A DNA stretch of 64,000 nt from an uncultured Clostridia bacterium. Lineage in GTDB: Bacteria > Bacillota > Clostridia > Oscillospirales > Acutalibacteraceae. Location of the stretch: assembly GCA_947644325.1 (NCBI GenBank), contig CANRZD010000001.1, positions 6,810 through 70,809 on the forward strand, in the 5' to 3' direction. Below the pieces are notes generated by a model. The model was not told the DNA's origin. It did not search any database and was given only the letters and a program-made list of their open reading frames with translations. Positions 1 to 64,000 of this stretch are shown piece after piece. Position 1 is the first letter of the stretch. Every line of letters begins with the position of its first letter. The position numbers were made by a program, and so were the translations under genes.

Positions 1-1
1 A

Positions 2-262
2 AGCGCCGGGGCCCGCTTCTCCGGCGTCATGACCGTGCTGATGATGGCCGTGGCCCTGTTCATGGGGGTCTATTCCATGGTCGTCTACTGCACCGGCGCC
101 CCGGTAGAGGGCTGGACCACCACCATCCTGTTCCTGTCGGCGGCCTTTTTCGGGCTGTTCGCCATTCTGACCATCGTGATAAAATACCTGCAGCTGCTCA
201 TCGAGCTCATCCACAAGCGCAAGACCTACAGCTTCGAGAGTATAGAGAAGCTGACGAAATAA
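2..262 (+). CDS. GT2 polyprenyl-phosphate glycosyltransferase (GtrB/ArnC-like), C-terminal part; 5' truncated by window edge
   Basis: Two C-terminal TM helices with the 'VEGWTTTILFLS..FG' pattern typical of GtrB-like GT2 enzymes; the frame stays open to the window start. Confidence 0.75.
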   Translation, partial: SAGARFSGVMTVLMMAVALFMGVYSMVVYCTGAPVEGWTTTILFLSAAFFGLFAILTIVIKYLQLLIELIHKRKTYSFESIEKLTK

Positions 263-272
263 GGAGGCCGCC

Positions 273-1205
273 ATGACCGCACTGGTAGGGTACACGGGCT
301 TTGTAGGGAGCAACCTCTACGCGTCCGGGAAAATAGACCGGGCCTATAACTCTAAAAATATCCGGGAGGCCTGCGGCACGAAGCCGGACCTTTTGCTTTA
401 CGCGGGCCTGCCCGCCGCCAAGTTCTTGGCAAACCGCGCCCCGGAAAAGGACCGGGAAGTGGTAGAGGGGGCCATGGGCAATATAGAGGCCATAGCCCCT
501 GAGAAGCTGGTGCTCATTTCCACCATCGACGTGCTGCCCGACCCCGTGGGCGCGGACGAGGACGCCTTCATAGAGCCGGAGCGCCTGCACCCCTACGGCT
601 ACAACCGCTACCAGCTGGAGCTGTGGGCGCGGGAGCGCTTCCCTGACGCTTTGATCGTCCGCCTGCCCGGGCTCTTTGGGAAGAACCTGAAAAAGAACTT
701 CCTCTACGACTTCCTGCACCCAGCCCCCGCCATGCTCACAGAGGGCAAGCTCGCAGAGCTCTCCGCCCGGGATAAGGCCATAGGGGAAGCCTACGGCCCC
801 CCGGAAAACGGCTTCTGCAAACGAAAGGACATGGACCCCCACGCCCTTGCCGCCCTGGGGGCGCGCTTTGAGGCCGCGGGCTTTACGTCCCTGTGCTTTA
901 CGGACAGCCGCAGCGTGTACCAGTTCTACCCCCTGCGCCGGCTGTGGGAGGACATAGAGACCGCCCTTAAAGAGGGCCTGCGCCTGTGGCACCCGGCCAC
1001 CGAGCCCGTGTCGGCGGGGGAGGTGTACCGCTATCTTACGGGGAAGGACTTCGAAAACCACCTGCCCGGCCCTCCCGCCCGCTATGACTACCGCACCCGC
1101 TACGCCCGGCTGTTCGGGGGGCGGGGCGGGTATATATGCGATAAAGCCGCCATTTTGAAGGAGATAGAGGAATATGTCAAAGGAGAAAAAAACCAGCCCG
1201 GCTAA
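273..1205 (+). CDS. NAD-dependent epimerase/dehydratase (extended SDR)
   Basis: N-terminal ALVGYTGFVGSNL Rossmann motif, ISTIDV, YGYNR (YxxxK-like), IVRLPGLFG; RBS aggagg at about 262. Confidence 0.85.
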   Translation: MTALVGYTGFVGSNLYASGKIDRAYNSKNIREACGTKPDLLLYAGLPAAKFLANRAPEKDREVVEGAMGNIEAIAPEKLVLISTIDVLPDPVGADEDAFIEPERLHPYGYNRYQLELWARERFPDALIVRLPGLFGKNLKKNFLYDFLHPAPAMLTEGKLAELSARDKAIGEAYGPPENGFCKRKDMDPHALAALGARFEAAGFTSLCFTDSRSVYQFYPLRRLWEDIETALKEGLRLWHPATEPVSAGEVYRYLTGKDFENHLPGPPARYDYRTRYARLFGGRGGYICDKAAILKEIEEYVKGEKNQPG

Positions 1206-2979
1206 AAAGGCCGGGGTCCTTGCCGCCATGACCCTGCTCATGGCGCTTTTGATGCTGCCCGTGGGACTGGACGTTTTCACCCACGGCTACTTCTGTGACG
1301 AGGCCTCTTACGGCCCCCTGCCCCCCGAGGAGCCAAAGGGTACCGTAGACCTGGAGGACGGCCCCTGCACCCTTACCTTCACCCCGCTGGAAAAGCACCT
1401 GCGGGGCTTCGAATTGGCCCTTACGGGTCAGCCGGAGGGCAACACCGGGCGGCTCATCCTCACCGTGGCGGACGGGCAGGGCAGGCAGGTGGACAGGCTC
1501 ACCGAGGACCTGGGCGGCATAAAGGAAAACCAGTGGTACAAGACCTACATGAACAAAAAGCTGGAGCCGGGGCAGGCCTACACCCTCACCATCTCGGCGG
1601 AGGACTGCGCCGCCTACCCCCGCCTGCAGAAGGTAAAGCCCGGCAACGCCGCCCCCGAGGCCAAGGAGGCCGGTCTGCTTCTGGGCTTCGCCTACGGGAA
1701 AAGCACCTTTTCCGGGGTCATGAAGGCAGGGATTTTCTTCCTGCTGGCCCTCGTCTGGTGTTTCATAGCAGGGGAGATGTTCCTGCCCCTGGAAAAGAAG
1801 AAGCTTCTGCGCCGGGCCCTCGCCTGCCTTCTGCTGTGGCTATTGCTCTTTTCCAACTACATCCTCTACTACATGGATTCCCCCGAGGCCATCTCCGCCC
1901 GGTTTGACGCGGGCAGCGAAAAGCTGGTGACAAACGCCATAGAGACCACCGCCGACCGGGAGGGCTACGGCCTTTCCTTAGAAAAGGACGGTGTCTACAC
2001 CCCCTATAAGAGCCAGTTCGGCCTGCAGGGGCATGTGTTCCGGGCCCTGGGGCGCTTTGGGGGCGTGCGGGCTCTGCGGGCCCTGTGCGGGGCGGCCACG
2101 GCGGCTGTTGTCATGGGGCTGGTGCTCATTCTCAAAATGAAATACAACACCCTGCTGGCAGGCTGCTTTTACGTGACCTTCTGGCTCTCCCCCTGGGTGG
2201 TGAACTTCGCCGCCAACCTCTACTGGATGGAGTGCACCTGGTTTCTGCCCATGCTACTGGGGCTCCTCTGCGCCTGGAGGATAAACAGCAGGCCCTGGCG
2301 GATTTTCTGCTATGGCGGGGCCTTCCTCTCGATCTTCATAAAATGCCTGTGCGGGTACGAGTACGTTTCCACTATCATGGTAGGGCTCGTGGCCTTCCCC
2401 CTGGCGGACCTTGCCTGCGCCCTGGGGGAAAGGGACAAAAAGCGGGCAAGGCAGCTTTTCCTTTCCACTTTCTTTTTGGGGGCGTGCGCCCTTCTGGGCT
2501 TTGCGGCGGCGCTGCTGGCCCACGCCCAGTTAAAGGGGGAGGGCGACCTTATAAACGGCCTGCGCCTCATTGTGCAGCAGGACGTGCTGCGCCGCACGGC
2601 CGGGGGCGACATGAACCTGTTCGAGGAGGTCTACTGGCCCTCCTTCAACGCCTCGGTGCCGGAGACCCTGCGGCTGTACCTGCAGTTTGACACAGAAATT
2701 CTCACAGGCCTCCCCGGGAACCTGTTCCCCCTCCTGTGCCTGCTGCCCCTGGGGGTCTTCGCCGCAGACTGGCACAAGGGCCGGCTCTCCCTGCGGGACC
2801 TCACCCTTTACGCGGCTTTTGGGCTGGGGGCGGTATCCTGGTTCGTGCTGGCAAAGTCCCATTCGTTTATCCACACCAATCTGAATTTTGTGCTGTGGTA
2901 TTTCGGCTTTATCCAGATGTGCCTCTATGTGCCCCTGGAGAAGCTGCTGCGGCAGAAGGGAAAGGGGAAACGCCTATGA
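1174..2979 (+). CDS. Polytopic membrane protein, putative GT-C-fold glycosyltransferase with an N-terminal extracellular domain
   Basis: N-terminal TM, about 150 aa soluble domain, then about 10 hydrophobic segments with loops YKSQFGLQG, NFAANLYW, GYEY, KSHSFIH; lies in a GT2/epimerase operon. Confidence 0.55.
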   Translation: MSKEKKTSPAKKAGVLAAMTLLMALLMLPVGLDVFTHGYFCDEASYGPLPPEEPKGTVDLEDGPCTLTFTPLEKHLRGFELALTGQPEGNTGRLILTVADGQGRQVDRLTEDLGGIKENQWYKTYMNKKLEPGQAYTLTISAEDCAAYPRLQKVKPGNAAPEAKEAGLLLGFAYGKSTFSGVMKAGIFFLLALVWCFIAGEMFLPLEKKKLLRRALACLLLWLLLFSNYILYYMDSPEAISARFDAGSEKLVTNAIETTADREGYGLSLEKDGVYTPYKSQFGLQGHVFRALGRFGGVRALRALCGAATAAVVMGLVLILKMKYNTLLAGCFYVTFWLSPWVVNFAANLYWMECTWFLPMLLGLLCAWRINSRPWRIFCYGGAFLSIFIKCLCGYEYVSTIMVGLVAFPLADLACALGERDKKRARQLFLSTFFLGACALLGFAAALLAHAQLKGEGDLINGLRLIVQQDVLRRTAGGDMNLFEEVYWPSFNASVPETLRLYLQFDTEILTGLPGNLFPLLCLLPLGVFAADWHKGRLSLRDLTLYAAFGLGAVSWFVLAKSHSFIHTNLNFVLWYFGFIQMCLYVPLEKLLRQKGKGKRL

Positions 2980-3773
2980 AGCTGGCCATTTCCAACATTG
3001 CCTGGGAAAAAGAGGATTGCGGGCGGGCCTACGGGCTCATGGCCCGCTACGGGTTTTCGGGGCTGGAGATCGCCCCCACCAGCCTTTTCCCCCACGAGCC
3101 CTACGCCCATATAACAGAAGCCCAATCCTGGCGGGAAAGCTTACAAAAAGAGCACGGCTTCACGGTGCCCTCCATGCAGTCCATCTGGTATGGGCGGCAG
3201 GAAAAGCTTTTCGGAAGCGTGGGGGAGAGGCAGGCGCTTTTTGATTACACAAAGGCCGCTGTGGATTTCGCCGCCGCCATAGGCTGCAAAAACCTGGTCT
3301 TCGGCTGCCCCCGAAACCGCAGCCTGCCCCAGGGCGCCGACGCCCGCCTTGCTCTGCCCTTTTTCAAGGAGCTGGGGGACTACGCCTTTTCAAAGGGCGC
3401 AGTCATAGGCCTGGAGGCAAACCCGCCCATCTATAACACCAACTATGTGAACACCACCGAAGAAGCCCTGGCCCTTATCGGGAAGATAAATTCCCCGGGC
3501 TTCCGCCTGAACCTGGATGTGGGGACCATGGTGGAAAACGGCGAGGACCCGGCCCTTCTGCGGGGACAAACGGGGCTTATCAGCCACGTGCACATCAGCG
3601 AGCCGGGCCTTGCGCCCCTTGTGCCCCGGCCCCTCCACCGGGCCCTGAGAGAGCTCTTGGAAAGGGAGGGCTACACCGGCTGGGTTTCTGTGGAGATGAA
3701 CAAATCCGGGGGCCTGCCCGCCGCGGAGGCGGCCATGGCCTATGTGCAGGAGCTGTGGGGAGGGGTAGCGTGA
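2976..3773 (+). CDS. Sugar phosphate isomerase/epimerase (xylose-isomerase-like TIM barrel)
   Basis: MKLAISNIAW start (ATGA overlap), GLEIAP, metal ligands IGLEANP, NLDVGT, HVHISEP, WVSVEM. Confidence 0.85.
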   Translation: MKLAISNIAWEKEDCGRAYGLMARYGFSGLEIAPTSLFPHEPYAHITEAQSWRESLQKEHGFTVPSMQSIWYGRQEKLFGSVGERQALFDYTKAAVDFAAAIGCKNLVFGCPRNRSLPQGADARLALPFFKELGDYAFSKGAVIGLEANPPIYNTNYVNTTEEALALIGKINSPGFRLNLDVGTMVENGEDPALLRGQTGLISHVHISEPGLAPLVPRPLHRALRELLEREGYTGWVSVEMNKSGGLPAAEAAMAYVQELWGGVA

Positions 3774-4561
3774 CATACGAAAAAAAGCCGGGCGTGCCCC
3801 GGTTCCGGTGCGAGGAATACGCGGGAAAGCGCAAAGACTATGTAGTGCTCATCCCCATCATCAACGAGGGGGAGCGCATTATACGGGAGCTGAAGCGCGC
3901 CCAGGCCGCCGGGGTGCCGGAGGCGGCCGACATCGTCCTGTGCGACGGGGGCTCCACCGACGGCAGCACGGCAGAGAAGCTGCTGCGGCCCCTGGGCGTC
4001 AACACCCTCTTAACGAAGGAGGACGCGGGCAGGCAGGGGGCCCAGTTGCGCATGGGTATTTTCTGGGCCCTGCAGCGGGGCTATGAGGGCGTTATCACCA
4101 TAGACGGCAACGACAAGGACAGCATCGAGGACGTGCCCCGGTTCATCGAAAAGCTTAAGGAGGGCTATGACCTGGTGCAGGGCTCCCGGTTCATACAGGG
4201 CGGCAAGGCGGTGAACACCCCCCTTGTGCGCCTGCTTTCCGTAAAGCTCATCCACGCCCCGGTCATTTCCCTTACGGCCCACAAGCGCTTTACCGACACC
4301 ACCAACGCCTACAGGGCCTACTCCGCCCGCTACCTGCGGCACCCCCAGGTGCAGCCTTTGCGGGATGTGTTCATGACCTATGAGCTCTTGGCCTACCTCT
4401 CCGTGCGGGCTACCCAGCTGGGCCTTAAGGCCTGCGAGATTCCCGTCACCCGGGCCTACCCCAAAGCCGGGAAGACCCCCACGAAGATCAGCTTTTTTAA
4501 GGGCAACAGCGAGCTCATGAAAATTCTCCTGAAAAACGCCTTCGGGGCCTACAAGCCCTAA
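3770..4561 (+). CDS. GT2 glycosyltransferase (dolichol-phosphate mannosyltransferase-like)
   Basis: VLIPIINE, DGGSTDGS, TIDGNDKD (DxD), DLVQGSRF, TDTTNAYRAYS; GTGA overlap with the upstream stop. Confidence 0.85.
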   Translation: MTYEKKPGVPRFRCEEYAGKRKDYVVLIPIINEGERIIRELKRAQAAGVPEAADIVLCDGGSTDGSTAEKLLRPLGVNTLLTKEDAGRQGAQLRMGIFWALQRGYEGVITIDGNDKDSIEDVPRFIEKLKEGYDLVQGSRFIQGGKAVNTPLVRLLSVKLIHAPVISLTAHKRFTDTTNAYRAYSARYLRHPQVQPLRDVFMTYELLAYLSVRATQLGLKACEIPVTRAYPKAGKTPTKISFFKGNSELMKILLKNAFGAYKP

Positions 4562-4576
4562 GGGGAGAAAAAATAG

Positions 4577-4617
4577 AAGAAGCCGCCCTGGGCCTTTTGG
4601 CCTTATGGCGGCTTCTT
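4577..4617. terminator. Bidirectional intrinsic terminator
   Basis: aagaagccgcc...ggcggcttctt inverted repeat between convergent genes. Confidence 0.75.
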
Positions 4618-4621
4618 TCTC

Positions 4622-4939
4622 TTAGTGGAAAGTCTGGGGGCCCTGGGGCATGCTGGGCAGGTCGCCCAGGTTGTTGCTTATGTCGCCGTCTGGCAGAGAC
4701 CGCAGATACTCGCTGCCGCTGCGGCTGGCAATGGCCACGCCCCGTATGCCCCCCTGCTTTGCCAGGGCCACGCCCTCCCTTTTGGAGAGCACCCGGCCGT
4801 CGGAAAGCTCGTAGCCGGAGACCTTCCCGTCCTTGCGCACCAGCTTCACAATGGACTGGGCGTCTTTATTGGGCACGGGGTTCATGATGTTGATGTTGAC
4901 GGGCAGGCCGCCGATGCGGCCTTTTTTTTCCTGCTTCAT
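4622..4939 (-). CDS. DUF3892-family small protein
   Basis: IVKLVRKDGKVSGYELSDG...YLRSLPDGDISNNLGDLP matches the DUF3892 pattern. Confidence 0.7.
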   Translation of the reverse strand: MKQEKKGRIGGLPVNINIMNPVPNKDAQSIVKLVRKDGKVSGYELSDGRVLSKREGVALAKQGGIRGVAIASRSGSEYLRSLPDGDISNNLGDLPSMPQGPQTFH

Positions 4940-5018
4940 GGCATTTTCGCATCCTTTCCGGTGAGATGGTGTCTATGCCTTATTCTGCCGCCCGCCCCGG
5001 GAAAATATGCGCCCGGGC

Positions 5019-5381
5019 CTATTCCCCCAGTATCTCCTTCTGCTTTTTCTTCGAAAGCCCCCCGAGCACCAGCCGGTAGGATTTTTCCATCATCTCCCGC
5101 AAAAGCCCTTCCGGCACCGCGCCCCCCAGCTTTACCGAGTTCCAGTGCTCCTTATTCATGTAGTAGCCGGGGATGATGTCCTCATACTGCTCCCGCAGAA
5201 AGCGCCCCTCCGCGGGCTCCAGCTTCAGGGTGAGAAGGGAATCCTCCCCGTCCTCCCCCTTGCAGATGGCGGCAAAGAGCTTGCCCCCCACCTGAAAGCG
5301 CGTCCACTGCCATTCCTCCTTGAAGTCCTTTACGGCCCCCGGCTTCTTTTCAAGTTCCTCATAAATCCATAAAATATCCAT
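5019..5381 (-). CDS. MmcQ/YjbR family DNA-binding protein
   Basis: F-x-VGGKLFA, TLKLEP, IIPGYYMNKEHWNSV; start moved to the ATG after aggagg. Confidence 0.85.
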   Translation of the reverse strand: MDILWIYEELEKKPGAVKDFKEEWQWTRFQVGGKLFAAICKGEDGEDSLLTLKLEPAEGRFLREQYEDIIPGYYMNKEHWNSVKLGGAVPEGLLREMMEKSYRLVLGGLSKKKQKEILGE

Positions 5382-5469
5382 GTTTTTTCCTCCTTTTGTC
5401 ATGTGTCTCCCAATACAATCAGTATAACATAAAAAGGGGGCAAAGCACAAGTTATGTGGAAAATCCCGA

Positions 5470-5498
5470 TTGCTTTTTTTAGCAAAATACGCTACAAT
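5470..5498 (+). promoter_or_regulatory. Sigma-A promoter of the transketolase operon
   Basis: TTGCTT-N17-TACAAT. Confidence 0.6.
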
Positions 5499-5560
5499 TT
5501 TACCGGGAGGAACGATTCCCCCTTCACCCTTAACCATTCATACAGCGAAAGGACGGTTTT

Positions 5561-6409
5561 ATGGCCATGAATGTCCAGGAACGCAAAGAGCTGCAGATCA
5601 CCGCGGAAAAGGTGCGCATGCATATTATCGAGGGCGTCTACCACGCCAAGTCCGGCCACCCGGGCGGCTCCCTTTCCTCAGCGGAAATTTTTACCTACCT
5701 CTACTTTAAGGAAATGAATATCGACCCCACAGACCCCAAAAACCCCGGCCGGGACCGCTTCGTGCTCTCAAAGGGCCACTGTGCCCCGGGCTGGTACGGG
5801 GCCCTGGCCCAGCGGGGGTACTTTGCCCCCAGCGAAATGAAGACCCTGCGCCACATCGGCGCCATGCTGCAGGGCCACCCGGACATGAAGGGCACCCCCG
5901 GCGTGGACATGAGCACGGGCTCCTTGGGGCAGGGGGTCTCGGCGGCGGTGGGCATGGCCCTGGCCGGCAAAATGGACCGGGCCCCCTACCGGGTGTACAC
6001 CCTGCTGGGGGACGGCGAGATCGAGGAGGGCCAGGTGTGGGAGGCCGCTATGGCGGCGGGCCACCACGGCCTTGACAACCTCTGCGTGATCGTGGACTTC
6101 AACGGCCTGCAGATCGACGGCCCTGTGCAGGAGGTGGCCGGGCCCGAGCCCATCGATAAGAAGTTCGAGGCCTTTGGCTTTGAAGTTATGACCATAGACG
6201 GCCACGACTTCGACGAGATAGAGAAGGCCATGGAGGCCGCCAAGGCCGCAAAGGGCAGGCCCTTTGCCATAGTGGCCAAGACCATAAAGGGCAAGGGCGT
6301 GTCCTTCATGGAGAACCAGGCGGGCTGGCACGGCAAGGCCCCTAATAAAGACGAATACGAAAAAGCCATGCAGGAGCTGCGGGACAGGCTGGAGGTGCTG
6401 CAGGCATGA
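5561..6409 (+). CDS. tkt: Transketolase, N-terminal (TPP-binding) subunit
   Basis: SGHPGGSLS, DRFVLSKGH, STGSLGQG, GDGEIEEGQVWEA TPP motif. Confidence 0.95.
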   Translation: MAMNVQERKELQITAEKVRMHIIEGVYHAKSGHPGGSLSSAEIFTYLYFKEMNIDPTDPKNPGRDRFVLSKGHCAPGWYGALAQRGYFAPSEMKTLRHIGAMLQGHPDMKGTPGVDMSTGSLGQGVSAAVGMALAGKMDRAPYRVYTLLGDGEIEEGQVWEAAMAAGHHGLDNLCVIVDFNGLQIDGPVQEVAGPEPIDKKFEAFGFEVMTIDGHDFDEIEKAMEAAKAAKGRPFAIVAKTIKGKGVSFMENQAGWHGKAPNKDEYEKAMQELRDRLEVLQA

Positions 6410-6786
6410 GGCTGCGGTGCATAAATATCGTTTCCCAAGAGCCCCGGCGGCTGGTGGAGTTTTACGAGAAGGTCTTCGACACGCAGGCCCAGGAGATCGT
6501 GCCGGGCCGGTGGGAGCTGCCCGCCGGGGGCGCCACCCTGGTCTTCACCCACACCGACGAGCCGGTGCGGGCGCCTAAGGACAGCTGCGGGCTGGAGTTT
6601 GAAACGGAGGACGTGGACAGGGAATACAGCCGCCTGCAGAAGGCCGGCGTCCCCCTGGGCGCTCCGCCGGTCACCTACCCCTGGCAGTGGCGGGCCTTCG
6701 GCGTGAAGGACCCGGACGGAAACAACGTGGATTTCGTACAATATGTGGGCGACAACAGAAAGGATGGCTGTGGAAATGGCGGATAA
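6406..6786 (+). CDS. VOC/glyoxalase-bleomycin resistance family protein
   Basis: LVEFYEKVF, LEFETEDVDREYSRL, YPWQWRAFGVKDPDGNNVDF; ATGA overlap with the tkt-N stop. Confidence 0.85.
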   Translation: MRLRCINIVSQEPRRLVEFYEKVFDTQAQEIVPGRWELPAGGATLVFTHTDEPVRAPKDSCGLEFETEDVDREYSRLQKAGVPLGAPPVTYPWQWRAFGVKDPDGNNVDFVQYVGDNRKDGCGNGG

Positions 6787-7720
6787 GATCAAGAAGGCGA
6801 CGAGAGAAAGCTTCGGCGAGGCCGTGACGGCCCTGGCGGAGCAGGACCCCAATATCGTGGTGCTGGACGCGGACCTGGCCGAGGCCACCAAGACCAGCAT
6901 CTTTAAGAAGAAGTTCCCCGAGCGCTTTATCGACTGCGGCATCGCGGAGGCCAATATGATTGGTATCGCGGCGGGGCTTGCCACCTGCGGCAAGATCCCC
7001 TTCGCCGCGTCCTTTGCCATGTTCTCGGCGGGCCGGGCCTTCGAGCAGGTGCGAAACTCCGTGGGCTACCCCCACCTGAACGTGAAGATCGCGGGTTCCC
7101 ACGCGGGCATCTCCGTGGGGGAGGACGGCGCCACCCATCAGTGCTGCGAGGACATCGCCCTTATGCGCACCATCCCGGGCATGACGGTCTTAAACCCCTG
7201 CGACCACTATGAGATGCTGGAGGCCGTGAAGGCTGCTGCGGCCCTCAAGGGCCCGGTGTACCTGCGCCTGGGCCGCCTGGCCGTGGAGACCTGCACGGAA
7301 AACGCCCCCGAGCCCTTTGTGCTGGGCAAGGGCCGCACCCTGCGGGACGGCAAGGACATCACCATCGCCGCCACGGGCCTTCTGGTGCAGGAGGCCGTGA
7401 AGGCCGCCCAGGCCCTGGAAAGCGCCGGCATCGACGCCCGGGTGCTGGACATCCACACCATCAAGCCCCTGGATACGGAGCTCATCGTGAAGGCGGCCAA
7501 GGAGACCGGGCACATCGTCACCGTGGAGGAGCACAATATCATAGGCGGCCTGGGCGAGGCCGTGTGCGCCTGCCTGTGCGAGGCCCTGCCCACCCCGGTC
7601 ACCCGCATCGGCGTGAAGGACGTGTTTGGCCATTCCGGCCCGGCGGTGGAGCTCTTAAAGGAGTTCGGCCTGTGCGCCGAGAACATCGAGGCCACCGTAA
7701 AGCGCGTGCTGGGGAGGTAA
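6776..7720 (+). CDS. tkt: Transketolase, C-terminal subunit
   Basis: ATRESFGEA, DADLAEATKT, CGIAEANM, GEDGATHQ, TVEEHNIIGGLG. Confidence 0.95.
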   Translation: MADKIKKATRESFGEAVTALAEQDPNIVVLDADLAEATKTSIFKKKFPERFIDCGIAEANMIGIAAGLATCGKIPFAASFAMFSAGRAFEQVRNSVGYPHLNVKIAGSHAGISVGEDGATHQCCEDIALMRTIPGMTVLNPCDHYEMLEAVKAAAALKGPVYLRLGRLAVETCTENAPEPFVLGKGRTLRDGKDITIAATGLLVQEAVKAAQALESAGIDARVLDIHTIKPLDTELIVKAAKETGHIVTVEEHNIIGGLGEAVCACLCEALPTPVTRIGVKDVFGHSGPAVELLKEFGLCAENIEATVKRVLGR

Positions 7721-7723
7721 GGC

Positions 7724-8161
7724 GTGGGGGAGATTCTGATACGCGAGGCGCGCCCGGAAGACGCCGGGAGCCTTGCGGAGCTCAACAGAGACGAAATGGG
7801 CTACGACTACCCGCCGGACAAGACCCGGGAAAAACTCTGCGCCCTGCTGGAAAGCGGGAAGGATAAAATCCTGGTGGCGGAGCTTGCGGGCCAAGTGGTG
7901 GGCTACGTGCACCTAAACGACTACGACCTGCTCTACGCCGACCACATGAAGAACATCATGGGCATCGCCGTCAGCAGCCGCTGCCGCAGGATGGGCATCG
8001 GGAGGAAGCTCTTGACAGCGGCGGAGGGCTGGGCCAAAGAGAGCGGCGCGGATGCCGTGCGGCTGGTCTCCGGGGAAACCAGGACCGGGGCCCACGCGTT
8101 TTACCGCTCCCTGGGGTACGAGGGGAACAAAAAGCAGCTGAACCTAAAAAAGAAGCTATAA
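7724..8161 (+). CDS. GNAT family N-acetyltransferase
   Basis: IREARPEDA start, AVSSRCRRMGIGRKLL motif A, AHAFYRSLGY. Confidence 0.85.
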   Translation: MGEILIREARPEDAGSLAELNRDEMGYDYPPDKTREKLCALLESGKDKILVAELAGQVVGYVHLNDYDLLYADHMKNIMGIAVSSRCRRMGIGRKLLTAAEGWAKESGADAVRLVSGETRTGAHAFYRSLGYEGNKKQLNLKKKL

Positions 8162-8164
8162 AGC

Positions 8165-8200
8165 AAGGGAGCCGGTGCATGTCCGCACCGGCTCCCTTTT
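8165..8200. terminator. Bidirectional intrinsic terminator
   Basis: 14-bp perfect stem aagggagccggtgc/gcaccggctccctt between convergent genes. Confidence 0.85.
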
Positions 8201-8210
8201 ATGCTGCCGC

Positions 8211-9515
8211 TCAGTGGATATTCTGGCAGAACCGCGCCAGGATGGCGGCGGCCTGGGCCCGGGTGGCGCTGCCCTGGGGGGATAGCAGGCCGTCGCCGGT
8301 GCCGTTAATGAGCCCGCAGCCCACGGCCCAGCGCATGGGCTCCAAAGCAAAGCCTGAGAGGGTATCAAGGTCCCTAAACTGGGAGAGGTCCGCCGAGGCG
8401 GCCACGCTGTAGCCCTTATATTTGGCGTAGCGGTGCAGGAAGGTCACCATCTGCTCCCGGGTGATCACGTCCCCGGGGCCGAAGCGCCCGTTGCCGTACC
8501 CCTGCACGATCTTGTTTTCAGCGGCCCAGGCCACCGGGGCCGTGTACCAGACGCCGGCGGGCACGTCGGTGAACACGTTCTGCCCCTCCTCCGGGGAGCC
8601 CTCCAGCCGGTGCAGGATGGTGACGATCATGCTGCGGTCCGTGGAAACATCCGGGGAAAAGCGGGTGTCCTCCGTGCCTTTCATCATGCTGTGCTCATAC
8701 ACGTACTGAATGGAGCCGTAGGCCCAGTGCTTCTCGTCTATGTCCGTAAAGGGCAGGTACACCCCCGAATCCACGAACACGGCCTCCATGGCCACGTCCG
8801 CATCCGGCATGCGGAAGGTGTACTGGCCATTTCCCATGTCCAGAAGGGCCACGGGCTTGCCCGCCGCCGTCACTGTGAGGGCGGCCAGCTTGTACCCGGC
8901 GTCGGGCTGCACGTACACGGTCACCACCTGGTTGGCCCTGGCGGAGGAGAGCACCTGATAAGTGCCGTGGGCCGCCTGGGGCGCCGAAATGCTGTGGCTG
9001 GCCCCAAAGGGCAGGTCCGGGGATTCCGTGTCGGAGGACTGCACCACCGGCACGGTCTCCAGGGAAGCGTTTGCAAGGCCCCCCGTAAGGGCGTCGGAAT
9101 CCAGCAGGAGCACCCGGGCGCTTTCGGGTATGATGCCCATGCCGCTGACGGAGAGGGCCCCCAGGGTCAGGGCGTTCCCAGAGTTCAGCGCCAGGCTGGA
9201 GACAAGGTACAGGGTGGCCTTGGTCTTGCCGCCGCCACTGGTCACCTGGGCCCCGTAGCCCGGGCTGTAGGCCAGGGGGTCGGCGGGGGAGAGGGAGATC
9301 TGCGCGGGGGCGTAGGTCCCCGCCAGGGTCACCTCCAGGGCCACGCCGTAAAGGGTACGGCCGTCCCCCAGGCCGCTGAGCCCCAGGATCACGTCCCCCT
9401 GGGCCGTCTGCCGGTAGGTAAGGGATACCCCGGAGGCGCTGGCCTTCAGGGGCAGCATCCCTATCACAAGGGCCCATAGGAGCAGAAGCCCTGTCCATCT
9501 TTTCACTTTTTTCAT
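8211..9515 (-). CDS. Secreted SLH-anchored protein: signal peptide, cohesin-like beta-sandwich, InlB-B/Flg_new-like repeat, 3 SLH domains
   Basis: Signal ...LPLKASA; three SLH motifs (FTDIDEKHWAY, FTDVPAGVWY..TREQM, FRDL..ATRAQAA); B-repeat-like VTVYVQPDAGYKL..YTFRMPDADV. The cohesin call is tentative. Confidence 0.8.
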   Translation of the reverse strand: MKKVKRWTGLLLLWALVIGMLPLKASASGVSLTYRQTAQGDVILGLSGLGDGRTLYGVALEVTLAGTYAPAQISLSPADPLAYSPGYGAQVTSGGGKTKATLYLVSSLALNSGNALTLGALSVSGMGIIPESARVLLLDSDALTGGLANASLETVPVVQSSDTESPDLPFGASHSISAPQAAHGTYQVLSSARANQVVTVYVQPDAGYKLAALTVTAAGKPVALLDMGNGQYTFRMPDADVAMEAVFVDSGVYLPFTDIDEKHWAYGSIQYVYEHSMMKGTEDTRFSPDVSTDRSMIVTILHRLEGSPEEGQNVFTDVPAGVWYTAPVAWAAENKIVQGYGNGRFGPGDVITREQMVTFLHRYAKYKGYSVAASADLSQFRDLDTLSGFALEPMRWAVGCGLINGTGDGLLSPQGSATRAQAAAILARFCQNIH

Positions 9516-9528
9516 ATAGAATCCTCCC

Positions 9529-12500
9529 TTACTTCACCTGGACCACCGGCAGGGTGTCGCCGCCGGGGCTGTCCATCCACAGGGTGCGGGCGGTGGGCCG
9601 CTGGCCCCCCGCGCCGGTGGCGCTGTCCGTGCGGTACATCTCCACCATGACCTGGCTGGGCAGAAGGTTCGCCCCGTCGCAGTGGGTCACGTCCTGCAGC
9701 TCGGCTTCCTTCTGCACGTTTGGCACAAAGAGGAACAACCCGTCGCTGATATCGCTGACCTGCTGGTCCTCGGGTATCTCCGCAAAGAGCAGGGCGTAGC
9801 CGTCTATGGGCCGGTTCTCTTCCGCGACCACCAGCTTCTCCGCGCCGTTGTCGTCTACCACGGTCTTGGTGGTGGTGAATTTCCCCCATACCTTTAGGGT
9901 GTTGAACACCGGGTCGCCCCGGTAGGTGCCCATGATGACAAGGGTCCCGGCGGGTATCACTTCGTTGTCATAGCGGTAGTCTTCGGCCAGCCGCCCCATG
10001 AAGCCGCCTTCCTCCGTGCGGAAGGAGACGTCGTCCCCCGCATAGCTGATGAGCCCAATGTCCTTGTCCTGCAGGCCCGCGGGCAGGCCGGTGATGGTGA
10101 CGGTCTTGGCGTCGTAGGTCCATATGCGGGTGTCGGTGCTGCTCGTGCCGGGCTTATTAAAGTATGTCAGGTAGCAGTTTTGGTCGTCCACCGCTTGGTT
10201 GCCCGTGGAGAAATTCCCCTGCCGGGCCTGCACCCGGGTGCCGTCTGATTGGGTGACGGTCACGGTGAAGCCGCCGCTTGCGGGCCGGTTCCCGCCGCTC
10301 AGCTTTATGCCGGAAACGCTCGTCTCGCTATGAAGGGTGATAGTGGCCGTATCCCCGCTGCGGCTGATGGAATAGCTGGAGCTGGGCACGGTCTTGTCGT
10401 AGGCGATGCGCACCTGCCCGGCCTGGGCCCGGCCGATCTCATTGCCCAGGGTGCTGTAGGCTGTTACAGAGTAGCTGAAGGTCAGGTGGTTCCCCGCTGC
10501 GATGGTGTCGGTGTAGGTGACGCCCCCGGCCTTGTGGGGCACAAAGGCAATGGGCTTGCCCTCCCGCAAAATCTCATACCCCTGGATGCAGGGGGCGCTG
10601 GGCGGGGTGATATTGATCTCGATCTCTGTGTCGCTGCCCGCCTTTTTGGCCGCCGTGGCCGAGAAGGAGGCCGCGTGGCTGGCCGCGCCCTGCAGGCGGT
10701 CCCGGCGGCTCTGGTCGTTTAAGTACCAGATGGCCCGGGCCTCCTTGGGGTAGCTCGATAGCTTCCGCTTGGCGGCGTCGCCCAGTACCAAGCCCCAGCG
10801 GGTGAAGAACTCGCTTAAATCCTTCTGGGCCACCCCGGCGGCGGTGAGGGCCACCTTCTCGTCGTAGGTGGGGGAGGGCACGTCCCCCAAATAGGTCCCC
10901 GCCTTCCAGGCCTTGAAGAACTGGTTGTAGAACTCCGTAGGCGTCTGCTCATCGTAGGCCAGATGCAGCTGCCAGTACATGCCCAGTTGCACGAACACGT
11001 CGTTGGAAGCCCCGGGCAGGCCCTGGGCCACCTTGTTGAAGACGGCGTTATACTTGCCGCTCTTTTCCAGGCGCGAGGGCAGGATGCCTTTTCCTCCGTC
11101 GTAGGTCTGCACCATAAGGGCGTAAATGTTGTTGGTGATCTCCGCCTTGCCCAGCTTATCCATGTTGTGGCCAATCTCATGGGCAATGCCCCAGCCGAAG
11201 AGGCTGTTGGCCTGGGCGGAGGCAGGCAGCTTCGAAATGGGCGAGCCGGTGCACAGCCCCGCGCAGGAGGCGTACCCCACGCCGATGTGGTTTCCGGCGG
11301 CGTACATGAAGGCCCCGGAGAACATCTGCATGCAGCGGATGTTCTGGCGGGTCTGCATGTCGCTGCCGTCAATGCCCTGGGTGGCGCTGCAGATGCGGGT
11401 GATGTCCTCCCAGGCCAGCACCGTGTCGTAAAGGGTGTTCACAATACTCCCGCTGGGGGCGCTGTTTTTCACCGCCAGGGCGGGCAGGGACAAAAGCACC
11501 GAAGGGGTGGATATTTCCGTCACGTTGAGGCACTTTGTGGCCTTGTTTGCCTCTGTGGCCCCCAGCTTGCCTACATAGCCGTTAAGCTCCGTCACGTAGG
11601 CGCTGATGACCTCCCGGCGGGCGGCGTCGCTCATGGTGCGCCAGCCGTCCAGGGCCAGCACGGGCATATCTGCAGCCCTGCGCACATGGAGCTTCACCAT
11701 GGCGGCGTTGGAGCCCCCGTAGGTCACGTAGAGGCTGCCGCCCCGCTCCGTGCTCTGGCTGCCGATCTTCGGCACCGTAAGGGTGTTGCGGCCGTTTGTG
11801 AGGGTGCCCATCTTGGCCCGCCAAGTAGAGGCCTCGGCGTTAAACTGGGTGGCGTACACGGTCACGGTCTCCCCGGCCGGTATGCCGGCGGCGTAGACGG
11901 TGATCTCCTGCCCGGCCCTGGCGGCCACGCCCAGGGGCTGCAGCTCGCTGCCGGACTGCTTGTACTTCTGGCTGTCCGCACTGGCGCTGCGGGCCTGCAG
12001 GCCGTCTATGATGACGCCAGAGGAGGAGCCGGAAAGCAGCTCCTGGGCCAGGTCCAGCTCGTCCTTCAGGGTGTTTATATCCAGGTAATAGAAGCGCTCG
12101 TCGCTGTTTAAGCGGGTGCGCAGGACCGAGATGGTCTGGGTGGTCACGTGGCTTCGCAGCTGGGTGCGCAGCTCGTTTGCGAAAAGGGCGCTGATCTCGT
12201 CGGGCAGGCAGCGGGCGGGGTCGTACTCCATAAAGGAGAGCTGGGAGCAGCTGGTGATGTTGTAGGCGTCCTGCTCCACGGCCACGCTGATCTGCCGCAC
12301 CTGCCGCTGGGCCCCGAAGGGCAGTATGGCGAACTTCGACGTGGGGATGGCGTTCTTATTGGGGATGTTGGGCCAGGTGAACACGTCGCCGCCGTCGGTG
12401 TTGCCGTTATTGTCCTTGCCGCCCTTGTCCGGGTCGGGCACGATCAAATGCCCCGGGCCGCTTAGATCCTCCCCCTCGTACCACACCTGCACGCTGTAGG

Positions 12501-14466
12501 CCCGCAGGAACTTAGGGTAATTCCCGTCCAGCCGGGGGGACCACAGCACGGCCTGCAGGTCCACGGGCTCCTTGAAGGTGGTGATGACGTGCTCGTTGCC
12601 GTGCCAGTTGGCGGCGGTCCAGTGGGTGCGGTAGTCGCCGTCTATCATGTTTTCCGGGGAGAAGGGCTTGTCGGCGCTGTACTCCGCCGCCGCGTAGTTG
12701 CGGGGGGCCCCCAGGCGTATGCTCTCTATCTTCTCCCGGCCCAGAAGCCCGGAGGTGGGAAGCCCCGCCGGGCGGTCGTAGGCCACGGCCTTGGGGGTGC
12801 CCTCGGCAACGCGGGAGGCCCCGCTCTTCCCGGCGTCGTTGCCGGCTATGACGTAAAGCTGGTAGGCGGTGCCGTTTTTCAGGCTGGAGATCTGGGTGCT
12901 GGTGCCCCGCAGGCTGCCGCCCACCTGCTGGTAGGGGGCGTTCTCCGCCTTTTCTTTATAGAACACCTCATAGTAGGTGGCGGACTTGGACTGCTTCCAG
13001 GAAATGCCCAGGGCCCCCTCCAGCTCTGTGACCTGCACCATGTCCGGGGCGTCGGGCCGGCGGCTGGGCTGGGGGGTGGCGTCCACAGCCGGGCAGGCTT
13101 CGCCCTCCCAGCCCTCGGCGGTGGGGGTCACGGTGAACCAGTATTTCTTAAGGTTCTCAAGCCCCGTCACCTCCGCGTAAGGGGTCATGACGCTGAGGCT
13201 CTTTTTCGCGCCGCCATCGGCCCAGTAGTCCACCCGGTAGCCGGTGACGTTTGGCACCTCCCGCCACTTGAGGGCGGCCTTCTCATGGCCCGCCGCGGCC
13301 GTAAGGCCCGTGACCTGGCGGTTGGGGGCCATGGGGTTTTCGGGCACGATGTCCTTTAGGAACTGGATGGTCTCCACCACCACAAAGCCCCCCGGGGCCT
13401 TGTCCACGGAGATGGTCACTTTCTTCACAGGCACCCGCCTGCCCAGTTCCAGGGTGTTGGTGCGCACCCCCTCGGTGCGGGCGATGGCGTAGACCCCCGC
13501 AGGCAGCGCGGCGCTGAAGGACAGGGCCTCGCTCTGTCCGTCGGTGTATTCGATAACGGCCCGGCCGCTTTCCAGCCCGCCGTTTTCCGGGGCGTTCAGG
13601 GCGATCTGGGCCATTTCCACGGGGCTGGCCCCAAAGTCGATGGGCAGAGAAAGGCTCTCCCCCTGAGAGCCCAGTTTGACGGCCCGGCCGTTATCAGAGA
13701 ACAAATCTGCCAAGGCCCCTTCCGTAGCATAAGCGCCCCCGGACGCCAGGGCCTGCATGTCCACAGGCGGGCTCAGAAGGGCCGTGTCCTTGATCTCCGC
13801 GCCGCCCTGGGCGTTTATGTTCTGGTTTACGTACACCAGGTCCGAAAGCCCGATGGCGTCGTCCCCGTCCAGGTCATAAGCAGCGTACAGGCTGCGGTCC
13901 CCAGAGCCCAGGCGCTGGGAGAGAAGGTCCCGGTCTATCTCGTTCACACGGCCGTCGCCGTTGAAGTCGCCTAAAGTAAAGGTGGCGTCCCCCGTGCCCA
14001 GGATCAGGTGCTTCGAGTGGGTCTGCAGGGGGATGCTGTAGGAAAAGGCTTTGTAGCCGGAGCCCGTGAACTTCAGCACGTAGTTGCCCCGGGGCAGGTT
14101 CCCGATGGAAAGGGTCACGTACCGGGGCCAGCCGGAGGTATCCTCCCCGCCGTCGCTGTTCTTGAGCTCTACAGACGCCGGGTACGGCCCCACAGACTGA
14201 GCGCCCGTGTCCCACAGCCGGGCCTCTCCCACCTGGCTACCGTTTTGAAACAGGGCGGCCCTTACGGCGTGGTTCTGCAGGGCGGTGCGCCGCTGGGCGT
14301 AGTCCAGCCGCAGGGTGGCCTGTATCTCCCCCAGGGTGGAGGCGTCCTCCAGGCTGGGCGCGGCTTCCGGCAGGAATTCGTCCTCCATGGCCCAGGCGGG
14401 GGCGCAGCAGGTAAGCGCCAGGACCGCCGCCAGAAGGACGCTGCAAAGTCGTTTCACAAGCTTCAT
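9529..14466 (-). CDS. Secreted M60-like (enhancin/mucin) zinc metallopeptidase with dockerin, FN3 and CBM32/discoidin-like modules
   Basis: WGIAHEIGH (11167-11181) plus downstream AEITNN gluzincin ligand; M60_N-like ELQPLGVAARAGQEITVY; two EF-hand-like dockerin repeats; FN3 motifs LKWREVPNVTGYRVDY and ISWKQSKSATYYEVFY. Confidence 0.9.
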   Translation of the reverse strand: MKLVKRLCSVLLAAVLALTCCAPAWAMEDEFLPEAAPSLEDASTLGEIQATLRLDYAQRRTALQNHAVRAALFQNGSQVGEARLWDTGAQSVGPYPASVELKNSDGGEDTSGWPRYVTLSIGNLPRGNYVLKFTGSGYKAFSYSIPLQTHSKHLILGTGDATFTLGDFNGDGRVNEIDRDLLSQRLGSGDRSLYAAYDLDGDDAIGLSDLVYVNQNINAQGGAEIKDTALLSPPVDMQALASGGAYATEGALADLFSDNGRAVKLGSQGESLSLPIDFGASPVEMAQIALNAPENGGLESGRAVIEYTDGQSEALSFSAALPAGVYAIARTEGVRTNTLELGRRVPVKKVTISVDKAPGGFVVVETIQFLKDIVPENPMAPNRQVTGLTAAAGHEKAALKWREVPNVTGYRVDYWADGGAKKSLSVMTPYAEVTGLENLKKYWFTVTPTAEGWEGEACPAVDATPQPSRRPDAPDMVQVTELEGALGISWKQSKSATYYEVFYKEKAENAPYQQVGGSLRGTSTQISSLKNGTAYQLYVIAGNDAGKSGASRVAEGTPKAVAYDRPAGLPTSGLLGREKIESIRLGAPRNYAAAEYSADKPFSPENMIDGDYRTHWTAANWHGNEHVITTFKEPVDLQAVLWSPRLDGNYPKFLRAYSVQVWYEGEDLSGPGHLIVPDPDKGGKDNNGNTDGGDVFTWPNIPNKNAIPTSKFAILPFGAQRQVRQISVAVEQDAYNITSCSQLSFMEYDPARCLPDEISALFANELRTQLRSHVTTQTISVLRTRLNSDERFYYLDINTLKDELDLAQELLSGSSSGVIIDGLQARSASADSQKYKQSGSELQPLGVAARAGQEITVYAAGIPAGETVTVYATQFNAEASTWRAKMGTLTNGRNTLTVPKIGSQSTERGGSLYVTYGGSNAAMVKLHVRRAADMPVLALDGWRTMSDAARREVISAYVTELNGYVGKLGATEANKATKCLNVTEISTPSVLLSLPALAVKNSAPSGSIVNTLYDTVLAWEDITRICSATQGIDGSDMQTRQNIRCMQMFSGAFMYAAGNHIGVGYASCAGLCTGSPISKLPASAQANSLFGWGIAHEIGHNMDKLGKAEITNNIYALMVQTYDGGKGILPSRLEKSGKYNAVFNKVAQGLPGASNDVFVQLGMYWQLHLAYDEQTPTEFYNQFFKAWKAGTYLGDVPSPTYDEKVALTAAGVAQKDLSEFFTRWGLVLGDAAKRKLSSYPKEARAIWYLNDQSRRDRLQGAASHAASFSATAAKKAGSDTEIEINITPPSAPCIQGYEILREGKPIAFVPHKAGGVTYTDTIAAGNHLTFSYSVTAYSTLGNEIGRAQAGQVRIAYDKTVPSSSYSISRSGDTATITLHSETSVSGIKLSGGNRPASGGFTVTVTQSDGTRVQARQGNFSTGNQAVDDQNCYLTYFNKPGTSSTDTRIWTYDAKTVTITGLPAGLQDKDIGLISYAGDDVSFRTEEGGFMGRLAEDYRYDNEVIPAGTLVIMGTYRGDPVFNTLKVWGKFTTTKTVVDDNGAEKLVVAEENRPIDGYALLFAEIPEDQQVSDISDGLFLFVPNVQKEAELQDVTHCDGANLLPSQVMVEMYRTDSATGAGGQRPTARTLWMDSPGGDTLPVVQVK

Positions 14467-14682
14467 AAAGATCCCTCTCCTTTTTTCGCGTCATTTCTCC
14501 AATCTTCTAAAAATATTATAGCAAATTTTCCCATCCTGCAACAGGGCCATTTCCATAAAACCTCAAAATCACAAGCCCTTGTGTAAATTCTTTTTGTACA
14601 CCTTGCTTTTAGTGGCTGTCCGTGATAAAATACAGGAAAAGCACGAGAAAAAATCTACAGCAGAAAGGAACGTGCAGACGCT

Positions 14683-15552
14683 ATGATTTCAAAGGTATAT
14701 TTCTCCAAGACCATCACCCCCGAAAAGGTGCTGGAGCTCTTTAAGCTTTTGCAGAAGGACCTGCCCGGAAAGACCGCCATCAAGGTCCACTCCGGGGAGG
14801 TGGGCAACCAGAACTTCCTGCGGCCCGACTTCTGGAAGCCCATCGTGGACTATGTGGGCGGCACCGTCACCGAGTGCAACACCGCCTATGAAGGCCAGCG
14901 CAACACCACGGAAAAGCACCTGAAGGCCATCTCCCTTCACGGCTGGGACGAGTACTTTGACTTCGACCTGCTGGATGCCCAGGGCCCGGACCTGGAGCTC
15001 TCCATCCCGAACGGCCAGCAGATACAGAAAAACTACGTGGGCAAAAACCTAAAAAATTACCAGTCCCTTCTGGTGCTCTCCCACTTCAAGGGCCACCCCA
15101 TGGGCGGCTACGGCGGGGCCATCAAGCAGCTGTCCATCGGCGTTGCCTCCTCCTTCGGCAAGGCCTATATCCACGGCGCCGGCGACCCGGAGAAGATCTG
15201 GTCCTCTGACCACGACTCCTTCCTGCGCTCCATGGCGGACGCCGCCGCTTCGGTGGTGGAGTTCTTCGGGGGCAACGCCGCCTATATCAACGTCATGAAG
15301 AACATGTCTGTTGACTGCGACTGCTGCGCCGTGGCCGAGGACCCCTGCATGAAGGACATCGGCATCCTGGCTTCCTTAGACCCCGTGGCCATCGACCAGG
15401 CCTGCATCGACCTGGTGTACGCCGCCAAGGACGACCCCGGCCAGGCCCATCTCTTAGAGCGTATCGAGAGCCGCAACGGCACCCTGACTATTGACGCCGC
15501 CGCCAAGCTGGGCTACGGCAGCAAGGAGTACGAGCTCATCGAAATCCAATAA
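14683..15552 (+). CDS. DUF362 family Fe-S protein
   Basis: AIKVHSGEVGN, SHFKGHPMGGYGGAIKQL, DCDC, SLDPVAIDQAC; upstream promoter TTGCTT-N17-TAAAAT (14603-14631). Confidence 0.8.
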   Translation: MISKVYFSKTITPEKVLELFKLLQKDLPGKTAIKVHSGEVGNQNFLRPDFWKPIVDYVGGTVTECNTAYEGQRNTTEKHLKAISLHGWDEYFDFDLLDAQGPDLELSIPNGQQIQKNYVGKNLKNYQSLLVLSHFKGHPMGGYGGAIKQLSIGVASSFGKAYIHGAGDPEKIWSSDHDSFLRSMADAAASVVEFFGGNAAYINVMKNMSVDCDCCAVAEDPCMKDIGILASLDPVAIDQACIDLVYAAKDDPGQAHLLERIESRNGTLTIDAAAKLGYGSKEYELIEIQ

Positions 15553-15690
15553 AATGTCGATTTAACAAGCTTTTCCCCGGCGTTTCGGGCTTTCCCCCGG
15601 CCGCCGGGGATTCTTTTTGGCAAAAAGAGTTTACCCCGGGGGGAAAATGATGTATAATAGGAGGGCAAAAAAGCTGTCGGGAAAGAAGGG

Positions 15691-16482
15691 ATGCCTGTGA
15701 AGAAGGTACGGCTTGCCGGTAAGATACTGGGCTGCGCCCTGTGCGGGGCCGGATGCGTCTGGTTCTGCCTGCCCATTGCCCACGGGGGCTTCCGGCTGGG
15801 GGCGGCCTTTGGGGTGTGCGTGTGCGGGCTGGGAATCGCTTTGCTCTTGTGCTACAGCCGGCTGGTGCAGGCCGGGGGCTGGCGCAGAAGATGCGCCCGG
15901 GCCCTTGCCATCTGCTATGCCCTGGGCCTCTGCTGGTCCGGGGCCCTTACGGGGCTGATGTTTTCCGCCCAGCTGCGCACCCCGCCCCCGGGGGCCAACG
16001 TGATGGTGCTGGGCGCGCAGATCTACAGTGCTGAGCGCATGGGCGTGAGCCTTACGGGCCGGGTGGACAGGGCCGCGGCCTATCTGCTGGAGAACCCGGA
16101 GGCTTTGTGCATCGTCACCGGGGGCCAGGGCGGGGACGAGCCCTGCCCGGAATCCCTGACCCAGAAGAACGCCCTGATGCGCCGGGGCATCGACGAAAAG
16201 CGCATTTATATGGAGGCAAAGTCCCACAATACCCGGGAGAACATGGCATACGCCATGGAGATCGCCGAGCGGGAGGGCCTGAGTACCGAAATAGCGGTGG
16301 TCACCCAGGGGTTCCACATGTTCCGGGCCCTGCAGCTGGCGGAAAGCGCGGGGTTCACCCCTTACAGCCTGGTGGCCGACACAGACCCCATCCTGTTCCC
16401 CGAATATTACGGCCGTGAGCTTCTGTCCCTGACCAAATGGGTGGTGCAGCACCTGTTTCTGGACATGGGTATTTTTTCATAA
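15691..16482 (+). CDS. YdcF/DUF218 (ElyC/SanA-like) membrane-anchored protein
   Basis: N-terminal TMs, VMVLGA, IVTGGQG.DE, EAKSHNTRENM, VVTQGFHMFRA. Confidence 0.85.
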   Translation: MPVKKVRLAGKILGCALCGAGCVWFCLPIAHGGFRLGAAFGVCVCGLGIALLLCYSRLVQAGGWRRRCARALAICYALGLCWSGALTGLMFSAQLRTPPPGANVMVLGAQIYSAERMGVSLTGRVDRAAAYLLENPEALCIVTGGQGGDEPCPESLTQKNALMRRGIDEKRIYMEAKSHNTRENMAYAMEIAEREGLSTEIAVVTQGFHMFRALQLAESAGFTPYSLVADTDPILFPEYYGRELLSLTKWVVQHLFLDMGIFS

Positions 16483-16497
16483 AAGAGGTGCCATTCT

Positions 16498-17763
16498 ATG
16501 ACATTCCTGCTAAAACGCGCCCGCATCCTGGACCCCTCCCAAAAGCTTGACATGGTGGGGGACATCCTTCTGAAGGACGGGAAGATAGCCGAGATAGGGG
16601 AGGACCTTTTCCACCGCATGGCCGAGGCCCATGAGGTGTTGGACTGCGCCGGGCTCACAGCCGCGCCGGGCCTTGTTGACATGCACGTGCACCTGCGGGA
16701 CCCGGGGCTCACCTATAAGGAAGATTTGTTTTCGGCCTGCCGGGCTGCGGCGGCGGGCGGGGTCACGAGCCTTCTGGCCATGCCCAACACCCGGCCCCCC
16801 ATGGACGAGCCCGATATGGTGCGGGAGCTTTTGGAGCGGGCGGACGCAAACGTCTACACCTGCGCCTGCGTCACAAAGGGCATGAAGGGGGAATCGCTCA
16901 CTGACTTTGCCGCCCTGAAAGCGGCCGGGGCCATCGCTCTCAGCGATGACGGCGTGCCCGTGGGCAGCGCCCGCCTGCTGCTGGAGGCCCTGGAGAAGGC
17001 CCCGGGCCTGGGCCTTACAATCTGCGTCCACTGTGAAGATCTGGACCTGGCAAAGGGCGGCCTTATGCACAAGGGCGCGGTGTCAGAGAAACTGGGGGTG
17101 CCGGGCATCCCCCGGGCTGCCGAGGACTGCGGCACCGCCCGGGAGCTGGCGGCGGCGGCCTCCATCGGCGCGCCCATCCACATCTGCCACGTGAGCACAA
17201 GGGGCTCGGCAGAGCTGATACGGGACTATAAACGTCGGGGCCTGCCCGTCACGGCGGAGACCTGCCCCCACTACCTGCTGCTCACCCACGAAGCCCTGGG
17301 CGGGCGGGACGCCGACTTCCGCATGAACCCGCCCCTGCGCACGGAGGATGACCGCCGGGCCCTTATAGAAGCCCTGAAGGACGGCGTCGTCGACGCCGTC
17401 TCTACGGACCACGCCCCCCACAGCCCCAAGGAGAAGGCGGACTTCCTCGCCGCCCCCAACGGCTCCATCGGTATGGAGACCTCCCTTTGCGCGGCACTGA
17501 CGGCTCTGGAGGGGGAGCTGACGCTCATGGAGATTCTGGAAAAAATGAGCACGGCCCCGGCCCGCATCCTGGGCATCCCCGGGGGCACCCTGGCGGCGGG
17601 GGCCCCGGCGGATGTAGTTCTCTTTGACCCCCAGGGCCACTGGACCGTGGACCCGGAGAAGCTGCACGGCAAAAGCCGCAACACGCCCTTTAAGGGCATG
17701 ACCCTGCGGGGACGGGTGCTTGCCACCTTCTGCCGGGGGAGAAAAGTGTTTGATGACCGATAA
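16498..17763 (+). CDS. pyrC: Dihydroorotase
   Basis: PGLVDMHVHLRDPG, AMPNT, VHCED, HICHVST, ETCPHYL, MNPPLR, TDHAPH. Confidence 0.95.
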   Translation: MTFLLKRARILDPSQKLDMVGDILLKDGKIAEIGEDLFHRMAEAHEVLDCAGLTAAPGLVDMHVHLRDPGLTYKEDLFSACRAAAAGGVTSLLAMPNTRPPMDEPDMVRELLERADANVYTCACVTKGMKGESLTDFAALKAAGAIALSDDGVPVGSARLLLEALEKAPGLGLTICVHCEDLDLAKGGLMHKGAVSEKLGVPGIPRAAEDCGTARELAAAASIGAPIHICHVSTRGSAELIRDYKRRGLPVTAETCPHYLLLTHEALGGRDADFRMNPPLRTEDDRRALIEALKDGVVDAVSTDHAPHSPKEKADFLAAPNGSIGMETSLCAALTALEGELTLMEILEKMSTAPARILGIPGGTLAAGAPADVVLFDPQGHWTVDPEKLHGKSRNTPFKGMTLRGRVLATFCRGRKVFDDR

Positions 17764-17790
17764 CATTTATCATAAAAAGGAGTGCTTACA

Positions 17791-18732
17791 ATGTCAATGG
17801 ACAGGCTGCTGGAAAAAATGGCCGAAAAGCAAAACCCCACCGTGGCGGGCCTGGACCCCAAGCTCAGCTATATCCCCGAGTATATGCGGGAGGAGAGCTT
17901 CGGGAAATACGGAAAGACCCTGGAGGGCGCGGCGGACGCGCTGCTCTCTTTCAACAAGGGGCTCATAGACGCCCTGTGCGACATCGTGCCGGCGGTAAAG
18001 CCCCAGGCGGCCTACTATGAGATGTACGGCTGGCAGGGGGTGCGGGCCCTGTGCGGCACCATCGCCTACGCCAAGAGCAAGGGGATGTTCGTCATCACCG
18101 ACGGCAAGCGCAACGACATCGGCGCAACTATGCAGGCCTACGCCAGCGCCCACCTGGGGGAGACCGACGTGGACGGCGAGGCCTTTGAGGCCTTTGGCGC
18201 GGACGCCCTGACGGTAAACGGCTACCTGGGCACCGACGGCATCGAGCCCCTTCTGCAGGTGTGCGCGGGCAGGGACAAGGGCATCTTCGTGCTGGTGAAG
18301 ACCTCGAACCCCTCCTCCGGGGAGTTCCAGGACCAGATGATGCACGCCATGTACGAGCCCCTTTACCGGGCCATGGGCAATATGTGCCAGCAGTGGGGGT
18401 TAAAGCTCCCCGGGAAATACGGCTACAGCGGCGTGGGGGCCGTGGTGGGGGCCACCTACCCCAAGCAGCTTCATGAGCTGCGCAGGGCCCTGCCCAACAC
18501 CCTGTTCCTGGTGCCGGGCTACGGGGCCCAGGGCGGGGCCGCAGAGGACGTGGCCCAGGGCTTTGACAAAAACGGCCTTGGCGCCATCGTCAATTCCTCC
18601 CGGGGCATCATGTGCGCCTGGCAGAAGGAGGGCTGCGCACCCGAAGACTTCGCCCACGCCGCCCGCCGGGAGGCCCTGCGCATGCGCGACGAGATCATGG
18701 GCTGCGTAGGGAAGATCGCCCTGCCCCAGTAA
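17791..18732 (+). CDS. pyrF: Orotidine-5'-phosphate decarboxylase (type 2)
   Basis: GLDP, VKPQAAYYE, DGKRNDIG, LVKTSNP, GAVVGAT, LVPGYGAQG, NSSRGI. Confidence 0.95.
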   Translation: MSMDRLLEKMAEKQNPTVAGLDPKLSYIPEYMREESFGKYGKTLEGAADALLSFNKGLIDALCDIVPAVKPQAAYYEMYGWQGVRALCGTIAYAKSKGMFVITDGKRNDIGATMQAYASAHLGETDVDGEAFEAFGADALTVNGYLGTDGIEPLLQVCAGRDKGIFVLVKTSNPSSGEFQDQMMHAMYEPLYRAMGNMCQQWGLKLPGKYGYSGVGAVVGATYPKQLHELRRALPNTLFLVPGYGAQGGAAEDVAQGFDKNGLGAIVNSSRGIMCAWQKEGCAPEDFAHAARREALRMRDEIMGCVGKIALPQ

Positions 18733-18742
18733 AGGAGGCCCT

Positions 18743-19504
18743 ATGAAAAAATTTGATTCGCTGCCCTGCCGCCTGTACACGGCCCGCAGGCTCACAGCAG
18801 ACGTGTTCGACTTTTGGTTTGAGTGCCCGGCCTTCGCAGAAGGGGCCCTGCCCGGCCAGTTTGCCCAGATACGCCTGCCCGGGCACACCCTGCGCCGGCC
18901 CATCTCCATCTGCGGCATAGACAAAGAGCGGGGCATGCTGCGCTTTGTGTTCCAGATACGGGGCGGGGGCACGGCGGAACTGGCGGAATGCGAGCCCGGG
19001 GACGAGCTGGAAATTTTAGCCCCCCTGGGCTGGGGCTTCCCCATCGATAAAACGAAACGGACCCTGCTCATAGGCGGGGGCATCGGCGTGCCGCCCCTTT
19101 TGGGCTGCGCGGCGGGGCTTAGGGAGAAGGCCGCCGCCTGCCTGGGCTTTCGGAATCGAGACGCGGTGATCCTGGAGGAAGACTTCAAAGGGCTGGGGGC
19201 CCGGGTGTCCATCGCCACCGACGACGGCTCTTACGGCCACAAGGGCCTTGTGACAGGGCTTGCGGAAAAGGAAGACTTCGACGTGATCTTCGCCTGCGGC
19301 CCCACCCCCATGCTGAAAGCCGCCAAGGCCCTGGGCGAGAGCCGGGGCGTGCCCTGCTTCCTCTCCTTAGAGGAGCGCATGGCCTGCGGCATCGGGGCCT
19401 GCTTAGGGTGCGCCACGCCCCTTCTGGGGGAGGACGGCGCGCCGTACTTCGGCCACGTGTGCAAGGACGGCCCGGTGTTCGACAGCCGCCGCGTAGAACT
19501 GTAA
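18743..19504 (+). CDS. pyrK: Dihydroorotate dehydrogenase electron transfer subunit
   Basis: PGQF, LRRPISI, GGGIGVPP, ACGPTPM, EERMACGIGACLGC, VCKDGPVF. Confidence 0.95.
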   Translation: MKKFDSLPCRLYTARRLTADVFDFWFECPAFAEGALPGQFAQIRLPGHTLRRPISICGIDKERGMLRFVFQIRGGGTAELAECEPGDELEILAPLGWGFPIDKTKRTLLIGGGIGVPPLLGCAAGLREKAAACLGFRNRDAVILEEDFKGLGARVSIATDDGSYGHKGLVTGLAEKEDFDVIFACGPTPMLKAAKALGESRGVPCFLSLEERMACGIGACLGCATPLLGEDGAPYFGHVCKDGPVFDSRRVEL

Positions 19505-19516
19505 AGGAGGGGCCCT

Positions 19517-21025
19517 ATGATTATCTTGTGTTCCAACGGCCTGACAAGCGGGGAACTGCTGCAAGAGGCGGGGAAATACGCGAAAAAAGGGGGAAAGGCC
19601 GCCCTTATCGTCACCGCCGACCCCCAGTATAAAGAAAAGAACTACCACGTGGACCGCTGCCTGCGGGCGCTCTCTTATCTGGGCCTGGAGGCCGATGTCT
19701 TTGACTTCGATACCCAGCCCGCCGAGGCTCTTTCCCAGTACGACGTGGCGGAGCTCATAGGCGGCAACCCCTACTACCTGCTGGATTCCATCCGAAAGCA
19801 TGACGCCGGGGACGCTTTGGGCCGCATCGCCCGGGAGGGCCTTCTCATCGGCTGGAGCGCCGGGGCCCTGGTGCTGCAGAAGACCATCGCCCTTATCGGG
19901 TCCTATCTTCCGCAGCTCAACTTCCTGGGCCTTCAGGACCTCACCGGCCTGGGCCTTACGGACATCCAGATTCTGCCCCACTACAGCAAGCAGCTGAAGA
20001 AGGACGCATCAGTAGAGGAGAAGTGCCAAAAGTACGAAAGAGACAACCACTGTACCGTGCTCCGCCTGAACGACGGGGAAGGGGTGGTGCTGGAGGAGGA
20101 GCCCCGGGTGGTGCGCTGCTCCATGAAGGTGGAGGTGGCCGGGGTGGAATTCCAGAACCCCCTCATCGCCGCCTCGGGCACCTTCGGCTTCGGAAGGGAG
20201 TTTAGCGAGCTCTATCCCCTGTCGGTACTGGGGGGCGTCTCCTGCAAGGGTATCACAATCAAGGAGCGCCCCGGCAACCCGCCGCCCCGGGTCACCGAAG
20301 CCCCCGGGGGCATGCTCAACGCCGTGGGCCTGCAGAACCCCGGGGTGGACCATTTCATAAAGGAAGACCTGCCCTGGCTCTCTAGGCAAGGCACCCGGGT
20401 CATCGCCAACGTGGCGGGCAGCACCCCGGAGGACTACTGCGAAACCGCCGAGAAGCTGGGCGGCACCAGCGTGGACATGATAGAGCTCAACATTTCCTGC
20501 CCCAACGTGAAGCAGGGGGGCGTGCAGTTCGGCACCACCGCCCGGGGGGTGGAGGATATCACCAAAGCCGTGCGGAAGCACTGTAAAAAGCCCTTGATGG
20601 TAAAGCTCTCCCCCAATGTCACCGACATCTCGGAAATGGCCCTGGCGGCCGAGGCGGCGGGGGCCGACGCGGTGTCTCTCATCAACACCCTTACGGGCAT
20701 GCGCATCGACATCCGCACCCGCCGCCCCATCATCCGCAACAACACCGGGGGCTTCTCGGGCCCGGCCCTTCTGCCCATCGCCCTGCGCATGGTGTGGCAG
20801 ACGGCCCAGAAGGTGAAGATCCCCATTGTGGGCCTGGGTGGCATCTCCACCTGGCAGGACGCCGTGGAGATGCTCTTGGCCGGGGCCACGGCCCTGCAGA
20901 TCGGCACCGTGCTCTTTACAGAACCCTACGCGCCCATAAAGATCGCCCAGGGCCTTCGGGCCTTCATGGAGGAGCAGGGCATTAAAGACCTCGGTGAGCT
21001 GACGGGGGGTGTTCGCCCGTGGTGA
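19517..21025 (+). CDS. pyrD: In-frame fusion of an S51 (peptidase E-like) domain to dihydroorotate dehydrogenase 1B catalytic subunit
   Basis: N-half GGNPYYL, GWSAGA, LPHY; C-half from about 20123 NPLIAASGTFG, NAVGLQNPG, ELNISCPNV, VKLSPN, INT, GGFSG. No stop codon between the halves. Confidence 0.9.
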   Translation: MIILCSNGLTSGELLQEAGKYAKKGGKAALIVTADPQYKEKNYHVDRCLRALSYLGLEADVFDFDTQPAEALSQYDVAELIGGNPYYLLDSIRKHDAGDALGRIAREGLLIGWSAGALVLQKTIALIGSYLPQLNFLGLQDLTGLGLTDIQILPHYSKQLKKDASVEEKCQKYERDNHCTVLRLNDGEGVVLEEEPRVVRCSMKVEVAGVEFQNPLIAASGTFGFGREFSELYPLSVLGGVSCKGITIKERPGNPPPRVTEAPGGMLNAVGLQNPGVDHFIKEDLPWLSRQGTRVIANVAGSTPEDYCETAEKLGGTSVDMIELNISCPNVKQGGVQFGTTARGVEDITKAVRKHCKKPLMVKLSPNVTDISEMALAAEAAGADAVSLINTLTGMRIDIRTRRPIIRNNTGGFSGPALLPIALRMVWQTAQKVKIPIVGLGGISTWQDAVEMLLAGATALQIGTVLFTEPYAPIKIAQGLRAFMEEQGIKDLGELTGGVRPW

Positions 21026-21693
21026 CTACCGTGTACCTAGTCCGCCACTGTCAGTCCATGGGGAATATCCAGCACCGCTTCCAGGGGCGGTTCGACGCGG
21101 ACGTGAGTCCCCAGGGGCAGGAGCAGCTGGCCTTATTGGGCCTGCGCTTTCGCAATGAGAGCATAGACCGCATCATAACAAGCCCCCTGAAGCGGGCCAA
21201 GGCCACGGCCCTGGCCATCGCCCAGTACCACCCCCAGGTGCCCCTTGCGGAGGACCCGGGCTTTCTGGAGATCGACTGCGGGGACATGGAGAACCTTCTT
21301 CTTACTGACGTAGCCAAGCGCTTCCCCGAAACCGCCCGCCACTGGAACGAATCCCCGGACCTGTGCCGCTTCCCCCACGGGGAGACCATGGAGCAGGTCT
21401 ACGCCCGGGTGAACGCCGCCCTGGACCGGGCCATCGCGGAGAACGGGGGGAAGACCATCGTCATCACCACCCACGGCGGGGTGCTGCGCAATCTCTACGC
21501 CCGGGTGTCAATGGGCTCCCTTTCGGGCATCCGGCAGACAGAGGTCTTCGGCAACACCGGCGTCAGCATACTGGAGGCAGAGGACGGGGCCCTGCGCTGG
21601 AAAATGGTCAACGACCTTTCCCATCTGCCCGAGGAGCTGCGCCGGCCCCCTACGAAGTTTGCCTTCTATTTAGAGGGGGGCGAGCCCATATGA
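21019..21693 (+). CDS. Histidine phosphatase (phosphoglycerate mutase-like) family protein
   Basis: YLVRHCQS, SPLKRAKAT, EIDCG, FPHGE, TTHGGVLR; start may be the GTG at 21022. Confidence 0.85.
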   Translation: MVTTVYLVRHCQSMGNIQHRFQGRFDADVSPQGQEQLALLGLRFRNESIDRIITSPLKRAKATALAIAQYHPQVPLAEDPGFLEIDCGDMENLLLTDVAKRFPETARHWNESPDLCRFPHGETMEQVYARVNAALDRAIAENGGKTIVITTHGGVLRNLYARVSMGSLSGIRQTEVFGNTGVSILEAEDGALRWKMVNDLSHLPEELRRPPTKFAFYLEGGEPI

Positions 21694-22118
21694 TCATCCT
21701 GTCGGTAGACCTGGGCAAGGCCCGCACGGGCCTGGCGGTGTGCGACAGGGGAGAGGTGCTGGCCTCCCCCTTAAAGGTGATAGCGGAGCGGGACCCGGAG
21801 CGCCTGATCGAAAAAATTGCCCTGGCCGCCCGGGAGGCGGGGGCCCAGGAAATCGTAGTGGGCCTGCCCCGGAACATGGACGGCTCAGAAGGGGAGTCGG
21901 CCCAAAGCGCCCGGGAGGCCGCCGCCCGGCTGGGGGAGGCTACGGGCCTGCCCGTGGCCCTCTCTGACGAGCGGGGGACCACCATCACCGCCCATAACTA
22001 TCTCAATGTCACCAACACCCGGGGCAAAAAGCGCAAGGCCGTAGTGGACGCTGTAGCCGCCGTGGTGATCTTAGAAGACTACCTGCGGGCCCGCCGCAGC
22101 CAGGGGAAAGAAATATAA
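21690..22118 (+). CDS. ruvX: YqgF/RuvX pre-16S rRNA nuclease / resolvase-like protein
   Basis: ILSVDLGKARTGLAV, IVVGLPRNMDG, DERGTT, VDAVAAVVIL; ATGA overlap. Confidence 0.9.
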   Translation: MIILSVDLGKARTGLAVCDRGEVLASPLKVIAERDPERLIEKIALAAREAGAQEIVVGLPRNMDGSEGESAQSAREAAARLGEATGLPVALSDERGTTITAHNYLNVTNTRGKKRKAVVDAVAAVVILEDYLRARRSQGKEI

Positions 22119-22122
22119 AAGG

Positions 22123-22160
22123 AAACAGACCGCCGGGGCGTCCCAGCGGCCTGTTTTTTT
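22123..22160. terminator. Bidirectional intrinsic terminator
   Basis: aaacagaccgc...gcggcctgttt followed by a T-run, between convergent genes. Confidence 0.7.
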
Positions 22161-22171
22161 GCGAAAAAAAC

Positions 22172-23734
22172 TTACTTTAGCGGCACCTCCACGCCGTTTA
22201 CCGTCACAGAGGTGATCGCTTCCGGCTCCACCGGCATCTCCAGCAGGTAGCGGGCGGACATGCGCCCCTGCCCGTCGGGCACGATGGTGTACCCGCGTTT
22301 CACCAGCGTGCACTCCTGCGCGCCCGCCGCTGTCTCCACGGTGATGGTCAGCTTCGAAACATCCGGCGCAAAGCGCTTGAGCACGCCGTCTATTTCCAGG
22401 GTCTCGTCCTCCGGCACGGCAGGGCGGGAGACCGTCACCCCAAAGGGCGTGACCCGCAGGCCGTCAAAGGTGGAGGGGGCCCAGGTGGAGTCAAAGTCCG
22501 CCTCCTCGTCGAAGTTTTCGGGCAGGTGCAGGGTCTCCACGTCCACGGTGAAGGGGGCGGCGTTCTGCCGCATGGAAAGGCCCTCTACGCTCAGGGTGAA
22601 GCTCTGGCTCCAGGTGTCTTCCAGGATGGGCTCGGCCCGCACCAGGCCGAAGCCCCACTGCCAGAAGGCAAGCGCGTCTTTTGGCAGCTTGCTGATGATT
22701 TCTACATACGCATAGCCCATTTTGGCGTCCAAGACGCTTTCTGTTTCCTGTAAGAACGGATCGTAAAAATCCACCACCTGGCCGTCCGTGAGATTGAAGA
22801 GCGTGTCAAAGGCAGCGTCGCTATAAGACTGGTTGGGCTCGAAGGCGGGGTCCGAGCAGGACATGCCCTCTTGCAGCAGGGCCGTGGTCCCCGGCTCCTT
22901 CACGTGAAACTGCACGTGGAGCTTTCCGTCCACATAGCCCGCCCCACTGAGGCTTACGCCCTCCACGCCGGGGATGGGCCGGTCTTCACCGGGAACCAGC
23001 AATGTCACCGTGCCCGCCTGGGAGATGGTGTTGTAGCGGGCCTCCCAGCTCTGGGCCAGGGTGTCCATATAGCCGGGCATGGTGTAAGTGAGGGTGGGCG
23101 CGTCTTCCGCCAAGCCCAGCTCCTCCAGGGCCAGGGTGAAGCGCTCTGTAAAGGGGTCGGTACCATCGTCCCCTCCTGCCCGGCTGCACACGCCTGTAAT
23201 GGTCAAGGTGGCCTCGCTGCCGTCGATGCCGTCAGGCACGTTTATGCTCTGGCAGAACACGGCCGCGCCGTTCTCCCTGTCAAAGAACACGGGGCAGGCG
23301 GACACGGGCACGGCCTTGTCTCCCACCCGAAGCTCGCCTATGGCCAGCATGTTTTCGCCCATGCGGCCCTCCGGGTCTGAAAGGGAGAAGTAGATCTCCG
23401 CGTTGTCCCGGTCCGCGGCCACCGCCTGCACCTGCAGGGGCTGCGGCGCGCTGTCAGGCGTCTCCGGGGCCGGGGCGGCTCCGACCTTCTGCACCCGCTG
23501 GCCGTAGCGGCCGGTGAGCTCCTCCCAGAAGGCGCCCAGCCCGGGCGCGGCGGCCACCGCCGTCAGGGACAGGCACACCACCAGTACCGCCGCCAGCCCC
23601 ACCGCCGCCAGCCGTCTCCTGGGCAGGCGGGCGGGCCTCGTGCGTTTCCCTTCCATTTTGCGCAGGGTCATGCGCACCAGGCGCTGGTCCGGCATGAGCT
23701 TTTCGTTCATGGATTCATAAGTCTGCTTAAACAT
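22172..23734 (-). CDS. Putative anti-sigma factor (DUF4179-like), single TM with large extracellular region
   Basis: Short cytoplasmic N-terminus, TM LAAVGLAAVLVVCLSLTAVAA; overlaps the ECF sigma gene. Confidence 0.7.
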   Translation of the reverse strand: MFKQTYESMNEKLMPDQRLVRMTLRKMEGKRTRPARLPRRRLAAVGLAAVLVVCLSLTAVAAAPGLGAFWEELTGRYGQRVQKVGAAPAPETPDSAPQPLQVQAVAADRDNAEIYFSLSDPEGRMGENMLAIGELRVGDKAVPVSACPVFFDRENGAAVFCQSINVPDGIDGSEATLTITGVCSRAGGDDGTDPFTERFTLALEELGLAEDAPTLTYTMPGYMDTLAQSWEARYNTISQAGTVTLLVPGEDRPIPGVEGVSLSGAGYVDGKLHVQFHVKEPGTTALLQEGMSCSDPAFEPNQSYSDAAFDTLFNLTDGQVVDFYDPFLQETESVLDAKMGYAYVEIISKLPKDALAFWQWGFGLVRAEPILEDTWSQSFTLSVEGLSMRQNAAPFTVDVETLHLPENFDEEADFDSTWAPSTFDGLRVTPFGVTVSRPAVPEDETLEIDGVLKRFAPDVSKLTITVETAAGAQECTLVKRGYTIVPDGQGRMSARYLLEMPVEPEAITSVTVNGVEVPLK

Positions 23735-24203
23735 GCTCTAAACCCTCCTCTTCTATGAGTTCCTTCATCATGCGCCGGGCCCGCTCCAGCTGCTTGCGCA
23801 CGGCCCCGGGGGTGCTGCCCGTCACCCGGGCGATCTCCCCGGCGGGCATGTCCTCCCAGTAGAACAGGTGCAGCACGGCCCGGTATTTCTTTGGCAGCTT
23901 TGACAGCTCCCGGTGCAGGTCCCACTGGTCCCGGGTCTCAAAGGGCAGGCTCTCATCCAGCGGCACGTCCCTTTTGCGCCAGGGGGCCCGCCACACATTG
24001 CGGCAGCAGTTGAGGGTCACCCGCAGGAACCAGGCCTTTTCGTGCTCCGGGCTTTCAAATTCCGGCCCCTTCTCTACAAAGCGCAGGAACACCTCCTGGA
24101 ACACGTCCTCGGCGTCCGCCTGGCTGCGCAGCTGGGCGAAGGCCAGCCGGTACACGCTGGGCCCCTGCCGGGCGACGACCTCTTCGTCTCTTTGAACACT
24201 CAC
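23727..24203 (-). CDS. ECF RNA polymerase sigma factor
   Basis: DAEDVFQEVFL, AWFLRVTLNCC, LPKKYRAVLHLFYWED..EIA..VRKQLERAR. Confidence 0.92.
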   Translation of the reverse strand: MSVQRDEEVVARQGPSVYRLAFAQLRSQADAEDVFQEVFLRFVEKGPEFESPEHEKAWFLRVTLNCCRNVWRAPWRKRDVPLDESLPFETRDQWDLHRELSKLPKKYRAVLHLFYWEDMPAGEIARVTGSTPGAVRKQLERARRMMKELIEEEGLEHV

Positions 24204-24228
24204 GAGCTTCAGCCTCCTTTCTGCCTTA

Positions 24229-24257
24229 TATACGGTTTACCCGGGCGGATTGTGACA
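24229..24257 (-). promoter_or_regulatory. Putative autoregulatory ECF promoter
   Basis: TGTCAC-N17-CGTATA upstream of the sigma gene RBS; CGTA -10 is characteristic of SigV/SigW-type ECF promoters. Confidence 0.55.
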
Positions 24258-24294
24258 AGTTTCGGGCGGTTTTGGTACATTTTAATTATTTTTC

Positions 24295-24323
24295 TTGCAT
24301 TTTTTTGGCACTAATGGTATAAT
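24295..24323 (+). promoter_or_regulatory. Sigma-A promoter of the LRR-SLH gene
   Basis: TTGCAT-N17-TATAAT. Confidence 0.7.
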
Positions 24324-24360
24324 AAGCCAAATTTAATTCCCACAGAGGAGGAAAAACGTA

Positions 24361-25512
24361 ATGAAAAAGAAACTTCTGTCCCTGCTGCTGGCGGCAAGCC
24401 TGCTCTTGAGCCTGCCCGTATTCGTGCAGGCGGCGGCTACATCGGGGACCAGCGGGCAAACGCGCTGGAGCTACAACAAATCTACCAGAACGCTGACCTT
24501 TTCCGGCAGCGGCTCTACCGGCAATTACAATTACTTTACAGGGTCCGGGGACACTTATTATCCATACGCGGACTATATGTATACCTGGAAGAAGGGCTAC
24601 GCCCAAAAAGTGGTGGTGGAGGAAGGGATCACCCGTATAGGGGACTGCTTTATCGCGTCTTCCGGGGTGACCGAGGTGGTACTGCCCAAAACCCTTACCA
24701 CCATCGGCCCCAGGGCTTTTATATTCTGCAACAGCCTTAAAACGATCAATATCCCCGCCAGCGTCAAGACCATCGAGGTAAGCGCCTTTGCCCAGTGCGC
24801 AGACGCCAGCGGCGACAAGAAAACCGCAGGCAAGGGCCTTACGGTCAATTATGAGGGCACCCGTGCCCAGTGGGCCCAGATCCATTTCAATGCGTACAAT
24901 CTAAACCCCGCAGACTACGCCCTGGCCAATGCCAAAATCAACTACCTGGGCGACACCCCCTACCCCGGCACCCCCTTTACGGACATCAACGGCCACTGGG
25001 GCGCGGAGCCCATCAAGTGGGCCTATGAGAAGCAGCTGTTCTCCGGCGTCAGCGGCACGGAGTTCGGGCCCGGCGGCAATATGGACCGGGGCATGCTGGT
25101 CACCGTGCTGCACCGCTTGGCCGGCAAGCCCGCCCCCTCCGGCGGCTCCTCCTTCAGCGATGTATCCAGCGGCCAGTATTTCGCCGACGCCGTGCTGTGG
25201 GCAAGCGATAACGGCATTGTAAAGGGCACCGGCGCGGGCTTTAACCCCGGCGGCCTCATCACCCGGGAGCAGGCGGCGGTCATCCTCTACGGCTATGCCG
25301 TGCAGTTCGGGAAGGACACATCCATCACCCCGGGCGTCCTCACGGGCTTCACGGATAAGGGCAGCATCTCCACCTGGGCCCAGGAAGCCGTGGAGTGGGC
25401 CGTGAGCCATCATGTCCTCAATGGCAGCGGCTCGAAGCTGAACCCCGGCGGCACCGCCACCCGGGCCGAAGTAGCCCAGATCTTCTACAACTGCCGCGCC
25501 CTGCTGGCGTAA
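24361..25512 (+). CDS. Surface protein with BspA-type leucine-rich repeats and 3 SLH domains
   Basis: Signal peptide; LPKTLTTIGPRAF..C, IPASVKTIEVSAF..C repeats; SLH motifs FTDINGHW, FSDVSSGQYF, ATRAEVAQ. Confidence 0.88.
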   Translation: MKKKLLSLLLAASLLLSLPVFVQAAATSGTSGQTRWSYNKSTRTLTFSGSGSTGNYNYFTGSGDTYYPYADYMYTWKKGYAQKVVVEEGITRIGDCFIASSGVTEVVLPKTLTTIGPRAFIFCNSLKTINIPASVKTIEVSAFAQCADASGDKKTAGKGLTVNYEGTRAQWAQIHFNAYNLNPADYALANAKINYLGDTPYPGTPFTDINGHWGAEPIKWAYEKQLFSGVSGTEFGPGGNMDRGMLVTVLHRLAGKPAPSGGSSFSDVSSGQYFADAVLWASDNGIVKGTGAGFNPGGLITREQAAVILYGYAVQFGKDTSITPGVLTGFTDKGSISTWAQEAVEWAVSHHVLNGSGSKLNPGGTATRAEVAQIFYNCRALLA

Positions 25513-25568
25513 ATAAGAGAAAGCAAAAAAGGCTCGGGTCGCCCCGGGCCTTTCGTTTATGCAGAAGT

Positions 25569-26987
25569 TTAGCGGTCCGCGTCGCCCCGCTCGGGCAGAA
25601 GCTCCTCTTTCTTCACCACATGGGGCACCAGGCCCTTGCCGTGGTCCTCTTTGTTGGGGATGAGCAGGTTCAGGAGGATGCCTACAATAATGCCCAGGCC
25701 GATGTTGGAGAAGCTGAAGGTGGCGTTGCCGATGACCGCCCCGCCGATGGCCAGCACCATCATCACGGCGGCGATGCACAGGTTGCGGTTCTTGGTGAAG
25801 TCCACGTGGTTCTCCACCAGGGTGCGCAGGCCCACAGAGGCGATCATGCCGTAGAGCACGATGCAGGCCCCGCCCAGCACGCAGTTGGGCACCGACTGGA
25901 TGACCCCGATGGCCTTGCCGAAGAAGCTGACCACAATGGCGATCACTGCGGCTATGCGCAGGGAGGCGGGGTTGTAGTTGCCGGTGGCGGCCAGCACGGC
26001 GGTGTTCTCGCTGTAGGTGGTGTTGGGGGGGCCGCCCACCAGCCCCGCGAAGATCGTAGCCAGGCCGTCGCCCATCATGGTGCGGTGCAGGCCGGGCTCC
26101 CGGGTGAACTTCTTGCCCACCACGGCGCCGTTTGCGTACACGTCGCCCACGTGCTCCACGCAGGTGACGATGGCGATGGGGGCGATCATGCCGATGGCCG
26201 TGATGTTAAAGCGGGGCAGCACGAAGTGGGGGGCCTGCAGCCAGCCGTAGCCCGCAATGACGCCCGTGTCCATCAGGGCCGCGGGGGCGATGCCAGTCTT
26301 CGTGAGAATAAGGGTCACAAGGTAGCCCGTGACCAGGGCGATGACGATGGAAGACATCTTCACCATGCCCCGCCCGCAGCTGGAGAGGAACACCGCCAGA
26401 AGGCACACGATGCCCGCAATGACCCAGGCCCAGACATAGGTGGGCATGTCATAGCCCTCACCGAAAACGGCGAGGGCTCCGTCAGGCCCGTACTGGGTCT
26501 GGATATTGGAGATGGCGGTAGAGGCTAAGTTAAGGCCGATAAGGGTGATGCCCACGCCCCGCACGACGGGAGGGAACAGGGTGTCGATGAGGCCTTTGCC
26601 GAAGATGCGTATCACAAGGGCCAGCACTAAGTAGAAGACGCCGGAGACGATGATGCCCCCCATGGCCGCCGCGATCTGCTCGTCCTTCGTAGAGCAAAAG
26701 GCGGAATTGCCGATGACCCCGCAGATGGCGGAGATAAAGGCAAAGGAGCTGCCCAAGAACGTAGGCATGCGCCCGCCGGTGCACAGATGGAAGATCAAGG
26801 TGCCCACACCCGCGCAGAACAAGGCCACCCCCACGTCCAGCCCTGTAAGCAGCGGCACAAGGATGGTGGCGCAGCTCATGGCGAAGGCGTGCTGAAAGCC
26901 TAAAGCCACGGCTTTCTTTGCGCCCAGCTTTTCATACTCCTTGGCGTAGGGGAACAAAAAGCTGTTGATTTTAGAAAAGATGCTCAT
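25569..26987 (-). CDS. uraA: Uracil/xanthine permease (NCS2)
   Basis: LGFQHAFAM, FLGSSFAF, EHVGD, PPNTTYSENTAV NAT signature. Confidence 0.9.
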   Translation of the reverse strand: MSIFSKINSFLFPYAKEYEKLGAKKAVALGFQHAFAMSCATILVPLLTGLDVGVALFCAGVGTLIFHLCTGGRMPTFLGSSFAFISAICGVIGNSAFCSTKDEQIAAAMGGIIVSGVFYLVLALVIRIFGKGLIDTLFPPVVRGVGITLIGLNLASTAISNIQTQYGPDGALAVFGEGYDMPTYVWAWVIAGIVCLLAVFLSSCGRGMVKMSSIVIALVTGYLVTLILTKTGIAPAALMDTGVIAGYGWLQAPHFVLPRFNITAIGMIAPIAIVTCVEHVGDVYANGAVVGKKFTREPGLHRTMMGDGLATIFAGLVGGPPNTTYSENTAVLAATGNYNPASLRIAAVIAIVVSFFGKAIGVIQSVPNCVLGGACIVLYGMIASVGLRTLVENHVDFTKNRNLCIAAVMMVLAIGGAVIGNATFSFSNIGLGIIVGILLNLLIPNKEDHGKGLVPHVVKKEELLPERGDADR

Positions 26988-27033
26988 TTTTCCTGCCCTC
27001 CTGTTGTTTTTTGCGGCTTTTTCAGCCTTGCCA

Positions 27034-27113
27034 ATTTTAGCACCATGGGCAGGAAATGTCAAGGAAAATGTCGGCCCCCGGCCCTTGCAAGAAAGGCCCC
27101 GCAGCGGTATAAT
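27034..27113. promoter_or_regulatory. Divergent sigma-A promoters (uraA on minus, flavodoxin-like gene on plus)
   Basis: Minus TTGACA-N17-TAAAAT (27062-27034); plus TTGCAA-N17-TATAAT (27085-27113). Confidence 0.75.
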
Positions 27114-27147
27114 TAAGGAAAAGACAGAAAAGGAAGAATGGATATTT

Positions 27148-27735
27148 ATGGGACTCTTTGATAATAAGAAGCGGGCGCTCGTCCTCTTCTGCTCGCCCAA
27201 CGGCCACGGCCACACCCGCAGCCTCCTCAGAAGCTTTTCAGAGGCCTTCAAAGACCAGAAGGACTGGGAGGTCCGGGAGATGAATCTCTACGACATGCAG
27301 CCGAAGCCCTGCACGGCCTGCGGGGAGTGCGCCAAAAAGGAGGGCTGCAAGTTTCCGGATCTGGACGGCTTTGACAAGGCCTTTCGCAAACGCGACCTGG
27401 TGGTGGTGGCGTCGCCAGTGTATAACGCAAGCTTCCCCGCCCCCATGAAGGCCCTTTTGGACCGGACCCAGCGGTATTTTGAAGCCAGGTTCTCCCTAAA
27501 CAAGCGCCCGCCCATCAAGAAGCACCGGCCCGCCGTGCTGCTGCTCACCATGGGCAGCGAAGAGGACTTCGCCGTAGAGGTGGCCACCTACCAGCTCAAG
27601 CGGGCCTTCAGTGTCATGAACACGGATCTGGTGGGCTGCGTGGTGTGGGACAGTACGGACCGGGGCCGGGAAAACCAGGTGGCGGCACAGAAAAAAGCCA
27701 GTGCCCTTGGGGTTGAAATCCTCGCGGGAATATGA
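27148..27735 (+). CDS. Flavodoxin-like NADPH-dependent FMN reductase / iron-sulfur flavoprotein
   Basis: CSPNGHGHT, PCTACGEC....C, VASPVYN, MKALLDR. Confidence 0.8.
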   Translation: MGLFDNKKRALVLFCSPNGHGHTRSLLRSFSEAFKDQKDWEVREMNLYDMQPKPCTACGECAKKEGCKFPDLDGFDKAFRKRDLVVVASPVYNASFPAPMKALLDRTQRYFEARFSLNKRPPIKKHRPAVLLLTMGSEEDFAVEVATYQLKRAFSVMNTDLVGCVVWDSTDRGRENQVAAQKKASALGVEILAGI

Positions 27736-27776
27736 TATCATAACGGAAGGTAAATTCGGAAGGAAGAGGGGACAAT

Positions 27777-28523
27777 ATGTCTGGACATTCGAAATGGAAC
27801 AACATCAAACGGAAAAAGGAAAAGGCCGACGGCGCCAAGGCCAAGGTTTTCACGAAGATCGGCCGTGAGCTCACCGTGGCCGTGAAAGAGGGCGGCAGCG
27901 CCGACCCCGCCGCCAACTCCCGCCTGCGGGACTGCATCGCCAAGGCAAAGGCGGCCAACGTGCCCAACGACAACATTGAGCGCATCATCAAGAAGGCCGC
28001 CGGCGACGGTAACGCCGACAACTACGAGGACGTGACCTACGAGGGCTACGGCCCCTGCGGCGTGGCCGTCATCGTAGAGGCCCTGACCGACAACCGCAAC
28101 CGCACCGCCGCCGACGTGCGCCACGCCTTTGACAAGTACGGCGGCAACCTGGGCACCACCGGCTGCGTGTCCTTTATGTTTAATAAGAAGGGCGTCATCG
28201 TCATCGAGCGGGAGGGCCTGGACGAGGACACGGTCATGGCCGACGCTTTGGAGGCCGGCGCCTCGGATTTTTCCGCCGACGAGGATGTGTTCGAAATTTC
28301 CACCGAGCCCTCCGATTTCAGCGGCGTGCGGGAGGACCTGGAGAAGAAGGGCTACGAGTTCGTCTCCGCCGAGGTGGAGATGGTGCCCGATACTTACACG
28401 GCTATTGAGGACCCGGAGGTGGTCATCAAGATGCAGAAGATGCTGGATTTGCTGGAGGACAACGACGACGTCCAGAACGTCTGGCACAACTGGGACGCGC
28501 CGGAGGATGAGGACGAGGAGTAA
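27777..28523 (+). CDS. yebC: YebC/PmpR family regulator
   Basis: [26 protein letters not shown]. Confidence 0.95.
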
Positions 28524-28531
28524 ACAAAAAC

Positions 28532-28566
28532 AAAAAGGCCGGGGCGCGGGGTGCGCTCCGGTTTTT
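28532..28566 (+). terminator. Intrinsic terminator after yebC
   Basis: ccggggcgc-ggg-gtgcgctccgg stem followed by ttttt. Confidence 0.7.
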
Positions 28567-28700
28567 CTGCGTTTTATAAAGATTTATAAAGATTCACATT
28601 TGAAGTGCGCTTTAAGGATTGCGTAAACTGGACAAATATGGTATACTTAACACCGGCCCCCAAAAGGCCGAGTTTTTTCAGAGAGGGAGCAGAGAGCGCA

Positions 28701-29375
28701 ATGAACCAACGGTTATGGGAGATCCTAGTGGACTCCTTCCCTAAAATACTGGTGCGGGGCTTCACCATGACCCTGCCCCTGACCATCATCGCCTTTTCCC
28801 TGGCCATGGTGCTGGCCGTCTTTATGGCGCTGGCGCAGTTTGCCCATGTGCCGGTGCTAAAGCAGCTTTGCCGGTTCCATATCTGGATCTTCCGGGGCAC
28901 GCCCCTGCTTTTGCAGCTGTACCTGGTGTTCTACGGCCTGCCGAACCTGGGTATCATCATCGACCCCTTCCCGGCGGCGGTGCTGGTGTTCTCCTTAAAC
29001 GAGGGGGCCTACTGCGCCGAGATCGTCCGGGCGGCCCTGGAGGCTGTGCCCGCGGGCCAGCTGGAGGCCGGGTACTGCGTGGGCATGAGCTACCTTCAGA
29101 CCATGCGGCGCATCGTGCTGCCCCAGGCCATGCGCACGGCCTTCCCGTCCTTGGCAAACTCCCTGATCGCCATGATGAAGGACACGTCTTTGGCCTCCAC
29201 CATCACCGTGACGGAGATCCTCATGGCCAGCCAGCGCATCATCGCCCGGGTATACGAGCCCATGGCCCTTTACATGGAGGCGGGGCTTATCTACCTCATG
29301 TTCTCCACGGTGCTGACGAAGCTGCAGAAGATGGGCGAGCGCAGGCTCAGCGCCTACACGTCCAAGGAGGGCTGA
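28701..29375 (+). CDS. Polar amino acid ABC permease
   Basis: FRGTPLLLQL, AYCAEIVRAAL, GQLEAG EAA loop, MKDTSLAS. Confidence 0.92.
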   Translation: MNQRLWEILVDSFPKILVRGFTMTLPLTIIAFSLAMVLAVFMALAQFAHVPVLKQLCRFHIWIFRGTPLLLQLYLVFYGLPNLGIIIDPFPAAVLVFSLNEGAYCAEIVRAALEAVPAGQLEAGYCVGMSYLQTMRRIVLPQAMRTAFPSLANSLIAMMKDTSLASTITVTEILMASQRIIARVYEPMALYMEAGLIYLMFSTVLTKLQKMGERRLSAYTSKEG

Positions 29376-29378
29376 GCT

Positions 29379-30116
29379 ATGGTAGAGATAAAAGGCATCA
29401 AGAAGTCCTTCGGGGGCACGGAGGTCTTAAAGGGCGTAGACATCAAGGTAGACCAGGGGGACGTGGTGGCTATCTTAGGCCCCAGCGGCTCCGGTAAGAC
29501 TACCCTGCTGCGGTGCGTGAATTTCCTGGAGAAGGCCCAGGCCGGGGAGCTTCTTTTCGACGGGCGGGCCTACGACCTGCAGAAGATAACCAAAAAGGAA
29601 ATAGCCGCCATCCGGCGCAAGACGGCCTTCGTGTTCCAGAACTACAACCTGTTCTTAAATAAGACCGCCCTGCAGAACGTCACCGAGGGCCTTGTCGTCG
29701 CCCGGAAGATGCCCAAGGCCCAGGCCGAGGACATCGGCCGGAGGGCCCTGGAAAAGGTGGGCCTCTCGGACCGGCGGGACTACTACCCCAGCCAGCTTTC
29801 CGGCGGGCAGCAGCAGCGGGTGGCTATCGCAAGGGCCCTGGCCGTGGACCCGGAGATCATCTACTTCGACGAGCCCACCTCGGCCCTGGACCCGGAGCTC
29901 ACGGGGGAAGTGCTCTCCGTTATGCGGCAGCTGGCGGAGGAGGGCATGACCATGCTGGTGGTCACCCACGAAATGGGCTTTGCCAGAAACGTCTCCAGTA
30001 AAGTTGTCTTTATGGAGGACGGCCGGGTGGTGGAGGAAGCGCCCTCCAGGGAGTTTTTCGAGAGCCCGCGCTCAGAGCGGACAAAGGAGTTTTTGCGTCT
30101 CATACAGAACGCATAA
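29379..30116 (+). CDS. Polar amino acid ABC ATPase
   Basis: GPSGSGKT, LSGGQQQR, FDEPTSALDPE. Confidence 0.95.
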   Translation: MVEIKGIKKSFGGTEVLKGVDIKVDQGDVVAILGPSGSGKTTLLRCVNFLEKAQAGELLFDGRAYDLQKITKKEIAAIRRKTAFVFQNYNLFLNKTALQNVTEGLVVARKMPKAQAEDIGRRALEKVGLSDRRDYYPSQLSGGQQQRVAIARALAVDPEIIYFDEPTSALDPELTGEVLSVMRQLAEEGMTMLVVTHEMGFARNVSSKVVFMEDGRVVEEAPSREFFESPRSERTKEFLRLIQNA

Positions 30117-30145
30117 CAATATAATAATAAAAATCGAAGGGAGAA

Positions 30146-30985
30146 ATGAACATGAACGCGAAAAAATGGACAGCTCTGCTGATGGCCGCCCTGCTGGCGC
30201 TGGCCCTCGCGGCCTGCGGCGGGGAGGCCCCGTCCTCCAGCGCGGCGGCCCCCGCGGAGGGGCAGACCGGCGACCTGCTGGCAAAGATCCAGGAAAAGGG
30301 CGAGATCACCGTGGCCATGGAGGGCACCTGGGCCCCCTGGACCTTCCACAACGAGGACGACGAGCTGGTGGGCTACGACGTGGAGGTGGCGCAGAACATC
30401 GCCGAAAAGCTGGGGGTGAAGGTGAACTTTGTGGAAGGCGAATGGGACGGCCTGCTGGGGGGCATCGACTCCGGCCGCTATGACCTGATGGTAAACGGCG
30501 TCAGCGTAGACGAGGACCGAAAGGAAAAATACGATTTCAGCATTCCCTACGCGGCCAACCGCACGGCGGTCATCGTGCGGTCGGAGGACGACTCCATCCA
30601 GGCCATGGACGATTTGAAGGGCAAGACCACGGCCAACACCATCACGAGCACCTACGCCAAGCTGGCTGAAGCCCATGGGGCGGAGGTCACGGCGGTGGAC
30701 GACCTGAACCAGACCTTCGAGCTGCTGCTGGCCGGGCGCATCGACGCCACCTTAAACGACGAGGTGGCCTACTACGACTACATGAAGAGCCACCCGGACG
30801 CCCCGATCAAGATCGCGGTGCTCAGCGACGACGTGGTCCAGGTGGCCATCCCCATGCGCAAGGGGGAGGAGACCAAGACCCTGCGGGAGGCCGTGGATAA
30901 GGCCTTAAAAGAGCTCAGCGAGGACGGCACCCTCAGCGCCCTTTCGGAAAAATATTTCGGGGTGGACATCTCTCAAGTGGAGTAA
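30146..30985 (+). CDS. Polar amino acid (cystine-like) ABC substrate-binding lipoprotein
   Basis: Lipobox LAAC; EGTWAPW, GYDVEVA, WDGLLGG, FSIPY. Confidence 0.9.
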   Translation: MNMNAKKWTALLMAALLALALAACGGEAPSSSAAAPAEGQTGDLLAKIQEKGEITVAMEGTWAPWTFHNEDDELVGYDVEVAQNIAEKLGVKVNFVEGEWDGLLGGIDSGRYDLMVNGVSVDEDRKEKYDFSIPYAANRTAVIVRSEDDSIQAMDDLKGKTTANTITSTYAKLAEAHGAEVTAVDDLNQTFELLLAGRIDATLNDEVAYYDYMKSHPDAPIKIAVLSDDVVQVAIPMRKGEETKTLREAVDKALKELSEDGTLSALSEKYFGVDISQVE

Positions 30986-31136
30986 TTTCAAGGGTTTTGG
31001 GCATTTTTGTAAGAGTGTGAGAAAATAAGGCCAAAATTTTTCCGAAGTTTTTTGGGCCAGGCTCTTGTATTCTTGTGAAAAATGCATTAAAATAGGGGTA
31101 TACAAAACCCTATTCCAATATCAGGAGGTTTTACCA

Positions 31137-32150
31137 ATGTCTGTTAAAGTTGCAATCAATGGTTTTGGCCGCATCGGCCGCCTGGCTTTCCGCCAGATGT
31201 TCGGCGCTGAGGGCTACGAGATCGTGGCTATCAACGACCTGACCAGCCCCAAGATGCTGGCCCATCTGCTGAAGTACGACTCCGCCCAGGGCCGCTACGC
31301 CCTGTGCGACAAGGTCGAGGCCGGCGAGGATTCCATCACCGTGGACGGCAAGACCATCAAGATCTATGCTGAGAAGGACGCAAAGGACCTGCCCTGGGGC
31401 GAGATCGGCGTAGACGTAGTGCTGGAGTGCACCGGCTTCTACACCTCCCTGGCAAAATCCCAGGCCCACATCGACGCCGGCGCCAAGAAGGTCGTTATCT
31501 CCGCTCCCGCCGGCAATGATCTGAAGACCATTGTCTACAGCGTCAACGAGAAGAACCTGACCGCGGACGACAAGATCATCAGCGCCGCCTCCTGCACCAC
31601 CAACTGCCTGGCCCCCATGGCCAACACCCTGAATAAGTACGCCGAGATTCAGAGCGGCATCATGACCACCGTGCACGCCTTCACCGGCGACCAGATGGTT
31701 CTCGACGGCCCCCACCGCAAGGGCGACCTGCGCCGTGCCCGCGCCGCCGCTGTGAACATCGTTCCCAATTCCACCGGCGCCGCCAAGGCCATCGGCCTGG
31801 TTATCCCCGAGCTGAACGGCAAGCTGATCGGCTCCGCCCAGCGCGTGCCCGTACCCACCGGCTCCACCACCATCCTGGTGGCCGTTGTCAAGGGCGAGAA
31901 CGTGACTGTTGACGGCATCAACGCCGCCATGAAGGCCGCTTCTTCCGATTCCTTCGGCTACACCGAGGAGCCCCTGGTGTCCAGTGACATCATCGGCATC
32001 ACCTACGGCTCTCTGTTCGACGCCACCCAGACCATGGTCACCGAGATCGGCGACGGCCTCTATCAGGTCCAGGTCGTGTCCTGGTACGACAACGAGAACA
32101 GCTACACCAGCCAGATGGTCCGCACCATCAAGTACTTCGCTTCCATCTAA
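31137..32150 (+). CDS. gap: Glyceraldehyde-3-phosphate dehydrogenase
   Basis: [23 protein letters not shown]; promoter TTGTAT-N17-TAAAAT at 31065-31093. Confidence 0.98.
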
Positions 32151-32174
32151 AGCTCGTGTAAAAACGCCATAAGG

Positions 32175-32209
32175 AAAGCCCCACGGACAAGCGCTGTGGG
32201 GCTTTTTTT
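32175..32209 (+). terminator. Intrinsic terminator after gap
   Basis: aaagccccacgg/ctgtggggcttt followed by a T-run. Confidence 0.85.
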
Positions 32210-32233
32210 GTGCCTTTTATGAAAGGAGGAACT

Positions 32234-32884
32234 ATGATCGAGATAAAAGCCTGGGCGGCACAGCTGGCCAAAAAGCTGCAGGAGGCCTTCGGGCCCCGGC
32301 TGCTGTTTTTAGGCTACCAGGGCAGCTACGGCCGGGGGGAGGCCACGCCCCAAAGCGACATCGACATTGTAACCATACTGGATAAGGTGGGCCTGCCGGA
32401 CCTGGAAACGTACCGCAGGCTCGTGCGCGCGCAGCCCCAGGGGGAACTGGCCTGCGGCTTCCTCTGCGGGCAGAGGGAGCTTTCGGGCTGGCCCCGCTAC
32501 GACTTATACGGCCTGCTGCTGGACACCAAGCCCGTCCTGGGGGACCTGCACACTTTGGCCCCAAAGCTTACTGAGGCGGACGCCCGGGAGGCGCTGCGCA
32601 TCGGCGCGGCGAACCTGTACCACGGGGCGGTGCACACCTACCTGTACAGCGGGGCCCTGGAGGAAGCCCTGCCGGGGCTTATGAAGGCGGCGTTCTTCTG
32701 CCTGCGCCTGTGGGCCCTGCTGGAAACGGGGGCCTACCATGCCTCCAAAAAGGAACTGCGGGGTGTGCTCCCCAGTCGCGAAAAGGCGCTGCTGGACCTG
32801 GAAAACCTGCCGGTGGGGGAGGCCTATGAACGTCTTATCCGTTGGTGCGGGGAGATTCTGGCCCCGCCCACAGATGCCGCCTGA
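32234..32884 (+). CDS. Pol-beta superfamily nucleotidyltransferase with C-terminal helical domain
   Basis: QGSYGRGEA...SDIDI (GS..DxD) motif. Confidence 0.8.
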   Translation: MIEIKAWAAQLAKKLQEAFGPRLLFLGYQGSYGRGEATPQSDIDIVTILDKVGLPDLETYRRLVRAQPQGELACGFLCGQRELSGWPRYDLYGLLLDTKPVLGDLHTLAPKLTEADAREALRIGAANLYHGAVHTYLYSGALEEALPGLMKAAFFCLRLWALLETGAYHASKKELRGVLPSREKALLDLENLPVGEAYERLIRWCGEILAPPTDAA

Positions 32885-33161
32885 GGTCCACCCGGCCGTC
32901 GGGCAGGAAGGTGACGCCCTCGGCCTCCAGCAGCTGGCGCTGTATCTCCTTGCCGCCGAAGGCCTGGTCGCAGCAGAGGGTGCCGTCCTTATAGAGCACC
33001 CGGTGGCAGGGGAGCCCCCCGGGGGCCCGGTACATGGCGGCCCCCACGATGCGGGAGGCCCGGGGGCTTCCGGCCAGCAGGGCCAGGTGGCCGTAGGTGC
33101 ACACCATGCCTTTGGGGATCTGCCGCACCAGGTCGTAAACGCGTTTGTTGAAATCAGACAT
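32835..33161 (-). CDS. Single-domain O6-alkylguanine DNA alkyltransferase (MGMT family)
   Basis: VYDLVRQIPKGMVCTYG, RASRIVGAAM, LPCHRV (active Cys kept), QRQLLEAEGV. Confidence 0.88.
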   Translation of the reverse strand: MSDFNKRVYDLVRQIPKGMVCTYGHLALLAGSPRASRIVGAAMYRAPGGLPCHRVLYKDGTLCCDQAFGGKEIQRQLLEAEGVTFLPDGRVDLRRHLWAGPESPRTNG

Positions 33162-33169
33162 AAGGCACC

Positions 33170-33766
33170 TCACATATACCAGAAAAGCCCGCTGTTTGTG
33201 GACTGCAGGGTAGCCCCCCGGGGCACCTGGCGGCGCACACAGCAGACGTTCATGTAGTCGGGCATGGGGGAGAGAAGGCCCATCACCGCCATGGCCCAGC
33301 AGACCCCCATGGTCTTCCCCCACCCGGCCGGGGCCAGCAGGAAGAGGAGGAGGGGCAGTATCCCCAATATAGCCGGCAGAAGGCTCATGACCATGAACCG
33401 CCCCCAAGAAATGGGCACGTGGCACACGGCGAAGGCCGCCATTTTCTGGGGGATGAGCCCCACGTACACCGTGGCGCCCTTTGGGAAGCACAGGGCGTGC
33501 AGGTACTCGTGGACGGGGATGAGCAGGAACCCTAACAGAATACCCACAAAGAGCATTTCTACCTCTAAGGGGAAGCCCCCCACAAGCCAGGCCTTTAGGA
33601 AAAGGGCCCCGAAGCACAGCCCTAAGGGCCCCAGCCCATAGGGCAGCGCGGCGGCGGAGAGAGGGTCCGGGCAGCGCAGGGCCTTGGCCCCATAGGGCAG
33701 CATCTGCTCCGGGAAGGCCGCGTCCGGGTCCTTCAGGCCCACCCATTTGATTTCCGGCATGTACAT
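33170..33766 (-). CDS. DUF3267-like membrane zinc metallopeptidase
   Basis: VHEYLH in a TM context, SLLP, SPMPDY. Confidence 0.7.
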   Translation of the reverse strand: MYMPEIKWVGLKDPDAAFPEQMLPYGAKALRCPDPLSAAALPYGLGPLGLCFGALFLKAWLVGGFPLEVEMLFVGILLGFLLIPVHEYLHALCFPKGATVYVGLIPQKMAAFAVCHVPISWGRFMVMSLLPAILGILPLLLFLLAPAGWGKTMGVCWAMAVMGLLSPMPDYMNVCCVRRQVPRGATLQSTNSGLFWYM

Positions 33767-33826
33767 CCCCCGTTTCTTGTGGTATAATATATAGAAAGAA
33801 AAGTTTAAGGAAGGAAGCTGTGCGAT

Positions 33827-34297
33827 ATGAGAAGAAAAGACCGCGAAATAACCGACCAGAAGGAGATCCTCTCCATCCTGCAGCGGCACCGGGTGTGCCG
33901 GCTTGGTATGTGCGACGGCCCCCGGCCCTATGTGGTGCCCCTGAGCTATGGGGTGGAGGAAAAGGACGGCGACATCATCCTGTACCTGCACGGGGCCAAG
34001 GAAGGGCGCAAGATCGCCATCATGAAGCGCAACCCGGCGGTGTGCGTGGAGGTAGACGGCGAATACAGCCCCCTGGAGGCCGGGAACAACCCCTGCGCCT
34101 ACAGCTGCAATTATGTAAGCGTCATCGGCGAGGGGAAGGCGGAGATACTGGAGGAGTACGAGGAGAAAGCCCACGGCCTTTCGGTGCTCATGGAGAGCCA
34201 GACCGGCCGGGAGTTCCCCTTCACCCCCGTCCAAACGGAGTCGGTGGCGGTGGTGCGGGTGCGCCTGCAGCTGGTCACCGCCAAGCGCAAGAGATAG
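33827..34297 (+). CDS. Pyridoxamine-5'-phosphate oxidase-like / Nim family flavoprotein
   Basis: MRRKDREI, PYVVPLSYG, YLHGAKEGRK, YVSVIGEG. Confidence 0.85.
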   Translation: MRRKDREITDQKEILSILQRHRVCRLGMCDGPRPYVVPLSYGVEEKDGDIILYLHGAKEGRKIAIMKRNPAVCVEVDGEYSPLEAGNNPCAYSCNYVSVIGEGKAEILEEYEEKAHGLSVLMESQTGREFPFTPVQTESVAVVRVRLQLVTAKRKR

Positions 34298-34449
34298 CCT
34301 GCCCCCATTATACCACAAAGGTCCGTCCGGCGCAATCGCCCCAAAGGGAAAATCACCATGGGTTTCTCCACTTCCTCCCCGCCATTTGTGAGAAAGTGTG
34401 CAAAAAGGTTAAAAAAGGTTACAAATTAGAAGCAAAAGCGCTCCTCCCC

Positions 34450-34478
34450 TTGCAAATTGCGGGGCGGTCTGTTATAAT
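34450..34478 (+). promoter_or_regulatory. Sigma-A promoter of the sugar ABC operon
   Basis: TTGCAA-N17-TATAAT with extended TG. Confidence 0.7.
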
Positions 34479-34555
34479 ACCCTACGACAGCGGCAGGCCT
34501 TAAAAGGTCTGCCAGAATGGTATCATTGTTTCATATTTTTAGGAGGAAAACCATC

Positions 34556-35575
34556 ATGAAAAAAGTATTGGCACTGGTATTGGCCCTGGTCATGCTGTGC
34601 TCCTGCCTGGCTGCCTGCGGCAACAGCGGCAGCTCCAGCAGCACCCCGGCCAGCACCGCTTCCAAAGCTGACGACGCTTCCAAGGCCGACGAGCCTCAGA
34701 GCACCGCTTCCGGCGAGAAGATGAAGATCGGCATCCTGGCCCCTTCCGTTACCCACGGCTGGGTGGCCGGCGTGGCCTACTACGCCGAGGCCCGCTGCAA
34801 GGAGCTCAGCGACACCGTGGAGTACCGCCTGCTCACCAGCAACAACGCCGAGGAAATGACCAACCAGATCGACGAGCTGAAGACCTGGGGCGCCCAGGCT
34901 GTGGTTGCTTTCCCCCAGTGGGAGGGCATGGAGGACCCCATCAAGGGCCTTATTGACGACGGCATCCCGGTTGTGAACTTCGACATCGTCATCGACGTGG
35001 ACGGCGTGTACCACGTGGCTGGCGACAACGAGGACATGGGCACCCAGAGCGCCCAGTATATCGTAGACAAGATCGGCGAGACCGGCACCGTGGCCATCCT
35101 GGAGGTCCCCTCCTCCGGCTCCGTGTCCGAGCTGCGCAAGAAGGGCTTTGAGGAGAAGATCAAGGAGATCGCCCCCGACATGAACCTTATCTACTACGAG
35201 ACCGCCTTTACCCGTGAGGCTGGCCTGAAGGACTTCGCCGACGTGCTGTCCGCCAACGCCCAGATCGACGCCGTGTTCTCCATGGACGACGAGACCTCCA
35301 TCGGCGTGCTGCAGGCCATCTCTGAGGCCAAGCGCACCGACGTGAAGGTGGTCACCGGCGGCGGCGGGTGCCAGGAGTACTTCAACATGATGCCCGAGAA
35401 CGAGGACATCTGGATCCAGTCCGCCCTCTACAGCCCCGACATGGTCATGAAGGCTGTGGACATGGCTGTCTCCCTCTTGAAGGGCGAGAGCGTGGAGAAA
35501 GAGCTCATCATCCCCACCACCGTGGTGGACCGCGAGAACTGCTCTGAGCATCTGGACGAGAACTCCCCCTACTGA
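34556..35575 (+). CDS. Sugar ABC substrate-binding lipoprotein (RbsB/CUT2 family)
   Basis: Lipobox LAAC, S/A-rich linker, PVVNFD, VAGDN, LRKKGF, MDDE. Confidence 0.9.
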   Translation: MKKVLALVLALVMLCSCLAACGNSGSSSSTPASTASKADDASKADEPQSTASGEKMKIGILAPSVTHGWVAGVAYYAEARCKELSDTVEYRLLTSNNAEEMTNQIDELKTWGAQAVVAFPQWEGMEDPIKGLIDDGIPVVNFDIVIDVDGVYHVAGDNEDMGTQSAQYIVDKIGETGTVAILEVPSSGSVSELRKKGFEEKIKEIAPDMNLIYYETAFTREAGLKDFADVLSANAQIDAVFSMDDETSIGVLQAISEAKRTDVKVVTGGGGCQEYFNMMPENEDIWIQSALYSPDMVMKAVDMAVSLLKGESVEKELIIPTTVVDRENCSEHLDENSPY

Positions 35576-35669
35576 TTCTTTGGGGACGCATTGAGAGAAA
35601 TATTTGGGTCACGAAAGGCTATGGCGCATCGTCATAGCCTTTTTCCAAAATGAAGCGGAGGATAGGACC

Positions 35670-37175
35670 ATGACGCTTAAAATGCGCAATATTTATAAAT
35701 CCTTCGGGGCCAACGACGTTCTGAAAGATATCGACTTTTCCGTAGAGGGCGGCGAGATATGCGCCCTTTTGGGGGAAAACGGCGCGGGCAAGTCCACCCT
35801 GATGAACATCCTGGGCGGCGTGCTGCCGGCGGATTCCGGGACTATGGAGCTTGACGGGAAAGAGGTGCAGTTTTCCACTCCCGCCAAGTCCCTGGACGCG
35901 GGCATCGCCTTTATCCACCAGGAGCTGAACCTGGTAAACGACCTGGCCGTGTACGAAAACATGTTCATCGGCCGGGAGCTGAAGCGTAAGGGCGGCTTCC
36001 TGGACGCCCCCGCCATGATAGAAAAATGCCGGGAGGTTTTCAAGCGCATGGACGTGGACATCGACCCCACGGCCATGGTGCGGGACCTGGACGCCTCTTA
36101 TAAGCAGATTGTGGAGATTGCCCGGGCCCTTCTGATGAACGCCTCCATCATCATCATGGACGAGCCTACTACGAGCCTCACAGACCCGGAGATTGAGCGG
36201 GTCTTCGACATGATGCGCACCCTGGAGGGCCAGGGGGTGGCCATGGTGTTCATTTCCCACAAGCTCAAGGAGGTGCTGGCGGTGTGCACCCGCTACACCG
36301 TCCTGCGGGACGGGGCCATGGTGGCCTCGGGCCCGGTAGAGGGCGTCACCGTGGACGAGCTGGCCACCCACATGGTGGGTCATCAGGTGCGCACCGAGTC
36401 CCTGCGGCAGGAGCGTGAGCTTGGGGAGGAGGTCCTGCGGGCGGAACGCCTGTCGGGGGACAAGTTCCACGACGTGAGCTTTTCCATACGGGCCGGGGAA
36501 GTGCTGGGCTTCACGGGCCTTCTGGGCGACGGGCGCAGCGAGCTTTTCCAGGCGGTGTTCGGCAGCGGCGGCCGCTATCACGGGCAGCTCTACTTAGAGG
36601 GCCAGCCCGTGCAGGTGAAAAGCACCACCCAGGCCCTCTCCCTGGGGCTGGGCTATGTGCCCCGTGACCGCAAGGAAAACGGCATTATAAAGGATATGGA
36701 TATCCTGGAAAACGGCTCCATCGTCACCTGGCCCCAGCAGGCCCGCCTGGGGGTCATCGACTGGGGCAGGGTGCGGGAGGACTTCCAAAAGCAGCGGGAG
36801 GGCCTCAAGATCAAGATGGACAGCGAAAAGGACGGCATCGGCAGCCTCTCCGGCGGCAACCAGCAGAAGGTGGTGCTGGCCAAGTGGCTGAACGCCGACC
36901 CCAAGGCGCTCATCTTTGACAACCCCACCCAGGGCGTGGACGTGGGCGCCAAGGAGGACATTTACGACACCATACTGGCTCTCGCCAAAGAGGGCGTGGC
37001 CGTAGTGGTCCTCTCCAGCGAGGCCCAGGAGATCATACGCCTGTGCGACCGGGCGGTGGTGCTGTACCACGGCCGGGTGCAGGGGGAGCTTATGGGAGAG
37101 GAAATGACCGACCAGGAGATCATGCGCCTGGCAACGGGCGGAGAGATGAGAGAAAGGGTGGAGAGCATTGGATAA
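35670..37175 (+). CDS. Sugar ABC ATPase (tandem, RbsA/MglA-like)
   Basis: GENGAGKST, IHQELNL, MDEPT, LSGGNQQKV, DVGAK. Confidence 0.95.
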   Translation: MTLKMRNIYKSFGANDVLKDIDFSVEGGEICALLGENGAGKSTLMNILGGVLPADSGTMELDGKEVQFSTPAKSLDAGIAFIHQELNLVNDLAVYENMFIGRELKRKGGFLDAPAMIEKCREVFKRMDVDIDPTAMVRDLDASYKQIVEIARALLMNASIIIMDEPTTSLTDPEIERVFDMMRTLEGQGVAMVFISHKLKEVLAVCTRYTVLRDGAMVASGPVEGVTVDELATHMVGHQVRTESLRQERELGEEVLRAERLSGDKFHDVSFSIRAGEVLGFTGLLGDGRSELFQAVFGSGGRYHGQLYLEGQPVQVKSTTQALSLGLGYVPRDRKENGIIKDMDILENGSIVTWPQQARLGVIDWGRVREDFQKQREGLKIKMDSEKDGIGSLSGGNQQKVVLAKWLNADPKALIFDNPTQGVDVGAKEDIYDTILALAKEGVAVVVLSSEAQEIIRLCDRAVVLYHGRVQGELMGEEMTDQEIMRLATGGEMRERVESIG

Positions 37176-38214
37176 CGCAGAGAAGAACAAAACGGGGATA
37201 TGGGAGCGGTTCCGGCAGGCGTGGCGCAGAAACCCGCTTTTCAGCACGGGCGTGGCGCTTATCGTCATGATCGTGGTGCAGACGCTGGCGCTTACCATGA
37301 ACTCCAGCTTCGCGAGCTTCGGGGACTGGTTCCAGAACTGGCTTTTTAACTGGATCTCCCTGCTCAGGAACAATTCGGCCATCGGCATCATCGCCCTGGG
37401 CATGACCTTCGTCATCATCTCCGGGGGCATCGACCTGTCGGTGGGCTCGGTATACGTGGCGGTGGGCGCCTTCACCATGATGCTGCTGGACACCGGCGCA
37501 AACGGCTGGCTGCAGCATATCGGCCTGACAGGGGCGCCCGCCATCCTCATCGCCCTCATCCTGGCCATGATTTTCGGCGGGGCCCTGGGCGAGTGCAACG
37601 GCCTTTTGATCTCCTACGGCCGCATGCCCCCCTTCATCGCCACCCTGGGCGCCATGCAGATCTTACGCAGCGTCACCCAGTATTTCATGAAGCTGGAAAG
37701 CCCCACCCTGCCCGAGAGCTACAAGGGCATCGCCCGGCTTTCCATCGGCGGGCAGCAGCTGATGCCCATTCTCTACTGGGGCATCCTGGCGGCGGCCATG
37801 TACTTTATCTCCCGGCAGACCACCTTCGGCCGGTATGTTTTCGCCATCGGCTCCAACGAGCGCACCACCCGCCTTTCCGGCGTGAACGTGCGCAAGGTGA
37901 AGCGCCGGGTCTACGCCCTGACGGGCTTTTTGGTAGCCGTGGCCGCCATCATCCAGACCTCCCGCATCGGCTCTATGGACTACGCCAGCGCGGGCTCCGG
38001 CTTTGAGATGGACGCCATCGCGGCGGTCATCGTGGGCGGCACCAGCATGTCGGGCGGCCGGGGCTCTGTTGTGGGCACGGTGTTCGGCACGCTCATCGTG
38101 GCGGTGATGAATAACCTTTTGAACCTCATCGGCGTGGACCCCTACCTGAGCGCCGCCTTCAAGGGCGCCATTATCATTGGCGCGGTGCTGCTGCAGCGCA
38201 AGGACAAGGCCTGA
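37168..38214 (+). CDS. Sugar ABC permease (RbsC-like)
   Basis: GMTFVIISGGIDLSVGS, PPFIATLG, GSNERTTRLSG, MDAIAAVIVGGTS; TTG start. Confidence 0.93.
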   Translation: MDNAEKNKTGIWERFRQAWRRNPLFSTGVALIVMIVVQTLALTMNSSFASFGDWFQNWLFNWISLLRNNSAIGIIALGMTFVIISGGIDLSVGSVYVAVGAFTMMLLDTGANGWLQHIGLTGAPAILIALILAMIFGGALGECNGLLISYGRMPPFIATLGAMQILRSVTQYFMKLESPTLPESYKGIARLSIGGQQLMPILYWGILAAAMYFISRQTTFGRYVFAIGSNERTTRLSGVNVRKVKRRVYALTGFLVAVAAIIQTSRIGSMDYASAGSGFEMDAIAAVIVGGTSMSGGRGSVVGTVFGTLIVAVMNNLLNLIGVDPYLSAAFKGAIIIGAVLLQRKDKA

Positions 38215-38306
38215 GAAGTGTAATCAAAAATGACAGACTTGTAACCCCCATCCCTCCCTTTTTGTGGTATACTGTGTGTAGAAACCATGAAAGGGAGGGA
38301 TCTTCT

Positions 38307-38765
38307 GTGAAGAAAAAATGTGTATGTTGGCTGATGGCAGTCCTTCTGACGCTCTCTGCAGGGTGGGGGGCCGCGGCCAAAGAGCCCCCGCCGCTCAAGC
38401 TGGACAGCGCGGCCGCCGTGGTCCTGCAGTACGGCCGCACCTTCGCGGAGGTGACAGACCCGGCCCAGGTGGCCCGCCTGGGGGAGATGTTCATGTCGCC
38501 CGCCTATGAAAAAGGGGAATCAAACGCCAACTATGTGGGCTGGGAGTACATGGTGAGATGGTACGACGCCTCGGGCCAGGAGATAGAAGTGGTGCAGGTG
38601 AACACCGAAAACCTTATCGCCCATGGCGGGTACTTCTACACCCTGTCTGGCGGGCAGCTGGATTTCCAGTATTTCCGCCGCCTGCTGCTGCCCTCTTACC
38701 TGACCCAGGACCTGCAGAGGGTCATGGAGGCGGTGCGGAATGCGGCTTTGCTGGCAAAGGCATGA
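38307..38765 (+). CDS. Hypothetical secreted protein
   Basis: RBS gggaggg, GTG start, signal peptide ...WGAAA, host-like codon usage. Confidence 0.6.
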   Translation: MKKKCVCWLMAVLLTLSAGWGAAAKEPPPLKLDSAAAVVLQYGRTFAEVTDPAQVARLGEMFMSPAYEKGESNANYVGWEYMVRWYDASGQEIEVVQVNTENLIAHGGYFYTLSGGQLDFQYFRRLLLPSYLTQDLQRVMEAVRNAALLAKA

Positions 38766-38895
38766 AAATTTCACAAAAATAGGCATCTTACCCAATTTCC
38801 AGTTGCAATTTTCCCGCGGACAGGTTATAATCGATATAAGGCTGTAGGCACGCCCCAAAGGGCGGGCAAAAATAAACGCTATGGAGGAGATCGAC

Positions 38896-39762
38896 ATGAG
38901 TTTAGTATCTGCGAAGGAAATGCTGGAAAAGGCAAAGGCCGGCAAGTACGCTGTGGGCCAGTTCAACATCAACAACCTGGAGTGGACCAAGGCCATCCTG
39001 CTCACCGCCCAGGAGTGCAATTCCCCGGTCATACTGGGCGTGTCTGAAGGCGCGGGCAAGTACATGTGCGGTTACAACACCGTGGTAGGCATGGTAAAGG
39101 GCATGATAGAGACCCTGGGCATCACCGTGCCCGTGGCCCTGCACCTGGACCATGGCTCTTACGAGGGCGCCCTCAAGTGCGTCGAGGCCGGGTTCTCGTC
39201 CGTCATGTTCGACGGCTCCCACTATCCCATCGATGAGAACATCGAGAAGACCAAGGAGATTATCCGCATCGCCGGCGAGAAGGGCATCTCCGTAGAAGCC
39301 GAGGTAGGCGCCATCGGCGGCGAGGAAGACGGCGTGGTAGGCGGCGGCGAAGTGGCCGACCCCGACGAGTGCAAGATGATCGCCGACCTGGGCGTGACCA
39401 TGCTGGCCGCCGGCATCGGCAACATCCACGGCGTGTACCCCGAGAACTGGACGGGCCTCAACTTCGACGTGCTGGCCCAGATCCAGGAGAAGACCGGCAC
39501 TATGCCCTTGGTGCTCCACGGCGGCACCGGCATCCCCGAGGAGATGGTGAAGAAGGCCATCACCCTGGGCGTGTCCAAGGTGAACGTCAACACCGAGTGC
39601 CAGCTCTCCTTCGCGGCGGCTACCCGCCAGTACATCGAAGAGGGCAAGGACAGGCAGGGCAAGGGCTTCGACCCCAGAAAGCTGCTGGCCCCCGGCACCG
39701 AGGCCATCAAGGCCACTGTGAAGGAAAAGATGGAGTTGTTCGGTTCCGTTAACAAGGCGTAA
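38896..39762 (+). CDS. fba: Class II fructose-bisphosphate aldolase
   Basis: VGQFNINNLE, LHLDHG, SVMFDGSH, GIGNIHG, LHGGTG, KVNVNT; promoter TTGCAA-N17-TATAAT at 38803-38831. Confidence 0.97.
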   Translation: MSLVSAKEMLEKAKAGKYAVGQFNINNLEWTKAILLTAQECNSPVILGVSEGAGKYMCGYNTVVGMVKGMIETLGITVPVALHLDHGSYEGALKCVEAGFSSVMFDGSHYPIDENIEKTKEIIRIAGEKGISVEAEVGAIGGEEDGVVGGGEVADPDECKMIADLGVTMLAAGIGNIHGVYPENWTGLNFDVLAQIQEKTGTMPLVLHGGTGIPEEMVKKAITLGVSKVNVNTECQLSFAAATRQYIEEGKDRQGKGFDPRKLLAPGTEAIKATVKEKMELFGSVNKA

Positions 39763-39778
39763 TTTCGGAAAGCAGAGG

Positions 39779-39803
39779 TGGCCCGCTTGTGAGCGGGCCA
39801 TTT
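39779..39803 (+). terminator. Intrinsic terminator after fba
   Basis: tggcccgct-tgtg-agcgggcca followed by ttt. Confidence 0.65.
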
Positions 39804-39825
39804 CTAATCAGGAGGGGGAATTTCG

Positions 39826-40410
39826 ATGGATACTATTATCCGCATGGCAAGGCCGGAGGACGCCCCGGCCCTGCTGGCAATATACGCGCCCTATGTAGAG
39901 AAGACCGCCATTACCTTTGAGTACGACGTGCCCAGCGTGGAAGAATTTCGGGGGCGGATAGAGAAGGTTTTGGAAAGGCACCCGTATCTGGCGGCGGAAA
40001 AGGATGGGGAAATTTTGGGCTTTGCCTATGTGCATCCGTTCAGCGATCGGGCCGCCTACGGCTGGGCGGTGGAAACGTCCATCTACATAGCCTGTGACAA
40101 GCAGCGCATGGGCCTGGGCGGCCGGCTGCATGGGGCGCTGGAGGCGGTGCTAAAGGCCCAGGGCTTTCTCAGCATGAACGCCTGCATCGCCGTGCCGGAG
40201 GAGGACGACGAGTATCTCACGCGCAACAGCGTGCAGTTTCACGGGCACTTGGGCTACAGGCTGGTGGGGGAGTTTTATAAAGTAGGCTATAAATTCGGCC
40301 GGTGGTACAACATGGCCTGGATGGAAAAGCACATAGGCCCCCACGGCCCGGACCCCCGGCCACCTATACCCTTTCGGGAGGCCTGGGAAGACATAGGAGG
40401 AATCGTATGA
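39826..40410 (+). CDS. GNAT acetyltransferase (Pat/YncA phosphinothricin-type)
   Basis: IYAPYVEKTAITFE, ETSIY, GYKFGRWYN. Confidence 0.88.
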   Translation: MDTIIRMARPEDAPALLAIYAPYVEKTAITFEYDVPSVEEFRGRIEKVLERHPYLAAEKDGEILGFAYVHPFSDRAAYGWAVETSIYIACDKQRMGLGGRLHGALEAVLKAQGFLSMNACIAVPEEDDEYLTRNSVQFHGHLGYRLVGEFYKVGYKFGRWYNMAWMEKHIGPHGPDPRPPIPFREAWEDIGGIV

Positions 40411-41369
40411 AAATAGAAAAGCTGGAACCGGCGTTCAAGGACTACCTGTGGGGCGGCGTGAAGCTGCGGGAGGTCTACGGGAAGAAGTGCGATTATGAGA
40501 AGGTAGCCGAGAGCTGGGAGCTCTCTACCCACCCGGCGGGGCAGAGCCGCATCGCAGGCGGGGAATTTGACGGCTGGACCCTGGGGGATTATCTAAAGGA
40601 ACTGGGCCCCCGGGCCCTGGGGAAGAACTGTGAGAAGTTCGAAAACTTCCCGGTGCTCATCAAGTTTATCGACGCCAAAGAGCCCCTTTCCATCCAGGTG
40701 CACCCCAGCGACCAGTACGCCCTGGAGGTGGAGAAGGAGTATGGCAAGACGGAAATGTGGTACGTGATGGACTGCGAGCCCGGGGCCTCCCTCTATTTCG
40801 GCGTAAACCGCCAGGTGAGTCGGGAGGAGTTTGCCCAGAGGATACGGGACAATACCCTTTTAGAAGTGCTCAACAAGGTGGACGTGCACCCCGGCGACGT
40901 GTTCTTTATCGAGTCCGGCACCATACACGCCATCGGCGGGGGCATTCTCATCTGCGAGATCCAGCAGAACTCCAACTGCACCTACCGGGTCTACGACTAC
41001 GGCCGCCTTGGCGCCGACGGCAAGCCCCGGGAGCTCCACGTGGAGAAGGCCCTGGCCGTCTCCCGGCTGACGCCCTCTGACACCCGGGACAAGCAGGGGG
41101 CGGAGGAAGAAATACCCGGGGGCCGGGTAAAGCTGCTGGCTTCCTGCAAATACTTTACCACCCGGCGCTATCGGGTGGAGGGCAAGGTGCGCCTGGACCT
41201 TGACGGCGGCAGCTTCCTTTCCCTTCTGTGCACAGAGGGCTCCGGCGCCGTCACGGGCCCGGAGAACGCGGTGGCTTTCGCCCCGGCGGACAGCCTCTTT
41301 GTGCCGGCGGGGGCGGGGGAGGTGGAAATCACGGGGCCCTGTACGGTGGTGGCCACCACTATCGAGTAG
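40407..41369 (+). CDS. manA: Mannose-6-phosphate isomerase class I
   Basis: YLWGG, AESWE, FPVLIKFIDA..LSIQVHP, GKTEMWY, GTIHAI, EIQQNS..TYRVYD. Confidence 0.95.
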   Translation: MKIEKLEPAFKDYLWGGVKLREVYGKKCDYEKVAESWELSTHPAGQSRIAGGEFDGWTLGDYLKELGPRALGKNCEKFENFPVLIKFIDAKEPLSIQVHPSDQYALEVEKEYGKTEMWYVMDCEPGASLYFGVNRQVSREEFAQRIRDNTLLEVLNKVDVHPGDVFFIESGTIHAIGGGILICEIQQNSNCTYRVYDYGRLGADGKPRELHVEKALAVSRLTPSDTRDKQGAEEEIPGGRVKLLASCKYFTTRRYRVEGKVRLDLDGGSFLSLLCTEGSGAVTGPENAVAFAPADSLFVPAGAGEVEITGPCTVVATTIE

Positions 41370-41430
41370 CCTTGTTTTTTTCGCCCCGGTGTGCTATAAT
41401 ATTCTGTAAACTAACCATAGGGAGGACAAC

Positions 41431-43074
41431 ATGGCCAGCAAACTGTGTATGAACTGCTTTGCCAGCTACCGCCCCGACGTGGACGGCAGCCTCTGCCCAG
41501 AGTGCGCCTGGGATAACAGCCAGCCCCAAGTGCCGGAGGGCCTGCCGCTGCAGACGGTATTGGCCTCCCGGTATGTGGTGGGGCGGGTGCGCTCTGCAAA
41601 CGGCGAGGGCGTCACCTACATGGCCCTGGACCGCGCCACCCAGAGGACGGTGGCCCTGCGGGAGTTCTTCCCCCGGCCCCTTTCCTCCCGGAAGCCGGAC
41701 CAGAGCATCGCCCCCCATAAAGAGGACCAGGGCGTTTTTGATAAATATGCCGACGAGTTCTTAGAGCTCTCCAAGGGCGTCAGCCGCCTGCGGGAGCTTT
41801 CGGTGATGGAGTCGGTCTTAGATATCTTCGAAGAAAACAACACGGTGTACACGGTGTACCGGTATACGCCCACGGTGTCATTGCGCAGCTTTATAGAAAA
41901 CAACGGGCGTTTAGGCTGGAACGAAGTAAACCGCATGTTTATGCCCGTGCTCACGGCTTTGGGGCTCATCCACTCTCTGGGCATCTCCCACCTGGGCATT
42001 TCGCCTGACACCCTGCGGGTCACAAAGGAGCGCAATTTGGTACTTACGGGCTTTTGCATCAACGCCGCCCGGCGGGCGGGCACGCCCATCCAGCCGGACC
42101 TGGACCCGGGGTGCGCGGCCATCGAGCAGTACAGCGCAAAGGCCCTCTGCGGCGAGGGTAGCGACGTGTACGCCCTGGCAGCCTGTATGCTCTTTGCCCT
42201 TACGGGCCGCACGCCAAAAGAATCCACCCGGCGCATCGACGACCCCCGGCTGCTCATCTCCAAGGAGGTCTTAAAGACCTTGCCGCCCTTTGCGGTGACG
42301 GCCATCGCCAACGCCCTGCAGGTGAAGCAGGGCCAGCGCACCGGCAGCTTCGAGCGCTTCCGCAGCGAGCTTTCGGCGGCCCCTGCCCTGGTGGAGGAAA
42401 TCGACCAGACCGACGCCATCCGCCGCCTGCCCCCCATCAACATGAGCCTGCCCCAGAACCGGGGCCTGCCCCCGGTGGTGTGGCTCATTGGCTCCTGCGT
42501 GGTGACGCTCATCGCCCTGTTCATCGTGGCCTCCTCCTGGCTGGGGGACAGGGGCATGTCCTTTAACGACCTGGGCCAGCTTTTCGACGGGTCCGGGGCA
42601 GGCCAGTCGGTGGTAGAGGTGCCCAACATGCTCAATCAGAGCTATGAGGAGTGGGAGAAGAAGATCGCCGACGGCGAGATAGAGCTGCAGCTGAAGATTT
42701 CTTCCCGGTCCTTCAGCACCACCATTGAGGAGGGCAATATCATCAGCCAGAGCCCCTTTGCCGGGGAGACCGTGCAGCCCGGCGGCACCGTGGTGGTCAC
42801 GGTGAGCAAGGGCTCTGCCACCCGGGTGCTGCCGGAGACAAAGGGCGTCAGCTTCGCCGAGCTGCAGGACCTGCTGACCAAAAACGGCTTCACCCCCGTG
42901 CGGGAGGAGGAGCCCAGCGACGACATCAGCCCCGGCTACGTGATACGCTACGTAGACCACGAGGCGGGGGACTCTATGGACTACGGCTCCACCATCACCG
43001 TGGTGGTGAGCTCGGGCCCGCCCACAGAGCCCCCGGCGGAGAGCGGGGACGCGCCTCCCGCCCCGGAAGAATAG
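41431..43074 (+). CDS. Zn-ribbon + degenerate Ser/Thr kinase-like domain + TM + 2 PASTA (pseudokinase)
   Basis: CMNC..CPEC; kinase scaffold RYVVGRV, SDVYALAAC; PASTA VEVPNML..IISQSPFAG and VLPETKG; promoter TTGTTT-N17-TATAAT at 41372-41400. Confidence 0.85.
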   Translation: MASKLCMNCFASYRPDVDGSLCPECAWDNSQPQVPEGLPLQTVLASRYVVGRVRSANGEGVTYMALDRATQRTVALREFFPRPLSSRKPDQSIAPHKEDQGVFDKYADEFLELSKGVSRLRELSVMESVLDIFEENNTVYTVYRYTPTVSLRSFIENNGRLGWNEVNRMFMPVLTALGLIHSLGISHLGISPDTLRVTKERNLVLTGFCINAARRAGTPIQPDLDPGCAAIEQYSAKALCGEGSDVYALAACMLFALTGRTPKESTRRIDDPRLLISKEVLKTLPPFAVTAIANALQVKQGQRTGSFERFRSELSAAPALVEEIDQTDAIRRLPPINMSLPQNRGLPPVVWLIGSCVVTLIALFIVASSWLGDRGMSFNDLGQLFDGSGAGQSVVEVPNMLNQSYEEWEKKIADGEIELQLKISSRSFSTTIEEGNIISQSPFAGETVQPGGTVVVTVSKGSATRVLPETKGVSFAELQDLLTKNGFTPVREEEPSDDISPGYVIRYVDHEAGDSMDYGSTITVVVSSGPPTEPPAESGDAPPAPEE

Positions 43075-43082
43075 CGCTTTTT

Positions 43083-43119
43083 GACGGCCGTCAGGGGTCT
43101 TCCCGGCGGCCGTCTTTTC
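43083..43119. terminator. Bidirectional intrinsic terminator
   Basis: gacggccgtc...ggcggccgtc followed by tttt, between convergent genes. Confidence 0.65.
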
Positions 43120-44206
43120 CTGCAATGAGCAAAAACGCCGCGCACAACAGCAGCAGCGACAGCCCCCCCGCCGCCGTGCCGGAGAAGGGCTGCACCCTCT
43201 GCCCGGCCACAGGGGCCAGGGCCGCATGGGCCCCCTCTGGCAGCAGGGCCCCCAGCACATGGCAGCACCCGGCCGCCAGCAGCCCGTGCACGAGCCGGCC
43301 TAAAAAGAACCAGCGCTTTTTTAAGGGGAAATCGTCAAACATGGCAAAGACCTGCAAATGCACGCACAGCCCCCCAAAAGCCAGCCCGAAGGCGGTGAGG
43401 TCAACCCCGGCCCGCAGCTGGGCGGCATCGCCCACGCCGCCGGTGACCTCTAACAGATAGGACAGGGCCGCGGCGGTCTCCGGGGGCGTAAGGGGCCCCA
43501 GACGGGAGAAAACCCGCACCGCCCCCTGGAAGGCCCCGGTGGCGTGGAGAAGGGCCGTCACAGCCGAGAAGCCCACGATGCAGGCGCACATGATGAGCAC
43601 GCTGTGGGCCGCCCCAGAGACGGAGCGTATGAGCGCCCCGCCTTCTTTTTTAGGGGGGAAGGCCCTCTTTCGGGGCACCGGGCAGGGCAGGGCGCACAGA
43701 AGGCCCAGAAGCACCCCCGAGAGGGTCACCGAGAAGAACAAGAGCCACCCCAGCCGGTAGCTGCCCAGCACCCCGCCCCCCACATAGGTGACCACAAAGG
43801 CCGTGCCCGGGTTCACGCAGAAGAGCATCATGCGGGCGGCCTCCTGCCGGGTGACGCGGCCCTGCTCCAGTAAGAGGGAGACAGACCGGGCCCCGGCGGG
43901 GTACCCGCCCAGAAAGCTCGTGAGCAGGGACGCCCCGCAGCAGCCGGGCAGCCGGAAGCCCCACCGGGCCAAGGGGCCCAAGGGGGCCCCCAGCACGTCC
44001 CCGGCGGGGGAGAGCACCGTAAAGCAGCTGAGGGCCATAAAGGGGAACAAAGAGGGCACCAGGGCCGTCAGGCAGTAGAGGATGCTCTGGCGCACGTGGT
44101 CCTTCACTAAGTCGGGGAAGGACAGAAGGGCATAGGTAAAAAGGATCACCCCCGCCGCCGTGAGGATGCCCGGCACCCGCCGGGCCGCTCTCTGTATCCA
44201 CTCCAT
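43091..44206 (-). CDS. ylbJ: Sporulation integral membrane protein YlbJ-like
   Basis: LVPSLFPF, LGGYPAGA, FCVNPG, LEVTGG, FGGLCVHLQ. Confidence 0.8.
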   Translation of the reverse strand: MEWIQRAARRVPGILTAAGVILFTYALLSFPDLVKDHVRQSILYCLTALVPSLFPFMALSCFTVLSPAGDVLGAPLGPLARWGFRLPGCCGASLLTSFLGGYPAGARSVSLLLEQGRVTRQEAARMMLFCVNPGTAFVVTYVGGGVLGSYRLGWLLFFSVTLSGVLLGLLCALPCPVPRKRAFPPKKEGGALIRSVSGAAHSVLIMCACIVGFSAVTALLHATGAFQGAVRVFSRLGPLTPPETAAALSYLLEVTGGVGDAAQLRAGVDLTAFGLAFGGLCVHLQVFAMFDDFPLKKRWFFLGRLVHGLLAAGCCHVLGALLPEGAHAALAPVAGQRVQPFSGTAAGGLSLLLLCAAFLLIAGKDGRREDP

Positions 44207-44239
44207 GGCCTTCGCCCCTTTCTCCGGTCCTGTCCCTAC

Positions 44240-44287
44240 AGGATATGGGGAAAGGTGGGGATACATGCCACCTCCCCCACATATTTA
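44240..44287. promoter_or_regulatory. Back-to-back sigma-E-like promoters for ylbJ and yqfC-yqfD
   Basis: Plus ATA-N16-CATATTTA (44261-44287); minus ATG-N16-CATATCCT (44266-44240). Confidence 0.55.
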
Positions 44288-44315
44288 TAGGCAGACGAAA
44301 ACGGGAGGGAAGCCT

Positions 44316-44537
44316 ATGGAACAGGGAAAAGGCGGGGCGCTCATCACCCTTACGGGGAACCGCTCGGCGGTGGTGGACGGCTGCGACGGCATCATCGACT
44401 ACGACGAGGAGAAGATACTCTTAAAGGCGGGGCGGCTCACGGTGCGCTTTTGCGGCCGGGGCCTGGCCCTGCGCCGCCTGACGGAAAACGCGGCGGTCAT
44501 AGAGGGGTTCATCTCCCAGGTGGAGTACAACTGCTGA
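44316..44537 (+). CDS. yqfC: YabP/YqfC family sporulation protein
   Basis: ITLTGNRSAVVDGCDGIIDYDEEKI..GLAL..AVIEGFISQVEY; not in the ORF track from this start, RBS gggaggg. Confidence 0.8.
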   Translation: MEQGKGGALITLTGNRSAVVDGCDGIIDYDEEKILLKAGRLTVRFCGRGLALRRLTENAAVIEGFISQVEYNC

Positions 44538-44550
44538 GAGGGGGGCGGGT

Positions 44551-45750
44551 ATGCTGGAGAAGCTTTTCCATCTGCTTTCGGGCTACGCCGAGTTCACCGT
44601 TACCGGCGACAGCGCCCGGTTTTTCAATATGACCGCCAAAAGCCGGGTGGGCCTGTGGGGCTATGGCCGCAGAGACGGCGTTGCCACCGCCCGGGTAAAG
44701 GCCCGGGAATATAAAAAGCTCTACCCCATAGGCAGGCGCAGCGGGGCCCGGCTGCGGGTGGTGCGAAAGCGGGGGGCCCCCTTCGTGCTGGCGCGCCTGG
44801 AAAGGCGCAAGGGCCTTCTGCTGGGGGCCCTGTGCGGGGCGGCCCTGTATGTGTTCCTGTCAGGCTTTTTGTGGGGGGTGAAGGTAGAGGGGGCCTGCCT
44901 TCTGCCCGATTCCCTTATCCTGGACCGGGCCGCCCAGTGCGGGCTGTACACGGGCAGCCCCCTTAGCACCTTGAACCCCCGGGGGGCGGCCCACAGCCTG
45001 CTGACTGAGCTTTCCGGGCTCAGCTGGGTGGGGGTGAACACCGACGGCTGTTTTGCGGAGATCCACGTGAAAGAGGCCCAGCCCCAGCCCGAGCCCGAGG
45101 AGCGGGAACAGTGGTCCAATATTGTTGCCAGCCGGGAGGGTAAGGTCGTCGCCATAGAGGCCGAAAGCGGCCGGCCCGAGGTGGCCCTGGGGGAGGCCGT
45201 GGAGCGGGGGCAGCTGCTGATATCGGGCCTATACGAGGAGGAGCAGGAGCCCTGGACCGAGCCCCTGCCCCACCCGTACCAGTCTGTGGGCCCGGCCCGG
45301 GGCTCTGTCACCGCCGAGACCTACCGGACCTTCACCGTGCAGGTGAGTAGTGAAAAGAAGGAGTGGGTGGAGACAGGCGAAATAGAGAGCAGCTGTTCTT
45401 TGTACCTATTGGGCCTGCGCATCCCCCTGGGCCTGCCCCTGGGGGCGGGGGAGGGCCGGTTTTATGAGGAGCGGGAGGCTCTGACCGTCCTGAGCACAGA
45501 GCTGCCCGTGGCCCTGGAGAAAAAGGCCCGGGTCCTGTGGCAGGAGCGGGCGCGCACCCTCTCTGAGGAGGAGCTGCGCACCCAGGCGCTCTTAAAGCTC
45601 AGGGCGGCCCAGCGGGCGGAGATCGCCCCCGGGGGGAAGGTGGTGGCGGAGGAACTGAACTTCTGCTTCCCAGAGGGCGGGTGTATTCTGGAGGCCCGGT
45701 GCACCTGCCGGGAGGAGATCGGGGTGGTCCAGGAGGTTTTGGTGGAATAG
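44551..45750 (+). CDS. yqfD: Stage IV sporulation protein YqfD
   Basis: RKRGAPF, FLWGVKVEG, WVGVNTDG, NIVASREG..G.PEV..GEAV..GQLLISG. Confidence 0.88.
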   Translation: MLEKLFHLLSGYAEFTVTGDSARFFNMTAKSRVGLWGYGRRDGVATARVKAREYKKLYPIGRRSGARLRVVRKRGAPFVLARLERRKGLLLGALCGAALYVFLSGFLWGVKVEGACLLPDSLILDRAAQCGLYTGSPLSTLNPRGAAHSLLTELSGLSWVGVNTDGCFAEIHVKEAQPQPEPEEREQWSNIVASREGKVVAIEAESGRPEVALGEAVERGQLLISGLYEEEQEPWTEPLPHPYQSVGPARGSVTAETYRTFTVQVSSEKKEWVETGEIESSCSLYLLGLRIPLGLPLGAGEGRFYEEREALTVLSTELPVALEKKARVLWQERARTLSEEELRTQALLKLRAAQRAEIAPGGKVVAEELNFCFPEGGCILEARCTCREEIGVVQEVLVE

Positions 45751-45863
45751 CATGGGGATAGGGAAAAATTTTGTGTAGTTTTCATAGGATTTTCTCTTGA
45801 ACATCTGTTTTCTGCTGTGTTATAATAAAGAGACAGAATGTGTGAAAAACAAGGAGAAAATCA

Positions 45864-46823
<960 letters not shown>

Positions 46824-46847
46824 AAAACGGAGAAAGGACGAGTCACA

Positions 46848-47345
46848 ATGGAGAAGATCAAGGTCATCATTTCCAACCGCCAGAAGCAAGTGAAGATCCC
46901 CACCGGGGTGCGGATGCTCATCCGCCGGTGCTGCCACGCGGTGCTGCAGCTGGAAAATTTCCCCGTTCCCGCCGAGAACAGCGTCTCCTTTGTGGACAAC
47001 GACCAGATACGGGAAATGAACCGCCAGTACCGGGACAAGGACGCGGTCACCGACGTGCTCTCTTTCCCCATGGGGGAGGACGGGCACTATGACGTAAACC
47101 ACGAGACCGGGGCGAAGATTTTAGGGGACATCGTGCTCTCGGTGCCCCGGGCCATGGAGCAGGCAAAGCTCTACGGCCACTCTTTAGAGCGGGAGATCGG
47201 GTACCTGACGGCCCACTCCATGCTGCACCTTTTGGGCTATGACCACGAAAACGGGGGCCTTCAGCGGGTGCGTATGCGGGAAAAGGAGGAGCTTGTCATG
47301 AGCCAGCTGGGCCTGCCCGCCAGCAGCAGCTACACCGATGCATAA
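46848..47345 (+). CDS. ybeY: rRNA maturation RNase YbeY
   Basis: [26 protein letters not shown]. Confidence 0.95.
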
Positions 47346-47721
47346 GCGGCGGCTGTGGGAGAGCTTCCGGGACGCGGGGCGGGGCGTATGGCGCTGCCTG
47401 CAGACTGAGCGCAACATGCGGGTGCACCTGGGGGCCGCCATAATCGTCATAGCGGCCGGGGCCCTGTGCGGGGTGAGCCCGGCGGAGTGGGCCTGCCTGC
47501 TGCTTGCCGTGGGCCTGGTGACAGCCGCCGAGGCCATGAACACAGCCGTAGAGCGCCTGTGTGACTTCGTGAAGGCGGAGCAGGACCCGAAGATCGGCGT
47601 GATAAAGGACATAGCGGCGGGGGCGGTGCTTCTCAGCGCCCTGTTCGCGGCGGCGGTGGGGGCGGTGGTCTTCTTCCCGGCGGTTGCCCGCGGGGTAGGG
47701 GCCCTGCAGCGCATGATATAA
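47338..47721 (+). CDS. dgkA: Undecaprenol/diacylglycerol kinase
   Basis: ERNMRVH, AEAMNTAVERLCD, IKDIAAGAVL. Confidence 0.92.
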   Translation: MHKRRLWESFRDAGRGVWRCLQTERNMRVHLGAAIIVIAAGALCGVSPAEWACLLLAVGLVTAAEAMNTAVERLCDFVKAEQDPKIGVIKDIAAGAVLLSALFAAAVGAVVFFPAVARGVGALQRMI

Positions 47722-47743
47722 AATAAAAGGACGGTTTGATAAA

Positions 47744-48673
47744 ATGGAATATGATAGGGATACACGGGGGGCAGAGGGCAGTTCTGCCCTTATTGCCATT
47801 GTGGGCCGGCCCAACGTGGGCAAGTCCTCTATACTGAACCGGCTGGTGGGGGAGAAGGTGGCCATCGTCTCCCGCAAGCCCCAGACCACCCGCACCCGCA
47901 TCATGGGCGTGCTGACGGTGGGGGAGGACCAGCTGGTCTTCATGGACACCCCGGGGCTCTTAAAGCCCCGGAACTCCCTGGGAGACTACATGGTGAAGTC
48001 TGTGGTGAGCACCGTGGCGGGGGTAGACGCCTGCCTGCTGGTCACCGAAGCCGGGGCCCCGGTGTCAAAGGCCGACGAGGAGCTCATCCGGCGCTTCCGG
48101 GAGGCCGGGGTGCCAGCGGTGCTTGCCATCAACAAGATAGACCTTTTAGAGGACAAGACCCGGCTCATGGCCCAGATAGGGGCCTACAGCGGCCTCTATG
48201 ATTTCGAAGCCCTGGTGCCCGTCTCCGCCCGGGACGGAAACGGCATGGACGCCCTGCTCTCTGAGCTGCGGGGCCTTGCGGCGCCGGGGGGCTGGCTCTT
48301 TGACGAGGACATGCTCACCGACCAGACCGAGCCCGCCCTGGCGGCGGAGCTGGTGCGGGAGAAGGTCCTGCGGCTTTTGGACCAGGAGGTGCCCCACGGG
48401 GTGGCCGCCGTCACCGAGCACATGGAGGAGGAGGGGGAGACCCTGACCCTGCACGTGACCCTTTACTGCGAAAAGCAGAGCCACAAGGGCATGCTCATCG
48501 GCAAGGGGGGGCAGATGCTCAAGAAGATCGGCACCCTGGCCCGGAAAGATCTGGAAGAATTTTTCGGCTGCAAGGTGAACCTGCAGCTGTGGGTGAAGGT
48601 GAAGGAAGACTGGCGCCAGCGCCCCCAGACCCTGCAGGGCCTGGGCTTCTCAGAAAAAAACCTGGAGCTGTGA
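47744..48673 (+). CDS. era: GTPase Era
   Basis: GRPNVGKSS, KPQTTR, DTPG, NKID, KH-domain VPHG, LWVKVK. Confidence 0.97.
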   Translation: MEYDRDTRGAEGSSALIAIVGRPNVGKSSILNRLVGEKVAIVSRKPQTTRTRIMGVLTVGEDQLVFMDTPGLLKPRNSLGDYMVKSVVSTVAGVDACLLVTEAGAPVSKADEELIRRFREAGVPAVLAINKIDLLEDKTRLMAQIGAYSGLYDFEALVPVSARDGNGMDALLSELRGLAAPGGWLFDEDMLTDQTEPALAAELVREKVLRLLDQEVPHGVAAVTEHMEEEGETLTLHVTLYCEKQSHKGMLIGKGGQMLKKIGTLARKDLEEFFGCKVNLQLWVKVKEDWRQRPQTLQGLGFSEKNLEL

Positions 48674-48809
48674 CGGGGCACAAGCACAATTCTCCCGCGG
48701 ATAGTGCCGGAGCTTGTCGAACAAAGATATTTTTTCCTTTCATAGCGGGGGGAAAGCTGCAAATACTTTTTTTGCAGAGCTTTTCAGGCTCCGGAAGGAG
48801 GACGCCTTT

Positions 48810-48995
48810 GTGGACGAGAACCAGGCATGGCTGTGCTTTGCCCAGACAGGGAAGATAGAGGATTACATCCGTTACGCCCAGATAAAGGACCGGGCCCCGG
48901 GCCCCCAGGAGGTGTGTGGTGCGCAGGAAGGACAGTGTGCAGGTAAAGACCCAGGGCCTTGTTATCCGGGAGCAGCCGGTGGGGGAGAGCGATAA
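48810..48995 (+). CDS. yqzL: YqzL-like small protein
   Basis: RBS aaggagg + GTG; AWLCFAQTGKIEDYIRY resembles YqzL; syntenic position between era and recO. Confidence 0.6.
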   Translation: MDENQAWLCFAQTGKIEDYIRYAQIKDRAPGPQEVCGAQEGQCAGKDPGPCYPGAAGGGER

Positions 48996-49668
48996 GCTGG
49001 TCACCGTGCTGACCCGGGACGAGGGCGTGGTGCGGGCCTTTGCCCGCCGGGCCAAGAACCTGAAAGACAGCAAGAACTCCGCCACGGGGCTTTTGTGCTA
49101 TTCCCGCCTGAACCTGTATAAGGGGCGGGACAAGTACATAGTAAACGACGCCTTCCCCATCGAGGTGTTTTTCGGGCTGCGGAAAGACATCACGGCCCTG
49201 GCCCTGGGGCAGTATTTCTGCGCCCTTTCGGCAGAGCTGGTGCCTGAGGGGGTGGAGAGCGGGGAGTACCTGCGCCTGGTGCTCAACGCCCTGCACTTTC
49301 TCTGCGAGGGGAAAAAGCCCCCGGCCCTCTTAAAGCCCATTGTAGAGCTTAGGATGCTCTCCATCTCCGGCTTCATGCCCGACCTTATCGGCTGCGCCCG
49401 CTGCGGGGCCTATGAGGCGGAAACCATGGTTTTCCAGGTGCAGGAGGGGAACATCCGCTGCAAAGACTGCGGGGGAAAGGGCCTGCCCCTCTCTATGGGG
49501 GCCCTGACGGCCATGCGGCACATCGTCTATTCCGACTTTGCGAAGATCTTCTCCTTTTCCCTGTCGGAAGCGGCGGGGAAGGAGCTCTCCCGGGCGGCGG
49601 AGGCCTACACCGTGCAGGTGCTGCAGAAACGGCCCCAGACTTTGGATTTTTATAACAGTTTGACATAG
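48937..49668 (+). CDS. recO: DNA repair protein RecO
   Basis: GESDKLVTVLTRDEG, Zn finger CARC..CKDC. Confidence 0.93.
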   Translation: MQVKTQGLVIREQPVGESDKLVTVLTRDEGVVRAFARRAKNLKDSKNSATGLLCYSRLNLYKGRDKYIVNDAFPIEVFFGLRKDITALALGQYFCALSAELVPEGVESGEYLRLVLNALHFLCEGKKPPALLKPIVELRMLSISGFMPDLIGCARCGAYEAETMVFQVQEGNIRCKDCGGKGLPLSMGALTAMRHIVYSDFAKIFSFSLSEAAGKELSRAAEAYTVQVLQKRPQTLDFYNSLT

Positions 49669-49685
49669 AGGAAGAAAGGAAGAAT

Positions 49686-52037
49686 ATGGACAAGAATTAC
49701 CGGGCTTTAGAGCTCGACAAGGTTTTAGAGATGGTGGCCAAGGAGACCACCTGCGAGGACGGCGCGGCCCTGGCCCGCTCTATAGAGCCGGTGCACACCG
49801 CTGGGGAGGCCCGCCGCCTTTTAGAGGAGACCGACGCGGCCTTTGTGCTCATGGCGAAGTTCGGCGCGCCCTCCTTCTACGGCATGAAGAACGTCACAAA
49901 CGCCCTGCGCAGGGCCCAGGCCGGGGGCGGGCTGGGCCTGCGGGAGCTTCTGGACGTCGGGGGCACCCTGCGGGCCATCCGCTCCTTGAAGCAATGGCAC
50001 CAGAAGAACGCCGGCATGCGCACGGTGCTCTCCCCGCGCTTTGACATACTGGCCCCCAATAAGGCGCTGGAGGAGCGCATCTTCACCTGCATCCAGAGCG
50101 AGGAGGAGGTGTCGGACGCCGCCTCCCCGGCCCTTGGGGCCATACGCCGGAAGATACGGGGGGCGTCCGCCCGGGTGCGGGAGCACCTGGATAGGCTCAT
50201 CCACTCCCAGGCCCACCAGAAGCACCTGCAGGAGGCCATCGTCACCCAGAGAAGCGGCCGGTACGTGGTGCCGGTGAAAGCGGAGTTTCGGGGGGAGGTG
50301 CCGGGCCTTGTGCACGACAGCTCCGCCAGCGGGGCCACGGTGTTTATCGAGCCCATGAGCGTGGTGGAGCTCAATAACGAAATACGGGTGCTTAGGGCCG
50401 ACGAACAGGAGGAGATCGCCCGCATCCTGCTGGAGCTTTCCGGGCAGGCGGGGGAGGAGGCCGATTCCCTTATCGAAAGCTACGGCTACGCGGTGCAGCT
50501 CAATGTGATCTTCGCAAAGGCCCAGCTTGCCTACCGCATGAAGGCCGTGGTGCCCCAGATCGACGAGCAGGGCCGCACAGAGCTGCACGCCGCCCGCCAC
50601 CCGCTCATTGCGAAAGACAAGGTGGTGCCCACGGACATGACCCTGGGGGAGGATTTTGACGCCCTTATCATCACCGGCCCCAACACCGGCGGCAAGACCG
50701 TGGCCTTAAAGACCCTGGGCCTTCTCACCCTCATGGCCATGTGCGGGCTGATGCTGCCCGCCGGGGAGGGCAGCCGGGTGCCGGTGTATGAACATATCCT
50801 GGCGGACATAGGGGACGAGCAGAGCATCGAGCAGAGCCTTTCCACCTTTTCGGCCCACATGGTGAACATCATCCGCATCCTGTCTGTGGCCGACGGCAGC
50901 AGCCTGGTGCTCTTGGACGAGCTGGGCGCGGGCACCGACCCCGTGGAGGGCGCGGCCCTGGCCACGGCCATTATAGAGGAGCTGCGGGGCAAGGGGGTGC
51001 GCATGGCCTGCACCACCCATTACGCCGAGCTGAAAAGCTACGCCCTGCAGACCCCCGGGGTGGAGAACGCCTGCTGCGAGTTCGACGTGGAGAGCCTGCG
51101 GCCCACCTACCGGCTCTTGATCGGCGTGCCGGGCAAGTCAAACGCCTTTGCCATCTCCCGGCGCCTGGGGCTGGAGGGGCGCATCGTGGACCGGGCCGGG
51201 GCCCTGGTAAACGAGGAGAGCAGCTCCTTCGAGCAGGTCATAGAGCGCCTGGAGGAGCGCCGCCGGGAAATGGAAAAGGAGCTGGAGGCCGCCCGGAAGG
51301 CCGCGGCCCTTGCCCGGGAGAGCATGCGCCAGACAGAAGCCAGACAGGCCGAGGCCGGCCAGCAGGCCAAAAGGGAAATCGAGCAGGCAAAGGAGGAGGC
51401 CGCCCGCATCGTGCAGAAGACGCGGCAGCAGGCGGACGCGCTCCTCAATGAACTGGACGAGCTGCGCAGGCAGCAGAACAAGAGCCTTTCCGCCGAGCAG
51501 AAGGCAAGGCTGCGCTCTGGCCTGCGGGACTTGGAATCCTCGGCGGACCCGGTGCGCAAGCGGCGACAGGAGGATTACCGCCTGCCAAGGGAGCTGCGGC
51601 CCGGGGACACGGTGCTTATCTTCGACATCGACAAGACGGCCAGCGTGCTGGAGGTCCCCAAGGACGGCCAGGTGCTGGTACAGGCGGGCATTATGAAGAC
51701 CCGGGTGCCGGTGGAGGGCCTGCGCCTTGTGGAGGCCCAGAAGGTGAAGGGGCCAAAAATGCGCGGCGTCACCAAAAGCGTTTCCGCGCCGGAGGCCGCC
51801 TCCAGCCTGGACCTGCGGGGCATGAACGTGGAGGAGGGCCTTATGGAAGTGGACGCCTTTCTGGACCGGGTGGCCCGGGCCCACCTGACCCAGGCCATGA
51901 TCATCCATGGCAAAGGCACCGGCGTGCTGCGGGCCGCCGTGCAGAAGCACCTGCGCCGCTGCCCCCAGGTGAAAAGCTTCCGCCTGGGCACCTACGGCGA
52001 GGGCGAAAGCGGCGTGACGGTGGTGGAAATGAAGTAA
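49686..52037 (+). CDS. mutS2: Endonuclease MutS2
   Basis: ITGPNTGGKT, EQSLSTFSAH, DELGAGTDP, C-terminal Smr domain LDLRG..IIHGKGTG. Confidence 0.97.
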   Translation: MDKNYRALELDKVLEMVAKETTCEDGAALARSIEPVHTAGEARRLLEETDAAFVLMAKFGAPSFYGMKNVTNALRRAQAGGGLGLRELLDVGGTLRAIRSLKQWHQKNAGMRTVLSPRFDILAPNKALEERIFTCIQSEEEVSDAASPALGAIRRKIRGASARVREHLDRLIHSQAHQKHLQEAIVTQRSGRYVVPVKAEFRGEVPGLVHDSSASGATVFIEPMSVVELNNEIRVLRADEQEEIARILLELSGQAGEEADSLIESYGYAVQLNVIFAKAQLAYRMKAVVPQIDEQGRTELHAARHPLIAKDKVVPTDMTLGEDFDALIITGPNTGGKTVALKTLGLLTLMAMCGLMLPAGEGSRVPVYEHILADIGDEQSIEQSLSTFSAHMVNIIRILSVADGSSLVLLDELGAGTDPVEGAALATAIIEELRGKGVRMACTTHYAELKSYALQTPGVENACCEFDVESLRPTYRLLIGVPGKSNAFAISRRLGLEGRIVDRAGALVNEESSSFEQVIERLEERRREMEKELEAARKAAALARESMRQTEARQAEAGQQAKREIEQAKEEAARIVQKTRQQADALLNELDELRRQQNKSLSAEQKARLRSGLRDLESSADPVRKRRQEDYRLPRELRPGDTVLIFDIDKTASVLEVPKDGQVLVQAGIMKTRVPVEGLRLVEAQKVKGPKMRGVTKSVSAPEAASSLDLRGMNVEEGLMEVDAFLDRVARAHLTQAMIIHGKGTGVLRAAVQKHLRRCPQVKSFRLGTYGEGESGVTVVEMK

Positions 52038-52056
52038 AATTTTTTTCAAAAACCCC

Positions 52057-52085
52057 TTGCATTTTTCTTCCCCTTGTGCTATAAT
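52057..52085 (+). promoter_or_regulatory. Sigma-A promoter of the tRNA
   Basis: TTGCAT-N17-TATAAT with extended TG. Confidence 0.75.
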
Positions 52086-52119
52086 AATTGAGCACTCAGA
52101 TGAGAGCCCAATAAAATAG

Positions 52120-52196
<77 letters not shown>

Positions 52197-52200
52197 ATTT

Positions 52201-52282
52201 TCCCCGGAAACTCTAGGGTTTCCGGGGATTTCATTTTGCTTTTTCCCTTTGTTTCCCTTACCTGACCCATGCGCTGACCCAT
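52201..52282. repeat. att-flanking inverted repeat and putative integrase arm-type direct repeats
   Basis: 11-bp stem tccccggaaac/gtttccgggga (52201-52228); CTGACCCAT twice (52262-52270, 52274-52282). Confidence 0.6.
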
Positions 52283-52304
52283 ACGGGGAAACGACCGGGT
52301 ACTT

Positions 52305-53453
52305 CTAAACGCTGCCGGATAGCAAACTGTCCATAGTCCGGGCCGCTTCTTTCTGTGCGGCGGTGGTAACGTGGGCGTAGGTGTCCAGGGTGAACCCTGC
52401 CGAGTAGTGACCCAGCATACCCGACACCGTTTTGATGTCTACTCCATTTTGGAGTGCCAGCGTTGAAAACGTGTGCCTCAAATCATGAAAACGCAAGGGT
52501 GGCAATCCGGCTCTATCCAGTACCCGGTGTAGCATATGCAGAACGCTGTCCGGCGAGATTGGCCCGCCGTTTGGCGAGGGGAACACATACTCACCAGCCA
52601 CTTTACTCCTCTGCTCTCTGAGAATTTCTATCGCGTCTGCTCCGATGGACAGCGTGCGGTAGGAATTTTTTGTCTTTAATGGGGCCTCCACCACTTCCCC
52701 ATCGATCCTGGCTACCTGCCGTTTCACTTGGATGGCACCTGTGTCCAGGTTGATATCGTCCCACTTTAGGCCCAGCAGTTCGCCACGACGCAAGCCTGTT
52801 GCCAACTCCAAGTAGTACATCTCGAACACGCCGCTATTCTTGGCCTCGCGGAAGAAAGCTGCTAATTGGTCGGCGGTCAGCGTTTTCATCTCTTGGTGCT
52901 CAACTTTTGGCAGGGCACAACCATCCGTGGGGTTGGTGGAGATGAGTTTCTGGCTTTTGGCAAGTTCCATAGCTGACGATATCACTTGGTTTATATTTCG
53001 TACCGTTTTGGCACTCAGGCCCTTGGGCTGTTGCTTGGATTCTGTCCTCTCTACCCTGCCGCTGGTCAGCAGCTTCCTGTAAAGCGTCTGGACTTCCAGC
53101 ATTGTCAGCTTGCCAAGAGGTATCTTGCCGATGCTTGGCTTGATGTGATTTTCAATATAACCTTTGTAGGTTTTGTGCGATGATGGTCGCACCTTGATTT
53201 TGGCGTAGTTCTCAAACCATACGTCCATCCACTGCCCCACCGTGTACTGACCGGCTTTGACCACGTCCAAACCTTTGCTATCCTCGATGGCCCGGGCAAG
53301 TTTTTCCTTGACTTCCGCCTGGGTTTTGCCCAGCACGTTCTTGTAAATCACCTTGCCGGACTCAGGGTCACGGCCTGCGGTGTAACGTCCCTCCCAGCGA
53401 CCGTCTTTGCGTTTGCGTATGTTTCCTTCGCCGTTTGCTCTGCGTTTTGCCAT
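52305..53453 (-). CDS. int: Tyrosine recombinase/integrase
   Basis: MAKRRANGEG arm-binding N-terminus; TGLRRGELL, KT, FHDLRHT, MLGH, YAH catalytic residues intact. Confidence 0.97.
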   Translation of the reverse strand: MAKRRANGEGNIRKRKDGRWEGRYTAGRDPESGKVIYKNVLGKTQAEVKEKLARAIEDSKGLDVVKAGQYTVGQWMDVWFENYAKIKVRPSSHKTYKGYIENHIKPSIGKIPLGKLTMLEVQTLYRKLLTSGRVERTESKQQPKGLSAKTVRNINQVISSAMELAKSQKLISTNPTDGCALPKVEHQEMKTLTADQLAAFFREAKNSGVFEMYYLELATGLRRGELLGLKWDDINLDTGAIQVKRQVARIDGEVVEAPLKTKNSYRTLSIGADAIEILREQRSKVAGEYVFPSPNGGPISPDSVLHMLHRVLDRAGLPPLRFHDLRHTFSTLALQNGVDIKTVSGMLGHYSAGFTLDTYAHVTTAAQKEAARTMDSLLSGSV

Positions 53454-53582
53454 ATCTTGGCCTCCTTTCTGACTACCAACACTACCACATAGCACCCGCC
53501 TATGTCCACTGACAATTTTCTTACATTTTCCGGTTTCGTTCAAAATCGTCTTCTTTGTTTTGCGCCGCAAATTATGAGTGGC

Positions 53583-54932
53583 TTACATCCTCATGAAATA
53601 ATCCTCATCATCTATATCCTGCCGGACACCACGCTCCGTTTTCAACCCATGTGCCGCCTTCTTCTGCTCGATTTTACTCCTGAGTTTGCTGTCTATCTGA
53701 GTGTTGAGCCGAGCAATTTTCTTGTCATAACTCTTGGAAATCAACTTGCATAGTGCGCTGACTACCGACTTCATCGCTGAGCCTACATCGTAACTGTGCG
53801 TGGGCTCTGCATCCATAATCCTCATAGCAAGTACCGCACTCCGCACAATCATATTCTTAATGCTGCGGAACTCAGGGTTATCTTCCAGCGGAACATCGGG
53901 CTTTTTCTTTTCATGATAGAGTGATAATTTCTCTCGGTTGACCTTATTCCACTCAGAATTTAGCCTTGCAATGTCCCTGTCCTTTCCGAGCTCCACCACA
54001 ATTTTGTTGACGGTATCCTTAACATCTTTCGGCAGATAGCCGTACTGCTTGCGTCCCTTGCAGGTCTTTAGCTGGGAAACCAGCTTCAGAAACAGTATCT
54101 CCACTTCAGAAGTGGGCGCGTATGAGTCACGGATTTTAGCAAGCAGTCTTTCAATTTCCTCACGGCTTTCCCTCTTTAGCCGGTCACGCAAATCTGTTTC
54201 CATCGTGAACAGCTTGTATTGCTCCAGCCGAAAAATGTCATTGCCCAGCGCACTTCGTAACTCGTCAATGCCTTTTTTCGTCAGCCAACCCTGTTTTGCG
54301 TCCTTGGAATAGACCAGCAGGTGCATATGCGGGTGGTGAGCGGTGTTGTGAAATGCACCGTACCATTGGAGGTTTGTAAGATTAATTTTCTGAGCCTCCG
54401 CCAACTCAGTGACGTTCCTTCGCACCAATTCGCGCCACGCCTCGGCCCTGTTGTACCTCAACCTCTCGGCATCCTCACGGTGCAAGCTGATAACGTGAGT
54501 CCAGATGATGCCCTTATGCTGGCCTACTTCTTCCGCGACGGAATTCAAATCAATCTTGTCATCGCTCTGGCTAAAAAGGCCATGCGGTCCCAGCTTTTCC
54601 ACTCCAGGCCGTTCCGCCATGTAGCTGACCATCTTGTCCAACTCGCCAATGCGGTCAGCGTTACGCTCAATAAAAGCATCGATGAACTCGCTTGCGTTGC
54701 TCTTGGTGGGAAAGCTCTCGTAGTCATGATACTCGCCATAATCTTTAGCCGACCGGTCGAACTTGATGATGTCCTGCACCAATCGCTGCTGACGAACGGT
54801 GGCCGGAGCGTTGTCAACACCCTCGGACACCTTCTCAACTCCCTCACGAGTACCCATATACTTTACCAGATTTGTTGCCGAACGCTTTGGAGAATTCCTC
54901 ATGTACCTGCTGGTGACAATAATTTTCGCCAT
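53583..54932 (-). CDS. Relaxase, MobL/MobP3-like
   Basis: LVKYMGTREGVE (catalytic Tyr), WTHVISLHRED, FHNTAHHPHMHL HUH motif. Confidence 0.85.
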   Translation of the reverse strand: MAKIIVTSRYMRNSPKRSATNLVKYMGTREGVEKVSEGVDNAPATVRQQRLVQDIIKFDRSAKDYGEYHDYESFPTKSNASEFIDAFIERNADRIGELDKMVSYMAERPGVEKLGPHGLFSQSDDKIDLNSVAEEVGQHKGIIWTHVISLHREDAERLRYNRAEAWRELVRRNVTELAEAQKINLTNLQWYGAFHNTAHHPHMHLLVYSKDAKQGWLTKKGIDELRSALGNDIFRLEQYKLFTMETDLRDRLKRESREEIERLLAKIRDSYAPTSEVEILFLKLVSQLKTCKGRKQYGYLPKDVKDTVNKIVVELGKDRDIARLNSEWNKVNREKLSLYHEKKKPDVPLEDNPEFRSIKNMIVRSAVLAMRIMDAEPTHSYDVGSAMKSVVSALCKLISKSYDKKIARLNTQIDSKLRSKIEQKKAAHGLKTERGVRQDIDDEDYFMRM

Positions 54933-54934
54933 AA

Positions 54935-55342
54935 TCAGTCACCCCCATTCTGCCACTCATCGGCATCTTCGAAGGTTAGAAGGCCATTCACCTTCGCTAT
55001 CTCCTGAGCGACATTGAGCCGCACTGTGTCCAGAGATTCATCGGAAATGTCATTGACCGCTGCCGTGATGTTACTGTTGATTCCAATTTCCACCGCCAGC
55101 TTGAACAGCATTTCGCAAACATCTTTGCCGAGAGAACGCACCTCGCTCTTGATTGCTCCTGCCAACATTGGAGCCAAGTAATTGATGTTTTTCTGCTGCC
55201 GGAGGTAGCCAATATAAAACGCAACGGCCTTGCAAACGAAGTCGCTTTTTGAGGTGGCGTTCGCCGCTGATAGCATTTCCTCTATTTCAGCGACCATTGA
55301 GGGCACCATCCAGTACGCATATTTTTGCTTTATTTCGTCCAA
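54935..55342 (-). CDS. Relaxase-adjacent accessory protein (MobC/RHH-like)
   Basis: RBS gaaaggag + TTG; SKSDFVCKAVAFY RHH-like segment; 2 bp from the relaxase start. Confidence 0.6.
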   Translation of the reverse strand: MDEIKQKYAYWMVPSMVAEIEEMLSAANATSKSDFVCKAVAFYIGYLRQQKNINYLAPMLAGAIKSEVRSLGKDVCEMLFKLAVEIGINSNITAAVNDISDESLDTVRLNVAQEIAKVNGLLTFEDADEWQNGGD

Positions 55343-55664
55343 ATAAGCTCCTTTCTGACCGACCCCTGATTCCAAAGGCCGGTATTTCCTGATTTTCTCC
55401 CGAACGACCGGCTCTGCCGGACGATGTCTCCCGCGCGGTAGACCCCGCGCTTTAACCTGCTTGTCTTTTTGACCGTTTCCTGCATCCCTTTGGGTTGGAT
55501 ATTTTTTCAAAATCTTGCATATCCACGCCTTTTCCGCTCTACCGACTGCCACCCTCACAAATCTCCACAAATGCCCCAAAACGGCACTCTGGGCCGGTTG
55601 CTGCTTACTTTCTGCGGCCTCCGGCCCCAATCGCCTGACACGGCCCTCACACGGCTCATAAAGC

Positions 55665-56027
55665 CTACCTTGACAACTGGCACTCATCGTGGTATTTGAT
55701 TGCTCCATAAATGGGAAGAATCGTGAAAATCAAGTTGCTATTTCTAACTTGTCCATCGGTGCTCTCATACTTTGTAGGCTCTGTCAGGATAAGCGTTTTG
55801 TACTCCAACTCCCGCACATACTTCCTCACGGTGTTCTCGCACATGCCTACTGCCCTGCCGATAGTTTTGTAGCTGGGCCAGCATTTGTGCGACTTCCTGT
55901 CCTCGCAGTACATGAGGTAGGCATAGACAGCCAGTTCACCCGCTGACAAACCTAAACTGAAAATTGCGTTTGGCAGAGGAAAGAAGTTCTTCGCTCCGCT
56001 GCATGACGCTCTCAAAAAATTACTCAT
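55665..56027 (-). CDS. Winged-helix (HTH_36-like) protein, putative replication initiator or regulator
   Basis: NFFPLPNAIF, LAVYAYL, CWPSYKTIGRAVGMCENTVRKYVREL. Confidence 0.75.
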   Translation of the reverse strand: MSNFLRASCSGAKNFFPLPNAIFSLGLSAGELAVYAYLMYCEDRKSHKCWPSYKTIGRAVGMCENTVRKYVRELEYKTLILTEPTKYESTDGQVRNSNLIFTILPIYGAIKYHDECQLSR

Positions 56028-56236
56028 ATCACAGTACCTCCTGTCTGATTCTCAACCCGCGAGAGAAATTTCTCCTTGGGAACCACCAAGCGCGAACCGA
56101 TTCTCAGCACAGGAAAGTCCTCCTGATGCAGCAACTCATAGTCTCCAGCCATAGAGATTCCCAAAACCTCTGCCACTGTTTTCGCATTGAGAAACAGTGG
56201 CAGTTCGTCATAGCTTTTGAACTTTGATTGAACCAC
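56024..56236 (-). CDS. xis: Excisionase (HTH_17)
   Basis: SYDELPLFLNAKTVAEVLGIS..YELL...FPVLRIGSRLVVP; RBS aggagg; overlaps the next gene by 4 bp. Confidence 0.8.
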   Translation of the reverse strand: MVQSKFKSYDELPLFLNAKTVAEVLGISMAGDYELLHQEDFPVLRIGSRLVVPKEKFLSRVENQTGGTVI

Positions 56237-56399
56237 TCCGCACCTCCTAAAAAATGTCTTGACTTTTCCGTTTACCTGTTGTAGACTAATTCTTAAACAG
56301 AGTTTGATTTGCAGACTGTCATATGGTAACACACGGCAATCCATTTGTCAAGGACAATTTCAAAAATATTTTTATCTTTTCAAAAGGAGCGCAACCAAG

Positions 56400-57371
56400 A
56401 TGGCTGACTACCTGTTCTACACCTACTTTGAAGATGGCCGCGAGCATTTCGTCTACAAAGATTTGACGTTCGAGCGCTCGCACAAAAAAGAAAAAGGCTT
56501 CCCATTTCTGGAAAGCCTTTTGCGGTTCACCTACTTGGACATCTGGTCAATGGAAGATTTATTTAAGGAAATGGACAAGGCCCTGCTGAATTTCTATCGG
56601 GAACACGACTTTGATTCGCAGGCTGCTGTGATGGGCACGCTTGAGGAACTTGCGAAAAAGCACATCTACTTCGAGTTTTTACGTCTCGACTGGCAGGCGC
56701 ATTTCCGCTATATTGACCATCACCCGGACGAGGACGTGTACAAATATCTCCCGCATAAGCAGCTGCGGCACATCCCCAGCGACCTCGATACGCTCCAAAA
56801 ACAAATCATGCGCCTGTTCGAGGACGTGCTGGACATCGACGACGGCAAGAAGAAACCCGTGCAAGAAAAACTACAAGCTTACCTTGATAAGGAGAAAAGA
56901 GAATCGCTCTATGCCTACCAGTTCAGACCAATCTCTACTGTCTATGAGCAAACTGGCAACGGTACTTTTACCGAAGTGCTGCACCCAACTTCAATTTCCG
57001 ACCTGGTTGAGTTCTCCATCCGGGAATGCGTCAAGCGGGAACAGCGTATGCGCATCTGCTCATACTGTGGCAAGTATTTTGCTATCCCCCGGCGCAACAC
57101 GGCGGAGTTCTGCAATTTGACCGTCGACGAGAACGGGCACACCTGCCGGGAGGTCGGCGCAGTCAAGCGCTGGGCGGAGAAGAAAAATTCGGATGAGTTA
57201 TTCAGGGAGTACCGCCGGGAGTATAAGAAACGCTTTAACTGGATCAAGGCGGGGAAAATAAGTCCCGGCACGTTCTACGCCTGGAGCACCACGGCAAAGG
57301 GCAAACGTGACGAGTGCGCCGCCGGTAAAATGTCTTTTGATGAGTTCAAGGAGTGGCTGAGTAAATCTTGA
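56400..57371 (+). CDS. DUF6076-like protein with C-terminal CxxC...C zinc module
   Basis: RICSYCGKYF....RNTAEFCN...TCREVGA, YRREYKKRF, W..W C-terminal helices; RBS aaggag. Confidence 0.75.
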   Translation: MADYLFYTYFEDGREHFVYKDLTFERSHKKEKGFPFLESLLRFTYLDIWSMEDLFKEMDKALLNFYREHDFDSQAAVMGTLEELAKKHIYFEFLRLDWQAHFRYIDHHPDEDVYKYLPHKQLRHIPSDLDTLQKQIMRLFEDVLDIDDGKKKPVQEKLQAYLDKEKRESLYAYQFRPISTVYEQTGNGTFTEVLHPTSISDLVEFSIRECVKREQRMRICSYCGKYFAIPRRNTAEFCNLTVDENGHTCREVGAVKRWAEKKNSDELFREYRREYKKRFNWIKAGKISPGTFYAWSTTAKGKRDECAAGKMSFDEFKEWLSKS

Positions 57372-57577
57372 TTTCTTAAAGCCCTATTCATTGTTTAGCG
57401 GTGCAAATTTTGGAATTAGTTTTATGATTATAATTATCATATGTGAAATAACTGCATATAGTCACCAACTTAGCATATACAGCGTCCCATCGATTACGTA
57501 ATGACAAAATCACTTGACACATTTTCGTCTATCAATTAAAATAATAGAAAATGTAACATCACACAGAAAGCGACTGG

Positions 57578-58750
57578 ATGACCATGCCACAATATACTGA
57601 CCGCTTAGAGCAAAAGCAATACGACATAAGCCCGACAGACGATGATTACATAGATAAGCTGACTGATGTGACCGGGATGTTCCGCACGTTTGGCGAAGCG
57701 CTGACCGCTTTTCTCGCGGAACACGATTATATCTCCTTCCAATCGCCAGAATCTGCCAATCGGTACATAAGGAACGCTTTTGAAAAGACCGCGATAACTG
57801 CTCCACGAAGTTTGCCGCGCTGGTTTTCAGACGGTATCCGTCCTAGCCGCAAGACTGCTTTTCAGATCTGCTTTGCACTGGGACTGAATTTCGACAGCAC
57901 CCAGGACTTTTTCCGCCGTGTTGTTTTGCAACGAGGTATAGACTGCCACGACCAGACCGAGGCTGCTTACTACTTCGCCCTGCGGCATGGCTTTCCCTAC
58001 CACAAAATCATTGCATTTCTACAGGATTTGTCCGATTTTCCAATAAGTACAACAGTTCAGCACACCCCCACTATTTTCACCACTGACATCATGAGTGAAA
58101 TTGATTCACTTGAAACATTGGAGGATTTATCAGTTTTTCTAAAAGAAAATGCCGCATGGTTTGGGGAAAACAATCGCACCGCAAGTCGATTTATCCAACA
58201 GTTATGGGATGAAATTGCGGCACAGAATGGCTTGGCTGTACGCGAACGTTTCTTAGTAAACAAGAGGCGAAATATAAAAAACCTCTTCATCTGGGACATC
58301 TATTTGCAGATCTTAGGCCTGCCTTCTAAAGAAATCAAATCCATCGCTTCGAATCGGTCACTGAAGTTTATACTCAAAAACGACAAACTCCTGCACTCCC
58401 TGGCCCAGGATTCTTTTCCCGACCGGCAGGGCTTTCAGTTGATCCTCGCCGGGAAACATGTCGCCTATGAACGCGTCCGGAAAATTCTCATTTTGCTCTC
58501 CTTCTATTCTTTCTGGGCAAATCGGGCCATCTCAAAATCAGAAATCATCTGCCGTGCGCAAGGCGGCGACGCCGACCGCTGCCTTGTGGAGATCAACCGC
58601 TTTCTGGCCGATTCATCATACCCAGTACTCTACTCAGGTAACCCATATGATTGGCTTTTCCTGTTCGCCATACAAGATGATTATCCGCTGGAAACCTTTC
58701 GTGGATTTATGGGCGAGCTGTTCGCGCAAGGAGTGGAGCATAATGGATAG
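57578..58750 (+). CDS. Hypothetical protein with XRE-like helical domains
   Basis: LPRWFSDGIRPSRKTAFQICFALGL resembles an XRE HTH; a similar second module (RKILILL...LYSGNPYDWLFL) lies at the C-terminus. Confidence 0.65.
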   Translation: MTMPQYTDRLEQKQYDISPTDDDYIDKLTDVTGMFRTFGEALTAFLAEHDYISFQSPESANRYIRNAFEKTAITAPRSLPRWFSDGIRPSRKTAFQICFALGLNFDSTQDFFRRVVLQRGIDCHDQTEAAYYFALRHGFPYHKIIAFLQDLSDFPISTTVQHTPTIFTTDIMSEIDSLETLEDLSVFLKENAAWFGENNRTASRFIQQLWDEIAAQNGLAVRERFLVNKRRNIKNLFIWDIYLQILGLPSKEIKSIASNRSLKFILKNDKLLHSLAQDSFPDRQGFQLILAGKHVAYERVRKILILLSFYSFWANRAISKSEIICRAQGGDADRCLVEINRFLADSSYPVLYSGNPYDWLFLFAIQDDYPLETFRGFMGELFAQGVEHNG

Positions 58751-60560
58751 GCGCAAGGCGTTGACCGAGGGAAGCCTCCTGGAGTTTCCATCCGGCCTGT
58801 ACACTATACAAAAAGAAATAGCGCGGGGAGGCTCCTGTATCGTATATGATGCGTTCTATCAAGCTACCGGCGGCATACGAAGACCAATCAAGATCAAAGA
58901 GTGTTTTCCTGTCGGACTTTCCATTAGCCGTACAGATTCCGGGGAGCTTATTGCCAGTGAAGCCTGCCGGACGATTTTTACCGCGGCTAAAGAATCCATG
59001 CGCCAGGTGTTCCGCATAGAGAGCGGGCTGTCCTTGGCAGGGGGTCTCGCAAACAATATTTCATTTTCATGGAACATCTATGAAGCCAATAACACCGTAT
59101 ACATTCTGTCCGCTTATGCAGAGGGAAAAATACTATCCCAATACGCGCCCGGCAGCATGAAAGAATGTATCTCCATCGCCAAAAATGCGGCTATAGTCAT
59201 TGAAAAAATGCATCGCTCCGGCTATCTGTACTTGGACTGCAAGCCCGACAATATTTTCGTCTTGAGCGGTACGCCTGGGCTAGTCCAATTTTTTGACTTC
59301 AACACCCTCCTTCCCTGGCCTATCCGAGACTATCAACCAAAACTCGCAGGCTACACAAAAGGGTTTGCAGCACTTGAGCAGCAGTTGGGCCAGACTGACC
59401 GTTTGGGGCCGTGGAGCGATGCTTACGGAGTAGCGGCGTTATTGTTCTGGCTGTTGTTCGGTCGCGCACCGGATGCGATAGACTGCCGGGAAAACGCTCA
59501 GCTTCGGTATGAGAGATCACGGTTCGGCATGGTGGATCACCGAAACAAGCTTTTTTATGAGCTGGATGCTTTCTTTCGGAAAAATCTGGCCAATTCCTGC
59601 TGTCTTCGCTGCCAGACTATGGATGAAGCGGTGGCCCAACTGGATTCGTTGGAGGTTTTAGCCGATACCTGGCGCGGAGAGCGCAGCGCAAACCCCTCCA
59701 TCGGCAAAAAGCTCCGGCTTTACACCCTGCTATGTTCCCCAGGCGACGAGGATGAATCTTTCTTGGATCTTACCGAAGGCCTCTTTGCGGACAGCGAAAA
59801 CCTCCCGCAGGATGACGTGATGTCCCTGTATGACAAGGCCGTATTTCTCCATACTTCCCGGGGCGATTTCCCCGAGGCGTGGAAGAAGCTTGAACAGGCC
59901 AGACGATTTGTCTCCCGGCGCCATAACCCGAGGCTGAGGGCCCGCTGGCACTATCTGTGTGCCATATTTTTTGATGCCCGCTTGGCCGGGCGGTACGAGA
60001 CGGACAACGAGAACCACGACCTCCGTGCCCAACTGTGTTCCCTGAACAAAGCCATCCGCTGTCTAAGCTTGTCCCATAGTCAGGAAAACAAGATCCTACT
60101 GGTTGAATACACCCTTTCAAAATGTGCGCTGCTGGTGCGAAGCCACTCCAAAAACCAGTCAAATATACAGCACAAGCTGCTGCAAGTCAAAAAGTTATTG
60201 CCCTGTTGCCGCCAGCTAAAGCCCAGCCTTGTCCGGGACTTTTACCTGCTCTGCGGATGGTTTTTTACCCTGTCCAGGCCTGACCTTATCCATGCGCAAA
60301 GGGCCATGGGTGAAGCTGAAAAAATCCACCGTGAGCTCAATCTCTCAGACTTGGAGACCATAGACGAACTGCTCATTCCCTGCGGAAATATGCTGCTGGA
60401 ATTGCGGGATTTTGACGGAGCGGACAAATATATCCGATCTGCGATTACATTGTGCGATATCCACTCTGCCGAAGCCCCTTATTACCGCAAAATGCAGGAG
60501 CTTCTCTCCTGTCTTTCAGACATCCAGGCTGCGCGGAATGTATTCACAAATCCAGAATGA
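58743..60560 (+). CDS. Cytoplasmic Hanks-type Ser/Thr kinase with C-terminal TPR-like repeats
   Basis: IARGGSCIVY, IKIKECFP, YLDCKPDNIF, FFDFN, GFAALEQ, SDAYGVAALL; helical repeat C-half; 8-bp overlap with the upstream gene. Confidence 0.85.
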   Translation: MDRRKALTEGSLLEFPSGLYTIQKEIARGGSCIVYDAFYQATGGIRRPIKIKECFPVGLSISRTDSGELIASEACRTIFTAAKESMRQVFRIESGLSLAGGLANNISFSWNIYEANNTVYILSAYAEGKILSQYAPGSMKECISIAKNAAIVIEKMHRSGYLYLDCKPDNIFVLSGTPGLVQFFDFNTLLPWPIRDYQPKLAGYTKGFAALEQQLGQTDRLGPWSDAYGVAALLFWLLFGRAPDAIDCRENAQLRYERSRFGMVDHRNKLFYELDAFFRKNLANSCCLRCQTMDEAVAQLDSLEVLADTWRGERSANPSIGKKLRLYTLLCSPGDEDESFLDLTEGLFADSENLPQDDVMSLYDKAVFLHTSRGDFPEAWKKLEQARRFVSRRHNPRLRARWHYLCAIFFDARLAGRYETDNENHDLRAQLCSLNKAIRCLSLSHSQENKILLVEYTLSKCALLVRSHSKNQSNIQHKLLQVKKLLPCCRQLKPSLVRDFYLLCGWFFTLSRPDLIHAQRAMGEAEKIHRELNLSDLETIDELLIPCGNMLLELRDFDGADKYIRSAITLCDIHSAEAPYYRKMQELLSCLSDIQAARNVFTNPE

Positions 60561-60626
60561 ACTAAGCCTATGCTATACTGGTCTCATGGCCGGATAGCAT
60601 AGGCTTTTATCAAGGAGGAATGTACA

Positions 60627-61556
60627 GTGAAGAGACGGTTATCATTTTTTGCAATAGGGCTATCGTTCATGTTTATCCTGACAAGCTGCAAGGCCGGTTC
60701 TGACATACAGTCAAGCGGTCCGACGGATATTCCCGCTGAAAGCGCTCCGCCAGCCAGCGTTTCGGCCGAACCCGATAACGCGGATGAAACGCCTGTCGCT
60801 GGATTTTCAGCAAAGGACGCGGTCAAGATCGAGGAAATTGATTGGTCGGTGGAAGAAAGCCTGGTGGACGGGGAACGCTTCATTTCCTTTGGCTACACCA
60901 ACAACAGCCCTTATACCATTCTGGACCTGGAGATACGCTTCGAGCAAAGAGAAAACCTGACCGCCGAAGACCTGGCTGCTTTTGACGAACTGAAGGCTGA
61001 ACGCGAGTGGTCAGATGAGGATGTTGCCGAAATTCACATTGAGGGTGCAAACCACAAATGCGCCTTCCCCGGGGACACGGTATCCGGTTACCCCTGCAAC
61101 ATAAACGGCACCGGCACCTGGGTCCAAAGTATGGCCCAGTATGAGCTGATGGAGCCGGATATGGCCACGATCTGCCTCATTGGCGACGATGGTAAAGGCT
61201 ATGTGGAGTATTACGATTTTAAATCGAATATTTACGGCGAGTCATCTCAGGGCGGGATCGATCTGCACCAGTGGTCGGACAGTGAGCTGGCGCAGCTCTT
61301 GCCAAAGGCGGAATCTGTCGCCGTACAGGTGGATCGCGACGACGAGGAAATTTTCTATTTTACCGCCTACGGTTCATCTGCAGAAAGCTTTACAGCGTAT
61401 GTAGAAGAAGTGAAGAAAAAGGGCTTCACTATGGTGGACTACGAAGGTCCGGACACATACCGCGCCACAAACGGCAATGGGGTAAAAGCGGTTATTACTT
61501 TCGACTCCATGCGAAACGAGCTGGAAGGCTACGTGGAAATTGAAGACAAAGAATAG
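60627..61556 (+). CDS. Lipoprotein with C-terminal DUF6591-like domain
   Basis: Lipobox LTSC, acidic linker, WSDSELAQLLPK..FTAYVEEVKKKGFT. Confidence 0.7.
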   Translation: MKRRLSFFAIGLSFMFILTSCKAGSDIQSSGPTDIPAESAPPASVSAEPDNADETPVAGFSAKDAVKIEEIDWSVEESLVDGERFISFGYTNNSPYTILDLEIRFEQRENLTAEDLAAFDELKAEREWSDEDVAEIHIEGANHKCAFPGDTVSGYPCNINGTGTWVQSMAQYELMEPDMATICLIGDDGKGYVEYYDFKSNIYGESSQGGIDLHQWSDSELAQLLPKAESVAVQVDRDDEEIFYFTAYGSSAESFTAYVEEVKKKGFTMVDYEGPDTYRATNGNGVKAVITFDSMRNELEGYVEIEDKE

Positions 61557-61599
61557 GATAAGATAGCGATGCCCGGTGTGCAAAATTACGCATACCGGG

Positions 61600-61628
61600 C
61601 TTGCGGTTTTGGCGTGTATATGCTATAA
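61600..61628 (+). promoter_or_regulatory. Sigma-A promoter of the lipoprotein-DUF4230 operon
   Basis: TTGCGG-N17-TATAAT with extended TG, right after an 11-bp hairpin (61570-61599). Confidence 0.6.
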
Positions 61629-61669
61629 TACCTTTGCTGCGAAAAACGTCGGATTATGGAGGAATAACG

Positions 61670-63388
61670 ATGAATATAAGGGGAATTGTCTGCAATGCGC
61701 TTTGCACAGCTCTCCTTCTGAGCCTGGCAGGGTGCGCGGAGCCACCAGAGTTCATAGAGAATTTCGCTATGGAGCAGGCGGGCATCACACATAACGAAGA
61801 TTACCAGAGCTATCAAAATATGCAAAACAAGGGCGAACTTGATGAAAACGGCCATTATCAGGGCGACGAGACCATCGAGCTGGAAGAGGTCGAGTTACCC
61901 GAGGGGGACGTAAAGATCAGCTTTGCAAAAAACTCCTGCCTAGATGTGGAATACTTCAGCGACGCTGCCTGTACCCAGCCCATAAAGGGAAGCGTATGGT
62001 ATATGAACGCCGGAGACGCGGTCTACGCGAAAACGCCGGAGCCCAAGGTAGACTTCACAGATTTTTATGAGTTCGACCGCTTCCTGCTTTACACCTATGA
62101 CGGCAGCGGCGCCCGCAGCGCATTCACTCAGGAAAGCACGGAGGAGGGGCTTGTGCTGCGTATCCCGGAGGAGTGGGGTGGGACGGATTTTTCCGTGGTG
62201 CCAATGGGAAAGTATCTGGACCGGACCATTCAATTGGACGACTACACGGAAACCGACGGGACCCGCAGCGAGCTCCACGGGAAATGGACCGTAAACGGCA
62301 AGCAGACCACGGATCCGGAGATATCCGTAAGCCCGGTCTCTTCCTGCACTATCGACTATGAATATGATCCGGAACGCTATCATGTGGCTGAAATATATCC
62401 GGAACAGGCGTTTCAAATGGACGGTTTTATCCGTTTTGAATCGGTGAGCGGTATTGATAAAATTTCCGTAAAGCTGGCGCCTTACGAGAAAATCGACCTT
62501 CGGATCGTACTGGACGACAGCGTGAAGAACATACTTCTGGACATGGTCACAGCCGATGTTAATGAAAATCTGCGGTACGACAATAAAGCCGAAAAGGATG
62601 GCAGCGGCCGCATTGCCTTTGACGGCAGAGCCGAAATCGGAAACAGCATCGAGTTTTCCACCTCCAATAAGCTTTCGGCGGACTACGCCTTAAAGTTCGC
62701 CGTAAAAAAGATTGACGACGGCGGCAAGGAGTATACTTCTACCCAATATATGAGCGGCTCATCCCAACAGACCCATGTTGACCTCTACGGCGGCGAACAG
62801 GATCTGGGCCGGGCGTATAAGAAGATCACGGTCACTATCAGCCATGTGGAAGCTTCCGCGTATACGCCGGTAACGGTGAAAAACGGCACGGTCACCCTCG
62901 CTTTGGAGGAAGACGGCAGGGAACTGACCGGCGGCGCGGTCCTAGAGAAGAAAAGCGAGGTTACGGTAACTATCAAGCCGAAAGATGGCTATTACGTCAC
63001 AGGCTCCAACGAGACTTCTGGTGTCTATTCTGAAACCATGAAGTTTGAAAAGTGGGAAAAGGACCAGCAGAAGATACTGGCTGCGCACCCCATTCAAAAG
63101 GCGATATGGGTCACTTTGAACAGCGAGGATAAACACGGCCTCTGCGTCTATAAGCTGGACGGCGAGACCGTCAGCGGCAAGGTCAAGCTGGAAGACGGTC
63201 AGAAGCTGGAGATTACATATTCGTTGACTGACGAGAAATATGAGATCGAGTTTGACTTCTGGGATTTTCAGAGGTTTTCCGACGGCGGAAGAAAGAAAAC
63301 CGCCAGTATAAAGGTCTCGGCAGAGCTGGACGGCAAAACGCTCAGTCCGGCGGACTTCGGGATAGAGCTCAAGAAGAAGGAGGATTAA
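61670..63388 (+). CDS. Large acidic beta-rich lipoprotein of unknown function
   Basis: RBS ggagga, lipobox LAGC, alternating beta-strand patterns throughout. Confidence 0.75.
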   Translation: MNIRGIVCNALCTALLLSLAGCAEPPEFIENFAMEQAGITHNEDYQSYQNMQNKGELDENGHYQGDETIELEEVELPEGDVKISFAKNSCLDVEYFSDAACTQPIKGSVWYMNAGDAVYAKTPEPKVDFTDFYEFDRFLLYTYDGSGARSAFTQESTEEGLVLRIPEEWGGTDFSVVPMGKYLDRTIQLDDYTETDGTRSELHGKWTVNGKQTTDPEISVSPVSSCTIDYEYDPERYHVAEIYPEQAFQMDGFIRFESVSGIDKISVKLAPYEKIDLRIVLDDSVKNILLDMVTADVNENLRYDNKAEKDGSGRIAFDGRAEIGNSIEFSTSNKLSADYALKFAVKKIDDGGKEYTSTQYMSGSSQQTHVDLYGGEQDLGRAYKKITVTISHVEASAYTPVTVKNGTVTLALEEDGRELTGGAVLEKKSEVTVTIKPKDGYYVTGSNETSGVYSETMKFEKWEKDQQKILAAHPIQKAIWVTLNSEDKHGLCVYKLDGETVSGKVKLEDGQKLEITYSLTDEKYEIEFDFWDFQRFSDGGRKKTASIKVSAELDGKTLSPADFGIELKKKED

Positions 63389-63390
63389 GC

Positions 63391-64000
63391 ATGGCAAAGA
63401 AGCCCAGGGATACGGTAGGCGCTGCCGTTAAGGCCGCGCCTGCCGCCAAAAAGCTGCGAATTATATACTTTTTCATTTGGCTGATCTGCCTTGCTGCCAT
63501 GGGGGCCGGCCTGTTCGCTTTGTTTAACGCCCGCTCTGCCGGTGAGAAAATCGGCGGTACAGCTGGAACGGCCGTCGGAAAAGCCATTGGCTCTTTTAAC
63601 GGAGTCACAACCGGACTGTCGGAAGGCGGCTCCGCCGGGACAAAAGAAGGCCTCTCGGCCGACGATACAACCGTTATTCTGGAAGAAATTCGGAGTACCG
63701 GCAGATTACAGGTGCTTGTGGCGGACATCAATCTGGATATATTCCATATGATTGGTAAGGACGGTGAATCAAAAAGCGGCGCAGATATGGATGTTGAAAC
63801 CACGAGAGACGCCAATTTTGTGGCCCTTTATAAGCAGAGCGGCCATGCCACGTTTACGGTGGACCTGGACAGGGCAACTGTTGAGCAAAATGGCTCCGGG
63901 ATCATTCTGACGCTGCCCCAGCCCCGAGTGGAGGTCATATCGGACGGCGAGCTGATACCTGTGGATAAATGGCAGAAGAGCGATTTTACCGGCAGCGCGG
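63391..64000 (+). CDS. DUF4230-like membrane-anchored protein, 3' truncated by window edge
   Basis: Not in the ORF track (no stop in window). MAKKPRD..., TM, Gly-rich helix, IRSTGRLQVLVA, ATFTVDLDRATV, IILTLPQPRV resemble DUF4230. Confidence 0.65.
   Translation, partial: MAKKPRDTVGAAVKAAPAAKKLRIIYFFIWLICLAAMGAGLFALFNARSAGEKIGGTAGTAVGKAIGSFNGVTTGLSEGGSAGTKEGLSADDTTVILEEIRSTGRLQVLVADINLDIFHMIGKDGESKSGADMDVETTRDANFVALYKQSGHATFTVDLDRATVEQNGSGIILTLPQPRVEVISDGELIPVDKWQKSDFTGSA

Follow-up and report, generated by a model that had tools for sequence, protein, structure and literature searches.

A two-gene locus of an uncultured Clostridia bacterium pairs a dockerin-bearing M60-like peptidase with a putative SLH-anchored adaptor

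Introduction

In Acetivibrio (Clostridium) thermocellus, the surface proteins OlpA and OlpC combine a type I cohesin with SLH repeats and bind enzyme dockerins directly, and SdbA joins a type II cohesin to SLH repeats and binds the X-dockerin of CipA. Outside cellulosomes, dockerins often occur singly and with no known partner. C. perfringens NagJ/GH84C, NagH and NanJ are mucin- and glycan-degrading enzymes that form non-cellulosomal cohesin (X82)-dockerin complexes (PMC12997984). In the Limousia mucinolysome, dockerin-bearing mucin-directed enzymes, peptidases included, are tethered to the wall via a cohesin-bearing anchor (PMC12997984; preprint PMC12632915); this assembly comprises 3-6 scaffoldins with as many as 12 canonical cohesins, is anchored through LPXTG and has dozens of enzymes bearing dockerins (PMC12997984; PMC12632915). 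The survey of M60-like/PF13402 proteins by Nakjang et al. 2012 lists two M60-like proteins with a Dockerin type 1 domain, and its passages on dockerin, SLH, S-layer and cell wall mention neither a partner gene nor a receptor (PMC3267712).

Here, we analyze a locus in which a gene for a dockerin-bearing M60-like peptidase (gene 1) is followed by a gene for a secreted SLH protein (gene 2), a pair hereafter called the cassette. A sequence-only reading had interpreted it as a minimal ‘protease-some’, in which the SLH protein is a single-cohesin anchoring scaffoldin displaying a mucinase. The two proteins probably act as OlpA/SdbA-type anchors do, tethering a single enzyme to the surface, with binding through a cohesin-like module.

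Layout of the locus

The window is the whole stretch of 64,000 nucleotides that was analyzed. An ORF check returned two minus-strand frames with exactly the coordinates and sizes given by the sequence-only reading (Table 1), and the 13-bp spacing reported there was recovered as well, from the gene 1 stop TAA (9531-9529) to the gene 2 ATG (9515-9513). A promoter consensus scan found none 5' of the M60 gene; the extended -10-like element listed in Table 1 lies a 15-nt spacer away from a poor -35 candidate, TTGCAG (14541-14536), and the ribosome-binding site of gene 1 is GGAGAGGG at 14480-14473. No terminator was found in the gap separating the two genes. The hairpin 3' of gene 2 has a GC-rich stem of 12 bp and a T-rich tail, and was overlooked by the consensus scanner because its T run is interrupted. 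Judged from the sequence, it is plausible that both genes lie on a single transcript.

Table 1. Features of the two-gene locus (positions in the window)
Feature	Residues	Positions	Strand	Basis
Extended -10 promoter-like element TGcTATAAT, 5' of the M60 gene		14515..14523	-	read from sequence
Gene 1, secreted 1645-aa M60-like (ZmpB-type) metallopeptidase with N-proximal dockerin		9529..14466	-	
Signal peptide of gene 1, ending ...APAWA, followed by MEDE	1-26	14389..14466	-	sequence
Pre-dockerin beta-rich module	~45-160	13987..14334	-	in 84/84 complete orthologues
Type I dockerin, two Ca loops	165-218	13813..13974	-	Pfam Dockerin_1
Two fibronectin type III modules	~385-556	12799..13314	-	Pfam fn3, 48 bits, 2 stretches
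F5/8 type C (CBM32-like) segment	599-667	12466..12672	-	Pfam 24.2 bits, below cut-off 28.2
ZmpB/ZmpC-like catalytic module	757-1313	10528..12198	-	phmmer + Pfam Peptidase_M60
C-terminal part of gene 1, beta-rich, unassigned, without anchor motif	~330 aa	9532..10527	-	
Intergenic gap, 13 bases, with ribosome-binding site GGGAGG at 9528-9523		9516..9528	-	
Gene 2, secreted 434-aa SLH-anchored partner (putative adaptor)		8211..9515	-	
N-domain of gene 2, predicted beta-sandwich, proposed dockerin-region receptor	29-160	9036..9431	-	AF2
Ig-like spacer (Flg_new_2, divergent InlB B-repeat)	175-248	8772..8993	-	Pfam 27.6 bits
Three SLH repeats, cell-wall binding module	255-431	8223..8753	-	Pfam 108 bits, 3 stretches
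Intrinsic-terminator-like hairpin: GGGAGCCGGTGC, loop GGACAT, GCACCGGCTCCC, then TTGCTTTAT		8158..8196	-	read from sequence

A secreted M60-like peptidase

Gene 1 matches Peptidase_M60 at 72.5 bits (Pfam cut-off 25.8) over aa 1014-1225. The sole HEXXH motif of the protein, HEIGH at aa 1096-1100 (nt 11167-11181), is followed after eight residues by the third zinc ligand, E1109, and the HEIGH...E motif is invariant across 28 homologues. HEXXH, downstream Glu and profile match together are the signature of M60-like gluzincins. Solved structures 7jfs, 5kdj, 5kdn and 6xsz match the catalytic module in phmmer at E 4e-29 to 4e-25, and structures of ZmpB, ZmpC and ZmpA match aa 757-1313 at E 4e-29 to 3e-19. 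Given its likeness to the characterized ZmpB, ZmpC and BcM60 enzymes, gene 1 may encode an O-glycopeptidase that cleaves mucin-type peptides. An F5/8 type C domain is on record for many of its orthologues. The peptidase had been described as having no anchor of its own, and this description holds: Pfam finds no SLH repeats in the protein, the one string resembling LPXTG, LPTSG at 569, lies inside it, and apart from the signal peptide it has no hydrophobic segment.

The dockerin and the module before it

Both calcium loops quoted by the sequence-only reading, GDFNGDGRVNEID and YDLDGDDAIGLSD, are found in the gene 1 protein, with calcium ligands at D167-N169-D171-D178 and D198-D200-D202-D209. 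The two tandem 12-residue EF-hand-like loops, with D/N at positions 1, 3 and 5 and D at 12, are each followed by a helix, which is the pattern of a type I dockerin. Dockerin_1 (PF00404) scores 23.6 bits on the protein against a Pfam cut-off of 22.9, and 29.5 bits for the same dockerin in a six-frame search of the genome. A profile of the dockerin family matches at least 20 solved dockerins (E 6e-7 to 1e-3), ranked above calmodulins. Across 120 homologue clusters, the ligand positions are 89-100% conserved, and G166, D167, D178, D209 and L210 are invariant. With the loops located, the Pfam cut-off passed, solved dockerins matched and the ligands conserved, the dockerin assignment is secure.

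The beta-rich module that precedes the dockerin joins it without a linker, via a conserved LGTGDxTFTLGD. It is a possible equivalent of an X-module, and a search of the PDB gave no X-module sequence match. Dockerin and pre-dockerin module are both present in all 84 complete orthologues of gene 1, and this, together with the ligand conservation, indicates that the dockerin is under selection. None of these 84 orthologues offers a natural case in which dockerin and partner occur apart; therefore, the dockerin's own role is not separable.

A six-frame search of the organism's own genome returned two dockerins and no Pfam cohesin, and ten other cassette genomes contain 0-2 dockerins and no cohesins, so that the scan for further dockerin proteins that had been called for yields few. 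The M60 dockerin is usually the sole dockerin, or one of two, and appears to have no other visible partner within the 11 cassette genomes, none of which has a scaffoldin. A cellulosome-like complex, with a multi-cohesin scaffoldin and many dockerin enzymes, was found in none of the 11. The term ‘protease-some’ is thus overstated: because cassette genomes hold few dockerins and no scaffoldin, a tether with 1:1 stoichiometry would be expected rather than a complex of several enzymes.

The partner and its pairing with the peptidase

Gene 2 encodes, in this order, a signal peptide, the N-domain, the Ig-like spacer and three SLH repeats, and Pfam and AF2 agree with its earlier description as a secreted protein with an N-terminal beta-sandwich and three SLH domains. 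The SLH module (PF00395) consists of three tandem repeats that form a trimer-like fold; the SLH region of B. anthracis Sap matches it at E 2e-14, and 3pyw at E 5e-10 with TM 0.83, normalized to the target (Foldseek). The spacer is missing from about a third of orthologous partners. The genome contains a CsaB-like pyruvyl transferase (PF04230 match, 130 bits) and about 20 ORFs with 54 SLH repeats between them; on the basis of this transferase and these SLH proteins, the organism appears equipped for SLH anchoring.

The pairing of the two genes is near-obligate. In all 86 informative loci, which come from different species, with M60 identities of 41-80% and flanking genes unrelated between loci, the N-domain gene lies directly 3' of the M60 gene, and its ORF starts at most a few bases from the M60 stop codon; in most loci the two genes overlap by the 4 bases ATGA. 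This pairing is not due to chance. Among 1.84 billion representatives, a profile search with the N-domain returned only 194 clusters; almost all of them consist of signal peptide, N-domain and anchor, and the N-domain is always single-copy across its family. The N-domain is constant and the anchor part varies: most partners have SLH repeats, L015 has Big_2, and L137, whose partner adjoins a dockerin-bearing M60, has a C-terminal membrane helix. Of the proposal that gene 2 is an SLH-anchored scaffoldin, the dedicated partnership stands, at 86 of 86 loci; the cohesin identity is not established.

The N-domain and the cohesin fold

The AF2 model of the N-domain (pLDDT 93) has nine strands in 132 residues; cohesins are nine-stranded jelly rolls of ~140 residues. 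Cohesins of types I, II and III account for 31 of the best 50 PDB matches in Foldseek, the cohesins of OlpA (3ul4) and SdbA (2bm3) among them. The full-length two-domain partner model finds its best non-SLH match in GH84C from C. perfringens, with its cohesin+FN3 pair (2w1n, E 6e-8). The N-domain aligns with 4ums, 2bm3, 2zf9, 3ul4, 5nrk and other cohesins at TM 0.28-0.41 and rmsd 8-12 A, below the 0.65 that a recent structure-based cohesin survey demanded (PMC13463774), the present scores being Foldseek TM and that threshold TM-align. By TM, CBM2, a GH20 N-domain and an Ig-like protein equal or exceed the cohesins. At the sequence level, aa 28-165 of gene 2 received no Pfam assignment and no Cohesin (PF00963) match at E<=1, a profile of the N-domain matched no cohesin among PDB sequences, and hhalign against 30 canonical cohesins from Clostridia genomes gave Prob 0.25%, E 0.24, over 23 columns. 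The N-domain fails all cohesin tests that were run save the rank order among fold matches, and the cohesin identity claimed earlier is not established: cohesins lead only in the Foldseek ranking. The N-domain resembles a cohesin weakly, and on present evidence this putative receptor diverges too far to be classed as one.

The CBM2 modules 6qfs, 3ndy_E, 2czn and 5dhd match the N-domain at TM 0.34-0.50, equal to or above the cohesins, and this, like the absence of a cohesin sequence signal, would suit a different arrangement, in which no complex forms: the SLH protein would be a glycan-binding protein or adhesin that brings the cell to mucin through a CBM2-like beta-sandwich, the peptidase would be released free, and a common substrate would account for co-transcription. 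We regard this as unlikely. The N-domain alignment shows neither conserved tryptophans nor exposed aromatics in a CBM2-like pattern, and the domain, unlike a general glycan binder, is essentially confined to the neighbourhood of this peptidase family; it co-evolves with the peptidase N-terminus (below), and a conserved lone dockerin would be left functionless.

Co-evolution of partner and peptidase

Co-evolution was assessed by distance correlations between the partner N-domain and each M60 region, controlled for the rest of M60 (partial r); such distance-matrix correlations in related sequences may be inflated by shared rate variation. The N-domain follows the N-terminal third of M60 (aa 38-340; partial r 0.55) and the dockerin (0.43-0.44, reached in 0 of 2000 permutations), versus 0.20 for the C-terminus and -0.09 for the catalytic domain, and the SLH region of the partner gives only 0.09-0.18. 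Residue-level covariation gave no informative signal at Neff 65.

Strict 1:1 pairing and translational coupling would also suit a partner that acts at the surface as an inhibitor or chaperone, so that the peptidase stays inactive or folded until it is released, and nothing else favours such a role. We consider it very improbable, as the N-domain tracks the N-terminal third and not the catalytic domain, the wall or membrane anchors and the spacer of the partner suit display, and neither Pfam nor Foldseek reveals a likeness to known protease inhibitors.

The signal is not dockerin-specific: pre-dockerin (0.49), post-dockerin and even FN3 regions show partial r 0.35-0.49. Its spread across the FN3 region and all of the N-terminal third, and an N-domain that is not demonstrably a cohesin, would fit a complex formed without the dockerin, in which the N-domain binds the pre-dockerin, post-dockerin or FN3 region and the dockerin is a calcium-stabilized structural element or binds something else. 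Three observations make this doubtful: the calcium ligands are highly conserved, the highest fine-scale peak (partial r 0.41) falls at aa 198-237, over the second repeat of the dockerin, and cohesins are the dominant fold-match class for the N-domain. In X-dockerin systems (type II complexes), the module next to the dockerin also contacts the cohesin, and a broad co-evolution signal is therefore expected under dockerin binding too.

Proposed mechanism

In the tether that we favour, the two genes would constitute one operon making a surface-tethered mucin-type protease. Gene 1 would provide a Sec-secreted ZmpB/M60-type O-glycopeptidase with glycan-binding and FN3 modules, which would carry its N-proximal calcium-binding dockerin fused to the preceding beta module. 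Gene 2 would provide a Sec-secreted adaptor, whose three SLH repeats would bind pyruvylated secondary cell-wall polymer and whose 9-stranded beta-sandwich N-domain, held outward on the Ig-like spacer, would bind the dockerin region of the protease. With the N-domain on the dockerin region and the SLH repeats on the wall, the enzyme would therefore be held non-covalently on the cell wall, one per adaptor. Physical contact through these surfaces would presumably depend on calcium, and mucin is the presumed substrate.

Comparison with known systems

Like OlpA, OlpC and SdbA, gene 2 encodes a secreted protein with one N-terminal receptor module, here putative, and three C-terminal SLH repeats, and this protein is proposed to bind a secreted enzyme that bears a dockerin. 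Unlike theirs, its receptor has no detectable cohesin sequence similarity and reaches only TM 0.3-0.4; its proposed cargo is a peptidase rather than a CAZyme; the pairing is strictly 1:1 and operon-encoded, without another cohesin and usually without another dockerin; and the dockerin is N-proximal and internal, not C-terminal. With the M60-like/PF13402 peptidases of the 2012 survey (PMC3267712), gene 1 shares the combination of an M60-like gluzincin domain and glycan-binding modules.

Like the C. perfringens complexes, the locus belongs to a gut bacterium; its host-glycan-degrading activity and its cohesin-dockerin pairing are both putative. The nearest counterparts of the gene 1 catalytic module are ZmpB, ZmpC and ZmpA of C. 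perfringens. In C. perfringens, the cohesins sit on enzymes and create enzyme-to-enzyme links, whereas here a non-catalytic wall anchor carries the putative receptor. As in the Limousia mucinolysome, a secreted peptidase bears a dockerin, with mucin as its presumed target and the wall as its presumed tethering site; unlike the mucinolysome, the cassette consists of one enzyme, one non-canonical putative receptor and an SLH anchor.

Architecture of the cassette

The cassette consists of two minus-strand genes with the boundaries and lengths that the sequence-only reading had assigned to them (see the table of coordinates). The M60 peptidase begins with a Sec signal peptide, which is the sole hydrophobic window of the protein, and carries its pre-dockerin module and dockerin near the N-terminus. 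These are followed, in order, by an unassigned module, two FN3 domains, a sub-threshold F5/8 type C match and a Peptidase_M60 domain (72.5 bits, Pfam). One segment aligns to the solved Clostridium perfringens O-glycopeptidases ZmpB, ZmpC and ZmpA, with E-values of 4e-29 to 3e-19, and the single zinc motif of the protein shows no variation across 28 homologues. As had been proposed, the enzyme has no anchor of its own: SLH domain, C-terminal helix and terminal LPXTG are all absent. The partner likewise displays the expected layout of signal peptide, N-terminal β-sandwich (N-domain) and three SLH repeats (108 bits, Pfam), for which the SLH domain of Sap is a match (E 2e-14). The N-domain has no Pfam assignment, and the spacer between N-domain and repeats is an Ig-like Flg_new_2 module.

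Coordinates of the cassette, its modules, its flanks and other loci discussed
Feature	Position	Strand	Description
M60 gene	window 9529-14466	minus	1645 aa
Pre-dockerin module	M60 peptidase, aa ~45-160		β-rich; joins dockerin without a linker
Dockerin_1	M60 peptidase, aa 165-218		Pfam
Segment aligning to Zmp peptidases	M60 peptidase, aa 757-1313		
Zinc motif	M60 peptidase, 1096-1100 and E1109		HEIGH + E
Partner gene	window 8211-9515	minus	434 aa
N-domain	partner, aa 28-165		
Flanking genes	window 14683-15552 and 5561-8161	plus	DUF362, GNAT acetyltransferase, split transketolase N and C
Further SLH-bearing ORF	window about 24973-25476 (C1:31782-32285, host contig)	plus	391 aa
Second host dockerin	C41:12055-12222 (host contig; L001:58-1683)		C-terminal in a 541-aa protein
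N-domain protein, metagenome contig	L140:363-1502		Cu_amine_oxidN1 anchor
Second N-domain + SLH ORF, Butyricicoccus MAG	L071:19927-20637	minus	~7 kb downstream of cassette, opposite strand, locus edge
Long partner, Oscillospiraceae MAG	L096:4119-7265	plus	1049 aa: N-domain, long insert, SLH
Broken M60 gene, Lawsonibacter MAG	L069:418-5439		901-aa ORF + second ORF beginning 121 bases on

The gap of 13 bases claimed between the two genes is present and contains GGGAGG. By eye, an extended -10 element can be read upstream of the cassette and, downstream of it, a 12-bp hairpin whose tail is T-rich; a consensus promoter and terminator scan of the cassette returned no convincing element. In C. difficile, the adjacent genes CD2797 and Cwp10 are co-regulated by c-di-GMP and Spo0A (PMC6200980, PMC4028888). 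Because a c-di-GMP riboswitch precedes CD2797, riboswitches and other RNA elements were sought, and none was found in the window or upstream of the M60 gene in 12 orthologous loci.

The host genome holds the gene for a CsaB-like pyruvyl transferase and those for about 20 SLH proteins, so SLH anchoring appears to be the normal route of this organism. In several of these proteins, SLH is fused directly to large enzymes; direct SLH fusions are seen in three large proteins of 1888, 1691 and 1290 aa. A further SLH-bearing ORF lies in the window itself.

Conservation of the gene pair

The M60 gene and the partner gene occur together strongly in excess of chance. Homologues of the SLH protein, at 42–78% identity, lie directly 3' of an M60 gene in five unrelated neighbourhoods, as do the remotest N-domain relatives recovered by exhaustive search. 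The genome scan reported at least 594 relatives, and with one genome per species it yielded 80 M60 loci, to which the window and six earlier loci were added for the pairing count. At 85 of 86 informative loci, the ORF that begins where M60 stops, in most cases overlapping it by ATGA, has an N-domain match; at the sole miss (L079), the N-domain is more divergent yet recognisably related. Dockerin and pre-dockerin module are both kept in every complete M60 orthologue (84/84), and no natural dissociation, in the form of an orthologue without dockerin or without partner, was seen among these 84.

The only possible exception to the pairing is a 2.5-kb metagenome contig (L140), too short for judgement, on which the ORF upstream of an N-domain protein is repetitive and AEGL-rich, not M60. 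The extra ORF near a Butyricicoccus cassette may represent a second cassette or a duplicated adaptor. The long partner of an Oscillospiraceae MAG compares with a usual 340–600 aa, and the broken M60 gene of a Lawsonibacter MAG may reflect a frameshift, a pseudogene or an assembly error.

An exhaustive HMMER search placed 194 clusters in the N-domain family among 1.84 billion representatives. The N-domain always occurs as one copy at the N-terminus of a secreted protein, and most members end in SLH. Some, including P0258, whose neighbour (locus L137) is a dockerin-bearing M60, have a C-terminal membrane helix instead; in another locus (L015), the C-terminal part of the partner is Big_2. A constant head combined with an exchangeable anchor is what is expected of an adaptor.

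Distribution and genomic setting

The cassette is present in one of 201 sampled genomes of the host's GTDB family, with same-genus genomes lacking it, and in 11 of 401 genomes of the order, corresponding to 4 of 178 genera and three families. Among the named hosts are Acutalibacter, Oscillibacter, Flintibacter muris, Lawsonibacter, Pseudoflavonifractor, Butyricicoccus and Neglectibacter; many of them come from catalogues of the mouse gut. Public annotation of the two genes is limited to 'M60 family metallopeptidase' and 'S-layer homology domain-containing protein'. This patchiness suggests horizontal transfer. A mobile element was considered as its cause and rejected: the flanks are housekeeping genes (transketolase, GNAT, DUF362, DUF218, amidohydrolase) common to the locus of the closest relative, and GC content is not deviant. 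The flanking genes listed in the table recur in that relative (L005, carrying an 80%-identical orthologue), which places the insertion before the split of both lineages.

A genuine dockerin

The dockerin claimed for the peptidase is real, scoring 23.6 against a Pfam cut-off of 22.9 in the protein scan and reaching 29.5 bits when the genome was scanned. The profile built from aa 27-235 of 19 family members matches at least 20 solved dockerins (E 6e-7 to 1e-3), ranked above calmodulins and including CelS, Xyn10B, C. perfringens NagH and those of C. cellulolyticum, A. cellulolyticus and R. flavefaciens. The Ca-loop residues show 89–100% conservation in 120 homologue clusters, where G166, D167, D178, D209 and L210 are invariant. 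The N-proximal position of the dockerin is unusual. A sequence match to X-modules was sought for the pre-dockerin region, and none was found.

Fold of the N-domain

The sequence-only reading took the N-domain for a cohesin, which could not be demonstrated. Pfam gave no cohesin match in the protein scan or the genome search, the N-domain profile retrieved no cohesin from PDB sequences, and the exhaustive search of 1.84 billion representatives returned no link between the two families; neither did an hhalign comparison with 30 canonical cohesins drawn from Clostridia genomes (Prob 0.25%). The AF2 models are confident, with pLDDT values of 88 for the full-length partner and 93 for the N-domain alone, which has nine strands. 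With the full model, the top non-SLH Foldseek match was 2w1n (E 6e-8), the cohesin+FN3 pair from GH84C of C. perfringens; further cohesin entries came next. With the N-domain alone, cohesins of all three types made up 31 of the best 50 PDB matches (top 4ums, E 5e-4), at Foldseek TM scores, not TM-align scores, of 0.28–0.41 and rmsd of 8–12 Å. CBM2 modules, a GH20 N-domain and an Ig-like protein reached TM 0.41–0.50 in the same program. A recent structure-based cohesin survey accepted members only at TM-align > 0.65, using CBM3 as negative control (PMC13463774); since the Foldseek values fall below this TM-align yardstick, the N-domain does not qualify. As modelled, it is a cohesin-like β-sandwich, not filed as a cohesin.

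A candidate receptor for the dockerin

Pfam cohesins are absent from all 11 cassette-bearing genomes, and in nine of these the M60 dockerin is the only dockerin match. The host genome has one other, on an unrelated membrane protein that combines an N-terminal membrane helix with an unassigned middle part and a linker rich in Pro, Ser and Glu. A partner for it was sought in the neighbouring gene, which encodes an ABC transporter and is not cohesin-like; the dockerin-bearing membrane protein could be a second client of the adaptor.

Mirror-tree analysis used 75–81 M60/partner pairs, with partial r controlling for the remainder of M60. The N-domain correlates with M60 aa 38-340 (0.55) and with the dockerin, aa 160-225 (0.43–0.44; 0/2000 permutations as high), with a fine-scale peak of 0.41 at aa 198-237, as against -0.09 for the catalytic domain and 0.20 for the C-terminus. 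The SLH region of the partner reaches only 0.09–0.18 with any M60 segment. Local recombination does not explain the signal, because the stretch encoding the M60 N-terminus lies at the end of its gene most distant from the partner gene. The correlation extends beyond the dockerin, to the pre-dockerin (0.49), post-dockerin (0.41) and FN3 (0.35) regions, which fits an X-dockerin-like composite interface; so broad an N-terminal signal is also compatible with a contact between the N-domain and another N-terminal module of the peptidase rather than the dockerin. As support for a dockerin receptor, the mirror-tree correlations are suggestive only. Residue-level covariation (normalised MI with APC, 81 pairs, Neff 65) ranked near-invariant, single-lineage-driven columns highest and was uninformative.

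Proposed tether and relation to known systems

Mucin-cutting proteases influence the feeding of gut bacteria on the mucus layer and their passage into it, and who benefits from the products of such an enzyme depends on whether the cell releases or retains it. The tether envisaged by the sequence-only reading is partly supported: it retains its dockerin, its dedicated SLH partner and its anchorless peptidase, but the N-domain fails the tests of cohesin membership applied here. The best explanation, which we favour with moderate confidence, is a putative surface tether that would hold a single mucin-type protease non-covalently, acting in the manner of a cohesin-dockerin anchor. The partner is predicted to hold the peptidase non-covalently at the cell surface, one enzyme per tether.

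More tentative, and slightly short of an even call, is the reading of the N-domain, of ~130 residues, as an unrecognised putative dockerin-receptor family, invisible to Pfam and profile-profile comparison, paired 1:1 with the N-terminal pre-dockerin and dockerin unit of ZmpB-like mucinases in many gut Clostridia, its anchor repeatedly exchanged (SLH, membrane helix, Big_2, possibly others). The N-domain would then be either a cohesin that has diverged very far or a similar β-sandwich that arrived at the same solution independently, and the cassette would equip a mucin protease with a portable 'display kit', its patchy distribution probably reflecting movement between lineages.

If the tether model holds, many gut Oscillospirales (Oscillibacter, Acutalibacter, Flintibacter, Butyricicoccus, Neglectibacter and relatives, largely mouse-gut genomes) would use a hidden dockerin receptor to display a ZmpB-like O-glycopeptidase, tethering of the cohesin-dockerin type would reach past carbohydrate enzymes and past detection by sequence models, and 'orphan' dockerins of cohesin-free genomes would gain a function. 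Cultivable cassette hosts are Flintibacter muris DSM 110149, Acutalibacter caecimuris and A. intestini.

A 2012 paper (PMC3267712) tabulated M60-like proteins that carry a dockerin and is the only source in which our literature search found 'M60-like' and 'dockerin' together; the search found no description of the partner or of the two-gene unit. C. perfringens assembles host-glycan enzymes by cohesin-dockerin interaction, and the recently described Limousia mucinolysome includes dockerin-bearing peptidases (PMC12997984). The mechanism proposed for the cassette is that of the single-cohesin SLH anchors OlpA, OlpC and SdbA (PMC4045903).

Follow-up and report, generated by a model that had tools for sequence, protein, structure and literature searches.

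In the 64,000-nucleotide stretch of DNA from an uncultured Clostridia bacterium analyzed here (the window), a serine-hydrolase domain of the S51 family runs in frame into the dihydroorotate dehydrogenase PyrD, and this arrangement raises the question of whether the two enzymes represent one genuine protein, how they came to be joined, and whether the hydrolase contributes to pyrimidine synthesis. A sequence-only reading of the locus had described a single 502-residue open reading frame with a ribosome-binding site, and our analysis bore this out (Table 1). The Shine-Dalgarno sequence begins right behind the pyrK stop codon (19502-19504), and AGGAG-type sites also lie 5' of the S51 start in 23 related fused loci. 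Within the fusion protein, Pfam placed Peptidase_S51 at residues 23-195 (63.3 bits; cut-off, 23.9) and DHO_dh at residues 203-484 (286.8 bits; profile positions 2-291 of 291), and the S51 domain (residues 1-202) passes into PyrD (residues 203-502) with no linker between them. The AF2 model of the full-length fusion had a pTM of 0.82, with a pLDDT of 85-91 at the junction.

Table 1. Features of the S51::pyrD locus, in window coordinates.
Feature	Position	Strand	Remarks
pyrC (dihydroorotase)	16498..17763	+	Pfam Amidohydro_1 and DHOase; first pyr gene of the operon
pyrF (OMP decarboxylase)	17782..18732	+	Pfam OMPdecase, 86.9 bits
pyrK, electron-transfer (FAD and Fe-S) subunit of class-1B DHODH	18743..19504	+	Pfam DHODB_Fe-S_bind, FAD_binding_6
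Shine-Dalgarno AGGAGG	19505..19510	+	6 nt 5' of the fusion ATG; read from sequence
S51::PyrD fusion ORF	19517..21025	+	502 aa plus TGA; S51 N-terminal, PyrD C-terminal
S51-family serine-hydrolase domain, aa 1-202	19517..20122	+	Pfam PF03575; about as long as an entire free-standing homologue (200-201 aa)
Ser114 codon (AGC), nucleophile in GWSAG	19856..19858	+	aligns with PepE Ser120; invariant in 74 sequences
His155 codon (CAC) in LPHY	19979..19981	+	aligns with PepE His157; invariant in 74 sequences
Asp186 codon (GAC), probable third triad residue	20072..20074	+	matches PepE Glu192 in the profile alignment
Junction	20084..20125	+	last S51 strand (VVLEEEPRVVRCS) continuing directly into PyrD
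PyrD, catalytic (FMN) subunit of class-1B dihydroorotate dehydrogenase	20123..21022	+	complete except for the ancestral M-A-D
Cys328 codon, NISCPN motif	20498..20500	+	invariant in 30 fusion proteins
Histidine-phosphatase-family gene	21019..21693	+	Pfam His_Phos_1, 174.7 bits; overlaps the fusion end by 7 nt

The fusion was present in 24 of the 58 species of one GTDB genus, the window's own, and the isolates among its carriers, which came from mouse gut, are named Acutalibacter and Neglectibacter. Cultured carriers include Acutalibacter caecimuris M00118, A. intestini M00204, Neglectibacter caecimuris M00184, and Neglectibacter sp. X58. The remaining 34 congeners carry neither the fusion nor such an S51 domain; wherever a congener has this domain, it stands in a frame of at least 500 residues with PyrD (24 species, one of them interrupted by a contig end). 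The gene order of the window, pyrC-pyrF-pyrK-[S51::pyrD]-histidine phosphatase, recurs with the fusion as one open frame in 23 further species genomes, and the same architecture was seen in about 57 protein clusters of 496-505 residues, whose S51 halves were as little as 49% identical. No further S51-PyrD fusions were found in the family, represented by 300 genomes from 185 genera, or when 185,579 species genomes were scanned, and none was found in the published literature. Judged from these genomes, S51::PyrD is a real, conserved, and previously undescribed protein with two predicted enzymes.

The PyrD half had been called complete, which agrees with its nearly full-length DHO_dh match. It also scored 426.3 bits against NCBIfam PRK07259 (NF005574; cut-off, 269) and 366.1 bits against TIGR01037 (cut-off, 270), with the alignment spanning profile positions 4-302 of 304. 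Class-1B dihydroorotate dehydrogenases are NAD-linked and dependent on PyrK, and the pyrK gene directly 5' of the fusion supplies the partner subunit for this half. In a Foldseek search, the C-terminal 300 residues matched PyrD of the Lactococcus lactis enzyme DHODB (1ep3_A and 5ksw_A) at 48-49% identity and a TMt of 0.82; the NISCPN cysteine, here Cys328, which we take to be the class-1 catalytic base, is kept. Scores, adjacent PyrK, TIM-barrel fold, and active-site cysteine thus all place this half in class 1B. Unlike L. lactis DHODB, the fusion begins with a 202-residue S51 domain that replaces the first three residues, and most of its members lack a PyrD start of their own. It is the only PyrD of the genome, and its dN/dS was 0.11. 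Related loci likewise have pyrC 5' of the fusion, and no RNA leader or PyrR element matched Rfam at the gathering threshold between 12 and 24 kb of the window.

The S51 half had been named peptidase E. Its GGN, GWSAG, and LPHY motifs were found at residues 82-84, 112-116, and 153-156, all conserved; the name itself proved too specific, as the domain scored 36.7-39.1 bits against the dipeptidase E equivalog (EC 3.4.13.21; NCBIfam NF003642), far from its cut-off of 156. Membership in the wider family (MEROPS S51/Pfam PF03575) is indicated by score, fold, the catalytic Ser and His, and an acidic third residue. The AF2 model of the domain (pLDDT 95.2) and a Foldseek search, in which the top 20 matches were all S51 structures, gave it the alpha/beta fold of the family, which resembles class-I glutamine amidotransferases. 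PepE of Salmonella and Escherichia coli (1FY2, 6A4R), an alpha-aspartyl dipeptidase, has the same fold (TM 0.66-0.69), and its Ser, His, and acid align with those of the fusion. Unlike PepE, the fusion S51 is about 30 residues shorter, is only about 22% identical, and has no Ser-His-Glu triad, since Asp186 stands at the position of Glu192; Asp186 was invariant, and the nearby Glu188 variable, across 54-74 sequences.

The closest relatives of known structure are Lmo0363 (3L4E) and DR_1070 (6IRU/6A4T), the best profile matches of the S51 half (79 and 58 bits, respectively), which share its fold of about 200 residues (TM 0.78-0.81 to 3l4e and 6iru) at 23-25% identity and, unlike the fused domain, are free-standing. 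The third triad residue is Asp in DR_1070, as in the fusion; as a counterpoint, Lmo0363, a close structural relative, has Asn where the fusion has Asp186. The dN/dS of the S51 half was about 0.18 (0.08-0.14 for the closest pairs), and this value, together with the invariant triad, indicates that the half is under selection. All characterized S51 enzymes (PepE, cyanophycinase, and MccG) recognize an aspartyl group (PMC9239234). By analogy, we infer that this half retains amide-hydrolase activity and that its substrate probably carries a free N-terminal aspartyl group. According to Yagmurov et al. (PMC9239234), peptidase activity is lacking in some S51 proteins, so family membership does not by itself guarantee catalytic competence.

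Two explanations had been offered for the fusion, a functional link through aspartate and the capture of a gene that took the place of the pyrD start, and the capture was supported. Free-standing S51 homologues of 200-201 residues (49-58% identical) are common among gut Clostridia; free-standing homologues span 198-212 residues and end directly behind the last strand of the domain. In unfused congeners, pyrK is followed by a gap of 25-35 nt and then by a pyrD beginning M-A-D-L-[KR]-V. Relative to these two ancestral genes, the fusion has lost the S51 stop codon and the M-A-D of PyrD, and nothing else. Fused sequences formed one group in the S51 tree, with weak support (52), and on the flanking genes a single clade of fused alleles was rejected by the AU test (p = 0.00016). 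Unfused alleles nested among the fused ones start with M-A-D/N, as in other unfused genes, which argues for recombination between alleles and makes repeated precise deletion a less likely cause of the patchy distribution.

These comparisons show an origin by capture: in one Acutalibacter-type genus, a free-standing S51 gene encoding 200-201 residues inserted into the spacer of about 30 nt between pyrK and pyrD, and its stop codon and three pyrD codons (M-A-D) next disappeared, so that translation of PyrD now begins at the start codon of S51, behind the Shine-Dalgarno site of that gene. The fused allele has long been retained in its 24 species, with purifying selection acting on both halves, and has probably moved or been replaced between species through recombination. 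S51 would be tied to pyrimidine synthesis through co-expression with the pyr operon and not through catalytic coupling with PyrD. Gene capture of this kind, yielding one bifunctional polypeptide of PyrD and a complete S51 hydrolase whose tie to the operon is co-expression, is probably the correct account of the locus.

Other genes have entered the same operon. Relatives acquired GNAT and Nudix genes in it, suggesting that the pyr operon serves as a landing pad for small genes. The histidine phosphatase gene has a different history: its 7-nt overlap is also found behind unfused pyrD in congeners, and it follows pyrD in two other families too, so it is older than the fusion, and a specific link between S51 and the phosphatase can be ruled out.

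These insertions bear on a second reading, in which the S51 domain is MccG-like, cleaving aspartyl- or aminoacyl-nucleotide toxins of the microcin-C type or aminoacyl-nucleotide by-products, and would serve nucleotide house-cleaning or immunity from its place in the pyr operon. The triad of MccG enzymes is Ser-His-Asp; their preferred substrates are aspartamidyl-cytidylates, in which the aspartyl group is amide-linked to a nucleotide, and their genes mostly stand alone, with no conserved context; GNAT acetylation is another route to McC immunity (PMC9239234). A substrate of this type would offer a conceivable tie to nucleotide metabolism, by analogy. The fusion S51 has the same triad, and its free-standing relatives are loners, as in MccG and the Bacillus subtilis PepE clade (PMC9239234): the 57 free-standing homologues have no conserved neighbors, the largest shared neighbor cluster comprising three loci. 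The GNAT inserts of related pyr operons are of the RimL type (Acetyltransf_3), and a related GNAT adjoins the free-standing S51 gene at L040, L042, and L055. The same S51 subfamily, 53% identical and again N-terminal, was also found fused to a HAD-IA hydrolase weakly resembling pyrimidine nucleotidases, in two metagenomic proteins of 408-415 residues (P0054 and P0103); the downstream enzyme is joined at the same S51 C-terminal point as PyrD, in an independent event in other organisms. Several points weigh against this reading. The Ser-His-Asp triad is not diagnostic of MccG (clade V of the six S51 clades in PMC9239234), since DR_1070 has it too, and the nearest solved structures, DR_1070 and Lmo0363, do not include a demonstrated MccG. 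The GNAT, Nudix, and HAD families are all very common, and the matches to specific nucleotidases all fell below their cut-offs. The GNAT adjacency concerns just 3 of the 57 free-standing loci, the window carries neither a GNAT nor a Nudix insert, and mcc-type genes are absent from the surroundings of the fusion. We therefore regard an MccG-like role as unlikely, and the wider proposal, that the pyr operon is a platform collecting house-cleaning or immunity genes (S51, GNAT, Nudix, and histidine phosphatase), as similarly doubtful. Were it true, being joined to the essential PyrD would ensure that the hydrolase is expressed and kept, and the S51 enzymes of gut Clostridia would generally act on nucleotide-linked amino acids.

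The link through aspartate that the sequence-only reading had raised would have S51 act as an Asp-X dipeptidase supplying aspartate for carbamoyl-aspartate, the fusion connecting aspartate salvage to the pyrimidine pathway. The aspartyl recognition common to characterized S51 enzymes, the intact triad under selection, the placement of S51 in the pyr operon, and the confidently modelled junction are all compatible with it. PyrD, however, acts two steps past PyrB, the enzyme that uses aspartate, and pyrB is absent from the operon. The failure to reach the PepE equivalog and the 34 congeners that do without this S51 also speak against such coupling, and the free-standing homologues have no conserved pyr or peptide-uptake neighbors. 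Moreover, a search for PyrD residues that distinguish fused from unfused genes, which would have signalled a co-adapted interface, found none. This functional link was thus unsupported, and we consider it about as improbable as the MccG-like role.

The ATG at 20123 might seem to offer PyrD a separate start. Of 24 fused genes, 8 have ATG at the junction, 13 a Leu codon, and 3 a Gln codon, and unfused PyrD has Leu at the matching position (residue 4), so that the ATG is best read as a derived Leu-to-Met change. Because 16 of the 24 genes have Leu or Gln here, PyrD is normally made only as a fusion, and separate translation from this codon is ruled out as the family norm. For the window genome, the possibility would be that free PyrD is made also or mainly from the ATG, the fusion being a minor by-product. 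The junction ATG is shared with seven relatives, the change to Met occurred in more than one branch, and RefSeq lists 300-residue PyrD proteins starting there (e.g., WP_237076128.1, WP_322183036.1, and WP_334464831.1). Yet, as had been noted, this Met has no well-spaced ribosome-binding site: the only GGAGG-type run stops some 21 nt 5' of it, and a Shine-Dalgarno sequence lies within 5-12 nt of the junction ATG in none of the eight genes. Met for Leu is a conservative replacement, and in no member does a stop codon separate the halves. Two products are thus very unlikely.

That two genes in a draft genome of 136 contigs were joined by an error of assembly or sequencing, through an overlooked stop codon or a frameshift, can be set aside with near certainty, because the architecture recurs in about 57 clusters and 24 species genomes, with the frame uninterrupted in cultured isolates and on contigs of up to 580 kb and with carriers so divergent that dS is saturated, which excludes both chance and misassembly.

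Automatic annotation calls the fusion "dihydroorotate dehydrogenase" only, or shortens it to 300 residues from the internal ATG, and the hydrolase domain is therefore invisible in present records. The gene-capture account makes the locus a clean, datable example of how a bifunctional enzyme originates, through insertion into a spacer followed by loss of a stop and three codons. Fused and unfused alleles exist side by side in one genus, several members of which are cultured mouse-gut isolates, providing a natural experiment on whether fusions are beneficial or merely tolerated, and the locus offers a way to approach the substrate of a widespread, uncharacterized subfamily of short S51 hydrolases in gut Clostridia. 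Some observations run counter to the notion of S51 as a mere passenger. The pTM of the full-length model and its confident junction could mean a fixed, functional arrangement of the domains, and the attachment of the same subfamily to a HAD-IA enzyme hints at a nucleotide link. The fusion has also been kept for long although a stop codon could easily separate the halves again, and fusion itself may thus be advantageous.

The operon carries a single open frame of 502 aa, within which we found every motif that the sequence-only reading had listed. In Pfam, aa 23-195 match Peptidase_S51 (63.3 bits, threshold 23.9) and aa 203-484 match DHO_dh (286.8 bits, profile positions 2-291 of 291), and the C-terminal half matches the NCBIfam equivalog for class-1B-type dihydroorotate dehydrogenase, PRK07259 (426 bits, cut-off 269). 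This is the sole PyrD in the 1.99-Mb draft genome. The neighboring genes are given in the table; ruvX follows the histidine-phosphatase-family gene. Public databases name the fusion proteins "dihydroorotate dehydrogenase"; those in GenBank MAG records have all 502 aa, while three RefSeq entries (WP_237076128.1, WP_322183036.1, and WP_334464831.1) from carriers of a junction ATG give a 300-aa PyrD starting at that internal ATG, a trimming that conceals the S51 domain. A literature search found no paper on an S51::PyrD fusion. It is a new domain architecture of two known families, confined to part of one genus.

Features of the window's pyr operon and small-gene insertions at loci (L-numbers) of related genomes
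Feature	Position	Strand	Comment
pyrC	16498-17763		upstream of fusion
pyrF	17782-18732		upstream of fusion
pyrK	18743-19504		immediately before fusion
Shine-Dalgarno AGGAGG	19505-19510	+	6 nt 5' of fusion ATG, directly 3' of pyrK stop codon
S51::pyrD fusion, 502 aa	19517-21025	+	single open frame
Histidine-phosphatase-family gene (hisP)	21019-21693	+	7-nt overlap with end of fusion
GNAT insert(s), pyrF-pyrK	L019:2308-2838; L021:4098-5211; L026:4098-5211; L028:4098-5211; L037:4682-5212
Nudix insert, pyrK-fusion	L017:5518-5964; L020:5527-5973; L027:2187-2633

Searching a collection of 5.8 billion proteins with the S51 part as query, and with candidate length restricted to that of the whole protein, yielded ∼57 clusters of 496 to 505 aa with the S51 + DHO_dh architecture and S51 identity as low as 49%. 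An S51-domain profile was also scanned against 185,579 species, one genome each, and the loci were analyzed by tblastn. The order pyrC-pyrF-pyrK-[S51::pyrD]-hisP, with the fusion as one uninterrupted frame, was found in 23 further species. Because the frame recurs in so many species and clusters, misassembly is effectively excluded. The same scan returned 57 loci with a free-standing S51 (198-212 aa, mostly 200-201 aa, 49-58% identical), none with pyr genes within 6 kb. The window's GTDB genus includes isolates listed by NCBI as Acutalibacter caecimuris M00118 and Neglectibacter caecimuris M00184. Of its 58 species, 24 have the fusion-type S51, in every case in a frame of at least 500 aa with PyrD, bar one copy truncated at a contig end; the remaining 34 are without this S51 entirely. 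Among 300 genomes of the family (185 genera), there were no further S51::PyrD fusions.

In congeners without the fusion, the operon is the same and pyrD lies 25 to 35 nt behind pyrK; its product starts M-A-D-L-[K/R]-V-x-V-A-G-V. Free-standing S51 proteins end right behind the last β-strand. Comparison of these ends indicates that the fusion is an entire S51 gene less its stop codon joined to pyrD less its first three codons, which supports the earlier suggestion that a captured gene took the place of the original start of pyrD. The codon of Met203 (ATG at 20123) aligns with ancestral PyrD Leu4; judged from this alignment, the internal Met is a derived, conservative change. Among the 24 fused genes, 8 have ATG at the junction, 13 have a codon for Leu, and 3 encode Gln; none of the ATG-bearing genes has a Shine-Dalgarno sequence at a workable distance, extending the earlier remark that the window's internal Met lacks a well-spaced ribosome-binding site. 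Since most junction codons are not ATG and no workable Shine-Dalgarno is present, PyrD would normally be made only as the fusion. On the S51 tree, the fused sequences fall into one group that needs a single change but is weakly supported (52), and they have the same junction, both consistent with a single capture of S51.

The flanking genes have a different history. On PyrK, PyrD, and HisP together, the fused alleles are not monophyletic; a quick tree needs at least 6 to 7 state changes, and a single clade is ruled out by the AU test (p = 0.00016). Two loci, L022 and L020, occupy different positions in the S51 and flank trees, and unfused alleles nested among fused ones retain the ancestral M-A-D/N start. 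From the discordant trees and this retained start, we infer that alleles were probably exchanged within the genus by homologous recombination, rather than arising by repeated precise deletions. The pyr operon of this genus also appears to be a hot spot where small genes insert: a subclade has one to three tandem GNAT genes (Pfam Acetyltransf_3, RimJ/RimL-type) between pyrF and pyrK, in fused and unfused operons alike (L107 and L119 are unfused), and a gene for a ∼150-aa Nudix hydrolase lies between pyrK and the fusion in three species.

In class-1B dihydroorotate dehydrogenase, PyrD is the FMN subunit, which oxidizes dihydroorotate and passes electrons to PyrK. The fusion's PyrD half is 48 to 49% identical to Lactococcus lactis DHODB chain A (TMt 0.82) and retains the NISCPN cysteine, and no PyrD columns separate fused from unfused genes. 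From established knowledge of this class together with the Pfam, NCBIfam, and structure matches, it is clearly the dihydroorotate-oxidizing FMN subunit. The full-length model (pLDDT 84.2, pTM 0.82) has no floppy linker, residues 190 to 210 having pLDDT 85 to 91.

Pairwise dN/dS (Nei-Gojobori) has a median of 0.18 in the S51 half, with 0.08 to 0.14 for the closest pairs, and is 0.11 in the PyrD half. Ser114, His155, and Asp186 are invariant in 54 to 74 sequences, fused and free-standing, and in a profile alignment they match Ser120, His157, and Glu192, the triad of Salmonella peptidase E (PepE) (PMC9239234). With the AF2 model of the domain (pLDDT 95.2), the best 20 Foldseek matches were all S51 structures; TM scores were 0.81 for Lmo0363 (3L4E), 0.78 to 0.79 for DR_1070 (6IRU), about 0.75 for Xenopus PepE, 0.66 to 0.69 for Salmonella PepE, and about 0.65 to 0.71 for cyanophycinase. 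The aligned invariant residues and S51-only structural matches therefore identify the N-terminal domain as an S51 hydrolase with a predicted Ser-His-Asp triad. Scores of 36.7-39.1 bits, with the cut-off at 156, ruled out assignment to the NCBIfam PepE equivalog.

Characterized S51 enzymes all cleave an amide beside a free aspartyl group, in Asp-X dipeptides (PepE), β-Asp-Arg units (cyanophycinase), or aspartamidyl-nucleotides, preferably cytidylates (MccG) (PMC9239234). We consider it probable that the S51 half was captured as an accessory hydrolase, is still active, and would be coexpressed and cotranslated with PyrD rather than catalytically coupled to it. Circumstantial hints suggest that it may be MccG-like: the Ser-His-Asp triad, the habit of free-standing homologs to be lone genes, the RimL-type GNAT and Nudix inserts in pyr operons of relatives, a related GNAT adjoining the free-standing S51 at 3 of 57 loci (L040, L042, and L055), and the existence of an independent S51::HAD-IA fusion; however, the GNAT, Nudix, and HAD-IA families are all common. 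The functional link also offered by the sequence-only reading, in which the S51 half feeds aspartate to pyrimidine synthesis, is supported by no evidence found here, as PyrD is not the aspartate-using step, the operon has no pyrB, most congeners lack the domain, and the neighborhoods of its free-standing homologs show no conserved association with pyr or peptide-uptake genes.

The S51::HAD-IA proteins (metagenomic P0054 and P0103, 408-415 aa) have a domain of the fused S51's subfamily (53% identity) at the N terminus, followed by the hydrolase. The HAD part matches TIGR02253 and is weakly YjjG-like or pyrimidine-nucleotidase-like, every score being below cut-off; in P0102 (208 aa), the S51 part stands alone as a separately called protein. 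The window's genome has a second, free-standing S51 of 199 aa (contig C41, L123:1489-2088, + strand) with GGGN, GGSAGA, and CHY motifs, which is just 25% identical to the fused domain and shares its top PDB match, Lmo0363.

Congeners share the 7-nt overlap of hisP with the pyrD stop whether or not pyrD is fused, and in two further families of the order (L121 and L122), too, a histidine-phosphatase gene lies behind pyrD. No NCBIfam model scored above cut-off for the window's hisP product, the best being CobC-like (121 bits against 163). Elsewhere in the window, an ECF-type sigma factor-like ORF (23727-24203, − strand) is followed by a 520-aa ORF (22172-23734, − strand) with no Pfam match and a membrane-anchor-like stretch at its N terminus, which looks like an anti-sigma-type protein. 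A 1644-aa protein (9529-14466, − strand) with Peptidase_M60 (enhancin-like), fn3, F5/8 type C, and dockerin domains may be a secreted enzyme that degrades mucin or glycoproteins.
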